A stretch of 64,000 bases of DNA from Candidatus Methanomethylicaceae archaeon (GTDB taxonomy: Archaea; Thermoproteota; Methanomethylicia; Methanomethylicales; Methanomethylicaceae). Location of the stretch: NCBI GenBank assembly GCA_026414165.1, contig JAOAJN010000001.1, positions 50,422 through 114,421 of the forward strand. The letters are read 5' to 3'. Position 1 is the first letter of the stretch; each line of letters opens with the position of its first letter. Positions 1 to 64,000 of the stretch are shown one piece after another. The notes beneath the pieces are model-generated. The model saw only the letters and a program-made list of their open reading frames with translations, was not told the origin of the DNA and made no database searches. The position numbers were made by a program, and so were the translations under genes.

Positions 1-114
1 TTTCCAGGCTCTAGTTGGGATTTGGGCGGAGTTTGTGGAAAACCTTATCCAGTAACAACTATTGCTATAATCGATCCTGGCGAATCTTCTATCCTTCAAC
101 TAAAGGAGGGATGA
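1..114 (+). CDS. ribosomal protein L30e (eL30), C-terminal fragment (5' partial)
   Basis: Frame 1 reads ...GVCGKPYPVTTIAIIDPGESSILQLKEG*, resembling the L30e C-terminus; L30e precedes NusA in archaeal operons. Confidence 0.5.
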   Translation, partial: FPGSSWDLGGVCGKPYPVTTIAIIDPGESSILQLKEG

Positions 115-147
115 GTCTTTCCAAACATTAGACTCACTGCGGATGAA

Positions 148-552
148 ATGCGCTACATTGCCTTACTTGAAAATTTGACAGGGGCAATTGCAAAAGATTG
201 TGTATTAGAGCCTGAAGGTAATAGGATTATTTTTGTTATCCGTCCTGGCGACATGGGTTTAGCTATTGGTAAAAACGGCGTCAATATTGAGAGAGCTAGA
301 AAAGTAATAGGCAGAAATGTTGAGATCGTTGAACATGCAGATTCTCCTGAGGAGTTTTTGAAAAACATACTCGCGCCTGCGAAAGTCCGGGGAATAAAGA
401 TTACGAAAAATTCTGAAGGAAACACTGTAGCTCAGGTAACGGTTGATCCGAAAGATAAGGGCATTGCCATAGGCAGGAATGGTCGCAACATAGCAAAAAC
501 AAGACTCCTTATGAAACGCCATTTTGACATTAGCAATGTTGTGATACTTTGA
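148..552 (+). CDS. nusA: archaeal NusA-like transcription termination factor (two KH domains)
   Basis: Two KH GxxG motifs (IGKNGVNI, IGRNGRNI); about 134 aa; position L30e-NusA-S12-S7. Confidence 0.75.
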   Translation: MRYIALLENLTGAIAKDCVLEPEGNRIIFVIRPGDMGLAIGKNGVNIERARKVIGRNVEIVEHADSPEEFLKNILAPAKVRGIKITKNSEGNTVAQVTVDPKDKGIAIGRNGRNIAKTRLLMKRHFDISNVVIL

Positions 553-619
553 AGGAACTCTCTTCCGACAAAGTTAAATAATTGTGAATCTTTTACGAAG
601 ACCGCACTGGGTGTATCAC

Positions 620-1063
620 ATGGCAGGCTCAAAATCACCAAAGGGGCTCCTCGCCGGGAGAAAATTGTCCAATAAGAGGAAAAAGTTCCGCTGGAGCCTA
701 AGGCAATTCAAAAGAAGAGCTTTGAGGCTAGATGAGAAAGCTGACCCACTAGAAGGTGCTCCGCAGGCGAGGGGCATTGTATTAGAAAAGGTCGGCGTGG
801 AAAGTAGACAGCCTAATAGCGCCGTAAGAAAATGCGTCAGAGTACAACTCATTAAAAATGGAAAGCAGATCACTGCATTTCTACCTGGAGACGGTGCTCT
901 TAACTTCGTCGATGAGCACGATGAGGTGATAGTAGAAGGAATAGGTGGTCCTATGGGTAAGGCGATTGGTGACCTCCCTGGAGTGCGATGGAAAGTAGTA
1001 AAGATAAATGGCGTATCGCTAAGTGCCTTGATGACTGGTAAGAAGCAGAAGCCAGTGAGGTGA
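620..1063 (+). CDS. rps12: 30S ribosomal protein S12 (uS12)
   Basis: [12 protein letters not shown]...PGDGA conserved S12 core; ATG at 620; followed by S7. Confidence 0.9.
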
Positions 1064-1635
1064 AGACTTTGTCAGAGATAAAGCTTTTCGGAAAATGGGA
1101 CACATCCAACGTTCAGATAAAGGATTTGGGTCTTAAGGCTTACATCTCACTTAATCCAATGCTTATTCCTCACTCCTGCGGGAGGCACGAACACAAGCGT
1201 TTTGGAAAGGCAAAGGTAAATATTGTGGAGAGACTCGCAAATAGAATAATGCGTCCTGGAAAGAACGGAGGAAAGAAGGCATTAGCTCTAAGCATTGTTG
1301 ATAATGCACTTGAACTAGTCTACTTAAAAACTGGAGAAAATCCAGTTCAGGTCTTGGTAAGAGCAATAGAAAATTCAGCACCAAGGGAAGAAGTTACACG
1401 TATAAGTTATGGTGGCGTGACCTATCCTCAGTCAGTCGATTCTTCTCCACAACGCAGGGTTGACTTAGCCCTAAGGTTCATTACAGATGCCGCAAGAAAT
1501 TCTGCCTTTGGTAGTAACAAACCGATTGAAGAATGCCTTGCGGATGAAATTGTAATGGCCGCCAGCAATGATCCAAAGAGCTACGCCGTTCAGAAAAGGG
1601 AAGAGATCGAACGTATTGCTATCTCAGCCAGATAA
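1060..1635 (+). CDS. rps7: 30S ribosomal protein S7 (uS7)
   Basis: Typical S7 N-terminus (KLFGKWD) and length; 4-nt overlap with S12 stop. Confidence 0.9.
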
Positions 1636-1767
1636 AGCTGCCGTCATTACTATTTCAAATACTACTGTTACTTTGGTTACAATATTTTATAGACCCATAA
1701 CGCAATATCTCTTTTATCCCGCTTTTTTCTACAAGTAAAATGGAATTCCATGCTTTTCCAACTAAAC

Positions 1768-1776
1768 TTTATATAT
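1768..1776 (+). promoter_or_regulatory. TATA-like box (tttatatat) about 50 bp upstream of the EF-1alpha ATG; GAGG Shine-Dalgarno-like at 1811-1815
   Basis: AT-rich TATA consensus in a 190-bp intergenic region. Confidence 0.3.
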
Positions 1777-1823
1777 GACTGACTATTCTCTAACTTCAAC
1801 AGACAATTAAGAGGCGAAATTAA

Positions 1824-3134
1824 ATGTCATCCCAGAAGAAAGAGCACTTGAATTTGCTCGTAATGGGACACGTGGACAACGGGAAGAGTACGCTTGTCGG
1901 TCATCTCCTCTTCCTAGCAGGTGGACTTGATGATCGTTATTTAGCCGCCTTGGAAGAGGAAGCGAAGAAGACCGGTAAGGAGTTCGCAAAATTCGCTTGG
2001 CTCGGAGACAAGTTGAAAGAAGAAAGAGAGCGAGACATGACTATAGACCTCTCATTCTGGAAGTTCGAGACTCCAAAGTACTTCTTCACCATCATCGACG
2101 CTCCTGGGCACAGGGACTTCGTTAAGAACATGATTACTGGTGCGTCCCAGGCAGACTGCGCAATACTTGTGGTGTCAGCAAAGAAGGGTGAGTACGAAGC
2201 AGGAATGGGTCCAGGTGGTCAGACGCGGGAGCATGCATTCTTAGCGAAGACTTTAGGTGTTAACCAAGTTGTAGTTGCCATAAACAAAATGGACGATCAG
2301 ACTGTTAGCTACAATGAACAAAGGTACAATGAAGTAAAAGACGGCGTCTTCAAATTCTTGAAGATGATCGGCTACGACACTTCCAAAATTTTGGCCATAC
2401 CAATATCTGGCTGGAAGGGCGACAACATAATCAAACACAGTCCAAATACCCCATGGTACAAGGGACCAACCCTCTTTGAGGCGCTAGATACCTTTGTACC
2501 GCCTGAGAAACCAATCAATAAACCACTCAGAGTTCCTATACAGGACGTTTACACAATCACAGGTGTGGGCACAGTGCCTGTAGGAAGGGTAGAGACAGGC
2601 GTAATGAAGGTGGGAATGAATGTTGTCTTTATGCCTGCAAACAAAACTGGTGAGGTCAAATCAATCGAGACTCACCACATGAAGATCGAGGAGGCGGTGC
2701 CAGGAGACAATATTGGCTTTAACGTAAAAGGTGTCGGAAAGACTGACATTCACAGGGGCGATGTCTGCGGCGAGGTCTCAAAACCACCGACAGTGGCAGA
2801 GACTTTCAAAGGCAGAATATTCGTCCTATACCACCCAACAGCCATCGCTGCTGGCTACACGCCTGTTCTACATGTTCACACGGCAACAGTAGCCACCACA
2901 TTCTTAGAACTCGAAAAGAAGATCGATCCCAAGACTGGGGCGGTCATAGAGGAGAAGCCGAGCTTCCTGAAGCAAGGCGACAGCGCCATAGTGACCTTCA
3001 AACCCACAAAGCCGCTTGCAATCGAGCTCTACAACGACCTTCCACCATTGGGCAGATTCGCTCTCAGAGATATGGGCAGGACTATTGCCGCTGGTGTCGT
3101 AACTGAGATCAAGCCTGCTACACTAGCCAAATAA
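1824..3134 (+). CDS. tuf: translation elongation factor EF-1alpha (aEF1A)
   Basis: [10 protein letters not shown]-loop, [12 protein letters not shown] motifs; 436 aa. Confidence 0.95.
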
Positions 3135-3160
3135 CCCTCCTTTTTTATGGTGTAATGTTT

Positions 3161-3469
3161 ATGCCTCAAAAAGCTAGGATAATGCTAAGCAGTACAGATC
3201 ATCGAAAGCTAGATGATGTATGTTCTCAGATCAAAAAGATTGTAGAGAAGACTGGTGTTAGGATGGCAGGTCCAGTTCCACTTCCCACAAAGAGGCTATT
3301 AGTTCCCACAATGAAGTCCCCCGCAGGGGAAGGGACTAAAACTTGGGATAAGTGGGAGATGCGGATTCATAAACGCTTGATAGATATCGATGCCGACGAT
3401 AGAACAATGCGCCAAATGATGCGCATTCAGGTACCTGATGATGTTTTTATCGAGATAGAGCTTGTATAA
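3161..3469 (+). CDS. rps10: 30S ribosomal protein S10 (uS10)
   Basis: [15 protein letters not shown] conserved S10 N-terminus; immediately downstream of EF-1alpha. Confidence 0.9.
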
Positions 3470-3540
3470 GTTTCAACCACAAAAATTTATTTTAATCTCT
3501 TCCGCTTCCCGCTCCCTTTTCTAAGAAGACTACTATATTC

Positions 3541-3822
3541 TCATAAAGAATTTAGGTTTAAATCTAAATTAGAGTCGCGATCTTCGGCATGCAACCAAGC
3601 TATGATCAAAATATTGAACTTAAGTAATCGCTTTTTACATTTTGTAAGAAAAGATCGTATTTCTCTAATGCTATTTTCCCGCACAATATCGTCTAGTTTG
3701 TAATAGCCCAAATTTTTCGACGAGTTTTTCATTTGTCTGGATGGAACAGCCAATTTAACAATAAGACAAAGAATTTGTTGTAAAAAGGAGACATAGTAAT
3801 CATAGAAGCAGGGAAAAAACAC
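3541..3822 (-). CDS. hypothetical small protein (questionable) in an AT-rich region
   Basis: 93-aa ORF in an AT-rich, low-coding-potential region downstream of the tRNA; no recognizable motifs. Confidence 0.15.
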   Translation of the reverse strand: MFFPCFYDYYVSFLQQILCLIVKLAVPSRQMKNSSKNLGYYKLDDIVRENSIREIRSFLTKCKKRLLKFNILIIAWLHAEDRDSNLDLNLNSL

Positions 3823-4060
3823 AAAGTCCGTTCTATAGGATCCCTTCTGTTATCTCTGGAACCACATAAAAGAGGGCGCTGAAAAATTTAGCAAATAATC
3901 TTTATCAGAAAAATAACTTTGTACAATCAGCATGCATATCCATAAGAAGTCTAGTTGTTATTTAATTATTTGTTTATTCTAGCTTATTCCTTAACTATTG
4001 AAGTAATGTGATGCTTCCAACTTCCAAATACCTAATTCTTTTATAAATGGGCTCAATAGG

Positions 4061-4165
4061 CGCCGGGGAAGGGATTCGAACCCTTGCTCCCCAGAAGGGG
4101 AACCGGCTTACCTGTCCCTTTTTAAGATCTCGAGGCCGGCGCCTTAACCGCTCAGCCACCCCGGC
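4061..4165 (-). tRNA. tRNA-Ser(CGA)-like type II tRNA with an approximately 20-nt intron in the anticodon loop; no encoded CCA
   Basis: Reverse complement gives GCCGGGG...CCCCGGC acceptor stem, GTTCGAATCC T-loop, D-loop with GG, CUCGAGA loop with U33-CGA, long variable arm (CCCC/GGGG); 105 nt implies an intron. Confidence 0.7.
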
Positions 4166-4184
4166 TAATTGCCTTCAAGAGCAC

Positions 4185-4192
4185 TTTATATT
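4185..4192 (-). promoter_or_regulatory. TATA box (aatataaa on the minus strand) at about -20 to -27 of the tRNA-Ser 5' end
   Basis: Canonical archaeal TATA spacing upstream of the tRNA gene. Confidence 0.35.
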
Positions 4193-4250
4193 CCCTATTA
4201 TTTTTTTCATTATGTTTTGGGCACCCTCGGCATTAAATATCTTTTGCTGA

Positions 4251-4691
4251 CTAGATGTCCAATACAAAATATGCCTCCCATTTTCCTTTAACCTGAAAGA
4301 TTCTCATTAACGAATAAGTCATAGCCTTTACGCCTACCTTATGTCCGTGCTTTTTAGGATCATATTCCTCCCCGTAAATTTTTGCATAAAGAAAGTAAGA
4401 GTTTTCCTTTTCGGCTTTTTTTATTTCTTCAACTTTCGCTCTTGCCACAGCAAAACTCTTAGAATCGAATACCAACAATAGATGATCTACCCACATATAA
4501 AGAAGTTGCTCTATGTCCTTTGCTTTTATCTCAACTTCCAGTAGATCTCTCTCCTTAACCATTGTCGTATCCAACATGACCTCAAAAGTCGCCTTAGCTG
4601 CCTCCTCAAATAAACCTTCTAAACTGTCAGATACTATATGAACATATACATCTGATGTATGATCCAAGTAGGAGTATACCAATTCCGACAC
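4251..4691 (-). CDS. archease (RtcB activator)
   Basis: YLDHTSDVYVH...LEGLFEEAAKA matches the archease N-terminal signature; about 146 aa; divergent from rtcB. Confidence 0.8.
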   Translation of the reverse strand: MSELVYSYLDHTSDVYVHIVSDSLEGLFEEAAKATFEVMLDTTMVKERDLLEVEIKAKDIEQLLYMWVDHLLLVFDSKSFAVARAKVEEIKKAEKENSYFLYAKIYGEEYDPKKHGHKVGVKAMTYSLMRIFQVKGKWEAYFVLDI

Positions 4692-4838
4692 CTAATAAAT
4701 TATGAGAGGAGATCCTTTTTCTGGATTTCTCACTAAATTTAAATGACTGAATTTGTATATGATAATAAATCAGGGCGCCTACTTTTGTGCGCCTTTTTCC
4801 TCTGTTTATCCATTTTATGAAAAGGTTGGTGATTAATA

Positions 4839-6296
4839 ATGGCATCCGTAAATATTCCGCTTAAAAAAATAGGAGAGAACATATGGGAGATCTCCAAGAG
4901 TTTTAACCCAAACATGAAAGTTCCATGTAGGATCTATGCCGACGAATCATTACTCGATAAGATGAAACAGGATCTAACCTTACAGCAATGTGTAAATGTT
5001 GCTCAACTTCCAGGCATTCTTAAATTTTCGATCACCATGCCTGATGGTCATCAGGGGTACGGTTTCCCTATTGGTGGTGTGGCTGCTTTCGATTCTGAGA
5101 ATGGAATAATCTCGCCCGGGGGAGTAGGCTACGACATCAATTGCGGTGTGCGCCTTGTTCTTACAAACCTGGACATCCGCGATGTTCGTCCCCAACTTCC
5201 GAAACTAGTAGATGTCCTCTTTGATCTTGTACCATCAGGTCTTGGCAGCAAAGGTGGAATTCGATTGGATCCAACCCAGCAAGATCGCGTATTAGATATG
5301 GGCGTTGAATGGGCTATCCAAAAAGGTTACGGATGGGATGAAGATGCAAAGAGGTGTGAGGAGAATGGCTGCATGAAGACGGCAGATCACTCCAAAGTCT
5401 CATCAAATGCAAAATCGCGAGGGGCAAGCCAGCTCGGCACCCTAGGGAGTGGAAACCACTTCCTTGAGGTCCAGATGGTAGAAAAGATATTCGATCAGCA
5501 TGCTGCCAAGACTTTTGGAATTGAACATGAGGGTCAAGTTGTTGTGATGATCCATTCTGGCAGCAGGGGGTTGGGTCATCAGGTCTGTAGTGACTATCTC
5601 CATGTTATGGAGCACGCTGTTACAAAGTACAAGATAAAGATCCCTGATAGAGAGCTTGCATGCGCACCAGCTGAGAGCCCAGAGGCTAAAGACTATTTTG
5701 CGGCTATGTCTGCAGCATGCAATTACGCTTGGGCAAATAGGCAGTGCATAACCCATTGGACTAGAGAGGCTTTTCAAAAAGTTTTCAAGAGTGACCCCGA
5801 AAAACTTGGAATGCGCCTCGTTTACGACGTAGCACACAACTTGGCGAAACGAGAAGAGCATATTTATGAGGGCAAGAGGCGCACCCTCTATGTTCACAGG
5901 AAAGGCGCTACAAGGGCCTTTCCTGCTGGTCGACCTGAAATTCCCCAAGAGTATCAGAATATTGGACAGCCTGTGATAATCCCTGGTAGCATGGGAACTG
6001 CCTCATATCTGCTAGTTGGAGCTCCAATGTCCATGGAACTGAGTTGGGGCTCAACTGCCCATGGCGCTGGTAGATATCTCAGCAGAGAAGCTGCAATAAA
6101 GAAATATTGGGGGAGCGATATCAAGCGCGATCTCGAGAACAGAGGCATACAACTAAGAGCCGCAAACATTCGAGTAATAGCCGAGGAGGCCCCTGGTGCC
6201 TACAAGGATGTGGATAAAGTCGCAGAGGTCTCTCACCAGTTGGGTATCGCTACACTCGTTGCGAGAATGGTGCCGATAGGGGTGACTAAAGGCTGA
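4839..6296 (+). CDS. rtcB: tRNA-splicing ligase RtcB
   Basis: HQGYGFPIGGVAAF, GGVGYDINCGVRL, GSRGLGHQ motifs; 485 aa; no intein. Confidence 0.9.
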   Translation: MASVNIPLKKIGENIWEISKSFNPNMKVPCRIYADESLLDKMKQDLTLQQCVNVAQLPGILKFSITMPDGHQGYGFPIGGVAAFDSENGIISPGGVGYDINCGVRLVLTNLDIRDVRPQLPKLVDVLFDLVPSGLGSKGGIRLDPTQQDRVLDMGVEWAIQKGYGWDEDAKRCEENGCMKTADHSKVSSNAKSRGASQLGTLGSGNHFLEVQMVEKIFDQHAAKTFGIEHEGQVVVMIHSGSRGLGHQVCSDYLHVMEHAVTKYKIKIPDRELACAPAESPEAKDYFAAMSAACNYAWANRQCITHWTREAFQKVFKSDPEKLGMRLVYDVAHNLAKREEHIYEGKRRTLYVHRKGATRAFPAGRPEIPQEYQNIGQPVIIPGSMGTASYLLVGAPMSMELSWGSTAHGAGRYLSREAAIKKYWGSDIKRDLENRGIQLRAANIRVIAEEAPGAYKDVDKVAEVSHQLGIATLVARMVPIGVTKG

Positions 6297-6334
6297 ACTA
6301 TGAACCAGTCCTCTCCCAATTTGGGAGATTTGTT

Positions 6335-6937
6335 GTGATTCATGAGGAATCTTTTGAAGGTGTAGGGCTATCCTCTAATGTTTATGTCCTCAAATCTGCA
6401 GAGGGCTACCTCATATTCGATGCTAGCGGTCACCCTGATCTATTATCTTTTCTGACGGGTGTAGGGATAGAAAAGGACAGAATACTGGGCGTATTTTTAA
6501 CACACGGTCACTATGACCATGTAACCGGTCTGACCTCTCTCTTAGGTGCTAATATCAAGGCATTTCTAAACCTAAAGGATCTTAATCTGATGAAAAGCTG
6601 CATAGGTTCTCGTGAGGTATCAGACATCTCCGAGGGGATCTCTCTTCTCGAGAAAATTGGTCTCAAAGCCCTACCAACACCTGGACATACCCCGGGAAGC
6701 ACATGTTTTTACTCGGAGGGAGAGTCTTTTCTCATAAGTGGAGACACCGTTTTCGCAGATGGGTACTTCGGCAGAACTGATCTTATTGGCGGCAGCAACT
6801 CCGATATGAAGTCTTCTCTTAAATATCTCTCATCTCTTGAAGTAAAATCTCTTCTTCCAGGACACGGAAGCTATATACTGGATGGCGGCTCCAAGGCGAT
6901 CTCCTTAGCTCTATTAAATGCCAATTATCTTCTCTAG
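6335..6937 (+). CDS. MBL-fold metallo-hydrolase
   Basis: LTHGHYDHVTGL (HxHxDH) zinc-binding motif; GTG start. Confidence 0.7.
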   Translation: MIHEESFEGVGLSSNVYVLKSAEGYLIFDASGHPDLLSFLTGVGIEKDRILGVFLTHGHYDHVTGLTSLLGANIKAFLNLKDLNLMKSCIGSREVSDISEGISLLEKIGLKALPTPGHTPGSTCFYSEGESFLISGDTVFADGYFGRTDLIGGSNSDMKSSLKYLSSLEVKSLLPGHGSYILDGGSKAISLALLNANYLL

Positions 6938-6951
6938 ATGTACATGGTCTA

Positions 6952-7893
6952 TCAACCCAAAATGGCTCCATGCATTATCCATGCCATTATCAAGGAGAAC
7001 CCTGGCACCAACGTCCACAAAATTATCAACCTCACCAAAAACCCCTTTCCGAGCGCACGGAATCCCTTTCCAAGCCCCCCACCCAACACTCCTCCTATTA
7101 CAGAGTGACTAATGGATACAGGAATCCCTGCCTGCGTGAACAAGTGTACTACCAAAGCCGCGCTGAACTGTGAGGAAAAGCCCGTTGCAGGTCCCAGACT
7201 TGCCATACCCTCTCCAACAGTCCTAGCAACCCTCTCCCCCATCAAAAACCCACCTAAAGATGTGGCGACTATGGCTAAAATCAACGTCTGAAACCCTCCA
7301 AGGTCTATGCCGACGACACCAACTATGAGGCCCAAAGTGTTGGCTCCCAATGCATAGGCCGTATAAAAACTTGTCCCTATGGTCAATATCCCATATGTTA
7401 CTATTGTTTCTGACACTCCCTTGAACATCAACTTACGTGTAATTTTCGTCAAAACATATGCTATGAACATTGCCGATATGGGCGTCGCCAACCATGATAA
7501 AAATACACTCGAAACATTCGACCAATCTATCGGTATTCCCATATACAAAGCACTGCCCAATGATGCTCCATAAAGTGCTTGGGTGATCGGCAAAGGTAAC
7601 CTAAGAGTAGTTGCCAAAATCAGCATAGCAAAAGTCACACCCATTACGACCTCTAACGAAAAAGTCTCAAGCACACCATGCAGAGCCTTTCCCTGTACCG
7701 CATTGGAAAGTTTCCATCCTTCCAAGACCGCACCTGCCGCTATTCCGAGTATAAAAATTATTACGCCGTTCCTGTATGAGATTACCTTAGAACCTGCCAC
7801 AGTACCTGCAGAATTACTTGCATTATTTGCACCAGTTATTACAAGCATAGTCGTTGTCAGGATTGCCAATAGTACCGACATGAAACTATGCAC
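6952..7893 (-). CDS. inorganic phosphate transporter, PiT family
   Basis: GANNASNSAGTVAGSKVIS resembles the PiT/PHO4 GANDVAN signature; polytopic membrane protein. Confidence 0.7.
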   Translation of the reverse strand: MHSFMSVLLAILTTTMLVITGANNASNSAGTVAGSKVISYRNGVIIFILGIAAGAVLEGWKLSNAVQGKALHGVLETFSLEVVMGVTFAMLILATTLRLPLPITQALYGASLGSALYMGIPIDWSNVSSVFLSWLATPISAMFIAYVLTKITRKLMFKGVSETIVTYGILTIGTSFYTAYALGANTLGLIVGVVGIDLGGFQTLILAIVATSLGGFLMGERVARTVGEGMASLGPATGFSSQFSAALVVHLFTQAGIPVSISHSVIGGVLGGGLGKGFRALGKGFLVRLIILWTLVPGFSLIMAWIMHGAILG

Positions 7894-8557
7894 CTGACTT
7901 TACAACCATCGCCGTTATTATGTCAGACGCATTTTCAGCAGCATCGGCAATCATGTCCAACAAAAATATGAAATCTCTAATCTGGAGATAGGTTAATGGA
8001 GAAGTCTTCTTCTCTCTGCTTGTGAGCATCTTCAAAGCATCAAGTTTTATATCGTCCAACTTCTCTTCGTATTTTTCTACCTCATGCGCGAGATCCAGCG
8101 CCTCATTCTTATTTTTATTTATCATTTCTAATGCCTTTATCAAGATCTTTACAATCTCGATAGTTCCATAGACCATTTCCTTTACTTTTTCGTTACAATC
8201 TCTAACCTCTTCCATCTCTTCCTTGCTCGGTTCCCTAGATGCTAAAGCCCTTGAAGCTTCTTTGGCTCTATCCGCGATCTGATCCATGGCTTCAACAAGC
8301 CTTAGGAAGTCCTCCTTTAGTCCTACAAACAACATGCCGCTATAGAGTTTGATCTCAACACCGCGCTTCACATCATCTGCCTCTCTTTCCATAAATGCTA
8401 TCCTCTCAGCAGTAGCCTTCACTCTATTCCAATCATGACAGTCACACTCTTCTATTAACTCAGACAATAACTTGATCGCGTCCATTACCAGCTGGGAGTG
8501 TATTTTTAGTCCTTCTTCTATCCCTTTGAGAGGAAATGATGTAATCTTTCTCCACAT
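7886..8557 (-). CDS. PhoU-like/DUF47 family phosphate transport regulator (PiT accessory protein)
   Basis: Helical coiled-coil protein immediately upstream of, and overlapping, the PiT gene, as in DUF47-PiT pairs. Confidence 0.6.
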   Translation of the reverse strand: MWRKITSFPLKGIEEGLKIHSQLVMDAIKLLSELIEECDCHDWNRVKATAERIAFMEREADDVKRGVEIKLYSGMLFVGLKEDFLRLVEAMDQIADRAKEASRALASREPSKEEMEEVRDCNEKVKEMVYGTIEIVKILIKALEMINKNKNEALDLAHEVEKYEEKLDDIKLDALKMLTSREKKTSPLTYLQIRDFIFLLDMIADAAENASDIITAMVVKSGA

Positions 8558-8575
8558 AATTTGCTACCAGTCCGC

Positions 8576-11002
8576 TCATTTAATTACCAATTCTACTTTT
8601 GGCTCCCCCTCAACATACTCGATCTCATCAATATGCAGAACTTCTTTTATCAACCAGTCGTTTCTCTTACAGATCTCGATGACTTCCTCAGAGTTGCTCA
8701 CTTGCGCCCTCTTGACTTTTGCAGAGAGTGCCAGCTTATTCTCAACTTTTTTACTCCTCAAATCTGCTATTACCTTAATTAGGGATCCGCCTTCTTTACC
8801 ATCAACATTCGGAATATCTTCTAATAAGGGATAAGGTGCCGCATGGATAGATATGTATCCTTCTTTTTCTTTGAAGACTTTATGGTATATTTCTTCTGTT
8901 ACGTGCGGACATATGGGTGCAATCATTCTTATGAAAGTCCAAATTACTTTGTATAGTGTTGCTTTGGCTGCACCTTCGCTCTTTGTACTTCTTGGAGTGT
9001 ATAGCCTTGGCTTTACAGCCTCTATGTATTGGTCGCAGAAATCATGCCAGTAGAAGCGCTGTAGGATGTCTACGGCTATATGGAATTGACTCTCATCCAT
9101 GGCTTCTATGGTTTTTTCAACGACTTCTCGTAGCCTAGAAAGAATCCATCTATCCACGTCCTCGAGATCTTCGACCCTCAGTTCTGGGGCATTTTGAATA
9201 AAACCCCCTGCAAATCTTACCGATGACCATACCTTCTGAATAAAGGCTTTACCATATTTTACTGGCTCCCATTTAAAGGGAAAATCCGATCCCAATGTGA
9301 GCGAAAGGACTGCCTGCCTTATGGCATCGGCTCCATAATTCCTGATTCCCTCTTCAGGCATTATCACATTTCCCTTGGATTTTGACATCCTGGAGCCATC
9401 CGGTCCGAGAATATGTCCATTCACCAAAACTTCCTTGAATGGGCCCTCACCAGTAAGTATCTTGCACCTTAGTAAAGTGTAATAGAGCCAAGTTCTGATG
9501 ATGTCGTGACCCTGTTGCCTAACGTCTACGGGATAAGTCTTCCTGAACCTATCCGCATCGTTAAAGAACCCAGTTATTATTAGTGGTGTTATACTTGAGT
9601 CGACCCAACAATCACACACATCCGACGTTCCAGATATCTGATTGCTTCCGCATTTTGGACACACTTCAGATGGCGGTTTGTCAATTGTTGTATCTACTGG
9701 CAACGCCTCTGCTCTGGGTGGTATGATAAAATTGCAACTCTTACAATACCAAAACGGGATTGGCGTTCCAAAGACCCTCTGCCTTGAGATTAACCAATCC
9801 CACTCTATACTGTTAACCCAATCAATTAGCCTTTGTTTCATGAACTTTGGCACCCACTTCATCTTGGATGCTTCCTCAAGCATCCCCTCTTTAAACTCCT
9901 TAGACCTCAAAAACCACTGCTCTTTTATCAAGAACTCTATGGGTGTCATGCAGTCTGCTCTTTCTGTATGTGTTAAGACATTATGAGTGACCTCTTCTTC
10001 CTTTGACATTAAACCTCTCTCTTTGAGGTCCTTAACGATCTCCTCCCTAGCCTGAATGACACTCATTCCAGTGTATCTTCCAGCATTTATCATCCTTCCA
10101 TACTCATCGATCGCCTTGATTATTGGAAGTCCAAAGGATTGCTGCCACTTGATGTCTTGTTCATCTCCATAGGTGCATACCATGACAACCCCTGTACCAA
10201 ACTTGGGATCGACTTCTTCATCCTGTAAGATCTTGACTCTTTGTCCGAAGATCGGCACCTCAACCTCTCTTCCCACAATGCCACTATACCGTTCGTCGAG
10301 CGGGTGCACAAGTAAAGCAACACAGGCATTTAGCAATTCCGGGCGGGTAGTAGCAACCTCCACATAATCTTCTGATCCAACAATTTTGAACCTCACATAA
10401 TGGAGTTTTCCTTTCTTCTGAACATAACCAAGCTCTGCCTGTGCAAGTGCAGTTCCACACTTGCTGCACCAATGTACTGGAAACTCCTTTCTATATACGA
10501 GCCCCTTCTGGTGCATTATTAGAAGCGAGTATTGTACTGCCTTCCAATACTCTTTGTCCATTGTTCTATATTCAAACTGCTCCCAGTCAGGTCTGTAACC
10601 AAGCTTGATCATAGTCTCCTTCATACTCTTTATCATATTATTAGTCCATTCGCTACATTTTTTGCGGAAGAGTTCTCTGTTTTCTCTAGGCACCTTCCAC
10701 TTATACTGAACCTTCAATTCTGTGGGAAGTCCTTGACAATCCCACCCTTGAGGGAGTAACACATCAAATCCTCTCATCCTCTTATACCTTGCCAAAGTAT
10801 CGTTCAAAACATTCCAATACGCGTGTCCCATGTGAAGTTCGCCAGAGGTGAAGGGCGGAGGGGTGTCTATTACAAATGCGGGTCTCCCATCATTTTTAAA
10901 TTTATAAACAGGATAGTATTCCTTACTGAGCCAAATTCTCTGCCATTTCTCTTCGACCACCTGCGAAGAATAAGTTTTTTCCATCTCCTTTTGAGGATCC
11001 AA
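8576..11002 (-). CDS. valS: valyl-tRNA synthetase (class I aaRS)
   Basis: HMGHA (HIGH) motif, ARYKRMRGF...LPQGWDCQGLP, RMSKSKGN (KMSKS); 808 aa. Confidence 0.7.
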   Translation of the reverse strand: MDPQKEMEKTYSSQVVEEKWQRIWLSKEYYPVYKFKNDGRPAFVIDTPPPFTSGELHMGHAYWNVLNDTLARYKRMRGFDVLLPQGWDCQGLPTELKVQYKWKVPRENRELFRKKCSEWTNNMIKSMKETMIKLGYRPDWEQFEYRTMDKEYWKAVQYSLLIMHQKGLVYRKEFPVHWCSKCGTALAQAELGYVQKKGKLHYVRFKIVGSEDYVEVATTRPELLNACVALLVHPLDERYSGIVGREVEVPIFGQRVKILQDEEVDPKFGTGVVMVCTYGDEQDIKWQQSFGLPIIKAIDEYGRMINAGRYTGMSVIQAREEIVKDLKERGLMSKEEEVTHNVLTHTERADCMTPIEFLIKEQWFLRSKEFKEGMLEEASKMKWVPKFMKQRLIDWVNSIEWDWLISRQRVFGTPIPFWYCKSCNFIIPPRAEALPVDTTIDKPPSEVCPKCGSNQISGTSDVCDCWVDSSITPLIITGFFNDADRFRKTYPVDVRQQGHDIIRTWLYYTLLRCKILTGEGPFKEVLVNGHILGPDGSRMSKSKGNVIMPEEGIRNYGADAIRQAVLSLTLGSDFPFKWEPVKYGKAFIQKVWSSVRFAGGFIQNAPELRVEDLEDVDRWILSRLREVVEKTIEAMDESQFHIAVDILQRFYWHDFCDQYIEAVKPRLYTPRSTKSEGAAKATLYKVIWTFIRMIAPICPHVTEEIYHKVFKEKEGYISIHAAPYPLLEDIPNVDGKEGGSLIKVIADLRSKKVENKLALSAKVKRAQVSNSEEVIEICKRNDWLIKEVLHIDEIEYVEGEPKVELVIK

Positions 11003-11097
11003 GGTCTTCCCCTCCAGAATATTTGAAAAGTGTCAAATTAACTCCTTATAAATAATTGCCCAGATCTCCAAGTAATAACTCTACAGAACCTATTCAC

Positions 11098-11469
11098 TCA
11101 CTGATTTCTTTGCTCCACTTTTTCTGCGGCCCTCTTGTCAATGGCCTTTATAGCTCTGAGCGCAAAATCTGCCTCCATCCTGTCTATATGTTCCTCGAAA
11201 TTTCTAACACCCAGGACCTCGTATTCCTTTAAAACTTCTCTGATTGGCTTTCCCCTCCTCTGTTCAACTTCCCTTATCTTTGCCAAAAAATAACTTTTAA
11301 CAAAGCCTCCCGTTTCTTGGACACAAGCTGGCGGCTCCAGCTCAAGTTCTTTGCAAATCTCCACGAGTGCTAGGCATACCTCCGGATCTCTATCCGCAGG
11401 ACACTTGTTTTCACAATGAGCCTTCGCATAACTTATTATTCTGATTAAATCTTTTTCACTTATGTTCAA
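11098..11469 (-). CDS. hypothetical protein with four Cys (CxxxC...C...C)
   Basis: 123-aa ORF, HCENKCPADRDPEVC...C motif; no family recognized. Confidence 0.4.
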   Translation of the reverse strand: MNISEKDLIRIISYAKAHCENKCPADRDPEVCLALVEICKELELEPPACVQETGGFVKSYFLAKIREVEQRRGKPIREVLKEYEVLGVRNFEEHIDRMEADFALRAIKAIDKRAAEKVEQRNQ

Positions 11470-11700
11470 TCAAATACACTCCTTTTTGGCCTCCGCACAG
11501 TTTTTTCTACATCGCCTTAGGCTCTGCGAACTCGGCAAATTCATCATTGGCCAAAGATCTCTACTACAAGGATAGAGATAAATTTTATAGTCCGCATTAG
11601 AAATTACCGATCTGGTGACACATATGGGCGGCAGACAAAGAACTACTCTATTAAATCCTGTGAGTAAAGAAGAGAAGAAGAAACAAGAGTAGATTCAATC

Positions 11701-12534
11701 ATGACTACAAGGAGGCCCTACACACTAACAATTTGTTTGCCATCCTCGGTCCTTTCCTTAGGACAAACGCTAATTGAAAAAACCATAATTGCTGGTCAGG
11801 TCGCCAGGGCTGCGTCAATATATCGTGTTGACAATATTGTGATTTACCTCGACAAACAGTCATCAAGAGACGATGCAATATTGATGAAAGACCTTCTAAC
11901 ATACGCCGAAACCCCTCAATACCTCAGGCGTTATTTATTTTCTCTTTCCAAGAACCTAAAATATGCTGCCTTGATCCCCCCTCTGCGCACCCCGCATCAT
12001 CCACTTTCAGAGACCGATTCAAAATTCCGGGAGGGGTTTGTCTTGAAAAGCAACAAAAAAGAATCAATAGTAGATATTGGACTCAAGGAGCCAGTGAAAT
12101 GTCCAAGTCAACTCCCTATTAATAGACGCATATCTATGAAATTTGTGGATGGCACATGGCTACCTGCCTCCCGAGAGGAGATCCAATGTTATTGGGGCTA
12201 CCAAACTCAAATGGATCTTAAAGGTCTAGGGCACCACCTTATAAGCGGCAGCTATGATTACGTGATAGCGACCTCGCGTCTTGGGGTTCCCGTAAACTCT
12301 GTGGTTAAAGAGTTAAAAAATGCCATCATTACCAGCCAAAGCATTGCAATCTTATTTGGTGCCCCAGACGAGGGCCTTCACGAGATACTCCGAAAGTCTG
12401 GTCTTGATGTGAAACAAGTCTCTGATGTGGTGGTAAACATGGTTCCAAACCAAGGAACTGAAACCGTGAGAACTGAAGAGGCCTTGCTGATCTCGCTTGC
12501 AGTATTTACATTCATAGAGCATATTGATTTATAA
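11701..12534 (+). CDS. SPOUT-class RNA methyltransferase, DUF171/SPOUT1 (C9orf114) family
   Basis: RPYTLTICLPSSVL...AGQVARAASIYRVDNIVIY resembles the SPOUT1 N-terminus; position upstream of rpl3. Confidence 0.5.
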   Translation: MTTRRPYTLTICLPSSVLSLGQTLIEKTIIAGQVARAASIYRVDNIVIYLDKQSSRDDAILMKDLLTYAETPQYLRRYLFSLSKNLKYAALIPPLRTPHHPLSETDSKFREGFVLKSNKKESIVDIGLKEPVKCPSQLPINRRISMKFVDGTWLPASREEIQCYWGYQTQMDLKGLGHHLISGSYDYVIATSRLGVPVNSVVKELKNAIITSQSIAILFGAPDEGLHEILRKSGLDVKQVSDVVVNMVPNQGTETVRTEEALLISLAVFTFIEHIDL

Positions 12535-12627
12535 AATTTCACAAAAGTTGTTTTAAGAAAGGATCTCCGACGGATAGAAATATATTTTAGTTATGCTGCT
12601 AATCACAAGCCAAAAGGGGAGATAACT

Positions 12628-13638
12628 ATGGGACATAAAAGCAAGAGCGCGCCTAGAAGAGGCTCATTGATGTATTATCCTAGAGTACGAGCCAGGCGCA
12701 TTACTGGAAGAATCAGGACTTGGCCTCACATGGGCGGACCTCCCCGCCTCTTGGGTTTTGCTGGATATAAAGTAGGCACAACTCATCTTATTATGGTTGA
12801 GAACAGGGCTAAAAGCCCTTTATTTGGAAGAGAAGTGGTTAAGGAAGTAACAGTTGTGGAAGTTCCTCCTCTCTTCATTTATGGATTTAGGGCATATACA
12901 AAAACTCCCAAGGGTCTTAAAACTCTCGGAGAAGTAATTTATACCCCATTACCAAAATTTGCTGATCGAATACTGACCCTTCCTAAGAAGAACGACTTCT
13001 CAAAGATCCAGACGTTTATAGAAAATAACCTCGATAAAATTACTGAATTCCGTGTCTTGGCACTAACTCAACCACAAAAGAGTGGGCTTGGAAAGAAGAC
13101 TCCCGAAGTCTTAGAGATTAAGGTTGGAGGCGATGATGTTAAAGCGATTTACAGTTACATAAAGGAGATCCTTGGAAAAGAGCTCAGGGCAAAAGACTTC
13201 TTTGCAGAGGGTCAGCTAGTAGACGTCATATCTGTGACAAAGGGGAAGGGGTTTGCAGGTGCCGTGAAGAGGTTTGGTGTTAAGATCCAACCAAATTGGC
13301 ACAAACATAGAAAGGGCAAACGAGTTGTGGGTGCCATAAGCCCTTCTAGACCTCATATGATGTTCACCATCCCGCGCCCTGGTAAAATGGGCTTCCATCA
13401 ACGCACCGAATACAACAAGTTAGTGCTTAAGGTCGGCGAGAACTCCTCTGAGGTCAATATAGCTGGAGGCTTCTTGCACTATGGCATAGTGAAAGGCGAC
13501 TATATACTTGTCAGCGGGACTCTTCCTGGTCCGTCCAAAAGACTTGTGAGGTTTAGATATCCCGTGAGGGCGAAAACCCCGAAGTTGGAACCTCCCAAAA
13601 TTTTGAGCGTGAGTCTTGCCTCAAAGCAGGGGGTGTAG
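12628..13638 (+). CDS. rpl3: 50S ribosomal protein L3 (uL3)
   Basis: Archaeal L3 N-terminus and length (336 aa); heads the L3-L4-L23-L2-S19 operon. Confidence 0.9.
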   Translation: MGHKSKSAPRRGSLMYYPRVRARRITGRIRTWPHMGGPPRLLGFAGYKVGTTHLIMVENRAKSPLFGREVVKEVTVVEVPPLFIYGFRAYTKTPKGLKTLGEVIYTPLPKFADRILTLPKKNDFSKIQTFIENNLDKITEFRVLALTQPQKSGLGKKTPEVLEIKVGGDDVKAIYSYIKEILGKELRAKDFFAEGQLVDVISVTKGKGFAGAVKRFGVKIQPNWHKHRKGKRVVGAISPSRPHMMFTIPRPGKMGFHQRTEYNKLVLKVGENSSEVNIAGGFLHYGIVKGDYILVSGTLPGPSKRLVRFRYPVRAKTPKLEPPKILSVSLASKQGV

Positions 13639-13641
13639 GCA

Positions 13642-14433
13642 TTGGAAAGCGAAGTGATTGAAAAGCGTTCAGTTCCGGTATATTCTCTTGATGGAAGCAT
13701 TAAGGGCGATGTAGAGTTGCCCAAGGTATTTCTAGAAGAGGTTAGGTCAGACCTGATAAAGCGCGCATTCATCTCTTCCTTCACTGCCAAGATCCAACCC
13801 AAAGGACGAGATCCTATGGCTGGAAAGAGGACGAGTGCAGAAAGCTTGGGTGTAGGTCTTGATCTTGCCAGAGTTCCAAGGGTGAAGGGTGGCGGACCTG
13901 CTGCCTTTGTACCAAATGTGGTGGGTGGTAGACTGGCGTTTCCTCCAAGGCCTGAAAAGATCTTCCACGAACGAATAAATGACAAGGAGCGCGCACTTGC
14001 TCTTAAATCTGCCATAGCCGCCACAGGCATTAAAGATCTTGTGATACGTAGAGGACATATAATTAAAGAGGGCACTCGCCTTCCAATCGTAGTCTCTGAC
14101 GAGATAAAGAAATTAAAAAAAGCCTCTGAATTCAGAGAGTTTCTCCAGAAGCTTAACCTTTGGGAAGATGTCATGAGGGCGAAATGCGGAATAAAAGAAC
14201 GTCCAGGCAAAGGGAAATATAGGGGTAGGCGGTGGGTTAAGCCCAAGACCCTCTTACTGATTACTGACGAACTGAATCCTCCCGTAAGGTTGGCTGCCAG
14301 AAACTTCTCTGGTCTGGATTTTGCCGAGGTGACTTCCTTAAACATAGAGCGATTAGCCCCTGGAGGGCACCCGGGACGATTAACAATATGGACAGAATCT
14401 GCTTTGAAGAAACTCGAAAAGATATTCACATAA
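13642..14433 (+). CDS. rpl4: 50S ribosomal protein L4 (uL4)
   Basis: Archaeal L4 (L1e) similarity; operon position; TTG/GTG start. Confidence 0.9.
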   Translation: MESEVIEKRSVPVYSLDGSIKGDVELPKVFLEEVRSDLIKRAFISSFTAKIQPKGRDPMAGKRTSAESLGVGLDLARVPRVKGGGPAAFVPNVVGGRLAFPPRPEKIFHERINDKERALALKSAIAATGIKDLVIRRGHIIKEGTRLPIVVSDEIKKLKKASEFREFLQKLNLWEDVMRAKCGIKERPGKGKYRGRRWVKPKTLLLITDELNPPVRLAARNFSGLDFAEVTSLNIERLAPGGHPGRLTIWTESALKKLEKIFT

Positions 14434-14705
14434 TGGTGATTGCCATGGACCCTACCGAGATTATAATAAGACCTGTATCCTCGGAGTCCGCTCTCGACCG
14501 TCTGGAGAGGGAGAACAAACTTACATTCATAGTTAGTGGCAAGGCAAACAAAAAAACCATTAAAGAGGCCTTTGAGAAGCTTTATGGCGTTAAAGTAAAA
14601 TCTGTGAACACCTGCATTACAACCTCAGGCGAAAAGAAGGCAATAATTAGGCTAGAAAAGGAATATAGTGCTTCGGAACTTGCTACAAAGATAGGCTTAC
14701 TTTAG
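14434..14705 (+). CDS. rpl23: 50S ribosomal protein L23 (uL23)
   Basis: LTFIVSGKANKKTIKEAFEKLYGVKV typical of L23; the ATG directly abuts the L4 stop. Confidence 0.85.
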
Positions 14706-14715
14706 GTGATTAAAA

Positions 14716-15438
14716 ATGGGAAAGCGGCTTTTAGTTCAAAGAAGAGGGCGCGGGGGCTCTGTATTTAGGTCTCCTTCGTGGAAACGTGTAGGGAACGTGA
14801 GGTATCATCCTATACTGAAAGAAGAATTAAACTCTTCCGTAGAATTCCTAGTTAAAGATATAGTTCATGATCCTGGAAGAGGCGCCCCCGTCGCAATTGT
14901 TACAAACGATAAAGGCTTAAAAACACTGATGGTGGCTCCTGAAGGTTTATTCGTTGGTCAAAAGATCTACTTTGGTGCACAGGCTCCAGCCAATGTTGGC
15001 AATGTGCTCCCTCTTAAGAATATACCTGAGGGCACATTAGTTTGCAACATAGAGGCATTACCAGGCGATGGGGGAAGATACGTCAGGTCTGCAGGGAGTT
15101 ATGCGACTGTTGTATCTCACTCAGGCGATTCTGTGATAGTGCAATTCCCATCGGGCATGGTAAAATCTTTCAGTGGATCGTGCAGGGCTACTGTTGGTTT
15201 AGTTGCAGCCGGAGGCATCGTTGAGAAGCCCATGTTAAAGGCCGGTTCCAGCTACCACAAATACAAGGCAAAGTCGGTGAAATATCCACGTGTTCGTGGT
15301 AAGGCTATGAGTCCCTATGCTCATCCACACGGTGGCGGAAGCCATCCCAAGGGAGGCAGACCTGTTAGCAGGACGGCCCCCCCTGGTCAGAAGGTTGGGA
15401 TGATCGCACCTAAGAGAACTGGAAGGAGGAAAAAGTGA
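14716..15438 (+). CDS. rpl2: 50S ribosomal protein L2 (uL2)
   Basis: GRGGS..., SPYAHPHGGGSHPKGGRP conserved C-terminal L2 motif. Confidence 0.95.
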   Translation: MGKRLLVQRRGRGGSVFRSPSWKRVGNVRYHPILKEELNSSVEFLVKDIVHDPGRGAPVAIVTNDKGLKTLMVAPEGLFVGQKIYFGAQAPANVGNVLPLKNIPEGTLVCNIEALPGDGGRYVRSAGSYATVVSHSGDSVIVQFPSGMVKSFSGSCRATVGLVAAGGIVEKPMLKAGSSYHKYKAKSVKYPRVRGKAMSPYAHPHGGGSHPKGGRPVSRTAPPGQKVGMIAPKRTGRRKK

Positions 15439-15453
15439 TAGAGGGGTGAATCC

Positions 15454-15858
15454 ATGTCAAAAGAATTTACTTACAGGGGATATACGATATCTCAACTTGC
15501 TAATATGCCAATGGACGAGTTCATCAAACTGCTTCCAAGTAGACAGCGTAGATCTTTAATGAGGGGTCTTAACCCAGAACAGAGAACATTATTCGAAAAG
15601 ATACGCAAAGCAAAACTCTTGGCTGCCAAGGGTAAGAAGGTGGTGATCAGAACTCACTGCCGGGACATGATCATCCTCCCAGAGATGGTCGGTCTGACGA
15701 TATCTGTGCATAACGGTAAGGAGTTCGTTCCTGTTGAGATCCTCCCAGAGATGGTCGGTCACTACCTAGGCGAATTCGCAATAACCACTGCAAAAGTCAC
15801 ACATGGCGCTCCTGGTCTAAAGGCTACCCGAAGCTCAATGTTCGTACCTCTTAAATAA
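15454..15858 (+). CDS. rps19: 30S ribosomal protein S19 (uS19)
   Basis: [18 protein letters not shown]...[14 protein letters not shown] canonical S19. Confidence 0.9.
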
Positions 15859-15877
15859 CATCCCTTTCCAATTTTTT

Positions 15878-15889
15878 AAGCCATCTTTA
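15878..15889 (+). terminator. oligo-T tract (caattttttaag) after rps19
   Basis: Archaeal terminators are T-runs; located 20 bp past the S19 stop. Confidence 0.25.
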
Positions 15890-15986
15890 GTTTACAAAAA
15901 GCGGACCATAATGGCACGAATTAATAACCAGTTTACAATATCGTGCCAAGCCCCCTTCGATTTGACTTAGTCACTTAGACAGATAT

Positions 15987-16055
15987 TTGCAAGAATTCAA
16001 TTTCTTACCCGAATCTGTAATAATCACTTCTATTTTCTTGCAAGAATTCAATTCC
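15987..16055 (+). promoter_or_regulatory. paired 18-bp direct repeats (ttgcaagaattcaatt[t/c]c), each made of two adjacent 6-bp palindromes (TTGCAA, GAATTC), 51 bp apart; candidate operator
   Basis: 17/18 identical copies at 15987-16004 and 16038-16055, directly upstream of a TATA-like box and the inserted cassette. Confidence 0.35.
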
Positions 16056-16062
16056 TTCAATC

Positions 16063-16070
16063 TTAAATAA
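16063..16070 (+). promoter_or_regulatory. TATA-like box (ttaaataa) 31-38 bp upstream of the 16101 ATG
   Basis: Sequence and spacing consistent with an archaeal promoter. Confidence 0.3.
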
Positions 16071-16100
16071 ACGCGCATTACAACTTTTCCCCGATCTGTT

Positions 16101-16694
16101 ATGCAACGTAGAACTTTGGTAATGCTTGCCTTCATAACCATGTTCTGCCTGACAATTTACTCTGGTGCTTACGCCAGCTCACTTTCAAAAGCGGAGATCG
16201 TACACTTCTGGGTGGCTGTACCCGCTGGCAATGTGACTGAACCAAAAACCTTACGTGGTGCTGGTCCACCAATAAACATGGCCCCCATCATAATAGACTT
16301 AGACACAAGAGGCTTACCTAAGAACCTGCTCAACCCAAATGTGGAAGCCATCTCTACCCATTGGATCTACAATTTGGATAAAAGACCGTACAAACTCGGT
16401 CTAGATCTTATTAATACCCATTTTCCGGTGGAATGGGAAGTAAGATCCGAATGGCCTTACGATCCAACCACCCATACGTTCACCAAACCTTTACCACCTG
16501 GTCAAAGAATTCCCGGTCTCTCAATCGACTGGATATTCAAAATACCTGCGTATTATATGGATGAGCAAGTAATCTATGATGGTGGTTTACTTATCTTTGA
16601 CGCTGATTCTGGTCAACCACTTACATTCATCCCAATAAAGATCGTTAGAGGTGGAATCATTCCATCTCAAGGAGGTTTGGGAAGTTGTCATTAG
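16101..16694 (+). CDS. secreted protein of unknown function (N-terminal signal peptide, Trp/His-rich, C-terminal GSCH)
   Basis: MQRRTLVMLAFITMFCLTIYSGAYA signal peptide; no known motif; first gene of the cassette inserted between S19 and L22. Confidence 0.6.
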   Translation: MQRRTLVMLAFITMFCLTIYSGAYASSLSKAEIVHFWVAVPAGNVTEPKTLRGAGPPINMAPIIIDLDTRGLPKNLLNPNVEAISTHWIYNLDKRPYKLGLDLINTHFPVEWEVRSEWPYDPTTHTFTKPLPPGQRIPGLSIDWIFKIPAYYMDEQVIYDGGLLIFDADSGQPLTFIPIKIVRGGIIPSQGGLGSCH

Positions 16695-17587
16695 AGCGCA
16701 AAAAGCAAACACTCTTCAAAAACAAGTATCGTTATCTCTCTTGGATCCTTGGATTTCTAATCTTTGTGGGACCATTTTCACTACTTACCCGCTTAGTCTA
16801 CATGGTTATTGGCAATATATCCTTGCCAGATCTTCACACAATCTGCCTCAGAATGCCGCTCGATTGGGTTTTTTCTGGTAGGGTTTACAACCTGCTGGGA
16901 TCTCCAATAATGACTAGCTTTACCATAATCGTTCTAATCACCACACTCTTGGTTGGACCCATGTTCTGCGGATGGCTGTGCCCGGTAGGTGCTGTAAGCG
17001 AAGCTTTAAGCCGATTAGCACCGATACCGAAAAAATTCAGGCTTCACATCCAAGACCCTAATATTACGCGAAACTTGAGATTTGGTTTTCTTACGGGCTT
17101 CATCTTAGTCTCAATCCTAGTGGGACTTGGATATGCTTATGTAGGAAGTATTTGCTGCAGGTACTGCACGTCATCAGTCTTGCAGAACATTGTTAACGGT
17201 CTATTTGGCAATTCCTTGGCTTTTGAGTACTGGCATACTGGCTCGATTCTGACGCTCATTTTTTGGCTATTGGTGGGTGGCATATTCACGTTTGGTGGAA
17301 GAGGGTGGTGCATACTATTCTGTCCACTGGGGGCGGTATCGGGACTGATTCATGCCATAGGTGCCAAGATTGGATTTTATAGGACCGTGAAAAACGAAGA
17401 AGATTGCAAGAACTGCGGATCCTGTTCGGATATTTGTCCGATGTGGGCCATAGGTTCTGATAATTCCATAGAACGAACTCTTTGTATAAACTGCAAGGAA
17501 TGCATAAACAGATGCCCATCCCGTGCTTTTAGTATGATATGGGGGAGGCGAAAGAAAAGTGATTATGTCGATAATGAGGCATCTTAA
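16685..17587 (+). CDS. NapH/MauN-family membrane-bound polyferredoxin (2x CxxxCP transmembrane motifs plus two 4Fe-4S ferredoxin motifs)
   Basis: CGWLCPVGA and CILFCPLGA motifs, C-terminal CKNCGSCSDICP and CINCKECINRCP; multiple TM segments; true start probably an internal Met. Confidence 0.7.
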   Translation: MSLERKKQTLFKNKYRYLSWILGFLIFVGPFSLLTRLVYMVIGNISLPDLHTICLRMPLDWVFSGRVYNLLGSPIMTSFTIIVLITTLLVGPMFCGWLCPVGAVSEALSRLAPIPKKFRLHIQDPNITRNLRFGFLTGFILVSILVGLGYAYVGSICCRYCTSSVLQNIVNGLFGNSLAFEYWHTGSILTLIFWLLVGGIFTFGGRGWCILFCPLGAVSGLIHAIGAKIGFYRTVKNEEDCKNCGSCSDICPMWAIGSDNSIERTLCINCKECINRCPSRAFSMIWGRRKKSDYVDNEAS

Positions 17588-17780
17588 AAAATTTAAGGCT
17601 TATTTTACCTTTATAATCTCGGCTTCCAGTATACCTACATTTTACCTTTTACAAATTTGCAGAACATCATGTTTAGCATGCCCGTTAGTAGGGATATGTG
17701 TGATTGCTTTTCCTTTAGTTTTTGGCATCGCAGCCCTCATGAAAATTGCCAAAAAAGCTCAGTCTTTGTTTAAAAAATAA
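17559..17780 (+). CDS. small hydrophobic membrane peptide (CLACP motif), uncertain
   Basis: 73-aa ORF overlapping the 3' end of the NapH-like gene; 2 predicted TM segments, Lys-rich C-terminus. Confidence 0.3.
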   Translation: MIMSIMRHLKKFKAYFTFIISASSIPTFYLLQICRTSCLACPLVGICVIAFPLVFGIAALMKIAKKAQSLFKK

Positions 17781-18008
17781 ACACAAGTATTCTGCCGCGT
17801 CCTCCTCTAAACATTTTCAGATAAAACACCACTAAAACTGCGCCTTTTATATGCTACTTGGCACATCAATAATAACACTTTCCAATAATAAAGTAAACGA
17901 TAACCGATTTTTCATATATACACTCCAGACATTGTAAAAAACTTTTTATATACCTCCCAAGTTTTAAACTTGCGATTCAACATATCATGATAAATTGGAA
18001 GTGGTATA

Positions 18009-18485
18009 ATGCCCGAATGGGGATATTCAACACTGGAGTATGACCCTGACAAAATGGCTAGGGCTAGTGGGCGAGACCTCCGCATTTCTCCAAAGGAAGC
18101 CAGAGAGATATGCGCCGCAATAAGGCACATGCGCTTAGAAGATGCCATTGAATATCTTAAGCACGTAATCGAGAAAAAGGAGGGAGTCCCCTACCGTAGA
18201 TTCAAAAGAAACGTCCCCCATCACTCCGAGATCGCTAACAGATTTGGAATCCCATCGGGCAGATATCCCATTAAAGCTTGCTCTGAGATTCTAAAAGTCT
18301 TGGAAAATGCAAAGGCAAACGCAGAGAACAAAGGTCTAGACATAGAGAGTTTGCGGGTACGCCACGCCTGCGCACAGGCTGCTATGAAGATCAGAAACTA
18401 CATCCCGCGCGCTTTCGGAAGGGCTACGCCCTTCTTTCATCCCCTGACACATGTTGAGATCGTAGTTGAGGAGGTAGGCGCATGA
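18009..18485 (+). CDS. rpl22: 50S ribosomal protein L22 (uL22)
   Basis: Archaeal L22 similarity; resumes the r-protein operon order L22-S3-L29. Confidence 0.9.
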   Translation: MPEWGYSTLEYDPDKMARASGRDLRISPKEAREICAAIRHMRLEDAIEYLKHVIEKKEGVPYRRFKRNVPHHSEIANRFGIPSGRYPIKACSEILKVLENAKANAENKGLDIESLRVRHACAQAAMKIRNYIPRAFGRATPFFHPLTHVEIVVEEVGA

Positions 18486-19093
18486 GTATAGCAAGATTCT
18501 TTATCAATAAATCATCAAAAAACATGATAATTGACAATTATCTCCGCAACGAGCTCAAGAGGGCTGGCTATGCTGGTGTAGAATTTCAGAAGACTCCCCT
18601 TGGTAACAGAGTTGTAATATACGCCGAAAGACCTGGCATGGTCATAGGTCGCCAGGGTGCCACCATAAGGGAACTGGCCCATGTGATCGAAACAAAATAC
18701 GGACTCGAGAACCCTCAGATAGCAGTAGTCCCAGTCCAAAATCCCGAACTAAACGCCAGAATAATGGCAAGCAGGGTGGCTTCTGCTCTAGAGAGGGGCA
18801 TACATTTCAGGAGGGCTGCCTTCGTTGCACTAAGACAGATAATGGAAGCTGGCGCACGTGGGGCGGAAATAGTCATTCGTGGAAAACTCTCAACAGAGCG
18901 CTCTAGATATGAGAAATTCAGATCAGGGGCTATATTGAAGGCCGGAGAACCGAGAAAATATGCCGTGGACAGGGCCGTAACGAGCGTACTACTCAAGCCC
19001 GGAGTCTTTGGGATTCAAGTGAGCATATACTTACCCGTTAAGACCGTCGACGACATCTCCATAGTTGAAGTTACACAGCAGGCAGCTGGGTGA
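18482..19093 (+). CDS. rps3: 30S ribosomal protein S3 (uS3)
   Basis: KH domain, GRQGATIREL; 203 aa; overlaps the L22 stop. Confidence 0.9.
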   Translation: MSIARFFINKSSKNMIIDNYLRNELKRAGYAGVEFQKTPLGNRVVIYAERPGMVIGRQGATIRELAHVIETKYGLENPQIAVVPVQNPELNARIMASRVASALERGIHFRRAAFVALRQIMEAGARGAEIVIRGKLSTERSRYEKFRSGAILKAGEPRKYAVDRAVTSVLLKPGVFGIQVSIYLPVKTVDDISIVEVTQQAAG

Positions 19094-19131
19094 TCAATTT
19101 GGCAATCTTTAGGATCCAAGAAATTAGAAAG

Positions 19132-19446
19132 ATGAGCAAAGAGGAGCGGAATAAGAAGCTCTCAGAGCTCAGGGCAGAGCTCTCCAAGATGAAAGCGATG
19201 CAGGCTATGGGCGGTTCTCTTGAGAACCCGTCAAGGATAAGGCTCCTGAGGAAGACAATCGCCCAATTTCTCACAGTAAACCGAGAGGAGGAGCTAGGGT
19301 TAAGCCGAGTTAAGACGCGGGAAGAAACTTCCACTAAAGCTTCGATGGAACCAACAAAAGAAACAAAGAAGGAAGCCCCCAAAACTCCCAAACTCCAAGA
19401 AAGTAACATTTATGAAAAAGAGGAATCGGAGGAAAAAAGTGAATGA
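19132..19446 (+). CDS. rpl29: 50S ribosomal protein L29 (uL29) with a roughly 45-aa K/E-rich C-terminal extension
   Basis: MSKEERNKKLSELRAELSKMKA core; first ATG after the S3 stop; tail TKETKKEAPKTPK...EESEEKSE. Confidence 0.8.
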   Translation: MSKEERNKKLSELRAELSKMKAMQAMGGSLENPSRIRLLRKTIAQFLTVNREEELGLSRVKTREETSTKASMEPTKETKKEAPKTPKLQESNIYEKEESEEKSE

Positions 19447-19721
19447 ACATTAGCCCCTCAAACCTTATTTATCATGACCTAGTCGGCCTTTCCGCAAAGG
19501 TAGAATTTTCCACAGACCCCACTCAAATAGGTCTAGAAGGAATAGTTGTGGACGAGACCAAGAATATGCTCACAATCTATACCAGAAGGGGCTATAAGAA
19601 AGTCAGCAAAAGGAATTCTTTATTCACCTTCTATTTATCTCAGCCAGTGACAATAGAGGGATCTATGATCGCTTACGATCCTGCTGAACGCCTGAAACGA
19701 ATTTTAAGGAGGAAGAAGTAA
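19443..19721 (+). CDS. rnp1: RNase P protein subunit Rpp29 (Rnp1/Pop4)
   Basis: GLEGIVVDETKNMLTI motif; conserved position between L29 and S17. Confidence 0.7.
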   Translation: MNISPSNLIYHDLVGLSAKVEFSTDPTQIGLEGIVVDETKNMLTIYTRRGYKKVSKRNSLFTFYLSQPVTIEGSMIAYDPAERLKRILRRKK

Positions 19722-20042
19722 ATGTCACAAACATTAAAAGAGACAAAATCTATTTCATGTTCTGATAAAAACTGCCCATTCCATGGAAGTTTATCCATCA
19801 GGGGTAAGACCCTAACGGGGCGCGTCGTTAGTGACAGGATGCATAAAACAGTCGTAGTCCAAGTAGACTACCTTTACTATTACCCTAAGTACAAGAGGTA
19901 TGCAAAACGAAGATCAAAGATCCACGCTCACAACCCTCCATGCATAGCCGCAGCAAAAGGTGATATTGTAAAGATAGCAGAATGTCGCCCTCTCAGCAAG
20001 ACTGTGGGCTTTGTCGTTGTAGAAAGAACTGGTGGTGAATGA
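19722..20042 (+). CDS. rps17: 30S ribosomal protein S17 (uS17)
   Basis: [14 protein letters not shown] conserved S17 motif. Confidence 0.9.
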
Positions 20043-20043
20043 A

Positions 20044-20472
20044 ATGGCGAAAAGAGGAAAGGGTCTAGGCGGCGGCATCACCTATAGACCTGGAATAAGC
20101 CCGGGTCTGCCCTTGGGCGCCTTATTGAAGTGCGCCGACAACAGTGGAGCCAAAGTAGTACAACTTATTGGCGTTCCAAAGATTAAGAGTAGGATCCGTC
20201 GCCTCTCGGCCGCCTCTGTTGGTGACAAAGTCATTGTGTCTGTGAAGGAGGGAACACCGGAAGTTCGACGTCAAATATTTCATGCCGTAATAATAAGACA
20301 ACGAAAGCCCTTCAGACGATTGGATGGAACTTGGATCCAATTTGAAGATAACGCCGCCGTGATCGTTACTGAAGATGGAGAATGTAAAGGCACAGAAATA
20401 AGGGGGCCTGTTGCAAAGGAAGCAGCCGAGCGGTGGCCGAAAGTCGCAGGTTTGGCATCAATGGTAATTTGA
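20044..20472 (+). CDS. rpl14: 50S ribosomal protein L14 (uL14)
   Basis: LKCADNSGAKVVQLIGV conserved L14 motif; ATG 2 nt after the S17 stop. Confidence 0.9.
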   Translation: MAKRGKGLGGGITYRPGISPGLPLGALLKCADNSGAKVVQLIGVPKIKSRIRRLSAASVGDKVIVSVKEGTPEVRRQIFHAVIIRQRKPFRRLDGTWIQFEDNAAVIVTEDGECKGTEIRGPVAKEAAERWPKVAGLASMVI

Positions 20473-20473
20473 G

Positions 20474-20848
20474 GTGTTAGAAGTGTCCAGCATTAAACCT
20501 AAAGTTCAAAGAAAATCTCTCCCAATGCATAAAAGGAGAAAGACCATTCGTGCCTCTCTCTCTGATGAGCTTAGAGAACGCTATGGGACTAGGACTGCTT
20601 CTCTGCGAAAAGGAGATACTGTATTGATCGTGAGAGGGGATTATAAAGGACACGAAGGGAAGGTCACCTCTATTGATCTCTCAAAAATGCGCATAACTAT
20701 TGAGGGCGTTAGTATAAAAAAGACTGATGGAACAACCCGTCCTGCTCCAATTAAGCCATCCAAGGTCATTATTACAAAACTTGATCTATCTGATAAAAAG
20801 CGAAAAGCGATTTTTGAATCGAGATTTAAGCGGAGGGAATCATCTTGA
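20474..20848 (+). CDS. rpl24: 50S ribosomal protein L24 (uL24, KOW)
   Basis: KGDTVLIVRGDYKGHEGKV KOW motif; GTG start. Confidence 0.85.
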   Translation: MLEVSSIKPKVQRKSLPMHKRRKTIRASLSDELRERYGTRTASLRKGDTVLIVRGDYKGHEGKVTSIDLSKMRITIEGVSIKKTDGTTRPAPIKPSKVIITKLDLSDKKRKAIFESRFKRRESS

Positions 20849-21579
20849 AGCGCCACTTAAAGACCTATCCTGCACCACGTTTTTGGTCCATTAGAATAAA
20901 GGAAAGGGAATTTGCCGTTCGTCCTTCCCCTGGCCCGCACCCCTTACACTACTCAATTCCTTTAGGGGTCGTCTTGAGGGACGTTTTGAATTATGCCCTA
21001 ACAATTGGGGAAGCAAAGAAGATACTTTCCGAGAGAAAGGTAATGGTCGATGGCAAAGTTAGAACCGACTATAAGTACCCATTGGGACTGATGGATGTAC
21101 TATATCTCCGCCCCTCTGAGGAATATTATAGGGTTCTTCCTCATCCCGTGAAAAAACTATCTTTGGTAAAGATCTCCTCAGAGGAATCCTCATTTAAATT
21201 AGTTAGGATCATTGGGAAGCGGATCCTCAAAGGTGGAAGGGTTCAACTCAACTTCCACGATGGCAGATCATATTGCATAAAAGTTGATGATCCTTTCAAC
21301 ATCCAAGTTGGATATAAAATATATGATGCAGTGAAGCTTACAATACCTGAAGGAGAGATTGCTGATCACATACCTCTTGAGCCTGGAGCTTTCGTATGCG
21401 TTACAGGCGGCAACAACATAGGCAAGTATGGAGAAGTGGTAGAGCCCCCGGCAAGCAGAAACCCAGACCAATTGGTCAAGGTTCGCATAGAGGGTACTGA
21501 GAGTACCGTTACGCTTAAGTACTTATTCCCGATAGGTAAGGGAAGTCCAATCATAAACATTAGTGGAGAAGTGTCGTAA
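20845..21579 (+). CDS. rps4e: 30S ribosomal protein S4e (eS4)
   Basis: KRHLKTYPAP N-terminus, KOW; 244 aa. Confidence 0.9.
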   Translation: MKRHLKTYPAPRFWSIRIKEREFAVRPSPGPHPLHYSIPLGVVLRDVLNYALTIGEAKKILSERKVMVDGKVRTDYKYPLGLMDVLYLRPSEEYYRVLPHPVKKLSLVKISSEESSFKLVRIIGKRILKGGRVQLNFHDGRSYCIKVDDPFNIQVGYKIYDAVKLTIPEGEIADHIPLEPGAFVCVTGGNNIGKYGEVVEPPASRNPDQLVKVRIEGTESTVTLKYLFPIGKGSPIINISGEVS

Positions 21580-21581
21580 AA

Positions 21582-22133
21582 ATGTCCGAGGGTGCTAAGG
21601 CCACATCAGTTGGCCAATTGAACCCCATGCGATCCATAAGGATCGGAAAAGTAGTTGTGAATATAGGCTTAGGAGAGGGAGGAGAGCGTCTAGAGAAGGC
21701 CATGACCGTCCTCGGGTCGATAACTGGCACAAAACCATGCCCAAGGAAGGCAAAGAAGACTATAAGGGATTTTGGCATAAGAAGAGGCGAGAACATAGGC
21801 TGTGTAGTAACACTTAGAGGGGACAAGGTCGAAGACTTTCTAAGGAGGGCTTTCGATTCCAGAAAGAATAGGATAAAGGAATCGTCCTTTGACGAGTATG
21901 GTAACATCTCGTTTGGAATAACCGAGCACATAAATCTTCCTGGAACTAAATATGATCCATCGCTTGGCATATTTGGTATGAATGTCTGTATCGTTTTAGA
22001 AAGACCTGGTTACAGAGTTGCGAGAAGACGATACCGCCCATCAAAAATTGGTCGAAATCACCGCATAAACAAGGAAGAAGCTATTGCATTCATGACCGAA
22101 CGATTTGGCATAAAAGTAGAGAGGGGGATCTAA
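21582..22133 (+). CDS. rpl5: 50S ribosomal protein L5 (uL5)
   Basis: L5 similarity and operon position. Confidence 0.9.
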
Positions 22134-22135
22134 AC

Positions 22136-22303
22136 ATGGGAAAAACACGGAAACCAAAGGAGAGGAAGTTTGGTAAGGGCAGCAGAGTTTGCAAACGCTG
22201 CGGATCAAAAGGCAGCACCCTCATAAGGAGATATAACCTCAACATCTGCCGTCAGTGTTTCAGAGAGGCTGCTGAAAACTTGGGCTTCAAAAAGTACATG
22301 TAG
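22136..22303 (+). CDS. rps14: 30S ribosomal protein S14 (uS14, zinc-ribbon type Z)
   Basis: 55-aa [47 protein letters not shown]..., too short for the ORF track; found by translation. Confidence 0.85.
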
Positions 22304-22307
22304 GTGC

Positions 22308-22706
22308 ATGATCATGTGGGTGCAGGATCCTTTAGCCAACGTTTTAATAAATGTTATGAACAGCGAGGAGCGAGGCAGAAGCGAGTGTATAGTCACGCCC
22401 GCTCCTAAGCTAGTAGCAAACGTACTTCGTGTCCTTCAGAAGCACGGTTATATTGGTGAATTCGAGTTTATTGACGATGGTCGTTTAGGCAAATTGCGAA
22501 TCCAGCTCCTCGGCAGGATAAACAAATGTGGGGTTATAAAGCCCTATTTTTCAGTTTCATATAAAGAGATTGACAATTTCGCTTACCAATACCTTCCCGC
22601 GAAGGATATAGGTCTTCTAATATTGACGACCCCCAAAGGGATCTTGACTCACAAGGAAGCCATCTCAAACAAGATTGGTGGGCGCCTCTTGGCTTATGTC
22701 TATTAG
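22308..22706 (+). CDS. rps8: 30S ribosomal protein S8 (uS8)
   Basis: S8 similarity; position S14-S8-L6. Confidence 0.9.
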   Translation: MIMWVQDPLANVLINVMNSEERGRSECIVTPAPKLVANVLRVLQKHGYIGEFEFIDDGRLGKLRIQLLGRINKCGVIKPYFSVSYKEIDNFAYQYLPAKDIGLLILTTPKGILTHKEAISNKIGGRLLAYVY

Positions 22707-23243
22707 GTGATGGCAATGACAAACTTAGCATTATCTATAAAGATCCCAGAAGGAGTCGATGTCTCACTACAGGGATCTTCGGTTACGGTCTCTGGTCCAA
22801 AAGGTAGCATTACTAAAGATTTCGCTCACTCTGGGCTTAAATTCACAAAGACTGAAGAAGCTATAGTATTGTCTGCCTCAGGCAAAGGAAAGCGTTCCAA
22901 GGCTATACTTGGAACTATTGCCTCTCACATAAAGAACATGTTCAAGGGTGTTACGGAAGGTCACCACTACACAATGAAGGTGATTTATGCCCACTTCCCC
23001 ATCACTGTAAAGGTCGCCGGAAGCGAAGTCCACATAGAGAACTTCATGGGTGAGCGGTCTAAAAGAATAGCAAAGATCGTGGGCAATGTAAAGATCACCG
23101 TAAGTGGTGACGAGATCATTCTCGAAGGTCCTGATAAAGAGGAGGTTGGTCAGACCGCTGCTAACATACACTTGGCAACACATGTCAAAAAGATGGATCC
23201 CAGAGTGTTTCAGGATGGCATATATCTGGTGGAGAGGAGGTAG
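22707..23243 (+). CDS. rpl6: 50S ribosomal protein L6 (uL6)
   Basis: Two L6 alpha/beta repeats; 178 aa. Confidence 0.9.
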   Translation: MMAMTNLALSIKIPEGVDVSLQGSSVTVSGPKGSITKDFAHSGLKFTKTEEAIVLSASGKGKRSKAILGTIASHIKNMFKGVTEGHHYTMKVIYAHFPITVKVAGSEVHIENFMGERSKRIAKIVGNVKITVSGDEIILEGPDKEEVGQTAANIHLATHVKKMDPRVFQDGIYLVERR

Positions 23244-23248
23244 GTCGC

Positions 23249-23854
23249 ATGTCTGATCCCGATGCCGATAAACTGTCTAGGGCATTAAAGATCAGAAAGA
23301 AGATCTCGCAGAAGAGACCTGACTTTGTTAGACAGGAGGCCAACAGGTTTCCACGCTTAGGAGAAAAATGGCGGAGCTGTACTGGAATCAGGTCAAAGAT
23401 GCGACTCAAAAAGAAAGGTAGGGCGGCTATTGTTGAATCTGGATATAGAGGTCCGTTATTGTCAAGAGGTCTTCACCCCTCCGGAAAGCGCGAGATCTTG
23501 GTCTATAATGTTGAATCATTAGACAAAATCGATTCCAAAACAGCAGTCGTCAGAATAGCATCTACTGTGGGGAAGAGGAAGAGACTCGAGATCATCGAAA
23601 AATCAAAAACCCTTGGATTGACTGTGGTGAATATCCGCCCATCTGAGAAGGCGCTTTTAGAAAAACCAGAGGCGGCTCCAGAAGCCGAAGAAGTGAAAAA
23701 AGAAAAGGAAGAGAAAGAGAGAGGGAGAGGGAAAGAGAAAGAGAAAGAGGAGCATCCTGCAGAACCTAAAGTGGCAGAGGAAGAAGCAGCTGAGAAAAAA
23801 GAAGAGGAATGGTCTGCTGAGAGAGAAGAACGAGAATTGGAGGGATCTGGATGA
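23249..23854 (+). CDS. rpl32e: 50S ribosomal protein L32e (eL32) with a roughly 70-aa K/E-rich C-terminal extension
   Basis: L32e core (about 130 aa) followed by EEVKKEKEEKERGRGKEKEKEE... tail. Confidence 0.8.
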   Translation: MSDPDADKLSRALKIRKKISQKRPDFVRQEANRFPRLGEKWRSCTGIRSKMRLKKKGRAAIVESGYRGPLLSRGLHPSGKREILVYNVESLDKIDSKTAVVRIASTVGKRKRLEIIEKSKTLGLTVVNIRPSEKALLEKPEAAPEAEEVKKEKEEKERGRGKEKEKEEHPAEPKVAEEEAAEKKEEEWSAEREERELEGSG

Positions 23855-24285
23855 GCCTACGAATACAACGCAGGATAGCTGCAAGAGTCTTGAAAGTGGG
23901 AGAGAGCAGAGTTTGGATGGACCCCGACCGTTTCGAAGACATTAGCATGGCTATTACGAGTGATGACATTCGTGCATTGATCAAAGAGGGTGCCATAAAG
24001 GCGAGCCCTGAGGAGGGAATTAGTCGCGGGAGGTACAGGCGCATACGTAGGCAAAAGAGAAAAGGACTCAGAAAAGGTTATGGAAGCAGGAAAGGCTCTG
24101 TGAAGGGCGATGAGTGGACTGACAGAATACGTTCTATAAGGGAATTCCTTCGCCTTCTCAGAAAGAGACGTATTATTACACCGACAGTTTACCGGATGCT
24201 CTATATTAAAGCAAAAGGTGGCGCTTTTCACGACAAGAGGCAGCTCAAAACTTACATCGAAGAACATAATTTAGCAAGGAGGTAA
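23851..24285 (+). CDS. rpl19e: 50S ribosomal protein L19e (eL19)
   Basis: LRIQRRIAARVLKVGESRVW N-terminus typical of L19e. Confidence 0.85.
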   Translation: MSLRIQRRIAARVLKVGESRVWMDPDRFEDISMAITSDDIRALIKEGAIKASPEEGISRGRYRRIRRQKRKGLRKGYGSRKGSVKGDEWTDRIRSIREFLRLLRKRRIITPTVYRMLYIKAKGGAFHDKRQLKTYIEEHNLARR

Positions 24286-24289
24286 AAAC

Positions 24290-24880
24290 TTGGCAAAAGG
24301 ACCTACTTATAGAGTTGCATTCCGGAGGAGGCGTGAGGGTAGAACAGACTACAACCTTAGGAGGCGCCTTATCTCTAGCAGAAAGCCTAGACTTGTCATA
24401 AGAAAGTCACTTAAGCACCTATACCTCCAACTGGTTGATGCAAGAGTCGATGGAGATATAGTGTTGGCTAGTGCCACTACCATTGAGCTAGAAGAATATG
24501 GTTGGAAAGGTGGCACTAGTAATCTTCCCGCAGCATACCTTGCGGGTTTTCTCTTAGGCAAGCGCGCATTAAGCAAGGGCTTTGATACAGCGGTATTAGA
24601 CTTAAATGGTTACTCTATAACTAAGGGCAACCGTCTCTTTGCTGCCCTTAAAGGTGCTATAGATGCTGGGATGGAGATCCCGCATAGCGAGGACATTCTT
24701 CCTGATGAAGAGCGTATTAAAGGGGAACACATCGCCAAATATGCCGAATTACTACAAAAGGAGAATCCTGCAAGATACCAATCTCAATTCTCAAAATACA
24801 TCAGTGTTGGTCTTGCACCTGAAGGGATAGTCCAACACTTTGAAACAGTTAAAGAGATGATCGCAAAGAAGGTGAAATAA
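24290..24880 (+). CDS. rpl18: 50S ribosomal protein L18 (uL18)
   Basis: GPTYRVAFRRRREGRTDY conserved archaeal L18/L5e N-terminus; TTG start. Confidence 0.9.
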   Translation: MAKGPTYRVAFRRRREGRTDYNLRRRLISSRKPRLVIRKSLKHLYLQLVDARVDGDIVLASATTIELEEYGWKGGTSNLPAAYLAGFLLGKRALSKGFDTAVLDLNGYSITKGNRLFAALKGAIDAGMEIPHSEDILPDEERIKGEHIAKYAELLQKENPARYQSQFSKYISVGLAPEGIVQHFETVKEMIAKKVK

Positions 24881-24881
24881 T

Positions 24882-25487
24882 ATGGCATATCAGCAGACAC
24901 AATGGGTTCCAAGAACGACTCTCGGCAAGCTTGTCTTGGAAGGAAAGATTACCAGCATTAAGGATGTATTTGAGCAGAACATACCGATTAAGGAACCGGA
25001 GATTATTGACGCCTTGCTTCCTGATATAAAACACGAGGTTTTGGACGTTGGTATAGTGCAAAAGCAGACCGATGCTGGCGAGATCACAAAATTCAAGATC
25101 GGAGTTGTAGTCGGAAATTTTGACGGTTATATTGGTATAGGGATCGGTAAGTCAAAGCAGATGCGGTTTGCAATAGATAAGGCCATAGCTGATGCCAAGC
25201 TAAACATAACCCCCGTACGTAGGGGTTGTGGACATTGGAAATGCCCCTGCGGAAACCCTCACAGTCTTCCCTTTGTTGTTACTGGTAAGAGTGGCAGCGT
25301 CACAGTAACTCTTATCCCCGCACCAAAAGGTGTAGGTCTCGTTGGAGGCGCTGCTGCCAAAACTCTGCTTACATTCGCAGGGATAAAAGACGCTTGGGTT
25401 GTGTCCAGGGGCGAGACAAGAACCACCATGAACTTTGCCGGGGCTGTTTACGATGCCCTCAAAAATACATACCGATTTAAGAAGTGA
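24882..25487 (+). CDS. rps5: 30S ribosomal protein S5 (uS5)
   Basis: S5 dsRBD and C-terminal domain; 201 aa. Confidence 0.9.
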   Translation: MAYQQTQWVPRTTLGKLVLEGKITSIKDVFEQNIPIKEPEIIDALLPDIKHEVLDVGIVQKQTDAGEITKFKIGVVVGNFDGYIGIGIGKSKQMRFAIDKAIADAKLNITPVRRGCGHWKCPCGNPHSLPFVVTGKSGSVTVTLIPAPKGVGLVGGAAAKTLLTFAGIKDAWVVSRGETRTTMNFAGAVYDALKNTYRFKK

Positions 25488-25498
25488 GGTTGATTAAT

Positions 25499-25957
25499 AT
25501 GAAGTTATTCCTTGCGATTCGAATCAGAGGGATAACAGGCGTCCCCCCAGAGATGCTCGATGTCTTAAACCGATTAAATATTCCAAAAAAACATAGCGCC
25601 TCTCTGATCCCTGACAATCCTTCCATGGTTGGTATGCTCAAGAAGGTATCGGATTACATAACTTGGGGAGAGATAAGTCGAGACAGCCTCGTAGCTCTTC
25701 TCAAGAAAAGGGGACGACTGGAGGGTAATAAAAGATTAACCGAAGAGTCCTTAAAGAAAATTGGCTTTAATAGCTTTGAAGAGCTGGCGGATAAGATCCT
25801 TACCAATGGAAAAGTCCCTCCACTGATCAAAAAGACCTTTAGACTCACACCTCCCAGTGGAGGCTTTAAGGGCCCCATAACTAAGCATGTGAATGAGGGT
25901 GGCGAGCTAGGCTACAGAGGCGAGGCGATAAATCAGCTCCTCTCTAGGATGATCTAA
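25499..25957 (+). CDS. rpl30: 50S ribosomal protein L30 (uL30)
   Basis: MKLFLAIRIRG N-terminus typical of archaeal L30/L7. Confidence 0.85.
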   Translation: MKLFLAIRIRGITGVPPEMLDVLNRLNIPKKHSASLIPDNPSMVGMLKKVSDYITWGEISRDSLVALLKKRGRLEGNKRLTEESLKKIGFNSFEELADKILTNGKVPPLIKKTFRLTPPSGGFKGPITKHVNEGGELGYRGEAINQLLSRMI

Positions 25958-26034
25958 AAGAGTGGGGAGGCAAAAACTAAAAATATATTAGTGGAAGTCT
26001 TTCTGATTATCGCTAATCTCAGTGGTGTTTACAA

Positions 26035-26469
26035 ATGGTAGTTCGAAGGGATCGTAAGGTCAGGCGACAACGGGGCTCCAGACTTTATGGATGGGGTCAA
26101 GTGGGACAACACAGGAAGTCTGGAACCCGGGGTGGGTTTGGCAATGCAGGTCTCCATAAGCACAAGTGGAGCTGGACCGTAAAATACGGAAAAGACCACT
26201 TTGGAAAGTATGGATTTGTGAGACCGCTTGCTGTATCAAAGCCTGTAAGATCAATAAATGTCGGATCATTAGCAACATTGGTCCAGGGCAAAATACTTGA
26301 TAAGGATGAGAAGGGCAGGGCTGTTTTGGACTTGGGATCTTTGGGCTACGACAGGTTGCTTGGGAGTGGAAAGATAGATTTCTCTGTTGTTGTCAAGATA
26401 AACCACGCCTCAGAAATTGCCAAGAAAAAGATCGCTGAAGCTGGTGGAGAAGTCATCGTAGCAGGATGA
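26035..26469 (+). CDS. rpl15: 50S ribosomal protein L15 (uL15)
   Basis: RGGFGNAG motif; position before secY. Confidence 0.85.
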   Translation: MVVRRDRKVRRQRGSRLYGWGQVGQHRKSGTRGGFGNAGLHKHKWSWTVKYGKDHFGKYGFVRPLAVSKPVRSINVGSLATLVQGKILDKDEKGRAVLDLGSLGYDRLLGSGKIDFSVVVKINHASEIAKKKIAEAGGEVIVAG

Positions 26470-26482
26470 GGTAGCGTTAATC

Positions 26483-27907
26483 ATGGCTCGCTTCCTTGAC
26501 CTAATGGAACCAATAATGAAATATATCCCGGAGGTTCCGAAGCCTCAGCGGAAGGTGAGCCTTAAGGAAAAAGTATTCTGGACGGGTTTGGCTCTTGGGA
26601 TATACTTGGTGATGTGCGAGATCCCACTATTTGGCGTACCTATTTATCAGACTGGTTATGAACAACTGTTTTTCTACCGCGTGATATTCGCCTCAAAGAA
26701 AGGTTCTCTAATGGATCTCGGAATAGGTCCAATAGTGACCGCCGGACTTATCATGCAGATCCTTGCGGGCTCCAAGATATTAAATGTGGACATGACAAAA
26801 CCCCGTGATCGAGGGTTATTTACAGGGACACAGAAATTCCTCGCCATTCTTATGACTGCCTTTGAAGGCACAGCTTTTCTCATAGGTGGAAATTATGGTA
26901 AGCCAGATACAATGATCTCAGTATTTATTGTACTTCAACTTGTTTGTGTGGGCGTCCTCGTATTGCTTCTCGATGAGATGATACAGAAAGGTTGGGGTCT
27001 TGGGAGCGGAGTAAGCCTTTTCATCCTAGCCGGCGTCTCTCAGCAGGTAATCTGGCTCAGCTTCTCCCCCTTCGGTCCGATTGCAGATGGCAAATCGCTT
27101 GGTGCCCTAATTGCGTTCTTCCAGACAATATTTAATGGTGAAAATATTTTATCTGCGTTCTCAAGATACCCGTACCCTGACATGACTGGTTTTATCGCCA
27201 TGATTTTGGTCTTCCTGCTGGCGGTCTATCTAGAGGGGATGAAAATAGAAATTCCTGTAGCCTATGCCAAATACGGTGGCATGCGCGCAAAGATCCCCCT
27301 GAAGTTCATGTATGTTTCGAACATTCCAATAATCCTTGCCTCTGCGCTCTTCGCAAACTTTTACCTGTTTGGCCAAATTTTGTGGCAGAACCTTAACATG
27401 GCGAATAACAATCCTTGGCTGAATTGGTTTGTAATGTTTAATTCTACGTCAACAACCCGTGAGCTTCTGCCAGGTTGCTTCTTGTATTACATCTCTTCTC
27501 CAAGAAGCCTCACTAACGTGATTCAAGATCCAATACACGCCGTTCTTTACACTTTGATACTTGTAACATTCTCGGTATTATTTGCTAAGGTATGGGTTGA
27601 GGTCTCTGGAATGAGTGCAAAGGCTCAGGCAGATCAGCTTGTGAAGGCTGGTCTCCAGATCCCTGGCTTTAGGAGATCTCCTGGCATTATCGAACAGATA
27701 CTCCAAAGGTACATTCCCTCTCTGACTATTATCAGCGGCATAGGGATTGGTCTGCTGGCTGGGATTGCAGATATGTTAGGTGCCATCGGCAGCGGTATTG
27801 GTATACTGCTATCCGTAGGTATTATTTACCAGTACTACCAGATACTTGCCAAGGAGCAACTCTCAGAGACTTATCCTGGTCTCGGGAGATTTCTTGGTCA
27901 GGAGTAG
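26483..27907 (+). CDS. secY: preprotein translocase subunit SecY
   Basis: 10-TM protein, 474 aa; position L15-SecY-Adk. Confidence 0.95.
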   Translation: MARFLDLMEPIMKYIPEVPKPQRKVSLKEKVFWTGLALGIYLVMCEIPLFGVPIYQTGYEQLFFYRVIFASKKGSLMDLGIGPIVTAGLIMQILAGSKILNVDMTKPRDRGLFTGTQKFLAILMTAFEGTAFLIGGNYGKPDTMISVFIVLQLVCVGVLVLLLDEMIQKGWGLGSGVSLFILAGVSQQVIWLSFSPFGPIADGKSLGALIAFFQTIFNGENILSAFSRYPYPDMTGFIAMILVFLLAVYLEGMKIEIPVAYAKYGGMRAKIPLKFMYVSNIPIILASALFANFYLFGQILWQNLNMANNNPWLNWFVMFNSTSTTRELLPGCFLYYISSPRSLTNVIQDPIHAVLYTLILVTFSVLFAKVWVEVSGMSAKAQADQLVKAGLQIPGFRRSPGIIEQILQRYIPSLTIISGIGIGLLAGIADMLGAIGSGIGILLSVGIIYQYYQILAKEQLSETYPGLGRFLGQE

Positions 27908-27914
27908 GGTAAAA

Positions 27915-28517
27915 ATGACTAAGAGGATTTCTAGGGAAGGAAAATTAGTGGTAGTAACGGGTATACCTGGCGTTGGTAAGACAACAGTTCTTAATTCCGC
28001 AATATCCTCTTGCAAAGAAAACGGGGTTGAGGTGAAGCATATAAACTACGGGGACCTCATGTTTGAAGAGGCCGTTGCCAATGGGCTAGTCAAAGACAGG
28101 GACGAGATGCGGAGGCTTCCAATTAACCATCAGATCTCTTTACAGCTCAATGCTGCTAATAGAATTAGGTCAATTTCGGAGAAAAACAATGTTCTGCTGG
28201 ACACCCACATGTTCATAAGGACCTTGGATGGGTATATGCCAGGAATTCCTATTTGGATCGCCGAATCTCTAATGCCCGACACAATCGTTCTTGTAGAGGC
28301 TGATCCGGAGTCGATCTCGCGGCGGCGTAGGAAGGATGCTGGTATTAGAAATAGAGAAGAGGACTCGCCGCAAAAAATAGAGGAACACCAATTGATGGGC
28401 AGGGCAGGGGCTGCTTCGCTTGCCGTTCTTACAGGTTGCACAGTCCTGATTGTCGAGAACAGGGAGGGCGAACACGAGTTGGCAGGTCGTGCAATAGCCT
28501 CGCTCTTTAGGAGGTAG
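27915..28517 (+). CDS. adkA: archaeal-type adenylate kinase
   Basis: VVTGIPGVGKTTV P-loop; about 200 aa; follows secY. Confidence 0.85.
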   Translation: MTKRISREGKLVVVTGIPGVGKTTVLNSAISSCKENGVEVKHINYGDLMFEEAVANGLVKDRDEMRRLPINHQISLQLNAANRIRSISEKNNVLLDTHMFIRTLDGYMPGIPIWIAESLMPDTIVLVEADPESISRRRRKDAGIRNREEDSPQKIEEHQLMGRAGAASLAVLTGCTVLIVENREGEHELAGRAIASLFRR

Positions 28518-28521
28518 AGGG

Positions 28522-29052
28522 ATGGCCCTGGAGTTTTTCTCGGACCTTTACCTTTCACTTGTAGCCTCTCTGTCAGCTTTATTGGGTCCTGCCAAAGACT
28601 TTCCATACTCTGCTCTTACCATTCTAATAATCTCAGTTGGGATGGCGCTAATCTCGTCTGCCGTGACTCGTGCTGTAACAGATGTGGAGCAAATGAGGCG
28701 CAGGATGATTGAAGTGAGGGAATGGCAAAATGCTTACACAAAGGCTATTCGCTCTAAAGACCAAAAGCAGATTGACAAACTTAAGAAAAAAGAGGCTACC
28801 ATAAAGCGTGCCCAAGCAGAGATGATGCGAGAACAGTTTAAGCCCCTCTTCTTTACCATGATTCCCTTCATCATATTCTTCTATCTCTTTAATGGCGTAT
28901 TTGGATACAGCCAGATCACAGTTGCAATCTCCCCAATCGACCTGCCTATAATTGGCACTAATTTTACTTTTTGGACATGGTATATTATTACTTCATTCAG
29001 CTTCTCCGCTTTGATCCAAAGGGTATTTAACCTACCTTCCGCATCTGACTGA
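28522..29052 (+). CDS. DUF106 (Oxa1/EMC3-like) membrane protein
   Basis: 3 hydrophobic segments with a central coiled coil; conserved position between adk and cmk in archaea. Confidence 0.6.
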   Translation: MALEFFSDLYLSLVASLSALLGPAKDFPYSALTILIISVGMALISSAVTRAVTDVEQMRRRMIEVREWQNAYTKAIRSKDQKQIDKLKKKEATIKRAQAEMMREQFKPLFFTMIPFIIFFYLFNGVFGYSQITVAISPIDLPIIGTNFTFWTWYIITSFSFSALIQRVFNLPSASD

Positions 29053-29084
29053 AATCCTTTTTTATTTTTGACAACAAATTGTGC

Positions 29085-29660
29085 ATGGTGTTGTCTTTGA
29101 GGTCTTTGGACGAGTTATTAATTACCATAAGCGGACCTGCTGGATCTGGCAAGTCCCACTGTGCCTCAAAATTGGCTGAATTATACGGTATACCTTGCCA
29201 CTCAGTCGGATCTATCTTCAGAAGAATGGCTTCAGAGCGAGGTCTTTCCGTCGAGGAGTTTTCCAAAGTGGTAGAAAAAGACCCCACAATAGACCGAGAA
29301 TTAGATCGACGAACAGCCGAACTTGCAAGTAAGGGAGGGCAAATAATAGAGGGTCGTTTGGTGTCCTTCTTTTCTCAGTCATTTCCTAACACCCTTAGTT
29401 TCTATTTGACCGCTCCTTTTGAGGAGAGAGTGAAAAGGATAGCCCTGCGCGAGGGCATCTCTATTGATGCTGCTGAGGTTCGTACCAAAATGAGAGAAGA
29501 GAGCGAAAAGCAGCGGTATAAGTCTCTTTACAATATAGATATAGACGATCTCTCAGTCTATGACTTTGTCATAAACACCTCTAAGTGGGACAAGGAGTCG
29601 GTAGTGCTGTTACTTAAAGAGATAATTGACCTATATCTCAAAACCTCCAGTAAAGAATAA
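29085..29660 (+). CDS. cmk: cytidylate kinase (archaeal)
   Basis: ITISGPAGSGKS P-loop; about 190 aa. Confidence 0.85.
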   Translation: MVLSLRSLDELLITISGPAGSGKSHCASKLAELYGIPCHSVGSIFRRMASERGLSVEEFSKVVEKDPTIDRELDRRTAELASKGGQIIEGRLVSFFSQSFPNTLSFYLTAPFEERVKRIALREGISIDAAEVRTKMREESEKQRYKSLYNIDIDDLSVYDFVINTSKWDKESVVLLLKEIIDLYLKTSSKE

Positions 29661-29693
29661 GGGGCTCGCTCTTAAAATAAATTAAAACAAGCG

Positions 29694-30665
29694 GTGTTCT
29701 TATTGGAAAACTCAATGCTCATTAAAGGGGAAGAACCCACTGATCCAAGGTTCGGGTGGGTTCCTAGATCCCGCCCTATGAAAGAATATCTAGAGACTGG
29801 TGTAATAAACCTCGACAAACCACCAGGTCCTAGTAGCCATGAGGTGGTCGCTTGGGTCAAACGCCTCCTCTCAATATCGAGGGCTGGACACGGAGGAACA
29901 CTAGACCCCAAGGTTACAGGCGTTCTACCAATAACGCTTGGCAGGTCTACCAGAATAATCTCCTTCATCATGAAGTCTGGCAAAGAATATGTTGCTCTGA
30001 TGGAACTTCATGGGGATGTGGACGACGATCGACTCAATGAAGTTGTAAGAGAATTTATGGGACCTATTTACCAGCTCCCTCCGGTAAGATCCTCAGTAAA
30101 GAGAGCCCTAAGAATTCGTACGATAAACTCCATAAAGATACTTGAGAGAGAAGATAGGTTTGTCTTAATGAGGGTCGATTGCGAGGCTGGCACATACATA
30201 AGGAAACTATGTCACGACATTGGCGAAGTCATAGGCTGTGGCGCTCACATGAGAGAGTTAAGGCGAACTCGGGCAGGTCCCTTTAAGGAGGATCACGGTT
30301 GCATCACACTGCATTCGCTTCTTGATGCAATCACCCTTTGGAAATATTCTGGCGACGAGTCCCTACTTCGTAACGTCGTAATCCCGATAGAGGATGCGTT
30401 AATAGACTTCCCAAAAGTTTATGTTAGGGACTCTGCCGTGGATGCTCTCTGTCACGGAGCCGATCTCGCGTCTCCTGGCGTCCTAAAATTAAGTAAAAAT
30501 ATAAAATCTGACGATGTGGTCTGTATCATGACTCTGAAGGGGGAACTTGTCGCACTGGGGAGGGCTAAGATTTCAAGTGACGAGATCTTCAAATCTGACC
30601 ATGGAATAGTTGTAAAGACAGAGAGAGTAGTGATGGCGCCTGGCACATACCCGAAAGGCTGGTGA
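29694..30665 (+). CDS. cbf5: tRNA/rRNA pseudouridine synthase Cbf5 (TruB family, with PUA domain)
   Basis: GVINLDKPPGPSSHEV, GHGGTLDPKVTGVLPI catalytic motif; C-terminal PUA. Confidence 0.9.
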   Translation: MFLLENSMLIKGEEPTDPRFGWVPRSRPMKEYLETGVINLDKPPGPSSHEVVAWVKRLLSISRAGHGGTLDPKVTGVLPITLGRSTRIISFIMKSGKEYVALMELHGDVDDDRLNEVVREFMGPIYQLPPVRSSVKRALRIRTINSIKILEREDRFVLMRVDCEAGTYIRKLCHDIGEVIGCGAHMRELRRTRAGPFKEDHGCITLHSLLDAITLWKYSGDESLLRNVVIPIEDALIDFPKVYVRDSAVDALCHGADLASPGVLKLSKNIKSDDVVCIMTLKGELVALGRAKISSDEIFKSDHGIVVKTERVVMAPGTYPKGW

Positions 30666-30669
30666 TCTC

Positions 30670-31293
30670 ATGCACGAAAATGCCTCAGTCCCCTCTCACT
30701 ACTTCACAAAGTCAAAAATCAAAAAAACTAGAAAATACAACATACGTTTTGACTTCAGAGGTCAGACAATATCTTTAGTTAGTAGCGGTGGCGTATTCTC
30801 AAAAGACCATGTTGATCTGGGCACGCTCGTGCTTCTAGAGAGCCTATCATTACCCGAAGAAGGTGAGGTGCTTGATATGGGGTGTGGGTATGGCGCGTTG
30901 GGTATAGCCATCGCAAAATCAAGACCAAAACTTAAAGTGACAATGGTTGATGTAAATCCTTTGGCTGTGAAACTTGCCCGAGAAAATATAGAGATTAATC
31001 AAGTAAAAAACGCCACGGCCCTGCGAAGTGATCTCTACTCTGAATTGGAGGGCAAAAAATTCGACATAATATTCTCAAACCCTCCTTTGGCAGCTGGTTA
31101 CAAGATCATATTCCCCATGATCGAAGGTGCTAATTTTTTCCTTAAAGAAAGTGGTTGCCTAGTTCTCGTCCTAAGAAAGGGAACAAATGCCATCCCTCAA
31201 AAGATGAAAGAGGTTTTTAATAATGTATCCCTCATATCGAGGAAGAGTGGTTACAAAGTATTCTTATCAAAGAAAATAACGAAGTCCGTTTAA
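30670..31293 (+). CDS. class I SAM-dependent methyltransferase (RsmC/MTS-like, NPPL motif)
   Basis: VLDMGCGYGALG (motif I), DIIFSNPPL (motif IV). Confidence 0.65.
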   Translation: MHENASVPSHYFTKSKIKKTRKYNIRFDFRGQTISLVSSGGVFSKDHVDLGTLVLLESLSLPEEGEVLDMGCGYGALGIAIAKSRPKLKVTMVDVNPLAVKLARENIEINQVKNATALRSDLYSELEGKKFDIIFSNPPLAAGYKIIFPMIEGANFFLKESGCLVLVLRKGTNAIPQKMKEVFNNVSLISRKSGYKVFLSKKITKSV

Positions 31294-31387
31294 AACTTTT
31301 TCACTTTTTCAAAGCAGAAAACCCCAGCAAAACTTATGAGTAACATTCTAATCACATAAACTCGATCCTAGAACGAATAACTGTCAG

Positions 31388-31506
31388 GCCGAGGTCTCCT
31401 AGTCTGGTAGGGAGCAGTCGTAAGATCGGCTCAAGCCTGGAGAGGATGCCTAGTCAGCCTGTGACTCGCAAGGGTCTCGGGGGTTCAAATCCCCCCCTCG
31501 GCGCCA
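31388..31506 (+). tRNA. tRNA gene with encoded CCA and a large (about 30-45 nt) non-canonical insertion or intron(s); isotype unresolved
   Basis: Perfect 7-bp acceptor stem GCCGAGG/CCTCGGC, discriminator G, CCA; T-arm GGGGGTTCAAATCCCCC; D-arm TCCT-AGTCTGGTA-GGGA; 119 nt total. Confidence 0.7.
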
Positions 31507-32368
31507 TCGAAATACTGTCGAATTTTCCAAAGACTGTCAATCTCCTTTTCATAGGATAGGCTTCCGTTTTAGGTATTTTAATGTTGCCGTATATGAATCC
31601 ATTAACATCAAGGATTTCGAGCACCTCCTTATCGACTAGCTCTTGAGTATCTACTCTGCCCTCCTCTTGCATCTGTGACGTCTATCCTGTTATTTATGCA
31701 GTATATTATGACTCCTCTAATTCCCTACTGTTGGGATCTTTCATAAAAGCATAGGCAGATGATATGATAAAAGGCTCTTCTAAGACTTAGTTGACCTTAT
31801 GCTCGGTATTACACTATTTCTATATTCCGTACTTATTGCCAAATTCAAATATATTTCCTGAATAAAGCACACAAGACTCTAGATCTTGTTTGCAGTAGGA
31901 GTGCAACATATTGTAGTGCTTACAGTCGTAGTAGCATTACTTTGCACTCAAACACGATCTCCTGTAGAACCCATCCTCACCGCGAGGAATCCTCTCAGCT
32001 CTTGGTCGTCAAGGCATTCTTCTCGTAGGGGATTTCTGAATACCAAAAGTCCGCGTCTGGCATATCCTCCATATTCGCAGTCCTAATATCGACTTTCAAG
32101 GTCTTGCCGAGTGCTTCTTTTGGATAGGACACTACTATCTATATAGTTCGCCCATCGGTACTCCTGCTACCCTTTTCGGTTCTTACTTGAAACCTGACAC
32201 TGGCGAGGAGCTGAATGAAAGCAAAATTCAAGAGCACTATTTTGGCTTAGGATTTAAAAGAATTGCCTAACTTCAAGCACAAGGGCGAGGCGAAAGTGAA
32301 AGCTCGTTATAATGTGCTTATGAACAATATATATTGAGCGGATTATTTTTTTATTCGGTGTTATAAAA

Positions 32369-33193
32369 ATGCCTCGACCGTTCGATTTAAGCCGCTTCCT
32401 TGCCCTCCCTGGTAGGCGCCTGATAGCCATCACTGGCAAGGTACACGCGAGATCTGATGCCTTAGCCCGCTTGTTATCACTCTTAGAAAGGGAGCACATA
32501 AAGGTTTGTAGCGCTTTTGCAAACTTCGAAGGTGAATATGCCAGGATCCTTGCTTTTCTGGACGTGACGGACTCTGTCGTACCAGTCGAAGAGATCGGAA
32601 AGGTCTCGGAAATGCTGGGGATTTTCGAGGTCGAGAGTGTGACGAGATCGGCAGTAGAGGGCTTCATAGCTGATACAACATCTCACCCAATCGTTGCTGG
32701 ACAATACCGAACTATACTCCTCAGAAGCCCAGGCTACGAGGAATTCTTGGTCGGAATTCGCGAGTGGTTTGGTAGGAGCGGAGAGAATTTTCTATACCAC
32801 ATTGGATACCGCGTAGGTTTGGGCCACGTGAAGTTTCATATGGAGTTGGCTGAGAGAATAGGACTTAAGGATCCCGCCCTGATATACAAAAACATAAGCG
32901 CCGCCATGTTCCAGTGGGCGGGCTACGGTGTCGTGGAGGTCGAGGAGCTCGTGGAGGACCATGGGACTCTAGCAGTGCGAGACTCCTTTGAATGTGAGCT
33001 AGGGAAGGGTCGAGGGATAGTTTACAGTCAGTTTACCCGTGGGATTATTGCGGGAACATTGACAGAGCTATTCGGAAAGAGGTTCAACGTCGTGGAGAAG
33101 GAGTGTATAGCCAAGGGCGACCCAGTCTGCAGGTTTATGGTCAAGGCTTTGTCCGAGAGGAAGCCCACGAAAACCTATAATGTAGTTATTTAA
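32369..33193 (+). CDS. V4R-domain (4-vinyl reductase-like, COG1719) protein
   Basis: C-terminal FECELGKGRG...IAGTLTELFG...CIAKGDPVCRF resembles V4R; duplicated downstream. Confidence 0.5.
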   Translation: MPRPFDLSRFLALPGRRLIAITGKVHARSDALARLLSLLEREHIKVCSAFANFEGEYARILAFLDVTDSVVPVEEIGKVSEMLGIFEVESVTRSAVEGFIADTTSHPIVAGQYRTILLRSPGYEEFLVGIREWFGRSGENFLYHIGYRVGLGHVKFHMELAERIGLKDPALIYKNISAAMFQWAGYGVVEVEELVEDHGTLAVRDSFECELGKGRGIVYSQFTRGIIAGTLTELFGKRFNVVEKECIAKGDPVCRFMVKALSERKPTKTYNVVI

Positions 33194-33558
33194 ATAAGAC
33201 GAAAGTGCTATTCCTCATTACAAAACTATATGAAACATATTGTTTGCCCCAAGATGGTTTTTCAAAGCCCATTAATTTGTCGGAGGGCTTCAAATTCAAA
33301 AAGTCCAAGAAGAGCTTTTCACAATTTATGATGTAATCGAAGGTTTTTGGAAACTTACTTACTAACTTTCTAAGCTCAAACCCCCGGAACCAATATATTA
33401 AAAACTTTTGAGGGATCCATTTTTCCAAAAAGAAAATTTACTATAGATTTTTTACCTTACAATTTGTCTAATAATTTGTCTTAACTTAAAATAAAAATAA
33501 AAACTTAACCTAAATATAAATAATATGCTTTAAATAGTATAATTTAATAATTTTATTC

Positions 33559-34348
33559 ATGTACTACTCTTTTGACGTAGGGCGTTTTCTTGTTCAACCA
33601 TGCAGAACACTAATCGGATTTTTTGGGAGTATGAAATTAGGTGTCGCTGCCCTGCCGACTCTCGCCTCATTCTTGAGAGATCACAATATCACGGTTTGTC
33701 AAATTATTTCCTCATCCATAGAAGGGTGCCAAGATGAGCTGATGGTTTTAGCATTTCTAGACCTAACTCATTCGGACGTTCAATTAGAAAGACTGCTAGA
33801 AGAGATCAATGGAAGCGGTCTCTAAAATTTTGGAAGTTATAAAACCTGTAACAGAAGGTTTTATAGTGGATACAATATCTGCGCCAATAGTTGCTGGCAA
33901 AAATAGAGTGATAATCCTCAGGGATCAAGGCTATCGCCAACTCTTGACCGAGATCCGCAGACTCTTCGGCACAGGAGGAGAGGCGCTGCTTTATCACGTG
34001 GGGTTTAACATGGGCATTGGATATGCCAAACTCCACAAAGATCTTGCGGATAAAGTAGGAATTAAAGATCCTGTCGATATATATCAAAAAATAAGTTGTA
34101 AGATGTTCCAATGGGCAGGATTTGGGCGGAAGGAAGCTGTGGAGATCACCCCAAACCACGCCATCATTCATATCTACGACTCTTTTGAATGCGAGAATGG
34201 ATCCTCGGTAAGACCATATAGCCAGTTGGTTCGTGGATTAATAGCTGGTACTCTTGCGGGCCTCTTCAATAGGTCGTTTAATGTTACAGAAGACCTCTGC
34301 GCCGCGAAGGGGGATTCCCTATGCCGGTTTAAGGTGATAAGCAGGTAA
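33559..34348 (+). pseudogene. V4R-domain paralog split by a +1 frameshift near 33810-33825 (ORFs 33559..33825 and 33809..34348)
   Basis: The two adjacent ORFs align colinearly to the N- and C-halves of 32369..33193 (FDxxRFL...VLAFLDLT / EGFIVDTIS.PIVAG...FECE...CAAKGDSLCRF). Confidence 0.5.
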
Positions 34349-34540
34349 ATATTCCGATAACCGAATTTCACACTATAAAAAACATTTCGTTCCGGAATTT
34401 TCTCTGCGAAAAATCTAACCGCGTATGAAGCTCTTTTCTTTTCGCCTCTTAACCATTCAGCGCCGACTATTGTTCGGTCAAAAGAAATTCTTAAATACTT
34501 TTATTTTGTTCTTAATTTGCCTTAAAGTAGGAGATGTATC

Positions 34541-35020
34541 TTGAGCTCATCATACCGACATATCGTCAGGATAATTGATACCGATCTTAAAGGGGAGGAT
34601 AAAGTAGGCTATGCCCTAGCTCGAATAAGGGGCATTGGGATCAATACTTCATATGCTATCCTTAGAAGCTGCAATGTAGACCCTGAAATACGTGTTGGGC
34701 AACTACAAGACAGTGATATAAAACGCATTGAAGAAGCTCTGTCCACAATATCCGAACGATTTTCTCCATACATGCTAAACCGGAGGAATGATCCTTTTAC
34801 CGGAAAGAACTCCCACTTGTTGGGCTCAGATCTTGTAATTGGGATGAAAATGGACATTGATCACATGAAAAAGATCAAGTGCTGGAAAGGGATACGCCAC
34901 TCTCTTGGTCTTAAGGTTCGTGGGCAGTGCACGAGGACTACTGGAAGGTTTGGTACCGCAGTCGGCGTTGTAAGAAAAGCGGTAGCGCAACAACAACAGC
35001 AGCAGCAAAAGAAAGAGTAG
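34541..35020 (+). CDS. rps13: 30S ribosomal protein S13 (uS13) with a C-terminal poly-Q tail
   Basis: YALARIRGIG, S13 core; tail AVAQQQQQQQKKE; TTG start. Confidence 0.9.
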   Translation: MSSSYRHIVRIIDTDLKGEDKVGYALARIRGIGINTSYAILRSCNVDPEIRVGQLQDSDIKRIEEALSTISERFSPYMLNRRNDPFTGKNSHLLGSDLVIGMKMDIDHMKKIKCWKGIRHSLGLKVRGQCTRTTGRFGTAVGVVRKAVAQQQQQQQKKE

Positions 35021-35032
35021 CGGGGTGTATAT

Positions 35033-35536
35033 ATGGGAGATCCAAAAAAGAGCAGGAGGCGTTGGGAAGGTCCACGCCATCCATGGAAGAAAGAGAACCT
35101 TGAAAAAGAGCTCGCTTTAGTTGGTAAGTACGGTCTCAGGAACAAGAAAGAGCTTTGGGTGGCAAATTCTTTATTGAGGACCTACAGGGATCAGGCGACT
35201 TCGATACTCGGTCTTGAGGAGAGCGAGCGGGTCAAGAAAGAGAGAGAACTAATTAAAAAACTCTCACACTTGGGTCTGTTGGAGGAGGATGCAATTTTGG
35301 ACGATGTTCTTGGTCTTAGCATCGAGGACATTCTGGAGAGGCGCCTACAGACGATGCTTGTGAAACTAAATCTTGCTAAGACCCCATACCAAGCAAGGCA
35401 GCTCATAGTTCATGGTCATGTTTATATCGGTAACCGGCGCGTTTCCGCCCCTGGCTACTTGGTCACTAAAGAAGAGGAGTCAATGATCAGGTGCGAGGCG
35501 GTCCTGCCTTTAGAAACACAAGTCAAAAAGGTGTAA
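35033..35536 (+). CDS. rps4: 30S ribosomal protein S4 (uS4)
   Basis: S4 domain; 167 aa; position S13-S4-S11. Confidence 0.9.
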   Translation: MGDPKKSRRRWEGPRHPWKKENLEKELALVGKYGLRNKKELWVANSLLRTYRDQATSILGLEESERVKKERELIKKLSHLGLLEEDAILDDVLGLSIEDILERRLQTMLVKLNLAKTPYQARQLIVHGHVYIGNRRVSAPGYLVTKEEESMIRCEAVLPLETQVKKV

Positions 35537-35542
35537 TGAATT

Positions 35543-35944
35543 ATGTCTAAAGCAGATAAAGGTATAAAATGGGGCGTTGCAAACATCTACAGTTCTTATA
35601 ATAACACCATAGTCCATATCACAGACCTTACCGGTGCAGAGACCATAGCATTTCAGTCAGGAGGAAGGATAGTAAAATCAGACCGCGAGAAACCCTCGCC
35701 ATACGCTGCCATGGTGGCTGCAACAAGGGCTGCCCAATCAGCCTTGGAGAAAGGAATCACTGGCATTCACATAAAAGTCAGGGCACCTGGTGGTCACAAA
35801 AGCAAGACGCCTGGACCGGGCGCACAAGCCGCCATTAGAGCCTTGGCAAGAGCTGGGATGATGATCGGAAGAATAGAAGACGTCACCCCTATCCCCCATG
35901 ACACAACAAGGAGACCTGGAGGTAGGAGGGGGAGAAGGGTCTAA
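35543..35944 (+). CDS. rps11: 30S ribosomal protein S11 (uS11)
   Basis: S11 similarity (GIAHI..., [19 protein letters not shown]-terminus). Confidence 0.9.
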
Positions 35945-35970
35945 CCACTAAAGCTTAAATACCCTTCTTC

Positions 35971-36807
35971 ATGTTTCAAAAACAACCTATGGGGATCACT
36001 ATGGATGTTGAAGTTCTCGGCTCTAATAACGATCAATTAAGCGTCATATTTAGGGGCACTCAACCCACTTTTGTAAACGCCATAAGACGGATAATAATGG
36101 CCGAGATCCCAATACCTGCCATAGAGAAGGTTTATGTGGCCGAGAACACAAGCGTCCTTTACGACGAGATTTTGGCCCACAGGCTTGGCATGATCCCCAT
36201 GAGAGGTGGCGAGACTCTCATCCTTCAAAATCAATGTAGCTGTGGAGGAAATGGTTGTAGCTTCTGCGAATCTGTACTCACACTTGAGGTTGAGGCAAAA
36301 GAGGATAATGTTGTAGTATACTCAGGGAGGCTAAAAGCAGAAGGTTCTGTATTTCCGGCCAACAATGATATCCCAATAGTCAAGCTTAACAGCGGTCAGA
36401 AGATCGCTTTGGTAGCTCATGCAAGACTGGGCACAGGCAAGGAACACGCAAAGTGGCAACCAGTCTCAGTCTGTGTTATAAAATACGAGCCTGTTATCTT
36501 AATTCAGCCTGAGTGCGACTTATGTGGAATATGTGTGGAAAGTTGTCCAAGAAAGATCCTCGAGATAAATGAAAATGAAAAGAAGCTTACTATAAGATCG
36601 ATATGGGATTGTTCTCTTTGCAGGGCTTGCGAAGAGGCGTGTCCAAAATCCGCCATAAAAGTCTCCTATAATGATAAAACCTCACGCTTGACCATAGAGA
36701 CAACAGGATCAAAGTCAAATGAGGAGCTTCTAATATCTGCCTTTGACTTCCTTATTAAAAAATGCGAGTCATTGAGAAATTCCATCGGAGGCGCAGTAAA
36801 TGGTTAA
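35971..36807 (+). CDS. rpoD: DNA-directed RNA polymerase subunit D (Rpo3) with a 4Fe-4S ferredoxin-like domain
   Basis: CDLCGICVESCP and CSLCRACEEACP cluster motifs within an Rpo3 fold; the start may be ATG 36001. Confidence 0.85.
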   Translation: MFQKQPMGITMDVEVLGSNNDQLSVIFRGTQPTFVNAIRRIIMAEIPIPAIEKVYVAENTSVLYDEILAHRLGMIPMRGGETLILQNQCSCGGNGCSFCESVLTLEVEAKEDNVVVYSGRLKAEGSVFPANNDIPIVKLNSGQKIALVAHARLGTGKEHAKWQPVSVCVIKYEPVILIQPECDLCGICVESCPRKILEINENEKKLTIRSIWDCSLCRACEEACPKSAIKVSYNDKTSRLTIETTGSKSNEELLISAFDFLIKKCESLRNSIGGAVNG

Positions 36808-37165
36808 GAGAACTTTACCTACTAATCCAAGGACTAGGCGAATAGTGAAAATACTCAGAAAGGCGTCCAGAGCACATAATGCAGAGATCTGGAGGGCGCT
36901 ATCAGAAGCTCTTTGCATCCCAACAAGGAGAAGAATCACTACAAATTTGAGCAAGATCGACAAGCTTACAAACGAGGGCGATTGTGTAGCCGTTGCTGGT
37001 AAAGTGCTTGGCTTTGGAAATCTTTCTAAGAAAGTAGATGTGGCAGCTCTTTCATTCAGCCAGACGGCGAAGGCTAAAATAACTCAGTCGGGCGGCAGAG
37101 CTCTCTCTTTGGATGTCCTTGTCAAACTAAATCCCAGAGGCAGAAATATCAAGATACTGAGGTGA
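36800..37165 (+). CDS. rpl18e: 50S ribosomal protein L18e (eL18)
   Basis: L18e similarity; position RpoD-L18e-L13-S9-RpoN. Confidence 0.85.
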   Translation: MVKRTLPTNPRTRRIVKILRKASRAHNAEIWRALSEALCIPTRRRITTNLSKIDKLTNEGDCVAVAGKVLGFGNLSKKVDVAALSFSQTAKAKITQSGGRALSLDVLVKLNPRGRNIKILR

Positions 37166-37169
37166 AACC

Positions 37170-37604
37170 ATGAGTGAGACAATATATGTAGACGGAACGG
37201 ACTTGAGACTTGGTCGGATGGCAACTAAGGTTGCAAAGCATCTGATTAATGGTGACAAGGTCGTCATAGTTAATGTGGAAAAGATTGTAATCTCAGGTAA
37301 TAAGGCATCTGCCCTTAGCAAATATGCTCGTTGGATGAGTCTGAGGACTTACAAGAACCCAGAAAAAGTTGGCCCCAAGCAGCACAGGAGTCCTGATCGC
37401 TTGGTCCATTCAGCCATCAAAAACATGCTTCCAAAATCACCATCAGGCAAAGAAGCACTCAAAAGGCTCAAGGTATACATAGGAGTCCCTGAAGAGTTGA
37501 AATCCGTGAAATTACAACAGTTTGATGAAGCCCATGTCAAATACCTCCGAGGACCTTATGTTAGGATTGAAGAAATCTCAAAGAGTTTAGGATGGTGTGC
37601 TTAA
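37170..37604 (+). CDS. rpl13: 50S ribosomal protein L13 (uL13)
   Basis: L13 similarity; 144 aa. Confidence 0.9.
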   Translation: MSETIYVDGTDLRLGRMATKVAKHLINGDKVVIVNVEKIVISGNKASALSKYARWMSLRTYKNPEKVGPKQHRSPDRLVHSAIKNMLPKSPSGKEALKRLKVYIGVPEELKSVKLQQFDEAHVKYLRGPYVRIEEISKSLGWCA

Positions 37605-38008
37605 TGACCGAAAAGGTTATTGTTGTAAGTGGCAAGAGAAAGACTGCGATAGCCAGAGGGGTTGCCCACAGCGGGAGTGGCAAAGTTTTAGTAAATGATA
37701 TTCCCTTGGAGCTTTATACTCCAGAGGTCGCAAAATTAAAGATAATCGAACCGATAGAAATCGCAGGTCATGACCTCTTGTCTAAACTCGATATTACCAT
37801 AAACACAGAGGGCGGAGGCTTTATGGGTCAAGCAGAAGCGGCGAGGGTCGTCCTATCCACAATACTTGCAGAGTTCGGAGGAGAAACCATCCGTAATAAA
37901 CTTATGGCATATGACAGGCGCATGTTGGTGGAAGACCCGAGGAGAACTGAACCAAAGAAGTTTGGTGGCTATAGCGCAAGGAGGAGAAAACAGAAGTCGT
38001 ATAGGTGA
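37592..38008 (+). CDS. rps9: 30S ribosomal protein S9 (uS9)
   Basis: C-terminal [14 protein letters not shown] typical of S9. Confidence 0.9.
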
Positions 38009-38232
38009 TATTGTTGATAATACCTGTTCGATGTTTCACATGTGGTAAAGTCATTGGTGACAAATGGGAGGAATTCAAGAAGGCTACGCTCGGGGGAAAG
38101 AATCCTGCCGAGGTTTTAGACTCCCTAGGAATTAAGAGGTACTGTTGTCGAAGGATGTTCCTCTCCCACATAGATCTTATAGATGAAGCCCTACAATTCC
38201 ATGTTCATAAGAAGGAGGAAGTAAATGTATAA
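38005..38232 (+). CDS. rpoN: DNA-directed RNA polymerase subunit N (Rpo10)
   Basis: PVRCFTCGK...RYCCRRM zinc-binding motif of RpoN. Confidence 0.8.
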
Positions 38233-38297
38233 AGTATAAAGAAAAAATATAAAGAAGTCGAATTAAATCAAATAGCCGTGTTAATGGGTGTTGACTA

Positions 38298-38951
38298 ATG
38301 TCCTCGCTTGAAACTGCTGATCTCCTCATACCTCTTGAGGTTTACTTAGCCGCGGGCATACACATAGGGACTCACGTCAAGACGAATGACATGCGCCCCT
38401 TTATTTACAGAGTTAGGCCTGATGGTCTCTATGTACTTGACGTGAGGAAAACAGATGAAAGGTTGAGGATCGCCTCGAAATTTATTTCTAGATTCAAAGG
38501 GGAAAAGGTCTATGCCGTTTCCGCAAGGCAATATGGATTCAAGCCTGTGGAAAAATTCGCCTCTTTGATAGGTGGTAGAGCGCTAACTGGTAGGTTCATA
38601 CCAGGAACCTTTACAAACCCGAAACTCCCCACATATGTGGAGCCCGAACTCTTGGTCGTTGCTGACCCGAGAGCCGACTGGCAGGCGATCTTAGAGTCCG
38701 CTGAGGTTGGCATCCCTGTGGTAGGCTTCTGTGACACAGACAATAGGTCTCAGCTCATAGATCTCGTTATCCCCATCAACAACAAGGGAAGGAAATCTTT
38801 GGCTTTGGCTTACTGGCTCCTCACAAGACAAATCCTAAGGGAACGTGGTGAGCTAGCACCTACCGCAGAGTTACCTGCGACAATAGAAGACTTCGAATCC
38901 AAAGTGCTTGTTGCTGAGGAGGAGTACGGAGGATACGATGTTGAAGGATAG
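38298..38951 (+). CDS. rps2: 30S ribosomal protein S2 (uS2)
   Basis: [17 protein letters not shown] typical of S2; 217 aa. Confidence 0.9.
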
Positions 38952-39792
38952 ACGACCTTCGGTAGCTGGATCTTTTTATGAAAGTTCGAAGGATGCCATA
39001 AGGGATCAGATGATCTGGTGCTTTCTCCATAAGATCGGTCCGAGATCCCTTCCTACTGGCATTGAGTACGCCGAGAGGCGCATCCTTGCGCTGGTCTCAC
39101 CTCATGCGGGTTACATCTATTCTGGTCCAGTAGCTGCCCATGGTTACTATCAACTTTCTAAAGAACCGGTCCCAGAGGTCGTTGTTATAATCGGTCCAAA
39201 CCACACAGGCATGGGTGCTGGAATATCCGTTTGGGGGGAAGGGACGTGGGCTACTCCGTTGGGCAGAGTGCCTGTAGATGCCGACCTTGCCAAAGACCTG
39301 GCTAACAAGGGCATTGTTGAGATAGACCAAGAGGCCCACCTCTATGAACACTCTATAGAGGTTCAGCTTCCTTTCCTACAGTTCATTTACCAGAACCAAA
39401 AAGATTTCAAGATACTTCCCATATGTATGATGCTCCAAGACTATATGACTTCTTTGGAGCTTGGAAACGCCTTGGCAGAGACGCTCAGAGACAAATCTTC
39501 TATAATTATAGCCAGCACAGATTTTTCTCACTACGTGCCCTATTCAGAGGCCTACAAAAAAGATTCTTTGGTTGGCGAATGCATAATAAAAATGGATGCC
39601 AAAGCCTTAAGCGAGACTGTTATTAGTGAGAATGTAAGTATGTGCGGGTCGGGTCCGGTGATGACTGCAATAGTGGCAGCTAAAAAACTAGGCGCTAACA
39701 CCTGTAAAAAACTCTGCTATGCAACGTCTGGAGACACATGCGGCTCCAAAGACGAAGTTGTCGGTTATGGGTCCTACATTATGCTTCGATAG
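38938..39792 (+). CDS. MEMO1-family protein (AmmeMemoRadiSam system protein B-like)
   Basis: [21 protein letters not shown] motifs; ATG overlaps the S2 stop by 14 nt. Confidence 0.7.
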
Positions 39793-39862
39793 TCTGAAAA
39801 ATTGCTGGACAAAAAGTCATCACCACAAAGATTAATTCCCTTCTCTTAAACAAGAGACTATC

Positions 39863-40687
39863 ATGGAAAACATAAAATTACAAATTCCCTTTTCACTACC
39901 GTTGTTGGGAGAGACATTTATAGAGGTTGGAAACCCAGTTTTATTATCAACTATAAACTTCTTTACTAATGTTGATGTAACCTTCAGCGAATCTTCAGAG
40001 GCTTATGTGCCGCTCTCTTCTCCTCCTTTGAAGAGGTTGGTTGAAAATCATCTGAATACTATCGGAAAGCATTTCACATTCCATATTGCTCCTTCTGGTA
40101 ACGATTATCTAACCCTGACCTCGGCACTCTATATCGCTGACTCGGAATCTTTGGAAGATTATGTCCCATATTTCCTTAGTAGGCTTAACGGGAGACCTCT
40201 GATGACAATAGTAAGATCACTATCGGCCCTCTCCGGGGGTTTCGTTGTCTGTAGGAAGGGAGAGGGCATGGTCTCATTGAGTGGTAACCCCGACGCTTCG
40301 ATTCTTCTCCACACAAAAGTCCGTAAAAAATCATCGAGCGGAGCGCTTAGAAGATTTTATGATGCCTTCCCAGATCTTTCCCAGCCTATATGGCACACAA
40401 TGGGGCATATTGTGATTGAGGGCAGTAAGGCGATAAGGGAGAGCAATGCTAGGAAACTTGGCTGTTTGATGACTCTTGAATCATCGATTGGCTGCGCCAT
40501 TGGGCTATTAAAACCAAAAGACCTCGCCAGGCTTTCCAAGATAAGAATTGCCTATGGAGCTAAAATCGTATCTTTTGGAGACATTAGGGGAGATCTTATA
40601 TTGTCCCCGAGGGAAACCTCAACATGGGGCGAGTATCAGAGGTTCTATTTTACCACAACGGGGGTGAATGAAGTTTACGAAGGTTGA
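39863..40687 (+). CDS. degenerate GHMP-kinase-like protein in the mevalonate kinase position (canonical ATP-binding motifs lost)
   Basis: Occupies the mvk slot of the conserved S2-mvk-ipk-idi2-idsA cluster. Weak colinear resemblance to the GHMP motifs: LLGE...G.P.L (motif I), HIAPSGNDYLTLTSA in place of PxGSGLGSSAA, AYGAKIVSFGDIRGD in place of GAKxxGAGGGG. Confidence 0.4.
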   Translation: MENIKLQIPFSLPLLGETFIEVGNPVLLSTINFFTNVDVTFSESSEAYVPLSSPPLKRLVENHLNTIGKHFTFHIAPSGNDYLTLTSALYIADSESLEDYVPYFLSRLNGRPLMTIVRSLSALSGGFVVCRKGEGMVSLSGNPDASILLHTKVRKKSSSGALRRFYDAFPDLSQPIWHTMGHIVIEGSKAIRESNARKLGCLMTLESSIGCAIGLLKPKDLARLSKIRIAYGAKIVSFGDIRGDLILSPRETSTWGEYQRFYFTTTGVNEVYEG

Positions 40688-41441
40688 TTTCGTCATAAAA
40701 CTTGGCGGCAGCGCTATAACAAAGAAGGACCAACCATTTACCCCAAACTTAGAAGTCATCAAAACCATCTCTTTGGAACTATCCCAGATATATAATAGAC
40801 CGTCTCTGATCCTAGTTTATGGTGGCGGTTCTTTTGGACATCACGTGGCAAGAAGGTACATTAGCGGAGGCTTGATAAGGGATATAAAAGGAACTGCCGA
40901 GATCCACTCTGCAATGTTCTCCTTGACCAAAATCCTAACTGATCACTTCCTTCAGCAAGACCTCCCCGTTTTCGCGATAAACTCCTCATCCTCTTTCATA
41001 TTAAAGAATGGCAATCTACAAGAGGCTTTTTACACACCATTGGAGCTCTCTCTAGAACGCGGTTTGATACCTTTGATTGGTGGCGATGTGGTCTTTGACT
41101 CATCATCTGGCATCCGCATACTATCGGGGGACAGGATAGCATCGATGCTCGCCAAAACCTTTCAAGCGAAGGTTTTAGCCTTTGGAACCAATGTAGACGG
41201 GATTCTCTTAAAGGGATCAACAGTTCCAAAAATAAAGGCTCAAGAAATTGAAAAGATTTTAGATCACATAAAGCAAATGCAGGAGGATGTTACAGGGGGG
41301 ATGTCCGGAAAACTTAGGGAGATTGCTCGCTACCTAGTTGAAGGTGGAAAATCAGCCATAATCTTTAATATAACCCGTCCCGGTCAACTTACTAGACTCC
41401 TATCGGGTAAGGAGGTATTAGGGACAAATTTTGAGAGTTGA
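40668..41441 (+). CDS. ipk: isopentenyl phosphate kinase (amino-acid kinase family)
   Basis: IKLGGSAITKK, VYGGGSFGHH motifs; cluster context. Confidence 0.8.
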   Translation: MKFTKVDFVIKLGGSAITKKDQPFTPNLEVIKTISLELSQIYNRPSLILVYGGGSFGHHVARRYISGGLIRDIKGTAEIHSAMFSLTKILTDHFLQQDLPVFAINSSSSFILKNGNLQEAFYTPLELSLERGLIPLIGGDVVFDSSSGIRILSGDRIASMLAKTFQAKVLAFGTNVDGILLKGSTVPKIKAQEIEKILDHIKQMQEDVTGGMSGKLREIARYLVEGGKSAIIFNITRPGQLTRLLSGKEVLGTNFES

Positions 41442-42532
41442 TTATATTGATATCCGATCGAAAGCTGTCCCATATTCTGATATGCCGAGATTTGGACGTC
41501 TCCTACAAAAAAGGAACACATCTTGATGATGTCGAACTGATCCATTGTGCACTTCCCGAACTCGACCTGGAAGATGTTGACATCTCAACAAAACTGTTCG
41601 GGAAGAAACTATCGGCACCAATTATAATCTCCTCAATGACAGGTGGTCATCCTGAAACCAAAAATATTAATGAGCGCCTTGCAAAGGCAGCCAATAGGCT
41701 CGGTATAGGCATCTGTGTGGGTAGCCAGCGTGCAGCTTTGGAGGACCCCCGTCTAAAAGATACATTTCGGATTGTTCGCGAGATCTCAAAAGATCTGCTT
41801 GTTATTGCCAACATGGGTGCTGCTCAACTGCTCTCACCTAAGGCTAGAGAATATGCAGAAGCTGCCATATCTATGATAGATGCCGATGCGTTGGCTGTTC
41901 ACCTCAATCCACTTCAAGAACTTGTTCAACCTGGCGGAGACGTCAGATTTAAGGGGATAATCCACGCGCTCTCAGACTTAGTTAAATCGCTCAATAAACC
42001 TTTGATTGTAAAGGAGATTGGGTGCGGTATCTCTAGGGAAGTAGCCCAAGAAATTGTGAGAATTGGGGCATCTGCAATAGATGTTGCAGGTGCTGGAGGT
42101 ACGAGCTGGGCTGCCGTGGAATTTTATAACTCTAAACAGAGCGGCGATAGTTTGAAATCAGAGGTGGCTGAGACCTTCTGGAACTGGGGCATTCCTACTG
42201 CTATGAGCCTCTGCGAGGTCTTGTCTCTCAAATCAAACTTGACCGTAATCTCTTCCGGTGGCATACAGAACGGTCTTCATGTCGCAAAATCGATCGCTCT
42301 GGGGGCTGATCTTGCTGGCATGGCAAGACCTTTGCTAATACCTGCCTTCTCGAGCGAAGAGGCTATAGTCGCCCGTCTTAGCCGCATAATCGCCGAGCTT
42401 AAAACAACATTAATGCTGCTAGGTTGTCGAGATTTAGCCCAGCTTAAATCTGTTCCACTCGTAATAAAAGGGGATCTCCTCAACTGGGTTCTTCAGAGAG
42501 GTCTTGAGGTGAGAGGTATTGATAGAAGATAA
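41438..42532 (+). CDS. fni: type 2 isopentenyl-diphosphate isomerase (FMN-dependent IDI-2)
   Basis: SSMTGG, NMGAAQL, GAGGTSWAAVE motifs; 364 aa. Confidence 0.85.
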   Translation: MIILISDRKLSHILICRDLDVSYKKGTHLDDVELIHCALPELDLEDVDISTKLFGKKLSAPIIISSMTGGHPETKNINERLAKAANRLGIGICVGSQRAALEDPRLKDTFRIVREISKDLLVIANMGAAQLLSPKAREYAEAAISMIDADALAVHLNPLQELVQPGGDVRFKGIIHALSDLVKSLNKPLIVKEIGCGISREVAQEIVRIGASAIDVAGAGGTSWAAVEFYNSKQSGDSLKSEVAETFWNWGIPTAMSLCEVLSLKSNLTVISSGGIQNGLHVAKSIALGADLAGMARPLLIPAFSSEEAIVARLSRIIAELKTTLMLLGCRDLAQLKSVPLVIKGDLLNWVLQRGLEVRGIDRR

Positions 42533-43484
42533 AATCAGGCAAGTCGCCTCCCTCATAGACCCGCTTCTAAAGAACTCGCTATCTGGAAGCGATAACTTGC
42601 ATAAGGCTGCCCTATACCTTCCTAGCCAAGGCGGTAAAAGGATGCGCGCCTTCCTTGTGGTGAAATCATGCGAGCTAGTAGGCGGCGACGTAAAATTAGC
42701 TCTCCCTGCCGCTGCTGCTATAGAAGTGCTCCACAACTTCACCCTTATACATGACGACATCATGGATCATGATCTTCTGAGAAGAGGGGTGCCTACTGTT
42801 CACACACTATGGGGCGTACCCATGGGAATTCTTGCAGGGGACTTTCTCTTTGCCAAAGCCTTTAACATATTGCTCTCTACTAATGTTGAGCCAGATCGCA
42901 TAAGGTGCGCCGCTCAGATCATGTCCGAATCCGCCGTTAGCCTCTCTGAAGGGCAGAGTATGGACATGGAATTCGAATCTAAGCTTGACGTATCTGAAGA
43001 AGATTATCTATTAATGGTGACTAAAAAAACCGCATCCCTTTTCGAGGCCAGCGCAGAGATCGGTGCTATAATAGGCGGAGGAGATCCAAATCTGATATCA
43101 CTTCTTGGTGAATACGGTCGTAACTTAGGAGTAGGCTTCCAGATCTTTGACGATTACTTGGGACTGACTTCCAAGGAGGAAATCTTGGGGAAATCCATAG
43201 GCAACGACATAAGGGAGGGCAAGAAGACTTTAATCATAATCAGGTCTATAAACTCGCCTCTGAGAGAAAGAACTCTCTCACTTCTGGGGAAGCGGTATGC
43301 ATCCGATGAAGAAATCGCCGAACTGGTTAATGCCCTGCGACGTGAAGGGATAGACGATTATGTGCTAAAGAAGGCAAAACTTCACATAGATCTTGCTATA
43401 AGGGCTCTCTCCATCCTACCAGACTCGCCCGCAAAGCAAGATCTCGTGGAATTGGCAAGATATGCAATTTCTAGAATAAAATAG
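42519..43484 (+). CDS. idsA: geranylgeranyl diphosphate synthase (trans-polyprenyl synthetase)
   Basis: LIHDDIMDHD (first DDxxD) and FQIFDDYLG (second); 321 aa. Confidence 0.85.
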   Translation: MIEDKIRQVASLIDPLLKNSLSGSDNLHKAALYLPSQGGKRMRAFLVVKSCELVGGDVKLALPAAAAIEVLHNFTLIHDDIMDHDLLRRGVPTVHTLWGVPMGILAGDFLFAKAFNILLSTNVEPDRIRCAAQIMSESAVSLSEGQSMDMEFESKLDVSEEDYLLMVTKKTASLFEASAEIGAIIGGGDPNLISLLGEYGRNLGVGFQIFDDYLGLTSKEEILGKSIGNDIREGKKTLIIIRSINSPLRERTLSLLGKRYASDEEIAELVNALRREGIDDYVLKKAKLHIDLAIRALSILPDSPAKQDLVELARYAISRIK

Positions 43485-43497
43485 GAGTGACTCTGCC

Positions 43498-45207
43498 TTG
43501 AGTGAAGATCTCCGCACTATATTAAAGAAACACGCCCTTCTAAACGCATTGAAATATGATGGAAAGGCCGAAGTCAAGGCTGTGGTTGGAAAAGCCCTCT
43601 CTGAGAGCCCTCACCTCAGAAAAATGGCTTCTGAAGTCTTTAAAATTGCAGCTGATGTGGTCGCCGAGATAAATACGATGTCTATCGCGGATCAAAAGTC
43701 CTTGGCAGAGGCCCTTGGTATATCATTAATGAAGGAGAAGCCAAAAAAAGAGGAGCATTTACTCCCGCCTCTCCCAAACGTTCAAAAGTACTCTAGAATC
43801 CATGTAAGATTTGCTCCTAATCCTGACTCTGTAATCCATTTGGGCAACACACGCGCTGCTTTGCTGAGCGATGAATATGCTAAGATGTACCGCGGGATCT
43901 TCACCCTTCGCTTTGAAGATACATCCCCCTCTGTGAAACCCCCGATACCTGAAGCATACGAAGTGATACGTGAGGATCTGCGATGGCTTGGAGTTATCTG
44001 GCACGAGGAATACATACAATCCGAACGCCTCCCGATTTACTATGAGTATGCTGAGAAGCTGCTCAGCATGTGCAATGCTTATGTTTGTACATGTCGCCCA
44101 GAACAATTCCGCGAAAGAGTTCTTGCCAAGACCCCTTGCCCCTGCAGAGATCTACCGCCCGAGACTCATCTGAAGCGATGGGAGGAGATGCTTAACGGCA
44201 CTATAAGAAAAGGTGGTGCAGTGGTCCGCATAAAGACCGATCTTAACCATCCAAACCCTGCCATAAGGGATTGGCCTGCGATGCGCATAGATACAAAACC
44301 CCACCCACTCCAAGGTAAAAAGTATAGAGTGTGGCCCCTCTACAATTTTGCATGCGGGATAGACGACCACCTCATGGGAATAACCCATATCCTTCGAGGA
44401 AAAGAGCACGAAGTCAACACCCAAAGACAGCTTTACTTGTACAAGTACTTGGGATGGGAATACCCTGAGGCCATTCATTATGGTCGACTTAAAATAGAAG
44501 GAGCTGTGCTAAGTAAGTCCAAGATACGCCAAGGCATAGAGTCTGGAATCTACAAGGATTGGAGCGATCCAAGGCTTGGCACAATTGCCGCTCTTAGGAA
44601 GCGAGGATTTTTGCCAGAGACGATAAGGCGTCTGATACTTGAGGTTGGCGTAAAACCCTCTGAGGCAATGATTAGTTGGGATAACTTGGAAGCAATCAAC
44701 AGAAAGTTGTTGGATCCAGTCACAAAACGTTTTGTCTTCGTACCCGAACCCGTGCCATTACGGATCTTAGATTTACCAAAGGAGTTTATAGCACAAATAC
44801 CATTGCACCCAGATCACCCAGAATGGGGGGGAATTGCCCACAAGATAAGTCCATCTTTGAACACAATCATGGTCTCCTCAAAAGATCTATCTTCATTTAA
44901 AAATGGATCCATATTCCGCCTTATGAACCTCTTCAACGTAAAACTCTTGGATTCCTCTAGATGTGCCTTCTTCAGCGAAAGTGTAGCAGACGTGAAATCC
45001 CTTGGCGTACCTATAATCCAATGGCTTCCCAATGACGCAGGAACCCAACTATCTGTCATAATGCCCGATGCTAAGGTCACGGAGGGGGTAGTCGATAAAA
45101 ACATTCTCAACGAATCCTTACCTGGCACATTCCAATTTTACAGGTTTGGATTTGTGAAAGTCTATCGGGAAGACTCCCGCTTAGTTGGCTACTACACACA
45201 CGGTTAG
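43498..45207 (+). CDS. gltX: glutamyl-tRNA synthetase (archaeal/eukaryotic type)
   Basis: RFAPNPDSVIHLGNTRAAL (HIGH variant), VLSKSK (KMSKS); 569 aa. Confidence 0.85.
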   Translation: MSEDLRTILKKHALLNALKYDGKAEVKAVVGKALSESPHLRKMASEVFKIAADVVAEINTMSIADQKSLAEALGISLMKEKPKKEEHLLPPLPNVQKYSRIHVRFAPNPDSVIHLGNTRAALLSDEYAKMYRGIFTLRFEDTSPSVKPPIPEAYEVIREDLRWLGVIWHEEYIQSERLPIYYEYAEKLLSMCNAYVCTCRPEQFRERVLAKTPCPCRDLPPETHLKRWEEMLNGTIRKGGAVVRIKTDLNHPNPAIRDWPAMRIDTKPHPLQGKKYRVWPLYNFACGIDDHLMGITHILRGKEHEVNTQRQLYLYKYLGWEYPEAIHYGRLKIEGAVLSKSKIRQGIESGIYKDWSDPRLGTIAALRKRGFLPETIRRLILEVGVKPSEAMISWDNLEAINRKLLDPVTKRFVFVPEPVPLRILDLPKEFIAQIPLHPDHPEWGGIAHKISPSLNTIMVSSKDLSSFKNGSIFRLMNLFNVKLLDSSRCAFFSESVADVKSLGVPIIQWLPNDAGTQLSVIMPDAKVTEGVVDKNILNESLPGTFQFYRFGFVKVYREDSRLVGYYTHG

Positions 45208-45296
45208 TTATTTATATTCCAACCAAAAAGCTCATAAATACCCTCCCTTTTCTCTTAATCGCAAATGAACGATGAAGAAAAACTGAGGGATTAAAA

Positions 45297-45821
45297 ATGT
45301 CTAATAAACCAATATTTGTAAGGTTTGATGTGCCTCCAGAGGTTATGGAGCGCGCCTATGAGTGTGTAAAACTTGCCGCGGAAGGCGGCAACATAAGGAA
45401 AGGTGCCAACGAGTCTACAAAAGCCGTGGAAAGAGGCATGGCAAAGTTGCTCGTCATCGCGATGGACGTGGATCCTCCAGAGATCGTTGCCCATCTGCCC
45501 CTCTTAGCGGATGATAAGAAGATACCATATGTATATGTGGACTCAAAGAGCAAACTCGGAAAATCTGCAGGTATTGATGTCTCCACATCTGCGGTGGCGG
45601 TAGTAGACCCTGGAAAAGGTAAGCCATTGATGGAGGAAGTAATATCTCGCGTCTCAGCCATTAGGCTAAAGGGCGCACCTGAAGCCAAACCAAAGGAAGC
45701 TCCTGAAAAAGAAAAACCAAAGGAAGAATTATCCAAAGAGGAAGCTCCTAAGGAGAAGCCTAAGGAGAAGCCTAAAAAGAAAGCAGCAAAGAAAACTGAG
45801 ACGGAGAAAACCAGCGAATAA
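45297..45821 (+). CDS. rpl7ae: ribosomal protein L7Ae (eL8) with a roughly 50-aa KPKE-repeat C-terminal tail
   Basis: NESTKAVERG...LLVIAMDVDPPEIV, L7Ae core about 125 aa; tail KPKEAPEKEKPKEE...KPKEKPKKKAAKK. Confidence 0.8.
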   Translation: MSNKPIFVRFDVPPEVMERAYECVKLAAEGGNIRKGANESTKAVERGMAKLLVIAMDVDPPEIVAHLPLLADDKKIPYVYVDSKSKLGKSAGIDVSTSAVAVVDPGKGKPLMEEVISRVSAIRLKGAPEAKPKEAPEKEKPKEELSKEEAPKEKPKEKPKKKAAKKTETEKTSE

Positions 45822-45845
45822 ACCATTTTTTTTGGAGGGCATAAC

Positions 45846-46064
45846 ATGAGCGGTGAATCTGGTGAGGCATACCCTGCAGAGGTAATCCAAATCGTTGGCA
45901 GAACCGGAGTCACAGGTGAAGTTATACAGGTCAGGGTTCGCGTTTTGGAAGGCAAAGACAAAGGACGCATCCTCACCAGAAACGTAAAGGGTCCGGTGAG
46001 AGTCGGAGATATTCTTATGCTCAGGGAGACAGAGCGCGAGGCCAAGAAGCTCATACCACGTTGA
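45846..46064 (+). CDS. rps28e: 30S ribosomal protein S28e (eS28)
   Basis: [28 protein letters not shown] typical of S28e. Confidence 0.85.
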
Positions 46065-46117
46065 GCCACAAAAGTTTATAAATTCACTCCTTTAAGAGTG
46101 AGGGGAGGCAATCTACA

Positions 46118-46300
46118 ATGGTCCGAATATTCAAATGCTCCTTCTGCAACCAAGAGATTGAGCCTGGAACTGGTCTAATGTACGTAAAAAATGACGGCAC
46201 GATCTTAAGGTTCTGCTCAAGTAAGTGCAGAAAGAACATGCTGAATCTAAAAAGGGTCTCGAGACAGTTAAAATGGGCTTCTAAGGTGCCGGCGAAATGA
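46118..46300 (+). CDS. rpl24e: 50S ribosomal protein L24e (eL24)
   Basis: [13 protein letters not shown]...RFCSSKC zinc ribbon of L24e. Confidence 0.9.
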
Positions 46301-46746
46301 TCGAGAGAACATTTGTGATGATAAAACCCGATGCTGTAGTTCGTGGACTTGTGGGCGAAGTAATCTCAAGGTTAGAGCGCAAGGGTCTAAAGATAGTTGG
46401 CATGCGAATGATTCGGATGTCCGAGGAAGAAGCCTCCTCCCTTTACTCAGTACACAAGGGAAAGCCGTTTTACGACGATCTTATTCATTTTATCCGTTCC
46501 GCTCCAGTTGTTGTGATGGCAGTTGAAGGCGAGAGTGCAGTCTCGATTGTCCGAAGGGTAATAGGACCGACAGACTCTAAGGAAGCCCCCCCAGGGACAA
46601 TTAGGGGCGACTTCTCCTGCTCGAAGAGCATGAACATAATTCACGCATCAGACTCTTTAGACAATGCCCAAAGGGAGCTCTCCATATTCTTCAAGGACTC
46701 AGAGATTCTGAGGTACTCCCGCCTCGACGAATCATCCGTTCAATAA
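46297..46746 (+). CDS. ndk: nucleoside diphosphate kinase
   Basis: [17 protein letters not shown] active-site region. Confidence 0.9.
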
Positions 46747-46927
46747 TTCCTTTGCATTAATCTTTTGTAAAATTCTTTAGCATTATGATTATAGTCTGGA
46801 GATCTTTCAATTAAAGCGACCTTCCCACTGCTCCAAATCTCGGCAACCCTCTTAGATTTTATAGCATTTCAGGCGATTTTTGGCAAAATGTATAAGCCAC
46901 GACGTTTTTTAAATCTCGGGTGAGACG

Positions 46928-48736
46928 ATGCACCTCAGGCAACCAATTGTCACTGTCTTAGGTCATGTTGATGTTGGAAAGACTCTCCTCTTGGATAAGA
47001 TCAGGGGCACGGCTGTTATGGCGCGCGAGGTTGGGGCCATGACCGCTCATCTACCGTAGCGGTGGCAAACCCAGCACATCGGCGCCAGTTTCCTTCCAAT
47101 GGATGTTATTGTAAAGTATTGTAGCTCTGTCGTGAAGGGGTTTGAATCAAAGACACAGTTACCTGGGATATTGATCATAGACACTCCTGGGCATGAGGTT
47201 TTTTCAAACCTTCGAGTTAGAGGAGGGTCGGTCTCTGACATTTCTATCCTTGTCATAGACATACTCAAAGGGATTGAGCGGCAGACTGAAGAATGTATTG
47301 AAATCCTCAGATCTCGGAAAACTCCTTTCGTTGTTGCCGCGAATAAAGTTGATAGAATAGAGGGCTGGAAGTCACATCCGAACAAGCCATTCTTGGAGTC
47401 CTATAAACTCCAAGAGCCCTACGTCAGAGAAAGGGTTGATGAGATGATTTACAGAATTGTAGGAGGTCTAGCCAGGTTTGGTTTTTCATCAGACCGATTT
47501 GACCGCATACGTGACTTCACGAGGTCCGTCGCGATCGTCCCTACAAGCGCGGTTACTGGGGAGGGAATACCAGAACTCCTTGCACTCCTCTGCGGGCTAG
47601 TCCAACAATACTTGACGCGCCGCCTCTCAGTAACCGATGGTCCGGGGAGGGGAGTAATACTTGAGACCAAAGAAGAACCGGGTCTTGGAACGACTATAGA
47701 TGTAATCTTATATGAGGGAATCCTCCAAAGGGGGGATAGGATCGTAGTTGGGGGATTTGAAGGACCTATCGTAACCAGAGTGAGAGCCCTACTTCTACCT
47801 AAGCCCCTCAACGAGATCCGCGACCCTGAAGATAAGTTCTTGTCGGCTGATAGGGTCGTGGCGGCCGCGGGGGTGAAGGTCGTCGCTACAGGTCTAGAAG
47901 GTGCTGTAGGAGGGGCTCCCATTATTGTGGTTAACGATGATATTTCATTGGATCAGGCAAAGAAAAAGATCAGCGACGAGATGTCTGAGCTGAGGTTCTC
48001 CACCGACGCCGACGGTATAGTCGTAAAGGCTGACACGCTAGGTTCACTCGAAGCACTCGTAAAATTCCTTAAAGATTCTGGTATACCGGTTCGCGTCTCA
48101 GATATAGGTCCTATTGGGAAGCGGGAAGTAGTTGAGGCTGCAATCGTCAAGAGAAGGCGTCCCGAACTTGCGGCAATAGTCGGTTTCAATATAAAAGTTA
48201 CGCCCGAGGCCGAATTGGAATCAAGAGATCGTGGCATTCCAATATTCACAAGCAACGTGATCTACCACATAGTTGATGATTTCAAGGCATGGTCTGCTAA
48301 AACTTTGGAGGAGATTCGAACAAAGGAGTTCAGCCAGATAACTTTACCAGGTGAAGTCAGGATCATTCCTGGCTGTGTGTTCAGAAAGAGCTCTCCGCCA
48401 ATATTTGGCGTCGAGGTAATTGCTGGCACCATCAAGCCTGGCTACTCCTTGATGAAAGAAAACGGAGAAGTATTGGGTGAGATAATGCAGATTCAAGACA
48501 GCGGAAAGAATTTAGAGTTTGCAAAGAAAGGCGACAAAGTAGCGATCTCTGTAAAGGGAAACTTTATGGTCGGTCGTCAGGTGAAAGAGGGCGAGACGAT
48601 GTTGGTCTCTGTGAGTGACAACGACATATTCTTGCTTAAAGAAAAGTTTAGCGACAAAATCTCAAAGGAGGAACTAGATATACTTGACAAAATCCTTAAA
48701 ATTCGCTGGAGAGACTCGCCCATCGGAACCCCCTGA
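46928..48736 (+). CDS. infB: translation initiation factor aIF5B (IF-2 homolog) with an in-frame TAG at 47056-47058
   Basis: [17 protein letters not shown] (G1) upstream of the stop and [19 protein letters not shown] downstream, all in one frame (ATG 46928); about 600 codons total. The ORF track reports only 47099..48736. Confidence 0.75.
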
Positions 48737-48805
48737 TTTGCGAAAGGGTTATAAACATTATCACACTTCGAACTCTCTTAACAAAGAAATCAACGGTGAT
48801 AATAA

Positions 48806-49168
48806 TTGGTAGAATTCAAGCTGGTGATCTCAAACCCTGAAGACGGAACCTCAAAGGCAGTTACTGTAACAGACGCTCAAGCACAGTCATTCGTGGGACT
48901 TAGGGTTGGGGACTCCATAAGTGGAGAGGCATTCGGCTTTCCAGGTAAAGAATTAATAATCACTGGCGGCAGCGACAAAAGCGGCATCCCAATCAGACCC
49001 GACGTACCAGGAGGTGGTAAAAAGTACGTTCTACTATCAGGACCACCTGGCTACCACCCAAAAAAGAAGGGGCAGAGGGAGAGACGTTTGGTCCGGGGGA
49101 ACGTCATAACAGAGGACATCGTTCAAATTAACCTCGTTGTAAAGGGAGTGGAGAAGAAGGGTGAGTGA
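48806..49168 (+). CDS. rps6e: 30S ribosomal protein S6e (eS6)
   Basis: S6e similarity ([24 protein letters not shown]); TTG start. Confidence 0.85.
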
Positions 49169-50393
49169 GGAGAAGCAGCCCGAGTGTAACATAGGGCTCA
49201 CCGGTCATGTAGACCATGGAAAGACCACACTTGTGGCTGCGTTGAGTGGTGTCTGGGCCGCCCATCATAGTGAGGAACTTAAGAGAGGGATCACAATAAA
49301 GTTGGGCTATGCCGACACAACCTTTAGAAAATGCCCGGAGTGTCCTCCTCCACAATGTTACACAACAAAGAAGATCTGTCCAGTACACAACATCGAAACC
49401 ACTTTTTTGAGAAAAGTTTCATTCGTGGATGCGCCAGGCCATGAAAGCCTGATGGCGACGATGCTCTCAGGTGCTGCCTTAATGGACGGCGCAATATTAG
49501 TAATTTCAGCGGCAGAGGAATGCCCTCAACCACAGACCCGTGAACATTTGGTGGCCTTAGAAATTATCGGCGTAAAAGACATTGTTATAGTCCAAAACAA
49601 GATCGATGCCGTGGACAAACAAAAAGCCCTCGAAAACTACAAACAGATCCTCGCCTTCACAAAAGGCACCATCGCAGAGGGTGCCCCGATCATCCCCGTA
49701 TCCTCCCTTCACGGTGCAAATATTGATTACTTGATACAGACCCTTGAAGAGAAGATCAAGACGCCCGTAAGGGATCCTTCAAAACCTGCGAGGATGTATG
49801 TGGCGAGATCTTTTGATGTAAACAAGCCAGGTACCTTTCCAAAGGACCTTAAGGGTGGTGTACTGGGTGGGTCACTTATACAGGGTCGTCTAAAGGTTGG
49901 AGACGAATTGGAGATACGCCCTGGAATAAAGGTCGAACAGGGCGGGAGGACATTTTACGAGCCGATATTCACCTATATCTCAAGCCTAATGTCTGGCAAT
50001 ACTATGATGAATGAAGTTGGTCCTGGCGGTCTCATCGGAGTCGGGACATATCTAGATCCATCCATTACAAAAGCCGATAACCTTGTGGGAAGCGTGGCTG
50101 GAAAACCTGGAACACTCCCACCTACCCGCCAAGAGTTACAGCTTAAGGTCTCTCTACTCGATAGGGTTGTTGGAACTAAGGAGATGCAGAAGGTCGAACA
50201 CTTGAAGGCTAGGGAGAACCTCATGCTGGTCGTCGGATCCGCCGTTACAGTAGGAGTTGTGAACGCGGCGTATAAGGACGATGCCCAACTTCTACTTAAA
50301 CGTCCTGTGTGCATCGAAACTGGCATGCGCGTTGCATTGAGCAGAATGCTAGCGGGAAGGTGGCGACTGATAGGCTATGGGTATGTCCAGTAG
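49161..50393 (+). CDS. eif2g: translation initiation factor aIF2 gamma subunit
   Basis: [10 protein letters not shown], zinc ribbon CPECPPPQC...C, DAPGHE, NKID motifs; 410 aa. Confidence 0.9.
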
Positions 50394-50838
50394 AACAAAG
50401 CAAAAAGAAACAGTTCCTGTACTTTTAGACACTAATGTATTGATGTATTCTGCCTCCGAACCTTTTGAAATCAGGAGCCAGCTCGAGAGACTTGGCTTTA
50501 AAAACATCATTGTTACCGAGGGCGTAAGGCGCGAACTTGAGCGACTTGCCAACAGCGGTCATATAAAAGAAAAAAAATTTGCAAAGCTCTCCTTAGAGAT
50601 TGCCAATAAATTCGGAACCATGCCTGATCCTCCTATTGTCGGAGGCGTTGACGATCATCTTGTCTACATCTCTAAGGAGTATGGCTACATCGTTGCAACA
50701 TCGGATGCCTCTTTGAGAAGGCGCCTAAAAAAAGAGGGCCTTCCAGTGATTTACATAAAAAATAGAAGGCTTATCTCTGAATGCAATTTGATCACAAAAA
50801 CCAATTCATCGCCTACCGATACAGACTCCAAACTATAA
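50377..50838 (+). CDS. PIN-domain protein (conserved neighbour of aIF2-gamma)
   Basis: [13 protein letters not shown]-terminus; conserved archaeal cluster eIF2g-PIN-Rpo7-Spt4-DPCK. Confidence 0.7.
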
Positions 50839-51084
50839 ATAAGAAACCACGTTCCTTCTGTTTTGCCTCATTTTCTATTATGACAACCCCTGAATTTTCA
50901 ATTTAACCTTAAAAACGCAAGTAGTTCATCAGCCTATTTTTCAAATTATGCGGATATCCCAATTGTAGTTTTGAAAGGTCCAAGCCCCATAATAATGGGT
51001 TGAGGATCCGCTCATAAATTATCCAAAACCTATATTTGATTTTTTAACTAAAATGTTATTAAAAAATGCGCTTTAATTTCAACA

Positions 51085-51621
51085 ATGGAGTGCCTGGTTA
51101 TGGTCTCACCCTCTCCTAAAAAAGATTTGAGTCGCTTCGTTTACTGCTCGAGTCTACTTGAAGAAAAGATTGCAAAGGTTTATGAAAATCTTGCAAAAGT
51201 AATAAATGACGACCTCTTCAAATGTCTCTTCAGGTACATCGCTAGTGATTCCTTAAAGCACGCTGAATTTTTTAGGGCGCTAAGCAAATGGCTTAATCCT
51301 GATATTGAACTTAGTTATGAAGAATGCGCAGAGGTTTGGGGAGAAAAGTGGAAGGTCGTCATGGAGCATGCCGAAGTCTTCCAAGAAAAAGGTAAAATAA
51401 ACCACGAAGAGCTGTCCTCTCTAATAGATGGACTGGAGAAGCTTGAGGGCATGGTTGCGGAAGAATACTTAACAATTATGCACATAAGGCTGATCCAATT
51501 AATGGCTGAGGACAGAAAAATAGACCTTGACTATTTTAAGAAAATACTTGAGTGGATAATTGAAGATGAAAATAGGCATGAGCAGATCCTTAAGACCATC
51601 AAAAGTAAGTTAATAAAATAA
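51085..51621 (+). CDS. ferritin-like (diiron-carboxylate type) protein, uncharacterized
   Basis: Two E...ExxH-like helix pairs (LEEKIA...KHAEFF; AEEYLTIMH...EDENRHEQI); all-helical. Confidence 0.4.
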   Translation: MECLVMVSPSPKKDLSRFVYCSSLLEEKIAKVYENLAKVINDDLFKCLFRYIASDSLKHAEFFRALSKWLNPDIELSYEECAEVWGEKWKVVMEHAEVFQEKGKINHEELSSLIDGLEKLEGMVAEEYLTIMHIRLIQLMAEDRKIDLDYFKKILEWIIEDENRHEQILKTIKSKLIK

Positions 51622-51625
51622 CCTC

Positions 51626-52066
51626 TCACAAACTCTGCCTCTCCCAACATTCAACATCCCCGTCAATTACTTTGAAAACCGGGTTGGGTTTAACGGTTCT
51701 GACATTGACTCCCTTCAATTCATCAAACTTTTTCTTGTCTCTCCTCTCAATCTTCTTCAATAAGTGAAAAAATTCATACTCCAACTGTCCGTTGGTGACC
51801 GTTACCACCTCTATCAACTCGATACTCCTGATCTTAGAAAAATCGAAAGAATAGCCCCTTCTATTTGCCTCGAGGTAAATCTGAAACAGGTAAGCATCTA
51901 TCAAATCCAAGGGTCTTTCATAATTTTTAAACCTCAAAAGTTGTGGATGATTTCCGTAACCTTTTGCCTTGCCTCCCAGCACTTTCTTTGCCAGGAGTCC
52001 TTCCCTCCAAGCCGCTACTAATCCTTTACAATCGAGATATTTAGGATGAATCGACCAAAGTCTCAC
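51626..52066 (-). CDS. pyrimidine dimer DNA glycosylase / AP lyase (T4 endonuclease V-like, Pyr_excise family)
   Basis: N-terminus MRLWSIHPKYLDCKGLVAAWREGLLAKKVLGGKAKGYGNHPQLLRF matches the conserved start of this family. Confidence 0.6.
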   Translation of the reverse strand: MRLWSIHPKYLDCKGLVAAWREGLLAKKVLGGKAKGYGNHPQLLRFKNYERPLDLIDAYLFQIYLEANRRGYSFDFSKIRSIELIEVVTVTNGQLEYEFFHLLKKIERRDKKKFDELKGVNVRTVKPNPVFKVIDGDVECWERQSL

Positions 52067-52320
52067 TTAGAACCTCTCCACAAACCTTCAAAAGAGTATA
52101 TGTTAAAATGGTTTCTCTCCCTTTGTAAAATTTATTTGCTTAAAATTTAATGTTGTGGATTTTGGGTCTTTTTCTTTAAAACTTGGGCAAAACATATTAA
52201 CAAAGAGCTTCGACCGTAAAGTGGAAACAAAAATATACCAATACAAGATATGATTAATGCATCAAGTTTTTATAGTCCTTCTGAATGTGCTATCCATAAA
52301 TTGCCTGTTTGGTGGAAATT

Positions 52321-52902
52321 ATGTTCAAGCTTCTTCAAATAAATGACGTGGTACGGATCCCGCCAGAAAAGTTTGAATCACCCCTCGAGACTGTAGCAGC
52401 CGAGGTGATCAGATCGACCTATGAGGGCGTGGTGATGCGCGAATTTGGCGCCGTCATCGCTGTACTAAATGTGAAGGTCTCAAATGTGGGCAAGATTCTA
52501 CCAGGGGATGGCGCCGTATACCACAAAGCCTCATTCGACCTCTTAGTTTATACCCCTGTAATTCAGGAGGTTGTAGAAGGCGAGGTAGTTGAGGTTACTG
52601 ATTTTGGCATATTCGTAAGGATCGGTCCTATGGATGGGCTTGTCCACGTGTCGCAAGTTATGGATGACTTTATAACTTACGATGAGAAGAGGGGTGCTTT
52701 GATAGGGAAGGAAACACAAAGGGTTTTGGAGAAAGGCGCCTTGGTTCGATCAAGAATTATAACCGTCAGCCTTACTGGCGGTCCCTCTCGAAGTAGCAAG
52801 ATAGGAATGACTATGAGGCAGCCTTATCTCGGCGCCTTATCTTGGATCGAGGAGGATATCAAAAAAACTATTGGAGCAAAGGAAGAAGAAAAGGGAAAGT
52901 AG
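52321..52902 (+). CDS. rpoE: DNA-directed RNA polymerase subunit E' (Rpo7, S1 domain)
   Basis: MFKLLQINDVVRIPP N-terminus, S1 domain (GEVVEVTDFGIFVRIG). Confidence 0.85.
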   Translation: MFKLLQINDVVRIPPEKFESPLETVAAEVIRSTYEGVVMREFGAVIAVLNVKVSNVGKILPGDGAVYHKASFDLLVYTPVIQEVVEGEVVEVTDFGIFVRIGPMDGLVHVSQVMDDFITYDEKRGALIGKETQRVLEKGALVRSRIITVSLTGGPSRSSKIGMTMRQPYLGALSWIEEDIKKTIGAKEEEKGK

Positions 52903-53002
52903 ATGATAGGAAAAGTAAATGTGGATGTTAATGTTAATACGAACGGGATTAAAAATTTGAATCTAAACCAAAATCAAAAATCCATTTTGAAAAATGTGAT
53001 GC

Positions 53003-53221
53003 GTGATTAAAATGAGTAAAGAAAGACCCTCTTCGACAAAGTTTGCATGCAGAAAGTGCAAGTATATCTTAGGTGAAGATGATACTAAATGCCCCATCTG
53101 TGGGGGCACGGATCTCTCCGAAGATTGGAGCGGTCTGGTCGTTGTCCTTGATCCGTCATCAAGCGTGGCCGAGATGATGGGTGCGAAAAAACCTGGGCGG
53201 TATGCTATAAAGGTTCGCTGA
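53003..53221 (+). CDS. spt4: transcription elongation factor Spt4 (RpoE'')
   Basis: CRKCKYIL...CPICGG zinc ribbon, about 70 aa, immediately after rpoE. Confidence 0.8.
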   Translation: MIKMSKERPSSTKFACRKCKYILGEDDTKCPICGGTDLSEDWSGLVVVLDPSSSVAEMMGAKKPGRYAIKVR

Positions 53222-53233
53222 AAATAGCCTTAG

Positions 53234-53755
53234 GTGTCTTATTTGGGCCTTCTTAGGTTGCCCGAGTGGCTAAGGTCCGAACTCTCAAAGCCTTATGGCA
53301 TACTTCTCACAGGCGACTTAGAATCCAACGTTAATTCTGTTCTGTCTCTAATAAAAGATGAGCGCCCTCCTAAAGTTATTGTTGTTGGAGATTACGCTCT
53401 GACTGGCTTTATAAAATTTGGCTACATTCCTAGTCTTGGCATATTCGACAGAAAGACTAAACGATCTCCTTTCCCCTTGACTATAAATCCCACAGAGAGT
53501 GTAGTTAACCCCCCTGGTCATATATCAGACGAGGCTATCCTTGCAATTAGACGCCTCCTCTCATCCTCCACTTCATCACTTTTATTTGTGGATGGAGAGG
53601 AGGATCTTTTAGCCCTCCCTGCAATACTCCACTCACCTGAAGGCTCTTTCGTGATCTATGGCATTCCATCTGTTGGGATGATGCTTGTAAAAGTCGATAA
53701 AGATGTAAAGAAAAAAGTTTCAGAGATTTTGGACAATTTTGAGCGAGTGTTCTGA
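53234..53755 (+). CDS. GTP-dependent dephospho-CoA kinase (DUF359)
   Basis: VIVVGDYALTGF...GIFDRKTKR motif; conserved position after spt4. Confidence 0.7.
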   Translation: MSYLGLLRLPEWLRSELSKPYGILLTGDLESNVNSVLSLIKDERPPKVIVVGDYALTGFIKFGYIPSLGIFDRKTKRSPFPLTINPTESVVNPPGHISDEAILAIRRLLSSSTSSLLFVDGEEDLLALPAILHSPEGSFVIYGIPSVGMMLVKVDKDVKKKVSEILDNFERVF

Positions 53756-53757
53756 TC

Positions 53758-55002
53758 CTACACCCATCCTCTTACTTTCATCGCTTCGGCAACTCTGTTA
53801 ATTGCGCAGATGTACGCCGCCATCCTCATATCAGTACCATATTTCTTGTACGTCTCATAGACATTATTGAAGGCCTTGACCAACAACTTGTCCAACTTCT
53901 CTATGACTTCTTCTTTGCTCCAGTAGTAGTTCTGTAGATTCTGCACCCACTCAAAGTACGAAGTGCTAACTCCGCCTGAGTTAGCTAGCACGTCAGGTAT
54001 GACCACCACTCCTTTCTTAAAGAGGATCTCGTCCGCCTCTGGCGTTGTGGGACCATTTGCTCCTTCCAATATCAACCTTGCCTTTATTTTGTCAGCATTT
54101 TTCTCGGTTATCTGATTCTCCAGAGCGGCGGGTATCAATATATCGCACTCCTGCTCTAGCAACTGCTCATTCGTCACGTCCTCGGCATCAGGGTACCCTA
54201 CAACACTTCCCGTTTTTTCTTTGAATTTGCTCACATGTTCTACTGAGAGCCCTTTTTTGCTGTAAATTCCTCCTCTCGAGTCGCTTATTCCGACTATCTT
54301 GCAACCTAACTTTTCCATGAAATAGGCTGAATAGTACCCTACGTTTCCGAAACCTTGAACTACAACAGTCGCTTTTTTCAGCTCTATCCCAAGCTTCTTC
54401 GCCGCCTCTCTCCCTGAGATTGCCACTCCCATGCCTGTGGCTTCCACCCTCCCCTCTGAGCCGCCTATAATTATCGGCTTACCTGTAACCGTGCCAGGTA
54501 CATTGTATCCTTTGACCTTGCTGTATTCATCCATGAACCAAGCCATTTCTCTTCCAGAGGTATTCACATCGCCTGCTGGGATATCTCTATCTGGTCCTAC
54601 TATGGATGATATCGCATAGAAGTAACCTCTCGATAGTCTCTCGATCTCGCCCAAACTCATTTCCTTTGGGTTGCAAATGACTCCTCCCTTTGCTCCTCCA
54701 TAAGGAAGCCCCGCCACAGCGCACTTCCAAGTCATCCATATCGATAGCGCAATCACTTCCTCCATGGTGACGTTTGGATGGTATCTTATGCCTCCTTTGA
54801 ATGGTCCTAGGGCATCGTTGTGTTGTGATCTAAACCCTGTGAAGACTTTGATTTTTCCATTGTCCATCCTTACAGGCACATAAACACACAGGACCCTCTT
54901 TGGATATTTCAGGATTTCATGGATGTTATGGTCTAGATTCATTATTTTTGCGCATTTGTCCAGCTGCTCTAGAGCCATTTGATACGGGTTCCTTTCGGGC
55001 AT
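53758..55002 (-). CDS. gdhA: glutamate dehydrogenase
   Basis: KGGIRYHP, GGAKGG, GFGNVG (Rossmann) motifs; 414 aa. Confidence 0.9.
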   Translation of the reverse strand: MPERNPYQMALEQLDKCAKIMNLDHNIHEILKYPKRVLCVYVPVRMDNGKIKVFTGFRSQHNDALGPFKGGIRYHPNVTMEEVIALSIWMTWKCAVAGLPYGGAKGGVICNPKEMSLGEIERLSRGYFYAISSIVGPDRDIPAGDVNTSGREMAWFMDEYSKVKGYNVPGTVTGKPIIIGGSEGRVEATGMGVAISGREAAKKLGIELKKATVVVQGFGNVGYYSAYFMEKLGCKIVGISDSRGGIYSKKGLSVEHVSKFKEKTGSVVGYPDAEDVTNEQLLEQECDILIPAALENQITEKNADKIKARLILEGANGPTTPEADEILFKKGVVVIPDVLANSGGVSTSYFEWVQNLQNYYWSKEEVIEKLDKLLVKAFNNVYETYKKYGTDMRMAAYICAINRVAEAMKVRGWV

Positions 55003-55168
55003 ATCTTTTCATCTCGTTGAAGAGATTTAAAACCCTCCCTTATTAAGATTTATTAAAACTTGTTAACAATTATTAATATTAGTCCTTGAACGAGATGTTT
55101 CGAAAATTCTAGAGACAGGCCGATCAACAGATAAGCTAAAAAAGGAGAACGCTTTTTTCTACCACGAA

Positions 55169-55531
55169 ATGGATGTGCAAACGATGTCCTCGGAAGAGTA
55201 TCAAATATCAATCATAGAAGACAAATTCAATCCCCTCCTCGAGAGGAGAGAGGTTAAGGTAGAGGTTGCCTCAAAATCAACGCCCAAGAGAGACCTTTTG
55301 AGGAAAGCTGTCGCGGCCTCGCTCAAGGTCTCGCCGGATTGTGTTTACGTGAGGAGCTGCCTCTCTTCTTTTGGTACCAACATCTCCATATGTAGAATAC
55401 ATGTCTACAAAGATCCCGAGCGCGGTAAAAAATTAGAGCCAAAACATGTCCAGCTCAGAAACCTATCTAGACAAGAGCGCGCGCAAGCGATGTCCTCTCA
55501 AACCGTCTCAAAAACTGACGAGAAAAAGTAG
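55169..55531 (+). CDS. rps24e: 30S ribosomal protein S24e (eS24)
   Basis: IIEDKFNPLLERREVKVEV conserved S24e N-terminal region. Confidence 0.8.
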   Translation: MDVQTMSSEEYQISIIEDKFNPLLERREVKVEVASKSTPKRDLLRKAVAASLKVSPDCVYVRSCLSSFGTNISICRIHVYKDPERGKKLEPKHVQLRNLSRQERAQAMSSQTVSKTDEKK

Positions 55532-55540
55532 GTGATCTAA

Positions 55541-55705
55541 ATGACAAAACCATCCGAACTTTACGAATATAGCTACGAACAAGGCAAGATCACACCAAAA
55601 AACAGAACCTGTTCTAGATGCGGTAGATTCATGGCAAAGCATATGAAACCCAGTCCCAGATGGGCTTGTGGCTATTGTGGCTACACAGAATTCATACGCC
55701 AATAA
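55541..55705 (+). CDS. rps27a: 30S ribosomal protein S27a (eS31) zinc ribbon
   Basis: 54-aa ORF MTKPSELYEYSYEQGKITPKNRTCSRCGRFMAKH...CGYCGY found by translation (below the ORF-track size cutoff). Confidence 0.8.
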   Translation: MTKPSELYEYSYEQGKITPKNRTCSRCGRFMAKHMKPSPRWACGYCGYTEFIRQ

Positions 55706-55716
55706 AGGCATAGAAA

Positions 55717-56706
55717 ATGAGCAAGCTTTACGTGATGGGTATTGAATCTACGGCCCACACCTTTGGGTGTGGCATTGTCTCATCTAATGGTGAAATACTC
55801 TCAAATCTGAGGTCAGAGTATGTCCCAGCTGCCGGGGGGATACACCCCCGCGAGGCAAGCCAACACCATGCATCTAAAGCATCCGCAACAATCAGACAAG
55901 CTCTTAATGATGCTGGTCTGGGATTAGATGAGATCTCCGCTGTGGCTATTTCTCTCGGTCCTGGGCTCGGTCCATGCTTGAGGACAGGCGCCACCGTTGC
56001 TAGAGCTATAGCCTTAATGATCAAAAAACCCCTCATTCCAGTTAATCATTGCGTTGCCCATATAGAGATCGGCAGATTGGCTACAAAGGAGGATGACCCA
56101 TTAGTGGCTTACGTCTCCGGCGGAAACACTATAGTCTCCGCATACTCTGATGGACGATATAGGGTCTTCGGAGAGACTCTCGACATCGCTCTTGGCAATT
56201 GTTTAGACGTATTTGCCCGCTCATTGGGTCTTAGCCATCCTGGAGTTCCAAAACTTGAAGCTCTAGCAGAGGGTGGAAAAAGCTTCATCCCACTTCCTTA
56301 TGTTGTCAAGGGACAGGACGTATCTTACTCTGGTCTGTTGACCATGGCAACCAGAAAAATTCCGGAGAATGACCCGCGCGACCTGAGTATGAGCCTCTTG
56401 GAGGTTGCCTACGGGATGCTGGCGGAGGTTGTCGAGAGAGCCTTGGCTCATACAGAGAAACCATCACTATTGCTTACTGGGGGTGTTGCCCGAAGTCACC
56501 GACTACAGCGGATACTGAGGGCAGTCTGTGAAGAACACTCTGCAAGATTTCATGTTGTGCCGCCAGATCTCGCAGGAGATAATGGGGCCATGATCGCTTG
56601 GACAGGATATTTAGCTCTTAAAGAGGGTGTCTGTGTGCCTGTAGAATCCAGCTACATAAGGCAAAGATGGCGCCTCGACGAGGTTGAGGTACCATGGAGA
56701 AGATGA
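55717..56706 (+). CDS. kae1: tRNA t6A synthase Kae1 (KEOPS)
   Basis: MGIESTAHTFGCGIV N-terminus, ASKH fold; 329 aa. Confidence 0.9.
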   Translation: MSKLYVMGIESTAHTFGCGIVSSNGEILSNLRSEYVPAAGGIHPREASQHHASKASATIRQALNDAGLGLDEISAVAISLGPGLGPCLRTGATVARAIALMIKKPLIPVNHCVAHIEIGRLATKEDDPLVAYVSGGNTIVSAYSDGRYRVFGETLDIALGNCLDVFARSLGLSHPGVPKLEALAEGGKSFIPLPYVVKGQDVSYSGLLTMATRKIPENDPRDLSMSLLEVAYGMLAEVVERALAHTEKPSLLLTGGVARSHRLQRILRAVCEEHSARFHVVPPDLAGDNGAMIAWTGYLALKEGVCVPVESSYIRQRWRLDEVEVPWRR

Positions 56707-57335
56707 CATTAATAAAGAAGGGCGCAGAGGCTGAGCTTTACCACATGATATGGATGGGCAGAGAGTCTGTACTTAAGCGAAGAATAAAAAAGCTCTATCG
56801 CAACCCCGACCTTGATTTATACATACGCACAACAAGGACTAGTTTGGAGGCAAAGCTATTGTCTGAGGCTAGGAGACTAGGTGTGCCAACACCAATAGTC
56901 TACTCTCTTGATCTCAAGAATGCTGAGATTATTATGAGCTTTATATCCGGGCCGCCACTCAAGAAAGTCATTCCGAATATGGACCGGAAGTCTCTGTTCG
57001 AGACTTTTAGCCTTATTGGCAGCCTCGTAGGTAAGCTTCACAAAGGTGGGATAGTTCACGGCGACCTTACCACCTCCAATATGATTTTAAAGGAAGATCT
57101 ACTCTTTTTGATAGATTTTGGACTTGGCGACCACACCTTCGATTTGGAGGCACGAGGTGTGGACATACACCTAATGCGCAGAGCCCTGGAGAGCTCTCAC
57201 CACGAGATCTCCAAATTCGCATATGATGGCTTCATATCAGGATACGAGGGCATAATGGGCGAAGAGACAAAAGACGTTCTAAGAAGGGTTAACGAGATCA
57301 GAAGAAGGGGGCGTTATGTCGAAGGTGGACGATGA
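56694..57335 (+). CDS. bud32: KEOPS subunit Bud32 (atypical RIO-like kinase)
   Basis: LIKKGAEAELY, VHGDLTTSNMI catalytic loop; overlaps kae1 by 13 nt. Confidence 0.85.
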   Translation: MEKMTLIKKGAEAELYHMIWMGRESVLKRRIKKLYRNPDLDLYIRTTRTSLEAKLLSEARRLGVPTPIVYSLDLKNAEIIMSFISGPPLKKVIPNMDRKSLFETFSLIGSLVGKLHKGGIVHGDLTTSNMILKEDLLFLIDFGLGDHTFDLEARGVDIHLMRRALESSHHEISKFAYDGFISGYEGIMGEETKDVLRRVNEIRRRGRYVEGGR

Positions 57336-57913
57336 TTTCTATGGTCTCAATTCTGTTTATAACCAGCAATGAACACAAAGTTGAGGAAGCTAACAGAATA
57401 CTCTCCCAGTTTGGCATTCAGTTGGAGATGTTCCCTCAAAAGAAGATCGAGATTCAGTCCAAATCCCTGTTAAAGATCGCAAAATACGCAGCTCATATGG
57501 CGGCAAAGAGGTTGAAATCTCCGGTATTGGTTGAGGACTCAGGTTTGTTTATTAGAGCATTAAAGGGCTTCCCTGGGCCGTTCTCCTCATACATTCACGA
57601 AACCATCGGATGTGAGGGTGTACTTAAACTACTCTCCGGAATAGAGGATCGGTATGCAGTATTCAAATGTGCTGTTGCCTTTTGTTCTCCTTCGTTGGGC
57701 CTTAACACATTCCAAGGACGCTCAATAGGGCGAATCTCTCTCAACATGCGCGGACAAGCTGGATTTGGATTCGATCCTATATTTGTCCCGCATGGAGAAG
57801 AACTCACTTTCGCTGAGATGCTGCCTGAGCAAAAGGATCGTTTCTCCCACAGGGGTGCGGCTTTAAGGGCCTTTGGGTCATGGCTCTCCTCAAAAAGTAT
57901 GGCTAAACCTTAA
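57332..57913 (+). CDS. non-canonical purine NTP pyrophosphatase (Ham1/RdgB/ITPase)
   Basis: FITSNEHKVEE, EDSGL, FGFDPIF, SHRG motifs. Confidence 0.85.
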   Translation: MISMVSILFITSNEHKVEEANRILSQFGIQLEMFPQKKIEIQSKSLLKIAKYAAHMAAKRLKSPVLVEDSGLFIRALKGFPGPFSSYIHETIGCEGVLKLLSGIEDRYAVFKCAVAFCSPSLGLNTFQGRSIGRISLNMRGQAGFGFDPIFVPHGEELTFAEMLPEQKDRFSHRGAALRAFGSWLSSKSMAKP

Positions 57914-57944
57914 ATAATAGCTCCTTTTTCTATCGTTTGCTCAG

Positions 57945-58403
57945 GTGGGCTCTTTGAGAAAGAGTAAGATAAAAGGCAAATCACATTCAATGAGACCTGT
58001 GGAAAGTGGCGCACCAAAGTGGGCGAAGGCCACTGCTGATGAGGTAGAGTCACTCATAATTGAATTTGCTAAAAAGGGGGTCCCTCCCTCTCAGATTGGA
58101 CTGATCCTCAGAGACCAGTATGGAATACCGCTCGCAAAACAGATAACTAGCAAGAAAATATGTGAAACTCTATCTGAGAAAAATTTGGCTCCCGAAATCC
58201 CCGAGGACCTATTTAACTTAATAAAGCACGCCTCCAAAATCCGAAGGCACTTGGAGGAACACCCGAAAGACATGAGTTCAAAAAGGGGTTTACAACTCTT
58301 AGAGTCTAAGATAAACCGCCTGGCAAAATATTATACTTCGGTAGGAAAACTCCCTCGTGACTGGAAGTATTCGCCAGAGAAGGCATCAATACTTGCCAGA
58401 TAG
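57945..58403 (+). CDS. rps15: 30S ribosomal protein S15 (uS15; S13e)
   Basis: S13e N-terminal domain plus S15 C-terminal helix bundle; 152 aa. Confidence 0.85.
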
Positions 58404-58414
58404 GGGTAAAATTT

Positions 58415-59860
58415 TTGGCTCAAGAAGGGGAGTCTCTGTTACTGAAGAGAGCAGAATCGATCGCAAATGATCTTCTTTCCATTCCAAAAGAAGAAGAGAT
58501 CCTGATAGTCTCGCATCTAGACGCGGATGGCATCGCTGCTGGGAGCATTATGCTCCATGCCCTCTTAGATTACGGGGCTAACCCCTGTCTGAGGATCGTG
58601 AAACAGCTGGATATGGGTGTAATAGAGGATGTCGCCGACTCCCCCTCAAAGTTCGTAGTTTTTGTTGATATGGGTAGCGGACAGAAGCCGCTCCTGCAAA
58701 AGCTTGAAGATAAAAATAAAAAATTATTCATAATTGACCACCATCAACCAGAACCTCCTGAGATGGAGTCTGAGATCAACCCTCACATGTTTGGGTACAA
58801 CGGGTCAAATGATATCTCAGCGTCTGGAACCGCCTATTTGGTAGCTAAAAGGATATCGAGTAATAACCCCTACACCTCTCAGCTCGCGATCGCTGGAGCA
58901 TTGGGAGATATCCAAGACCGAGGGGAACGCGCCTCGCTTGTTGGGTTGAATAAAGCAATTGCAGTAGAAGCCGAGTCGAAGGGTCTGCTGAAGACAAAGT
59001 TAGGTTTGAAACTTTATGGCTTTGAATCTAGACCCTTGGTACAGTGTCTCGCTAACACCATAGAGCCTTACCTACCGGGACTTAGTGGCGACGAAGGTGC
59101 CTGCCTCAAATTCATAAAGAGTCTGGGCATCGACCCTGTGAAAGCCGATGGCAGTTGGCGCTCTCAAGCAGATCTCTCCAACAACGAACTTAGAACACTC
59201 CTAAATGGTATAATAAAGTACCTGATCTCTCAAGGACTATCGAGCAAAGAGGCCGAAAGTGTGGTGGGGACGCTCTATATATTTCCCAACGAACCGCCCG
59301 ATTCTCCACTTCGTGATGCCCGCGAATTTGCATCATCTATTAACGCATGCGGGAGGTTAGGCAAGTATGGTCTTGGTGTCTCCATATGTATGGGTGACAG
59401 AGGTCAAGCGCTCGAAGAACTAAAGCAGACACTTCAAGAATACCGAAAGACAATCTCCCGGTATCTAAACTGGATTCAAACTAACAACGATTCCATCAAG
59501 ATATTACCTTACGTTCAGGCAATCAATGGTGGCACGGTTGTAGACGATAGAATGATAGGGACAATCATCTCAATAACATATTCCACAAAGCCTTTTTCAC
59601 TCGAAAAACCGATAGTTGGATTTGCAGTCTCTTCAGACTGCATAAAGGTCTCCGCTAGGGCATCTCCAAATTTAGTTAAAAAAGGACTAAATCTAGGCGC
59701 ATTAATAAAAGAGGCCGCCGAGAAATTTGGCGGAGCTGGTGGAGGGCACAATATCGCAGCTGGAGCGCAGATCCCTATTGGGCGAGAAGAAGCTTTTCTC
59801 CAATATTTGAACGAATTGATTTCAAAGAATATGGGTGTAGGTGAAATTCATGCTCACTGA
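58415..59860 (+). CDS. DHH-family RecJ-like nuclease (GAN/Cdc45-like)
   Basis: LDADGIAAGS (DHH motif I), IIDHHQP (motif III); conserved position after rps15; TTG start. Confidence 0.75.
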   Translation: MAQEGESLLLKRAESIANDLLSIPKEEEILIVSHLDADGIAAGSIMLHALLDYGANPCLRIVKQLDMGVIEDVADSPSKFVVFVDMGSGQKPLLQKLEDKNKKLFIIDHHQPEPPEMESEINPHMFGYNGSNDISASGTAYLVAKRISSNNPYTSQLAIAGALGDIQDRGERASLVGLNKAIAVEAESKGLLKTKLGLKLYGFESRPLVQCLANTIEPYLPGLSGDEGACLKFIKSLGIDPVKADGSWRSQADLSNNELRTLLNGIIKYLISQGLSSKEAESVVGTLYIFPNEPPDSPLRDAREFASSINACGRLGKYGLGVSICMGDRGQALEELKQTLQEYRKTISRYLNWIQTNNDSIKILPYVQAINGGTVVDDRMIGTIISITYSTKPFSLEKPIVGFAVSSDCIKVSARASPNLVKKGLNLGALIKEAAEKFGGAGGGHNIAAGAQIPIGREEAFLQYLNELISKNMGVGEIHAH

Positions 59861-60128
59861 GATCTTAATCCGAAGGAACTATTCTTCCTCTTCGGTTGCA
59901 GAATCCATTAAGAATTCAATACAGCCTGACAACATCAACATACCCCGCGACACGACCATAGAACTGAAGTTGTACAAGACCTCGCTGATGATAAAAGTAT
60001 CGTCCAAGGACGACCTCGCATCATTTCTCAGAACCGTGGATGACCTCCTCATATGCCTCCAGGCAGCGGAAACAACAATCCATGAACTCGGGCTAGATGA
60101 TGCTTCACAAACGTTTTCAGACGATTAA
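59841..60128 (+). CDS. pcc1: KEOPS subunit Pcc1-like
   Basis: About 90 aa; SFLRTVDDLLICLQAAETTI resembles the conserved Pcc1 helix (R..N..LR.I.aA); KEOPS neighbourhood. Confidence 0.5.
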   Translation: MKFMLTEILIRRNYSSSSVAESIKNSIQPDNINIPRDTTIELKLYKTSLMIKVSSKDDLASFLRTVDDLLICLQAAETTIHELGLDDASQTFSDD

Positions 60129-60178
60129 AAGCTTATATTATTGTTTTACTTTTCACATTTGTTATCGCGGTGAAATGA

Positions 60179-60829
60179 ATGTCTGAACAGAAGGCACCGG
60201 CAAAACTAAAGGATAAGTGGCGTCAAAAGAAGTGGTATGTGGTAATAGCCCCTGCCGCCTTTGGCAATGTCGAACTTGGCAAAACCTTAGCAGACGATCC
60301 ACAAAAACTGATTGGCAGGGTCCTCGAGACGACACTCTATAACATCACAGAAGACTTTTCTCAACTACACATAAAACTCTACTTTAAGATCGTTAGACTA
60401 GAGGGGGACAAGGCGTATACTATATTCAAGGGACATGACCTTGCTCGCGACTACTTGAGAAGTCTAGTGAGGCGAGGGAGCTCACGCATAGATGGGATCT
60501 ATTCCATAACCTCAAAAGACGGGTATCGGATGAGGATTGGTATTTTGGCCATCTCTACGGTCAGGACTAAGAGTTCACAAAAGCATGCCATTAGAAGGAT
60601 AATGGAAGAGACTGTGAGGAAAAAGGATGGGCAGCTCCTCTATGACGAACTTGCTCAACAACTAGTCCTTGGCAAAATCGCCTCTGAGATTTATAACGCT
60701 GCCAAATCTGTTTATCCCTTAAGAAAGATTGAAGTGAGGAAAAGCGAACTCGTGTCGGTGGAAGTGCCTGCGCCCGCCCCTACTTCTTCCCCCGCCCCTC
60801 CCGCTGCTGAACCTGCTACAACTCAATGA
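60179..60829 (+). CDS. rps3ae: 30S ribosomal protein S3Ae (eS1) with a Pro/Ala-rich C-terminal tail
   Basis: KDKWRQKKWYVVIAP N-terminus typical of S3Ae; tail VPAPAPTSSPAPPAAEPATTQ. Confidence 0.9.
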   Translation: MSEQKAPAKLKDKWRQKKWYVVIAPAAFGNVELGKTLADDPQKLIGRVLETTLYNITEDFSQLHIKLYFKIVRLEGDKAYTIFKGHDLARDYLRSLVRRGSSRIDGIYSITSKDGYRMRIGILAISTVRTKSSQKHAIRRIMEETVRKKDGQLLYDELAQQLVLGKIASEIYNAAKSVYPLRKIEVRKSELVSVEVPAPAPTSSPAPPAAEPATTQ

Positions 60830-60862
60830 AAGTGTTTTTATCAACTTACTCCCACATCATTA

Positions 60863-62224
60863 TTGTGGGATTGCTTGATGCATAGGCTAGTGAGTAGTTC
60901 AGGTATACGCGGTCTAGCCATTAAAGAGGTCTCTCCCGATCTCTGCTTGAGAGTGGGGCTGTCTCTCTCCGCTCAGAATAGGGGAGAATATGTAGTTGGT
61001 CACGATGTCCGTCTATCATCTCCTCTCCTCGCAAACTTGTTAATGGATGGACTGAATGCGGGAGGGTCAGACTCGATATTTTTGGGACTATCCCCAACAC
61101 CTGCTGTTGCTTACTACTCAAGACTCTTTTCAGGCGGTGTGGCGATCACCGCTAGCCATAATCCTCCAGAATATAATGGAATCAAGATCTTTAACAATCG
61201 TGGCGCCTCGGTAACTACATTATTCTATGAACGCCTTCTTTCAGACATCTCCGCCGAATATGCAACATGGGATACATTAGGTTCTAGAAGGAATCAAGAA
61301 GGATTGCATGAGTATTTAGAGTTCCTTTGCTCGATTTCAAAAACAAGGAGAAAGTGGAGGATCGGTATTGACCTTGGTAATGGTGCAACTTGTATCACTG
61401 CCCCCTTAGTGTTTCGCCTCTGTGGACATGAAGTCTTCCCCGTCAACTTGGCACCAGACGGAAAATTCCCTGGGAGAGGACCAGAGCCTAATCCAGAGTC
61501 GCTTAACTCCTTGGCAGAAATGATCAGAAAGAATTCCTTGGATATAGGTTTTGCATATGACGGAGATGGGGACCGTTTGGCGATTTTAGACGAGAATGGA
61601 GTTTTCATATCTCAAGATATCGCACTGGGACAAATGGCAAGGTTCTTCATAAAACAATATGGCGGATCTGTTGTTGTAAATGTTGATTCCTCTTCTATCG
61701 TGGACCTACTAATAAAATCGGAGGGTGGCACCGTCCATAGATCAAAGGTCGGCGACCCATATATACTCGAGGAGATGCTCAAAAGAGGCGCGATATTTGG
61801 AGGGGAGACCTGCGGTGCTTGGATAACCCCTCATCTCCCCTGCCCTGATGGTGTATTGTCATCAATCCTCATTCTGAATCTTCTGGAGTATTTGGATATC
61901 AGACCCTCTCAGCTCAGCTCAGGTCTTCCTAACTTCTTCCTCGAAAGGACGAAAGTAAGATGTCCAAACGAACTAAAACAACTTGTGATGAGGCAACTAA
62001 AGGAATCTCTGCCAGAGATTTATCCTGAGACAGAGCTTTCAGAAATTGATGGTCTTAGGCTATCTTGGCATGACTTTGAATGGGCTTTGATAAGGCCTTC
62101 TGGAACTGAGCCCTTTATTAGAATAACTGCCGAGTCCAAAGAGCAGGTAAAGGCTAAGGAGTTAATTAAATCCATTAAAGATATTTTAAATGAGACTATG
62201 GAGGGTTTAAAACGAGAGCAGTAG
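60863..62224 (+). CDS. glmM: phosphoglucosamine mutase / phosphohexomutase (GlmM-like)
   Basis: TASHNPPEYNGIK active-site Ser motif; FAYDGDGDRL metal-binding loop. Confidence 0.85.
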   Translation: MWDCLMHRLVSSSGIRGLAIKEVSPDLCLRVGLSLSAQNRGEYVVGHDVRLSSPLLANLLMDGLNAGGSDSIFLGLSPTPAVAYYSRLFSGGVAITASHNPPEYNGIKIFNNRGASVTTLFYERLLSDISAEYATWDTLGSRRNQEGLHEYLEFLCSISKTRRKWRIGIDLGNGATCITAPLVFRLCGHEVFPVNLAPDGKFPGRGPEPNPESLNSLAEMIRKNSLDIGFAYDGDGDRLAILDENGVFISQDIALGQMARFFIKQYGGSVVVNVDSSSIVDLLIKSEGGTVHRSKVGDPYILEEMLKRGAIFGGETCGAWITPHLPCPDGVLSSILILNLLEYLDIRPSQLSSGLPNFFLERTKVRCPNELKQLVMRQLKESLPEIYPETELSEIDGLRLSWHDFEWALIRPSGTEPFIRITAESKEQVKAKELIKSIKDILNETMEGLKREQ

Positions 62225-63480
62225 TACTTGCCGCAGGAAAAGGCGTCAGGCTTGATCCTTTTACACTCACACGCCCAAAGCACCTTATACCTATAGCTGG
62301 ATCTACTATATTGGAACACTCCCTCCGTTCAATAAAGGTCGCAGGAATAGACGAGGTCATTCTCGTCATACACCACATGAGTGATCTCATCAGGTCTCGC
62401 GTCGGAGACGGGACTAAACTTGGGTTAAATATAACCTACGTAGAGCAGCCAGAATTGATGGGAACAGGAGACGCGCTCCTCAAATGCCGCCCATTGGTTG
62501 AGGACGAGCCATTCTTGCTAGTTTACGGAGATCTTGCCTTCCATCCATCGATACCCAAGGAAATGATCTCTAGCTTCACCCCTGGGTCGAATGTGGTTTT
62601 AGGTGTCCATGTAAGGAACACGAAGGACTTCGGTCATCTGGAGTTAAAAGACAACATTCTCTTGAGAATTCATGAGAAGCCTAAGGAGGGCGGTTCAGGC
62701 ATGGTCAACGGCGGCATCTATGTCCTCGACCGAGAGATCTTCAAATACCTCGAAAGGACTCCAAAGTCAGAACGCGGAGAATTGGAGTTGACCGCCGCTA
62801 TAAACATTGCAATTAAGGAAGGCAAGAATTTTTTGATAATGCCAACAAGTACTGAGAGATGGGTGGATGTGGGGCGACCTTGGGATATACTAGATGCCAA
62901 CAGGATCCTCATGGATGCCCTTTTAAAAGAAAGTAAGTTGGAGGGATCCATCGAGGATGGAGTTCATATACACGGTAACACCATCATAGAAGAGGACGTA
63001 CAGATTCTTTCAGGAACATACATAGAAGGTCCGGTATGGATCTCCCGAGGTTGCAAAGTCGGTCCTAATTGCTATCTGCGACCTTATACTTACCTTTGTC
63101 CCAATGTAAGGGTCGGAAACGCTTGCGAGATCAAAGGTAGCATAATTATGGACGGGACACATATCGGGCACCTCTCATACATAGGAGACAGCGTCATAGG
63201 AGCAGACTGCAACATTGGGGCTGGGACTATTACTGCCAATCTGAGATTTGATGAGCTTCCAATAAAAATTACAGTGAAAGGTGAGAGGATTGACAGTGGC
63301 AAGAGGAAGCTTGGCGCCTTCATCGGAGATCGAGTAAAAACAGGTATTAACGTTAGCCTCTATCCTGGTGTTAAGATAGGAGCGGACAGCTGGATAGCAC
63401 CACATGTTGTGGTTAACAAAGACGTCCCCCCAAATACTCTCCTTGTCCAAAAGTTCGAAGTAGAAGAAAAAAGGAGATAG
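62212..63480 (+). CDS. bifunctional sugar-1-phosphate nucleotidyltransferase/acetyltransferase (GlmU-like, left-handed beta-helix C-terminus); start codon unclear
   Basis: Conserved N-terminus RAVVLAAGKGVRLDPFT...IPIAG lies upstream of the first in-frame ATG/TTG (62311); ACG occupies the expected start at 62212. Confidence 0.7.
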   Translation, partial: TRAVVLAAGKGVRLDPFTLTRPKHLIPIAGSTILEHSLRSIKVAGIDEVILVIHHMSDLIRSRVGDGTKLGLNITYVEQPELMGTGDALLKCRPLVEDEPFLLVYGDLAFHPSIPKEMISSFTPGSNVVLGVHVRNTKDFGHLELKDNILLRIHEKPKEGGSGMVNGGIYVLDREIFKYLERTPKSERGELELTAAINIAIKEGKNFLIMPTSTERWVDVGRPWDILDANRILMDALLKESKLEGSIEDGVHIHGNTIIEEDVQILSGTYIEGPVWISRGCKVGPNCYLRPYTYLCPNVRVGNACEIKGSIIMDGTHIGHLSYIGDSVIGADCNIGAGTITANLRFDELPIKITVKGERIDSGKRKLGAFIGDRVKTGINVSLYPGVKIGADSWIAPHVVVNKDVPPNTLLVQKFEVEEKRR

Positions 63481-63483
63481 TTC

Positions 63484-64000
63484 ATGCAAATAGAGGAGAG
63501 AAATGTAATTCTCAAGGACCATAGAAAAGTCAAACTAAGATTTGCCTTGGCGTATCCGAATATTTACACCGTAGGAATTAGCAACTTAGGAATACGCCTC
63601 ATCTATGAGCTCTTGAATAAGTCAGATGCGATCTTATGTGAGCGTTTCTTCTTTTCCGGTTATGGTATTCAACCAAAAAGTCTAGAGTCCGGCTTACCTT
63701 TGTCTTCATTTGATGTTGTTGGCTTTTCTCTCCAACACGAAATGGACTACCTTCGAATGCTCAACATGCTCTCAACCTCTAATATTCCATTAAGATCCGT
63801 GGAGAGGCGGCGCCCTCTAATAATTGCAGGCGGTCCAGCGGCATCCTCTAACCCTATGCCCCTTTCGCCGTTCGTCGACATTTTCGTAGTAGGAGAGGTC
63901 GAACCTATATTGCCTCAACTATTAGATCTTTTATTATCTGAAGACGCAAAGCACTCGCCAACCCTAACGCCTGGTCTATATCGCCCCGGTAACCCCACAA
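63484..64000 (+). CDS. B12-binding-domain radical SAM protein (TIGR03960-like), 3' partial
   Basis: LRFALAYPNIYTVGISNLGIRLIYELLN N-terminal motif; runs off the window end. Confidence 0.55.
   Translation, partial: MQIEERNVILKDHRKVKLRFALAYPNIYTVGISNLGIRLIYELLNKSDAILCERFFFSGYGIQPKSLESGLPLSSFDVVGFSLQHEMDYLRMLNMLSTSNIPLRSVERRRPLIIAGGPAASSNPMPLSPFVDIFVVGEVEPILPQLLDLLLSEDAKHSPTLTPGLYRPGNPT

Follow-up and report, generated by a model that had tools for sequence, protein, structure and literature searches.

The question raised by this locus is what a cassette of three genes between rps19 and rpl22 does, and whether its place among ribosomal-protein genes has any meaning for its function. The window (the whole 64-kb stretch of DNA analysed) belongs to a Candidatus Methanomethyliaceae MAG. 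According to the ORF list, L3 (12628-13638), L4 (13642-14433), L23 (14388-14705), L2 (14716-15438) and S19 (15454-15858) lie upstream, while L22 (18009-18485), S3 (18482-19093) and then L29 onward follow ORF3, which is the canonical order of the archaeal S10/spc-type cluster. rps19 (15454-15858, plus strand; Pfam Ribosomal_S19, E=1e-33) is the last gene of the L3-L4-L23-L2-S19 unit, and rpl22 (18009-18485, plus strand; Ribosomal_L22, E=1e-30) is the first gene of the L22-S3-L29... unit. Between them stand three co-oriented, overlapping ORFs on the plus strand: ORF1 (16101-16694, 197 aa), ORF2 (16685-17587, 300 aa; 10-nt overlap with ORF1) and ORF3 (17559-17780, 73 aa), which overlaps the end of ORF2 and has an alternative ATG at 17565. 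All three are genuine conserved genes, and coordinates and conservation agree on this point with the original prediction.

The trio looks like an uncharacterised module for outward electron transfer, as had been proposed. About 30 loci keep the three genes together, and they were found in at least seven genomic contexts. Practically all Methanomethylicia sampled carried the trio, two cultured Methanosuratincola strains (L021 and L026) among them, while elsewhere the family turned up sporadically, in Bathyarchaeia, Ca. Pyrohabitans, Thermincola and further bacteria. The rps19/rpl22 position was common to the closest relatives only, with the same site and strand in six subclade loci (the window, L006, L007, L010, L020 and L023). 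All relatives with ORF1 identity of 66% or less, plus two at 77-79%, carried the cassette in unrelated contexts. Since most relatives carry it elsewhere, no functional tie to the ribosomal genes is indicated, and the idea that placement within the ribosomal operon is meaningful was not upheld. The close relatives share the site without any annotated function, so the finding survives on that count, and literature searches returned no description of the cassette.

The junction itself was compared among relatives. After the rps19 stop, a T6 run (15872-15877, plus strand) forms a putative archaeal terminator-like signal; the uninterrupted relatives L038-L042 too have T-runs straight after rps19. 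In front of rpl22, the promoter block AAAAAACTTTTTATATACCTCCCAAGTTTTAAACTTGCGATTCA (17936-17979, plus strand; TATA at 17943-17952) is near-identical in L006 and L023 and recurs in the short stretch of 108-130 nt that separates S19 from L22 in uninterrupted relatives (L038-L043). Judged from this conservation, the rps19/rpl22 site is a native promoter-bearing boundary between transcription units in this lineage, and in this the cluster differs from the archaeal S10/spc type. In 49 other related archaeal loci rpl22 was not downstream of rps19, and some further archaeal loci had different genes inserted there; the junction is a recurrent insertion or separation site among related archaea. The cassette came in between the terminator region of rps19 and an rpl22 promoter that was there before it, and thus separates two units and splits none. 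The insertion at S19-L22 was correctly described, while the supposed break of one obligate operon was not, because the native spacer carries the rpl22 promoter. Ribosomal-protein transcription should not be assumed for genes found at this junction.

Cassette GC was 0.41-0.45, near that of the flanks, and ORF1 similarity broadly followed taxonomy; a recent foreign origin was rejected, as these two features gave no transfer signal. PADLOC defence-system models matched none of the three proteins (0 families), and an Rfam scan of 15700-18200 gave no credible match.

Upstream repeats and a TATA-like box belonging to the cassette had been described, and both were found. Within the 64 kb the repeat AGAATTCAATTYC has just two copies, at 15992-16004 and 16043-16055, and allowing one mismatch added none. 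The distal copy, a palindromic operator-like element (AGAATTCAATTTC, 15992-16004, plus strand), is kept in five loci at the ribosomal-protein site, and the proximal operator-like element (AGAATTCAATTCC, 16043-16055, plus strand) lies 6 nt 5' of the TATA-like box CTTAAATAA (16062-16070, plus strand), which is about 31-39 nt 5' of the ORF1 ATG. This distance suggests a near-leaderless ORF1 transcript. The TATA assignment is backed by the invariant block TCTTAAAT in the alignment of five loci and by TATA-like A/T boxes at equal offset in other genomic contexts. In all 22 Methanomethylicia loci a TATA box and the palindromic operator (GGAATTcAATTCC) accompanied the trio; the core [TG]CAATTCC lay 45-90 nt 5' of ORF1 in 22/22, whereas its background frequency is 0.13 per kb. 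The Methanosuratincola loci too have two operator copies. A divergent PadR gene adjoined the trio in 15 loci and again in the bacterial locus L118, while neither PadR nor the LysX/aconitase neighbourhood was present within the 64-kb window. We infer the promoter, terminator and operator roles at this locus from conservation. Because it is self-contained, has a switch of its own and sits at a natural gap, the cassette is of interest less for its location than for the complex it encodes.

ORF2 is a four-TM NapH/NosR-like Fer4_5 protein, in line with the earlier assignment to the NapH-type membrane polyferredoxins. It matched Pfam Fer4_5 (PF12801) at 56.1 bits in two stretches, above the gathering threshold of 22, and contains two CxxxCP motifs (CGWLCP and CILFCP) and two CxxCxxCxxxCP motifs (CKNCGSCSDICP and CINCKECINRCP), all of which were invariant among 39 homologues. 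The NapH/MauN model TIGR02163 aligned over the full length at 73.2 bits, below its curated cut-off of 213.05, while PRK09477 gave 70.3 bits (cut-off 234) and the NosR model 31.7 bits (cut-off 1000). In plasmid tblastn, ORF2 was 24-27% identical to NapH/NosR, closer than to CcoG; NapH and NosR were found and no FixG was among the matches listed, and the CcoG model was not among the best 25 NCBIfam matches. Homologue scores fell from 158 to 57 bits, which sets ORF2 apart as a subfamily of its own. Among its Cys, C95/99, C158/161, C209/213 and the eight of the ferredoxin domain are invariant, while C54 and C157 were conserved at 90% or more. Net charges along the chain were +5, 0, +4, 0 and +3; the positive-inside rule then predicts a cytoplasmic position for both CxxxCP and the two [4Fe-4S] motifs, and an outward one for C54 (loop 1) and the CCxxC of C157/158/161 (loop 3). 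A PDB search provided no structural template for the membrane part, and the protein ends directly after the ferredoxin domain, with no C-terminal Ig-like FixG_C domain. ORF2 thus shares with NapH/MauN the four TM helices, two CxxxCP and two C-terminal [4Fe-4S] motifs, but it falls below the family cut-offs, has no nap/mau genes nearby, carries extra conserved Cys (C54, CCxxC) in predicted outer loops, and has an Ig-like protein and a Cys4 peptide as partners. NapG, NapAB(C) and mau genes were found neither in the window nor in the roughly 30 related loci. Because of the missing nap genes, the score far below the NapH cut-off and the predicted cytoplasmic position of the ferredoxin domain, the term "quinol-oxidizing" used for ORF2 is unsupported.

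ORF3 had been described as an overlapping 73-aa membrane peptide, and it is a conserved small membrane protein with invariant Cys. Translation of related loci revealed it in nearly all of them, with the motif C-x3-C-x2-CP-x4-C and invariant C34, C38, C41, P42, G45 and C47, while a word-indexed homologue search gave no match. In some archaea ORF3 is naturally fused to the C-terminus of ORF2 (P0166/P0168/P0170/P0172/P0174), so it behaves as an ORF2 subunit. Its topology is ambiguous: it has one long hydrophobic stretch, and in the AF2 model of a natural fusion, made from an MSA with one misaligned noise row, the ORF3 part had pLDDT <50 and gave no indication of where the Cys4 hairpin docks. Against NCBIfam, ORF3 gave a weak match to a putative disulfide oxidoreductase (E=0.012).

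From its N- to its C-terminus ORF1 has a hydrophobic helix (anchor or signal), an Ig-like beta-sandwich and a disordered tail with GSCH as its last residues. That it has no recognizable family was confirmed, since neither Pfam nor NCBIfam gave a match; HMM searches and structure prediction brought no known family, and in this respect also the finding survives. The 47 homologues were without exception annotated "hypothetical", and the family is rare, with only 92 clusters among 1.84 billion representatives. The AF2 model (pLDDT 89.6) contained the helix, the beta-sandwich and the disordered tail; fold comparison returned generic beta-sandwich matches only, and the family profile gave chance matches only in the PDB. 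Weak FixG_C and 2r39 signals were seen for the family; FixG_C was matched by only 3 of 51 distant relatives (best E=5e-4), and ORF1 of the window itself had no FixG_C match in Pfam. Over 96 family members, Cys made up 6.7% of the tails but 0.42% of the rest of the protein; 69 tails carried a Cys or two or more His and 42 a vicinal CC, while about a quarter had no Cys/His tail, and His-only tails such as HGGHHH and HESHESHETHEKK occurred in many distant members. The description "Trp/His-rich" is marginal (Trp 2.5%, His 2.5%). As for its being a secreted protein with a signal peptide, the N-terminal helix is real, but residues within it are conserved across homologues, which suggests a membrane anchor and makes free secretion doubtful; ORF1 is more likely membrane-anchored on these grounds. 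FMN-binding, flavinylation and copper-site families were rejected for ORF1 (no Pfam/NCBIfam match), and so was the SGAY that ends the helix as an ApbE target, the motif being different and not conserved.

For the three cassette proteins together, Pfam gave no match to FMN_bind, none to the DsbD-type domain PF02683 at E<=1, and no thioredoxin-fold domain. No FMN-binding component or ApbE was found among the cassette neighbours, so the proposed check for flavinylation was negative. The neighbours were mostly housekeeping genes and gave no consistent functional clue, and no cco/fix genes were near the cassette. The bacterial loci had metal-related neighbours, with a TonB-dependent receptor and a YHS protein.

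We read the 2.15 kb as an autonomous three-gene transcription unit that encodes a membrane complex, and on balance we favour a ferredoxin-driven delivery of electrons to a thiophilic-metal site at the outer face. In this complex ORF1 is probably an N-terminally anchored Ig-like beta-sandwich whose flexible Cys/His tail lies outside the cell. Electrons would enter the 2x[4Fe-4S] domain of ORF2 from reduced ferredoxin or a different donor in the cytoplasm, the cysteines of ORF2 and ORF3 would carry them across the membrane to the outer-face site, and the ORF1 tail may present or receive a thiophilic metal ion there, for reductive acquisition or detoxification. The best guess is that this Cys/His site handles a thiophilic metal or a disulfide. 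The operator and TATA box move with the unit between genomic sites, and it was in one Methanomethyliaceae subclade that the unit came to lie between rps19 and rpl22. A dedicated regulator, repressor or activator, would control expression; the likely candidate is the divergently encoded PadR-type protein of many relatives.

The closest parts list is that of CcoG/FixG. In PMC7558416, CcoG is described as a membrane polyferredoxin with two [4Fe-4S] clusters, Cys metal sites and a TM-anchored extracytoplasmic/periplasmic Ig-like domain, and that of Rhodobacter capsulatus as a cupric reductase which reduces Cu(II) (citing Marckmann et al. 2019). The cassette likewise combines a Fer4_5 polyferredoxin with an anchored Ig-like domain; in contrast, its Ig-like part is a separate upstream gene and not a C-terminal fusion, ORF3 is an extra subunit, cco/fix context is missing, and CcoG is not the nearest sequence relative of ORF2. 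The homologous Fer4_5 core also serves as a modular transmembrane electron-transfer device in NosR/NirI and PceC/RdhC (PMC8238504), but those flavinylated systems differ in having the FMN-binding domain, ApbE or adjacent reductase gene that the cassette lacks. A more specific version, possible rather than likely, is that ORF1-ORF2-ORF3 represent a so far undescribed family of ferredoxin-driven outward metal reductases and metallochaperones, in which electrons would reach a Cys cluster at the membrane surface, and Cu, or Ni/Co/Fe for methanogen cofactors, would be passed on to the Cys/His tail of the tethered Ig-like protein. For the main reading, delivery of electrons to a metal, speak the conserved trio with its overlaps, the ORF2-ORF3 fusions, the distinct ORF2 subfamily, the ORF1 model, the Cys-rich tails, the topology, the CcoG precedent, the operator with PadR, the native rpl22 promoter at a recurrent breakpoint and the metal-related neighbours; against it stand the nearness of ORF2 to NapH/NosR rather than CcoG, the tail-less quarter, the ambiguous ORF3 topology and the otherwise uninformative neighbours.

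Other readings were weighed on the same evidence. The many conserved Cys that prediction places on or close to the outer face (C54, the CCxxC and the Cys4 motif of ORF3), the vicinal CC of 42/96 ORF1 tails and the weak oxidoreductase match of ORF3 would suit a transmembrane thiol-disulfide reductase analogous to DsbD/CcdA, with Fe-S electrons passing through ORF2/ORF3 Cys pairs and keeping vicinal Cys of ORF1 or of other envelope proteins reduced; this is unlikely, since the His-only tails fit metal binding better than disulfide exchange and the cassette has no thioredoxin-fold or DsbD Pfam domain. Close to the original prediction is a respiratory conduit, in which a NapH-like quinol dehydrogenase would serve an extracytoplasmic reductase or acceptor. 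We know of no report of respiratory quinones from the host class, and the host is probably without them. The full-length NapH/MauN match and the homologue in Thermincola, a genus linked to extracellular electron transfer, agree with the conduit, but 73 bits against a cut-off of 213, the absence of terminal reductase, NapG, cytochrome or FMN-binding genes from all of the roughly 30 loci, and an ORF1 without a recognisable cofactor-binding family make it distinctly unlikely. NapH-like proteins do serve as modules alongside extracytosolic oxidoreductases (PMC8238504). The host class comprises methyl-reducing methanogens (PMC12244365).

A NosR-like membrane sensor or maturation factor, whose Fe-S and Cys centres would sense envelope redox or metal status or maintain another enzyme without substrate turnover, would be in keeping with the about equal similarity of ORF2 to NosR/NirI and NapH and with the tight coupling to a dedicated operator and PadR. 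It is quite improbable, because the cassette encodes neither a DNA-binding nor a signalling output domain, lacks a client enzyme gene that recurs among its neighbours, and is without the FMN-binding domain that defines NosR. Deliberate co-expression with ribosomal proteins, for a role in ribosome biogenesis or translation, has become hardly credible and is largely refuted by synteny: six subclade loci do keep the same position and strand, but promoter and operator come with the cassette itself, uninterrupted relatives already have the rpl22 promoter, and the relatives with ORF1 identity up to 66%, with the two at 77-79%, have it in unrelated contexts.

To our knowledge, Fer4_5 (NapH-like) proteins are widespread transmembrane electron movers that are structurally unsolved. 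Here that core comes together with a portable operator and with two partners that lack annotation: an Ig-like protein, tethered and bearing a Cys/His tail, and a Cys4 mini-protein. Since cultured Methanosuratincola strains carry the module, it is experimentally testable. If the metal reductase and metallochaperone reading is true, the complex would be the first membrane enzyme dedicated to metal reduction to be described from archaea, and the puzzling Ig-like domain of CcoG-type proteins would gain a role. The module may bear on metal acquisition or detoxification, or on envelope reduction, in these methanogens.

On the + strand of the window the genes were ordered as L3, L4, L23, L2, S19, ORF1, ORF2, ORF3, L22, S3, L29 and the remaining ribosomal cluster. 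The three-gene cassette of the original prediction was therefore real and correctly located, as judged from this order and from Pfam confirmation of rps19 (15454-15858) and rpl22 (18009-18485) on its two sides. ORF1 (16101-16694, 197 aa), ORF2 (16685-17587, 300 aa) and ORF3 (17559-17780, 73 aa) were co-directional on the + strand, with overlaps of 10 nt (ORF1/ORF2) and 29 nt (ORF2/ORF3). In the same cluster, the L23 ORF as listed (start 14388) ran 46 nt into the end of L4 (14388-14433); its true start is probably further downstream, since relatives annotate 86-90 aa, compared with 105 aa here.

The trio was kept as a unit. In practically all retrieved loci with enough sequence, ORF2 came directly after ORF1, and ORF3 was next in nearly all archaeal loci. 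The arrangement was also retained in distant relatives, namely Thermincola (31% ORF1 identity), Ca. Pyrohabitans and a GC-rich bacterial contig. The cassette is a conserved three-subunit set of membrane Fe-S and Cys proteins, with a portable promoter and operator whose roles are predicted from conservation.

ORF2 matched Fer4_5 and Fer4 (Pfam), and aligned over its full length with the NapH/MauN models, scoring 73 and 70 bits where the cut-offs are 213 and 234. About 74 close homologues were separated from generic NapH-like proteins by a sharp fall in score (158 to 57 bits), so ORF2 represents a distinct subfamily. Invariant cysteines were those of the two CxxxCP motifs (C95/C99 and C209/C213), the pair C158/C161 and all eight of the ferredoxin domain; C54 and C157 were at least 90% conserved. 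Net charges along the chain (+5, 0, +4, 0, +3) would, by the positive-inside rule, give an N-in, four-TM, C-in topology, which would place both CxxxCP motifs, like the ferredoxin domain, on the cytoplasmic side and C54 and the CCxxC motif (C157/158/161) in outer loops. Some homologues (P0191, P0196, P0199, P0204; columns 160-185 of the family alignment A4) carried an insertion of about 19 residues (PVLGACCAPGTKSLAETLG) that contributes one more vicinal CC to the predicted outer loop, directly ahead of CCxxC.

No family could be assigned to ORF3, and its homologues were identified by translation of related loci. C34, C38, C41, P42, G45 and C47 were invariant, both termini were strongly basic, and the Cys4 motif lay inside a 37-residue hydrophobic stretch; the simplest, though uncertain, reading would be a hairpin with the Cys4 motif near the outer face. 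In five proteins (363-368 aa), one of them from the contig of a Bathyarchaeia MAG (L032), the ORF3 segment was fused to the ORF2 C-terminus, which shows that ORF3 belongs to the ORF2 complex as a subunit. In the AF2 model of a natural fusion the ORF3 part had pLDDT below 50.

ORF1 had no Pfam or NCBIfam match. An identical hypothetical protein is encoded in a Candidatus Methanomethyliaceae MAG, and 46 further homologues were found (43-86% identity), nearly all from Methanomethylicia and none named. The family is rare, since a profile search gave only 92 clusters among 1.84 billion representatives. In the structure model of ORF1, a confident one (pLDDT 89.6), an N-terminal helix leads into a beta-sandwich, which is followed by a disordered tail (residues 188-197). 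T18, Y24 and E32, within or directly after the helix, were at least 90% conserved, and in the wider family the helix closed with an aromatic-basic motif (e.g. AGYYRE) unlike a signal-peptidase site. Thus a protein retained by a membrane anchor is more likely than the freely secreted one originally proposed, and the Trp/His richness ascribed to it was marginal (2.5% each). The family tails were variable in sequence yet strikingly Cys/His-rich, with 6.7% Cys versus 0.42% in the rest of the protein. Of 96 tails, 69 contained Cys or two or more His and 42 a vicinal CC; the window copy ended in GSCH, others in CH, HHH or HxHxH.

In the spacer upstream of ORF1, AGAATTCAATTYC occurred twice as exact copies separated by 51 nt, with no other copy in the 64-kb window even when one mismatch was allowed, and a TATA-like CTTAAATAA lay about 31-39 nt before the ATG. 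The core [TG]CAATTCC, part of the palindrome GGAATTcAATTCC, was found 45-90 nt upstream of ORF1 and directly upstream of an A/T box in 22/22 Methanomethylicia loci, whatever the genomic context (background 0.13 per kb), so the cassette brings its own regulated promoter. Methanosuratincola loci had two operator copies, as in the window; the core was missing from six non-Methanomethylicia loci. The divergent neighbour was a PadR-family gene in 15 loci, and a PadR gene recurred in the bacterial locus L118, which makes a PadR-type protein the putative regulator; no PadR homologue was found in the 64-kb window. PadR-linked loci (L001:5883-5930, L021:6857-6900 and similar) had a second conserved palindrome, ATATATTTGAnTCCGATATATGA, beside the PadR start, which differs from the GGAATTcAATTCC operator and may serve as the operator of PadR itself.

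The rps19/rpl22 placement was shared only with L006, L007, L010, L020 and L023 (74-86% ORF1 identity). The cassette lay elsewhere in L011 and L012 (77-79%) and in all relatives at or below 66%, most commonly between PadR/LysX and aconitase-like genes, with further examples after NrdD/NrdG, after a PKD protein, beside fumarase, beside flavodoxin and a DNA methylase, and beside an ECF-S component and pyrophosphatase. In Ca. Pyrohabitans (L119:4969-9004) the three genes stood among his genes (His_biosynth, GATase, HisG), another case inside a housekeeping cluster.

Scanning metagenomes with S19 recovered 80 loci. The closest uninterrupted relatives (L038-L042, S19 81-86% identical) had an S19-L22 spacer of 108-130 nt with a T-run after rps19 and the rpl22 promoter block AAAAACTTTTTATAgCCCTCCCAAGTTTTAAACTTGCGATTCA, the same as window 17936-17979. 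For 49 more distant archaeal loci among L044-L117 (S19 66-77% identical to the window's), the sequence extended 1.5-4 kb beyond rps19, 1.5 kb being the minimum required, and no rpl22 was found in it. There the L3-L4-L23-L2-S19 block stopped and unrelated genes followed, often on the opposite strand. Several other loci had unrelated genes between rps19 and rpl22, or an inverted rpl22-rps3. The supposedly universal S19-L22 adjacency is thus commonly broken in the lineages of these 49 loci, and the junction is a native promoter-bearing boundary and recurrent breakpoint. The cassette entered this boundary downstream of the rps19 terminator-like region and ahead of the rpl22 promoter, and the significance first attached to its ribosomal location was not supported. 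In the close relative L043 (3440-4168; S19 83% identical), rps19 was separated from the conserved rpl22 promoter block by a 730-nt insert in which neither a convincing ORF nor an Rfam match was found; this may be an RNA that lacks annotation, or an insertion at the same hotspot that has since decayed.

The cassette is probably an autonomous redox module that spans the membrane and lies at a native boundary between operons. The 2x[4Fe-4S] domain of ORF2, on the cytoplasmic side, would take up electrons, which would cross the membrane via ORF2 and ORF3 to a Cys site on the outer face; there the tethered tail of ORF1 would handle a thiophilic metal or a disulfide. It would work in a like manner to the NapH-like modular electron-transfer device (PMC8238504), while differing from NapH proper in score and in having no nap context, for which reasons quinol as donor was not supported. 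NosR and other flavinylated systems were set apart by the FMN domain and ApbE, which the cassette lacked. Its parts list parallels that of CcoG, described in PMC7558416 as a membrane polyferredoxin that reduces Cu(II) and combines two [4Fe-4S] clusters and Cu sites with an Ig-like domain in the periplasm. Weak support came from distant ORF1 relatives, whose top Pfam family was FixG_C (3/51), from a TonB-dependent receptor and YHS protein directly upstream in one bacterial locus, and from MacB-type ABC genes with DUF4418 in two bacterial loci. However, ORF2 was closer to NapH and NosR (24-27% identity), which counts against homology with CcoG, and neither a fused FixG_C nor a cco context was present; a metal-specific role is doubtful. 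Within the cassette there was no DsbD domain (Pfam), no match to defence-system models and no Rfam element, and a literature search found no paper describing it.

In L036 (Thermincola; 1264-4979) and L118 (766-3843) the ORF1-family gene adjoined DUF4418 and a MacB-type ABC transporter (FtsX and ABC_tran), which suggests that the Ig-like protein can also operate with an ABC extruder. L118, a bacterial metagenome contig, had no Fer4_5 gene, with PadR and a NifX-like gene upstream, and L036 also had a YVTN beta-propeller lipoprotein and a two-component system.

The functional outline of the original prediction was broadly reasonable, apart from the quinol donor, free secretion and the emphasis on location. 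The weight of the finding rests not on location but on an uncharacterised complex that is experimentally tractable in cultured Methanosuratincola.

What the first reader, a model, noticed from the sequence alone, without database searches (positions are those of the whole stretch)
39863..40687. Protein in the mevalonate-kinase slot appears to be a GHMP-kinase homolog with degenerated catalytic motifs
The conserved archaeal cluster S2 - mvk - ipk - idi2 - idsA is intact except that the mvk-position ORF (274 aa) lacks the motif-II P-loop (PxGSGLGSSAA; here HIAPSGNDYLTLTSA) and the motif-III glycine-rich loop (here GAKIVSFGDIRGD). It retains only weak colinear resemblance to the GHMP-kinase fold. 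This suggests a pseudo-enzyme or a repurposed binding protein. It raises the question of how mevalonate is phosphorylated in this organism.
Basis: inference. Interest (0 to 1): 0.6.

Follow-up and report, generated by a model that had tools for sequence, protein, structure and literature searches.

The report
Kinase-dead mevalonate kinase ortholog, conserved
In a family of methane-producing archaea, the gene that normally encodes mevalonate kinase (a key step in making membrane lipids) has kept its fold and operon position but lost every part needed for kinase chemistry, yet it is still kept by selection, so the protein must do something else and the kinase step must be done some other way.

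Summary
ORF 39863-40687 (+, 274 aa) lies in the archaeal slot S2 - Memo - MVK - IPK - IDI2 - GGPPS - GluRS and is a true full-length homolog of mevalonate kinase (hhalign 99.4%, E 1.7e-21). An AlphaFold model (pLDDT 93) matches archaeal MVK structures best. Every element of GHMP phosphotransfer is gone:
- the motif I Lys and His
- the motif II P-loop
- the Mg-binding Glu
- the PSGID catalytic-Asp loop, where an invariant Arg now sits
- the motif III glycine loop
- about 55 residues in total

No Pfam GHMP domain is detected in any of 18 members scanned.

This is not decay. The family is a single clade of 28 sequences (26 clusters at 90% identity in 5.8 billion proteins), and every named member comes from Ca. 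Methanomethylicaceae or Methanomethylicus. It always occupies the same slot and has dN/dS 0.11, like its neighbours. It also has its own invariant polar residues (D81, R118, E206, W177, H178, H182). Sister lineages (Culexarchaeia, other Methanomethylicia) have a canonical MVK in the same slot.

The best reading is a kinase-dead, repurposed MVK ortholog, probably ligand-binding or regulatory. I could not determine whether a second MVK exists elsewhere in these genomes. I found no literature on this.

The parts
39863..40687 (+). Degenerate mevalonate-kinase ortholog ('dMVK'), 274 aa
   Evidence: ORF. Weak NCBIfam MVK hit at 31.9 bits against a cutoff of 403. hhalign to canonical MVKs 99.4%. AF2 pLDDT 93.4. 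Foldseek top hits are M. mazei MVK and MKbur. dN/dS 0.112.
39884..39940 (+). Motif I remnant, IPFSLPLLGETFIEVGNPV (res 8-26). The Lys is replaced by Ser11 and the GEH His by Thr18. G16, E17 and P25 are kept.
   Evidence: The roles of the Lys9 and His16 equivalents in M. mazei MVK come from PMC6283576.
40082..40138 (+). Motif II (P-loop) remnant, HIAPSGNDYLTLTSALYIA (res 74-92). There is no Gly/Ser-rich loop. An invariant Asp81 sits at the start of the helix.
   Evidence: The model has a helix at residues 81-92.
40175..40240 (+). Remnant of the catalytic-loop region, LSRLNGRPLMTIVRSLSALSGG (res 105-126). The Mg-binding Glu and the PSGID Asp are absent. Invariant Arg118 (40214-40216) falls at or near the Asp position.
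   Evidence: canonical D160 in 24/24 versus R118 in 28/28 in the L-INS-i alignment. Other aligners place R118 within about 3 residues of that position. No acidic residue is conserved here in any alignment.
40241..40285 (+). Retained strand, FVVCRKGEGMVSLSG (res 127-141). R131 is invariant and residue 132 is mostly K/R. It corresponds to the YRKxEGF strand of TACK-archaeal (Thermoproteota-type) MVKs and to the L. major MVK Tyr167/Arg169 strand that binds the mevalonate carboxylate.
   Evidence: The L. major residue roles are from PMC6283576. The correspondence rests on spacing from the catalytic Asp and is an inference.
40355..40432 (+). Most conserved C-domain helix, FYDAFPDLSQPIWHTMGHIVIEGSKA (res 165-190). 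F165, W177, H178, H182 and G187 are invariant or nearly so.
   Evidence: This is the best-matching stretch to canonical MVKs.
40478..40480 (+). Glu206, invariant in the family, replacing the conserved Asn of the canonical LMNINH helix.
   Evidence: E in 28/28 members; N in 20/24 canonical. The region between G200 and G214 aligns without gaps.
40550..40606 (+). Motif III remnant, AYGAKIVSFGDIRGDLILS (res 230-248). G232 and K234 are kept and the TGAGGGG loop is lost.
40668..40687 (+). 20-nt overlap of the dMVK stop region with the IPK start codon, with GGGGGTGA directly upstream of the ATG. This suggests translational coupling.
   Evidence: Canonical loci show the same kind of overlap (11-14 nt in L001 and L012).
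38298..38951 (+). Ribosomal protein S2, the upstream anchor of the conserved cluster.
38908..39792 (+). Memo-like / AmmeMemoRadiSam system protein B. The true start is probably about 10 codons into the listed ORF.
   Evidence: Pfam PF01875, E 5e-82. TIGR04336. Orthologs are 283 aa.
40668..41441 (+). Isopentenyl phosphate kinase. It looks canonical.
   Evidence: NF040647 at 179.8 bits, cutoff 120. PDB IPKs at E 4.6e-35, with the KLGGS, GGGSFGH and DVTGGM motifs present.
41438..42532 (+). Type 2 IPP isomerase.
   Evidence: TIGR02151, E 1.1e-122.
42519..43484 (+). Geranylgeranyl diphosphate synthase (IdsA-type).
   Evidence: PF00348, E 4.6e-71. NF041003 / NF040698.
43498..45207 (+). Glutamyl-tRNA synthetase, the downstream anchor of the cluster.
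39826..39841 (+). A/T-rich TATA-like element (ACAAAGATTAATTCCC) about 30 nt upstream of the ATG, a possible operon promoter with a very short leader.
   Evidence: Read from the sequence. This is inference only and was not tested.

Best explanation
The ORF is the positional ortholog of archaeal mevalonate kinase. In the common ancestor of the Methanomethylicaceae it lost all GHMP phosphotransfer machinery and was then fixed in a new, non-kinase role.

Shown here:
1. It has full-length homology to MVK and the GHMP fold.
2. It has lost the motif I Lys and His, the motif II P-loop, the Mg-binding Glu, the catalytic-Asp loop, the motif III loop, and about 55 residues.
3. It forms one clade, always in the same operon slot, overlapping the IPK gene.
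4. It is under purifying selection as strong as its neighbours.
5. It has its own invariant polar residues in what was the active-site region (D81, R118, E206, W177, H178, H182), and it keeps the basic R131/K132 strand that binds the mevalonate carboxylate in other MVKs.

Inferred:
- It cannot bind MgATP or transfer phosphate in the GHMP manner.
- It most likely still binds an anionic mevalonate-pathway metabolite (mevalonate, phosphomevalonate or a prenyl diphosphate).
- It acts as a non-catalytic regulator, sensor or scaffold of the isoprenoid operon enzymes. This parallels Gal3p, a kinase-dead galactokinase paralog, and Thermoplasma MBD, which reuses its dead ATP pocket for GGPP.
- Mevalonate phosphorylation would then be carried out by another protein encoded outside this window.
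For: Homology and fold:
- NCBIfam MVK models are the only hits (E 6.8e-8) and fall far below cutoff.
- A PDB profile search gives MVKs only.
- hhalign gives 99.4%, E 1.7e-21, over 239 columns.
- AF2 gives pLDDT 93.4 and pTM 0.91.
- Foldseek top hits are 4hac, 6mde, 6mdf and 8teb, at E ~1e-13 and TM 0.66-0.70.

Motif loss:
- Residue roles are from PMC6283576.
- No Pfam GHMP domain is found in 18/18 members.

Orthology by position:
- A canonical MVK sits in the same slot in Culexarchaeia and in other Methanomethylicia.
- The degenerate form sits in the same slot in every family locus seen.

Selection and age:
- dN/dS is 0.112, against 0.136 for IPK, 0.067 for IDI2 and 0.074 for GGPPS.
- The family is a monophyletic clade of 28 on the longest internal branch, and its internal divergence (1.08) is similar to that of canonical TACK-archaeal MVKs (0.93).
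- The excess divergence is specific to this gene. The between-group to within-canonical distance ratio is about 3.0 for MVK and 1.1-1.9 for six neighbouring genes.

Precedent: MBD lost its kinase function and reuses the ATP pocket for GGPP (PMC9254496).
Against: - No binding or activity data exist, so the specific role (ligand sensor or scaffold) is inference.
- I could not read model coordinates, so clustering of the family-specific residues in a pocket was not verified in 3D.
- The AF2 alignment was dominated by canonical MVKs (46 of 64 rows), which biases the model toward the canonical fold.
- No second MVK was found, but the search was weak. It covered only the 64-kb window, the top 120 relatives of a Culexarchaeia MVK, and an exact-8-mer scan of GTDB genomes. 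The claim that another enzyme does the kinase step is therefore untested.
- The invariant new polar residues are equally compatible with a new catalytic activity.
Confidence: 0.6

Rival explanations
1. It is a new ATP-independent enzyme of a modified mevalonate pathway. The GHMP scaffold would have been re-tooled (invariant R118, D81, E206, H178, H182) to act on mevalonate or a phosphorylated derivative. This parallels the evolution of mevalonate-3,5-bisphosphate decarboxylase from a kinase-decarboxylase, and GHMP-fold non-kinases such as ForT and RFAP synthase. Under this reading Methanomethylicaceae would run an undescribed route to isopentenyl phosphate.
For: - Invariant, family-specific charged and His residues replace catalytic positions, rather than drifting at random.
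- The protein is under strong purifying selection and its gene overlaps the IPK start codon, suggesting translational coupling to the next pathway enzyme.
- There is a precedent for kinase loss in a GHMP mevalonate-pathway enzyme (PMC9254496).
- GHMP-fold non-kinases (ForT) appear among the structural neighbours.
- No canonical MVK from this family turned up in any search.
Against: - No reaction can be proposed from sequence alone.
- All known mevalonate-pathway variants still need an initial ATP-dependent phosphorylation.
- The absence of another MVK, M3K, PMDh or AMPD in these genomes was not tested.
- Pseudoenzymes also commonly show conserved substitutions at former catalytic sites.
Confidence: 0.22
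2. It is still a mevalonate kinase with highly divergent motifs, or it becomes one in complex with a partner such as IPK that supplies the nucleotide site.
For: - It keeps the ancestral operon slot and the overlap with IPK.
- It retains E17, K234 and the R131/K132 strand.
- JGI pipelines label some members 'mevalonate kinase'.
- These organisms need the step: a cultured member of the class, M. petrocarbonis, makes archaeol and GDGTs (PMC12244365).
Against: - All residues known to bind MgATP, to bind mevalonate (His) and to act as the base are gone in 28/28 sequences, and the P-loop is replaced by an Asp-capped helix.
- The scores are far below the curated MVK cutoffs: 31.9 against 403 bits, and 20.7 against 163 bits.
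- IPK shows no unusual divergence or altered motifs that would suggest a new role.
Confidence: 0.1
3. It is a decaying pseudogene or non-functional relic, or an assembly or annotation artefact.
For: It has lost all catalytic motifs and about 55 residues. NCBI annotates it 'hypothetical protein'.
Against: - The reading frame is intact at 270-291 aa in all 26+ clusters, from many independent assemblies.
- dN/dS is 0.11 with dS about 1.1.
- 41 columns are >=90% conserved within the family.
- The family's internal divergence equals that of canonical MVKs, so it has persisted for a long time.
Confidence: 0.02

Closest known systems
Archaeal mevalonate kinase (EC 2.7.1.36; TIGR00549 / NF003036; e.g. 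Methanosarcina mazei MVK, PDB 6MDE/4HAC; Methanococcoides burtonii MVK, 8TEB)
   Same: - The same two-domain GHMP fold and colinear full-length homology.
- The same operon slot, between Memo and IPK.
- It retains G16-E17, the GG anchor, the R-K-x-E-G strand, the P-x-[WY]-H-x-x-G-H helix and the G-x-K of motif III.
   Different: - It lacks the motif I Lys and His, the motif II P-loop, the Mg-binding Glu, the PSGID catalytic Asp and the motif III Gly loop.
- It is about 55 aa shorter, with deletions of about 30 and 10 residues plus smaller ones of up to about 5.
- It fails every curated family threshold.
- It has acquired the invariant residues D81, R118 and E206.
Mevalonate 3,5-bisphosphate decarboxylase (MBD) of Thermoplasmatales
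   Same: MBD is a GHMP-superfamily enzyme of an archaeal mevalonate pathway that lost ATP binding and kinase activity during evolution. Its former ATP pocket was recycled for a lipid or GGPP ligand (PMC9254496). It shows that kinase loss with retention of the scaffold has happened before in this pathway.
   Different: MBD descends from phosphomevalonate/diphosphomevalonate decarboxylase, not from MVK. It keeps a catalytic Asp and a defined reaction. The present protein's closest structures are MVKs rather than decarboxylases, and no reaction is known for it.
GHMP-fold pseudo-kinases Gal3p (yeast) and XOL-1 (C. elegans) (from my own knowledge of the literature)
   Same: Both are GHMP kinase-family proteins that lack kinase activity and serve regulatory or ligand-sensing roles. 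Gal3p is a galactokinase paralog that still binds its sugar ligand. This is how I think the present protein most likely works.
   Different: They are eukaryotic and arose by duplication, with an active paralog retained. Gal3p keeps ATP binding. Here the syntenic ortholog itself degenerated, in archaea, in a core lipid pathway, and no active paralog has been identified.

Membership tests
Mevalonate kinase (EC 2.7.1.36; TIGR00549, NF003036) | Score at or above the curated family cutoff | tested here: not met
   NF003036 gives 31.9 bits against a cutoff of 403. TIGR00549 gives 20.7 bits against 163. Only residues ~125-238 match.
Mevalonate kinase (EC 2.7.1.36) | Motif I, P-x-K-x-I-L-x-G-E-H, with the catalytic/ATP Lys and the mevalonate-binding His | tested here: not met
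   Lys is 0/28 (S/T/A/P instead) and His is 0/28 (A/S/P/T instead). Only P, G and E are kept. Residue roles are from PMC6283576.
Mevalonate kinase / GHMP kinases | Motif II phosphate-binding loop, P-x-G-[SA]-G-[LM]-G-S-S-A-A (Pfam PF00288) | tested here: not met
   It is replaced by P-S-G-N-D-Y-L-T-L-T-S-A. PF00288 is not detected in 18/18 members at E<=0.1.
Mevalonate kinase | Mg-binding Glu and catalytic base Asp in E-x3-H-G-x-P-S-G-x-D | tested here: not met
   The Glu is 1/28. The PSGID loop is absent, and the Asp position is occupied by or adjacent to invariant Arg118. No conserved acidic residue appears in any of four alignments.
Mevalonate kinase / GHMP kinases | Motif III, K-[LI]-T-G-A-G-G-G-G | tested here: not met
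   Only G232 and K234 are kept. T, G, A, G, G and G are all replaced.
GHMP kinase superfamily (fold level) | Two-domain GHMP fold | tested here: met
   AF2 gives pLDDT 93.4. There are 183 PDB matches at E<=0.001; the 50 listed are nearly all GHMP-superfamily enzymes, and the top hits are archaeal MVKs (TM 0.66-0.70). Caveat: canonical MVKs dominate the alignment used for the model.
Mevalonate kinase (orthology) | Colinear homology and a conserved genomic position between Memo and IPK | tested here: met
   hhalign gives 99.4%. Synteny with canonical-MVK loci L001, L012 and L014-L018 is shown.
Mevalonate kinase | ATP-dependent phosphorylation of (R)-mevalonate at C5 | not testable with these tools
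   This needs an enzyme assay or complementation.
Mevalonate 3,5-bisphosphate decarboxylase / MDD-type decarboxylases | Closest similarity to the decarboxylase branch, with its conserved catalytic Asp | tested here: not met
   Decarboxylases rank below MVKs in the fold search. Sequence profiles hit only MVKs.
Pseudoenzyme (kinase-dead homolog maintained by selection) | Loss of catalytic residues, together with purifying selection and lineage-wide conservation | tested here: met
   Loss is shown, dN/dS 0.112, and the monophyletic, old clade. The actual lack of activity was not testable.

The most novel reading that the evidence does not exclude
Methanomethylicaceae, the Thermoproteota methyl-reducing methanogens, have no mevalonate kinase at all. 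They would convert mevalonate to isopentenyl phosphate by an undescribed route, in which this re-tooled GHMP protein is either a new ATP-independent enzyme or the substrate-binding subunit of a composite kinase. That would be a further variant of the archaeal mevalonate pathway.
Probability: 0.25. Interest if true: 0.85.

Novelty: new variant of a known kind. Interest (0 to 1): 0.62.

Why it matters
Mevalonate kinase has been treated as the one near-universal step of archaeal isoprenoid lipid synthesis. The known exception is the Thermoplasma-type pathway, which was itself a surprise when it was discovered.

Here an entire family of archaea has a kinase-dead protein in the MVK slot. The family belongs to the first methanogen lineage outside the Euryarchaeota to be brought into culture. 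Some pipelines still call the protein 'mevalonate kinase' (JGI), and others call it 'hypothetical protein' (NCBI), so metabolic reconstructions will either hide or misreport the gap.

There are two possible outcomes, and both are useful:
- A displaced MVK exists elsewhere in the genome. This protein is then the first MVK-derived pseudoenzyme or regulator in archaeal lipid synthesis.
- The first phosphorylation is done by unknown chemistry.

Both are directly testable, because a member of the class (M. petrocarbonis LWZ-6, complete genome, makes archaeol and GDGTs) is in pure culture.

Tried and rejected
- **AF2 from the 10 close orthologs alone.** This gave an unusable model (pLDDT 53). I repeated it with a 64-row alignment.
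- **GTDB genome scans.** It returned 18 canonical loci, none from Methanomethylicaceae, which is a weak negative.
- **Search for a second MVK.**
  - tblastn of four canonical MVKs against the window hit only the ORF itself.
  - A regex for GHMP motifs II and III in all six frames of the window found nothing.
  - None of the top 120 relatives of P0020 is named Methanomethylicaceae, and none lies on a contig of the same length as a carrier contig.
  - Name look-ups of unnamed NCBI hits gave nothing useful.
  - The rest of the genome could not be read with these tools.
- **IPK as a compensating kinase.** Its motifs are canonical and its divergence is not accelerated, so I found no support.
- **Pseudogene reading.** Rejected on dN/dS and conservation.
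- **Horizontal origin.** Rejected: the GC content matches the neighbours, and synteny and phylogeny place the gene with TACK-archaeal MVKs.
- **Literature.** Six text searches combining mevalonate or isoprenoid terms with Verstraetearchaeota, Methanomethylic* or Methanosuratincola found nothing relevant. The two 2024 Nature cultivation papers are not held.
- **Model coordinates.** They are not exposed, so I could not do a 3D pocket analysis.
Full report
**1. What is at the coordinates**

ORF 39863-40687 (+) starts with ATG and encodes 274 aa. Its neighbours, identified by Pfam and NCBIfam, are:
- ribosomal protein S2 (38298-38951)
- a Memo-like / AmmeMemoRadiSam-B protein (38908-39792; PF01875, E 5e-82)
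- the ORF
- isopentenyl phosphate kinase (40668-41441; NF040647, 179.8 bits against a cutoff of 120)
- type 2 IPP isomerase (41438-42532; TIGR02151, E 1e-122)
- GGPP synthase (42519-43484)
- GluRS (43498-45207)

The whole window is the archaeal ribosomal-protein super-operon region.

The ORF's stop region overlaps the IPK start codon by 20 nt, with a GGGGGTGA just upstream.

NCBI's model of this gene (260 aa) starts 14 codons too late. Residues 1-14 are conserved in orthologs, including the invariant P9 and P13.

**2. It is a real mevalonate-kinase homolog with the GHMP fold**

- Pfam finds nothing at E<=1.
- NCBIfam gives only two weak mevalonate-kinase hits: NF003036 at E 6.8e-8 and 31.9 bits against a cutoff of 403, and TIGR00549 at 20.7 bits against 163. 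Both cover residues ~125-238 only.
- A profile of 10 orthologs hits only MVKs in the PDB (8teb, 6mde, 4hac; E 7e-6 to 2e-4).
- An HMMER scan of 1.84 billion representatives gives 9 family clusters. After a wide gap come canonical MVKs of about 325 aa (best E 1.8e-13), mixed with weaker partial matches to long, apparently unrelated proteins.
- A profile-profile comparison of 18 family members against 24 canonical MVKs gives 99.4% probability, E 1.7e-21, over 239 aligned columns running from motif I to motif III.
- AF2 was poor with the shallow alignment (pLDDT 53). With a 64-row alignment it gave pLDDT 93.4 and pTM 0.91.
- Foldseek against the PDB ranks archaeal MVKs first (M. mazei 4hac/6mde/6mdf and MKbur 8teb; E ~1e-13; TM 0.66-0.70). 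Other GHMP enzymes follow.
- Caveat: 46 of the 64 rows in the AF2 alignment are canonical MVKs.

**3. The kinase machinery is gone**

Four independent alignments agree on this. Twenty-four canonical MVKs share 57 columns at >=90% conservation. The 28 family members keep only 13 of them, mostly Gly and Pro plus E17 and K234.

| Canonical element | State in the family |
|---|---|
| Motif I Lys (Lys9 in M. mazei MVK) | Ser/Thr/Ala/Pro in 28/28 |
| GEH His (His16, the key mevalonate contact; PMC6283576) | Ala/Ser/Pro/Thr in 28/28 |
| Motif II, S-x-I-P-x3-G-x-G-S-S-A-A | P-S-G-N-D-Y-L-T-L-T-S-A, with an invariant Asp81 at the start of the helix |
| Mg-binding Glu | lost |
| H-G-x-P-S-G-I-D catalytic loop | absent |
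| Motif III, T-G-A-G-G-G-G | V-S-F-G-D-I-R-G |

- By ungapped spacing from the conserved GG anchor, invariant Arg118 takes the place of the catalytic Asp. Other aligners place it within about 3 residues. None shows a conserved acidic residue there.
- Deletions of about 30 and 10 residues, plus smaller ones of up to about 5, account for the 274 against ~329 aa.
- No family member scores on any GHMP Pfam model.
- From established GHMP-kinase mechanism, I infer that the protein cannot bind MgATP or catalyse phosphoryl transfer in the known way.

**4. It is not decaying**

- Against the 78%-identical ortholog in L008, dN/dS is 0.112 (dS 1.1). The neighbours give 0.136 (IPK), 0.067 (IDI2), 0.074 (GGPPS) and 0.035 (Memo).
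- 41 columns are >=90% conserved within the family.
- Many of these are family-specific: L6, P13, D81, R118, S124, F127, F165, W177, G187, E206 (replacing a conserved Asn), G243 and F263.
- R131 (28/28) and the mostly basic residue 132 are retained. By spacing they correspond to the strand whose Tyr167 and Arg169 bind the mevalonate carboxylate in L. major MVK (PMC6283576). This correspondence is an inference.

**5. Distribution and origin**

- A profile search of 5.8 billion proteins finds only 26 clusters (270-291 aa, no Pfam domains). All named members come from Ca. Methanomethylicaceae, Verstraetearchaeota or Ca. Methanomethylicus sp.
- NCBI calls them 'hypothetical protein'. JGI occasionally calls them 'mevalonate kinase'.
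- A still more divergent member (P0030) also sits between Memo and IPK.
- In an NJ tree the 28 sequences form one clade on the longest internal branch. The clade's internal divergence (1.08) is similar to that of canonical TACK-archaeal MVKs (0.93). This points to one ancient event followed by long maintenance.
- The excess divergence is gene-specific. The between-group to within-canonical ratio is about 3.0 for MVK and 1.1-1.9 for S2, Memo, IPK, IDI2, GGPPS and GluRS.
- The closest canonical MVKs belong to Culexarchaeia (Ca. Culexmicrobium) and to another 'Methanomethylicia' MAG. They occupy exactly the same slot. The degenerate gene is therefore the positional ortholog, not an extra paralog.

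**6. How is mevalonate phosphorylated?**

This is unresolved.
- There is no other MVK or GHMP gene in the 64 kb.
- None of the top 120 relatives of the Culexarchaeia MVK is labelled Methanomethylicaceae, and none lies on a contig of the same length as a carrier contig.
- The GTDB scan with P0020 returned no Methanomethylicaceae locus, but it only finds exact 8-mer matches.
- IPK looks ordinary.
- A xenologous MVK, a Thermoplasma-type mevalonate-3-kinase route or a non-homologous kinase elsewhere in the genome cannot be excluded.
- A pure-culture member of the class, M. petrocarbonis LWZ-6, makes archaeol, GDGTs and GMGTs, requires yeast extract, and has a complete 1.54-Mb genome (PMC12244365). 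I could not verify that it carries the degenerate gene.

**7. Interpretation**

The best reading (confidence ~0.6) is a kinase-dead, selectively maintained MVK ortholog. It probably binds an anionic pathway metabolite through the retained basic strand and the new Arg118, and it acts in regulation or scaffolding of the isoprenoid operon. The kinase step would be supplied elsewhere.

Precedents:
- Thermoplasma MBD, a GHMP mevalonate-pathway enzyme that lost its kinase function and reuses the ATP pocket for GGPP (PMC9254496).
- Gal3p and XOL-1 (from my own knowledge of the literature).

Rivals:
- a new ATP-independent enzyme of a modified pathway (~0.22)
- a still-active or composite kinase (~0.10)
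- a relic or artefact (~0.02)

**8. Novelty**

Text searches found no paper linking mevalonate, mevalonate kinase or isoprenoids with this lineage. No curated family covers the protein.

I rate it a new variant of a known kind: a GHMP pseudoenzyme or repurposed GHMP scaffold, here derived from the MVK ortholog itself in a core archaeal lipid pathway.

Interest is 0.62. It would rise to about 0.85 if a genome census shows no alternative MVK.

Noticed in passing
window 4061-4165 (-): Rfam tRNA match (49 bits) spanning 105 nt, so it is probably an intron-containing archaeal tRNA. ARAGORN in bacterial mode reports no tRNA anywhere in the window.
   Followed up: partly
window 39863-39904: The public NCBI gene model (N3D12_00570, 260 aa) starts at a TTG 14 codons downstream of ATG 39863. 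The skipped residues include the invariant P9 and P13 of the motif I remnant, so the 274-aa model is the right one.
   Followed up: yes
L005/L006 6603-7951 (GCA_002504985.1, Methanomethylicus-type); L008-L010 3081-4310: In L005/L006 an IS200/IS605 TnpA + TnpB pair is inserted between the Memo gene and the degenerate MVK gene. In the window's close relatives (L008-L010) a TnpB sits between the methyltransferase and S13.
   Followed up: no
window 32369-33193 and 33809-34348 (+): Two V4R-domain ORFs lie in the otherwise gene-poor 31.3-34.5 kb gap of the ribosomal super-operon. Relatives carry a TnpB or a single V4R gene at the same place.
   Followed up: no
window 38908-38951: The Memo ORF as listed (TTG start) overlaps S2 by 44 nt. 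Orthologs are 283 aa, so the true start is probably the ATG about 10 codons in.
   Followed up: partly
L001 5570-6058; L012 13137-13664: A DUF2118 gene lies between GGPPS and GluRS in the loci that have a canonical MVK (Culexarchaeia and another Methanomethylicia MAG). It is absent from all Methanomethylicaceae loci that carry the degenerate gene.
   Followed up: no
protein P0039 (278 aa): This is a different short MVK-like protein. Its motif I is intact (KAPGNIFLLGEHSVVYG), but its motif II region is missing and its motif III is altered (KICGGGKGG). It may be an independent case of MVK erosion in another lineage.
   Followed up: no
window 53234-53755 (+): A DUF359 protein (PF04019, E 1.7e-32), the family of archaeal GTP-dependent dephospho-CoA kinases. 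It is ordinary, and I note it only because it is another kinase in the window.
   Followed up: no
window 16101-17587 (+): A 197-aa ORF with a signal-peptide-like N-terminus and no Pfam hit is followed by a 300-aa polyferredoxin-like membrane protein (Fer4_5 / Fer4). The pair interrupts the ribosomal-protein operon.
   Followed up: no
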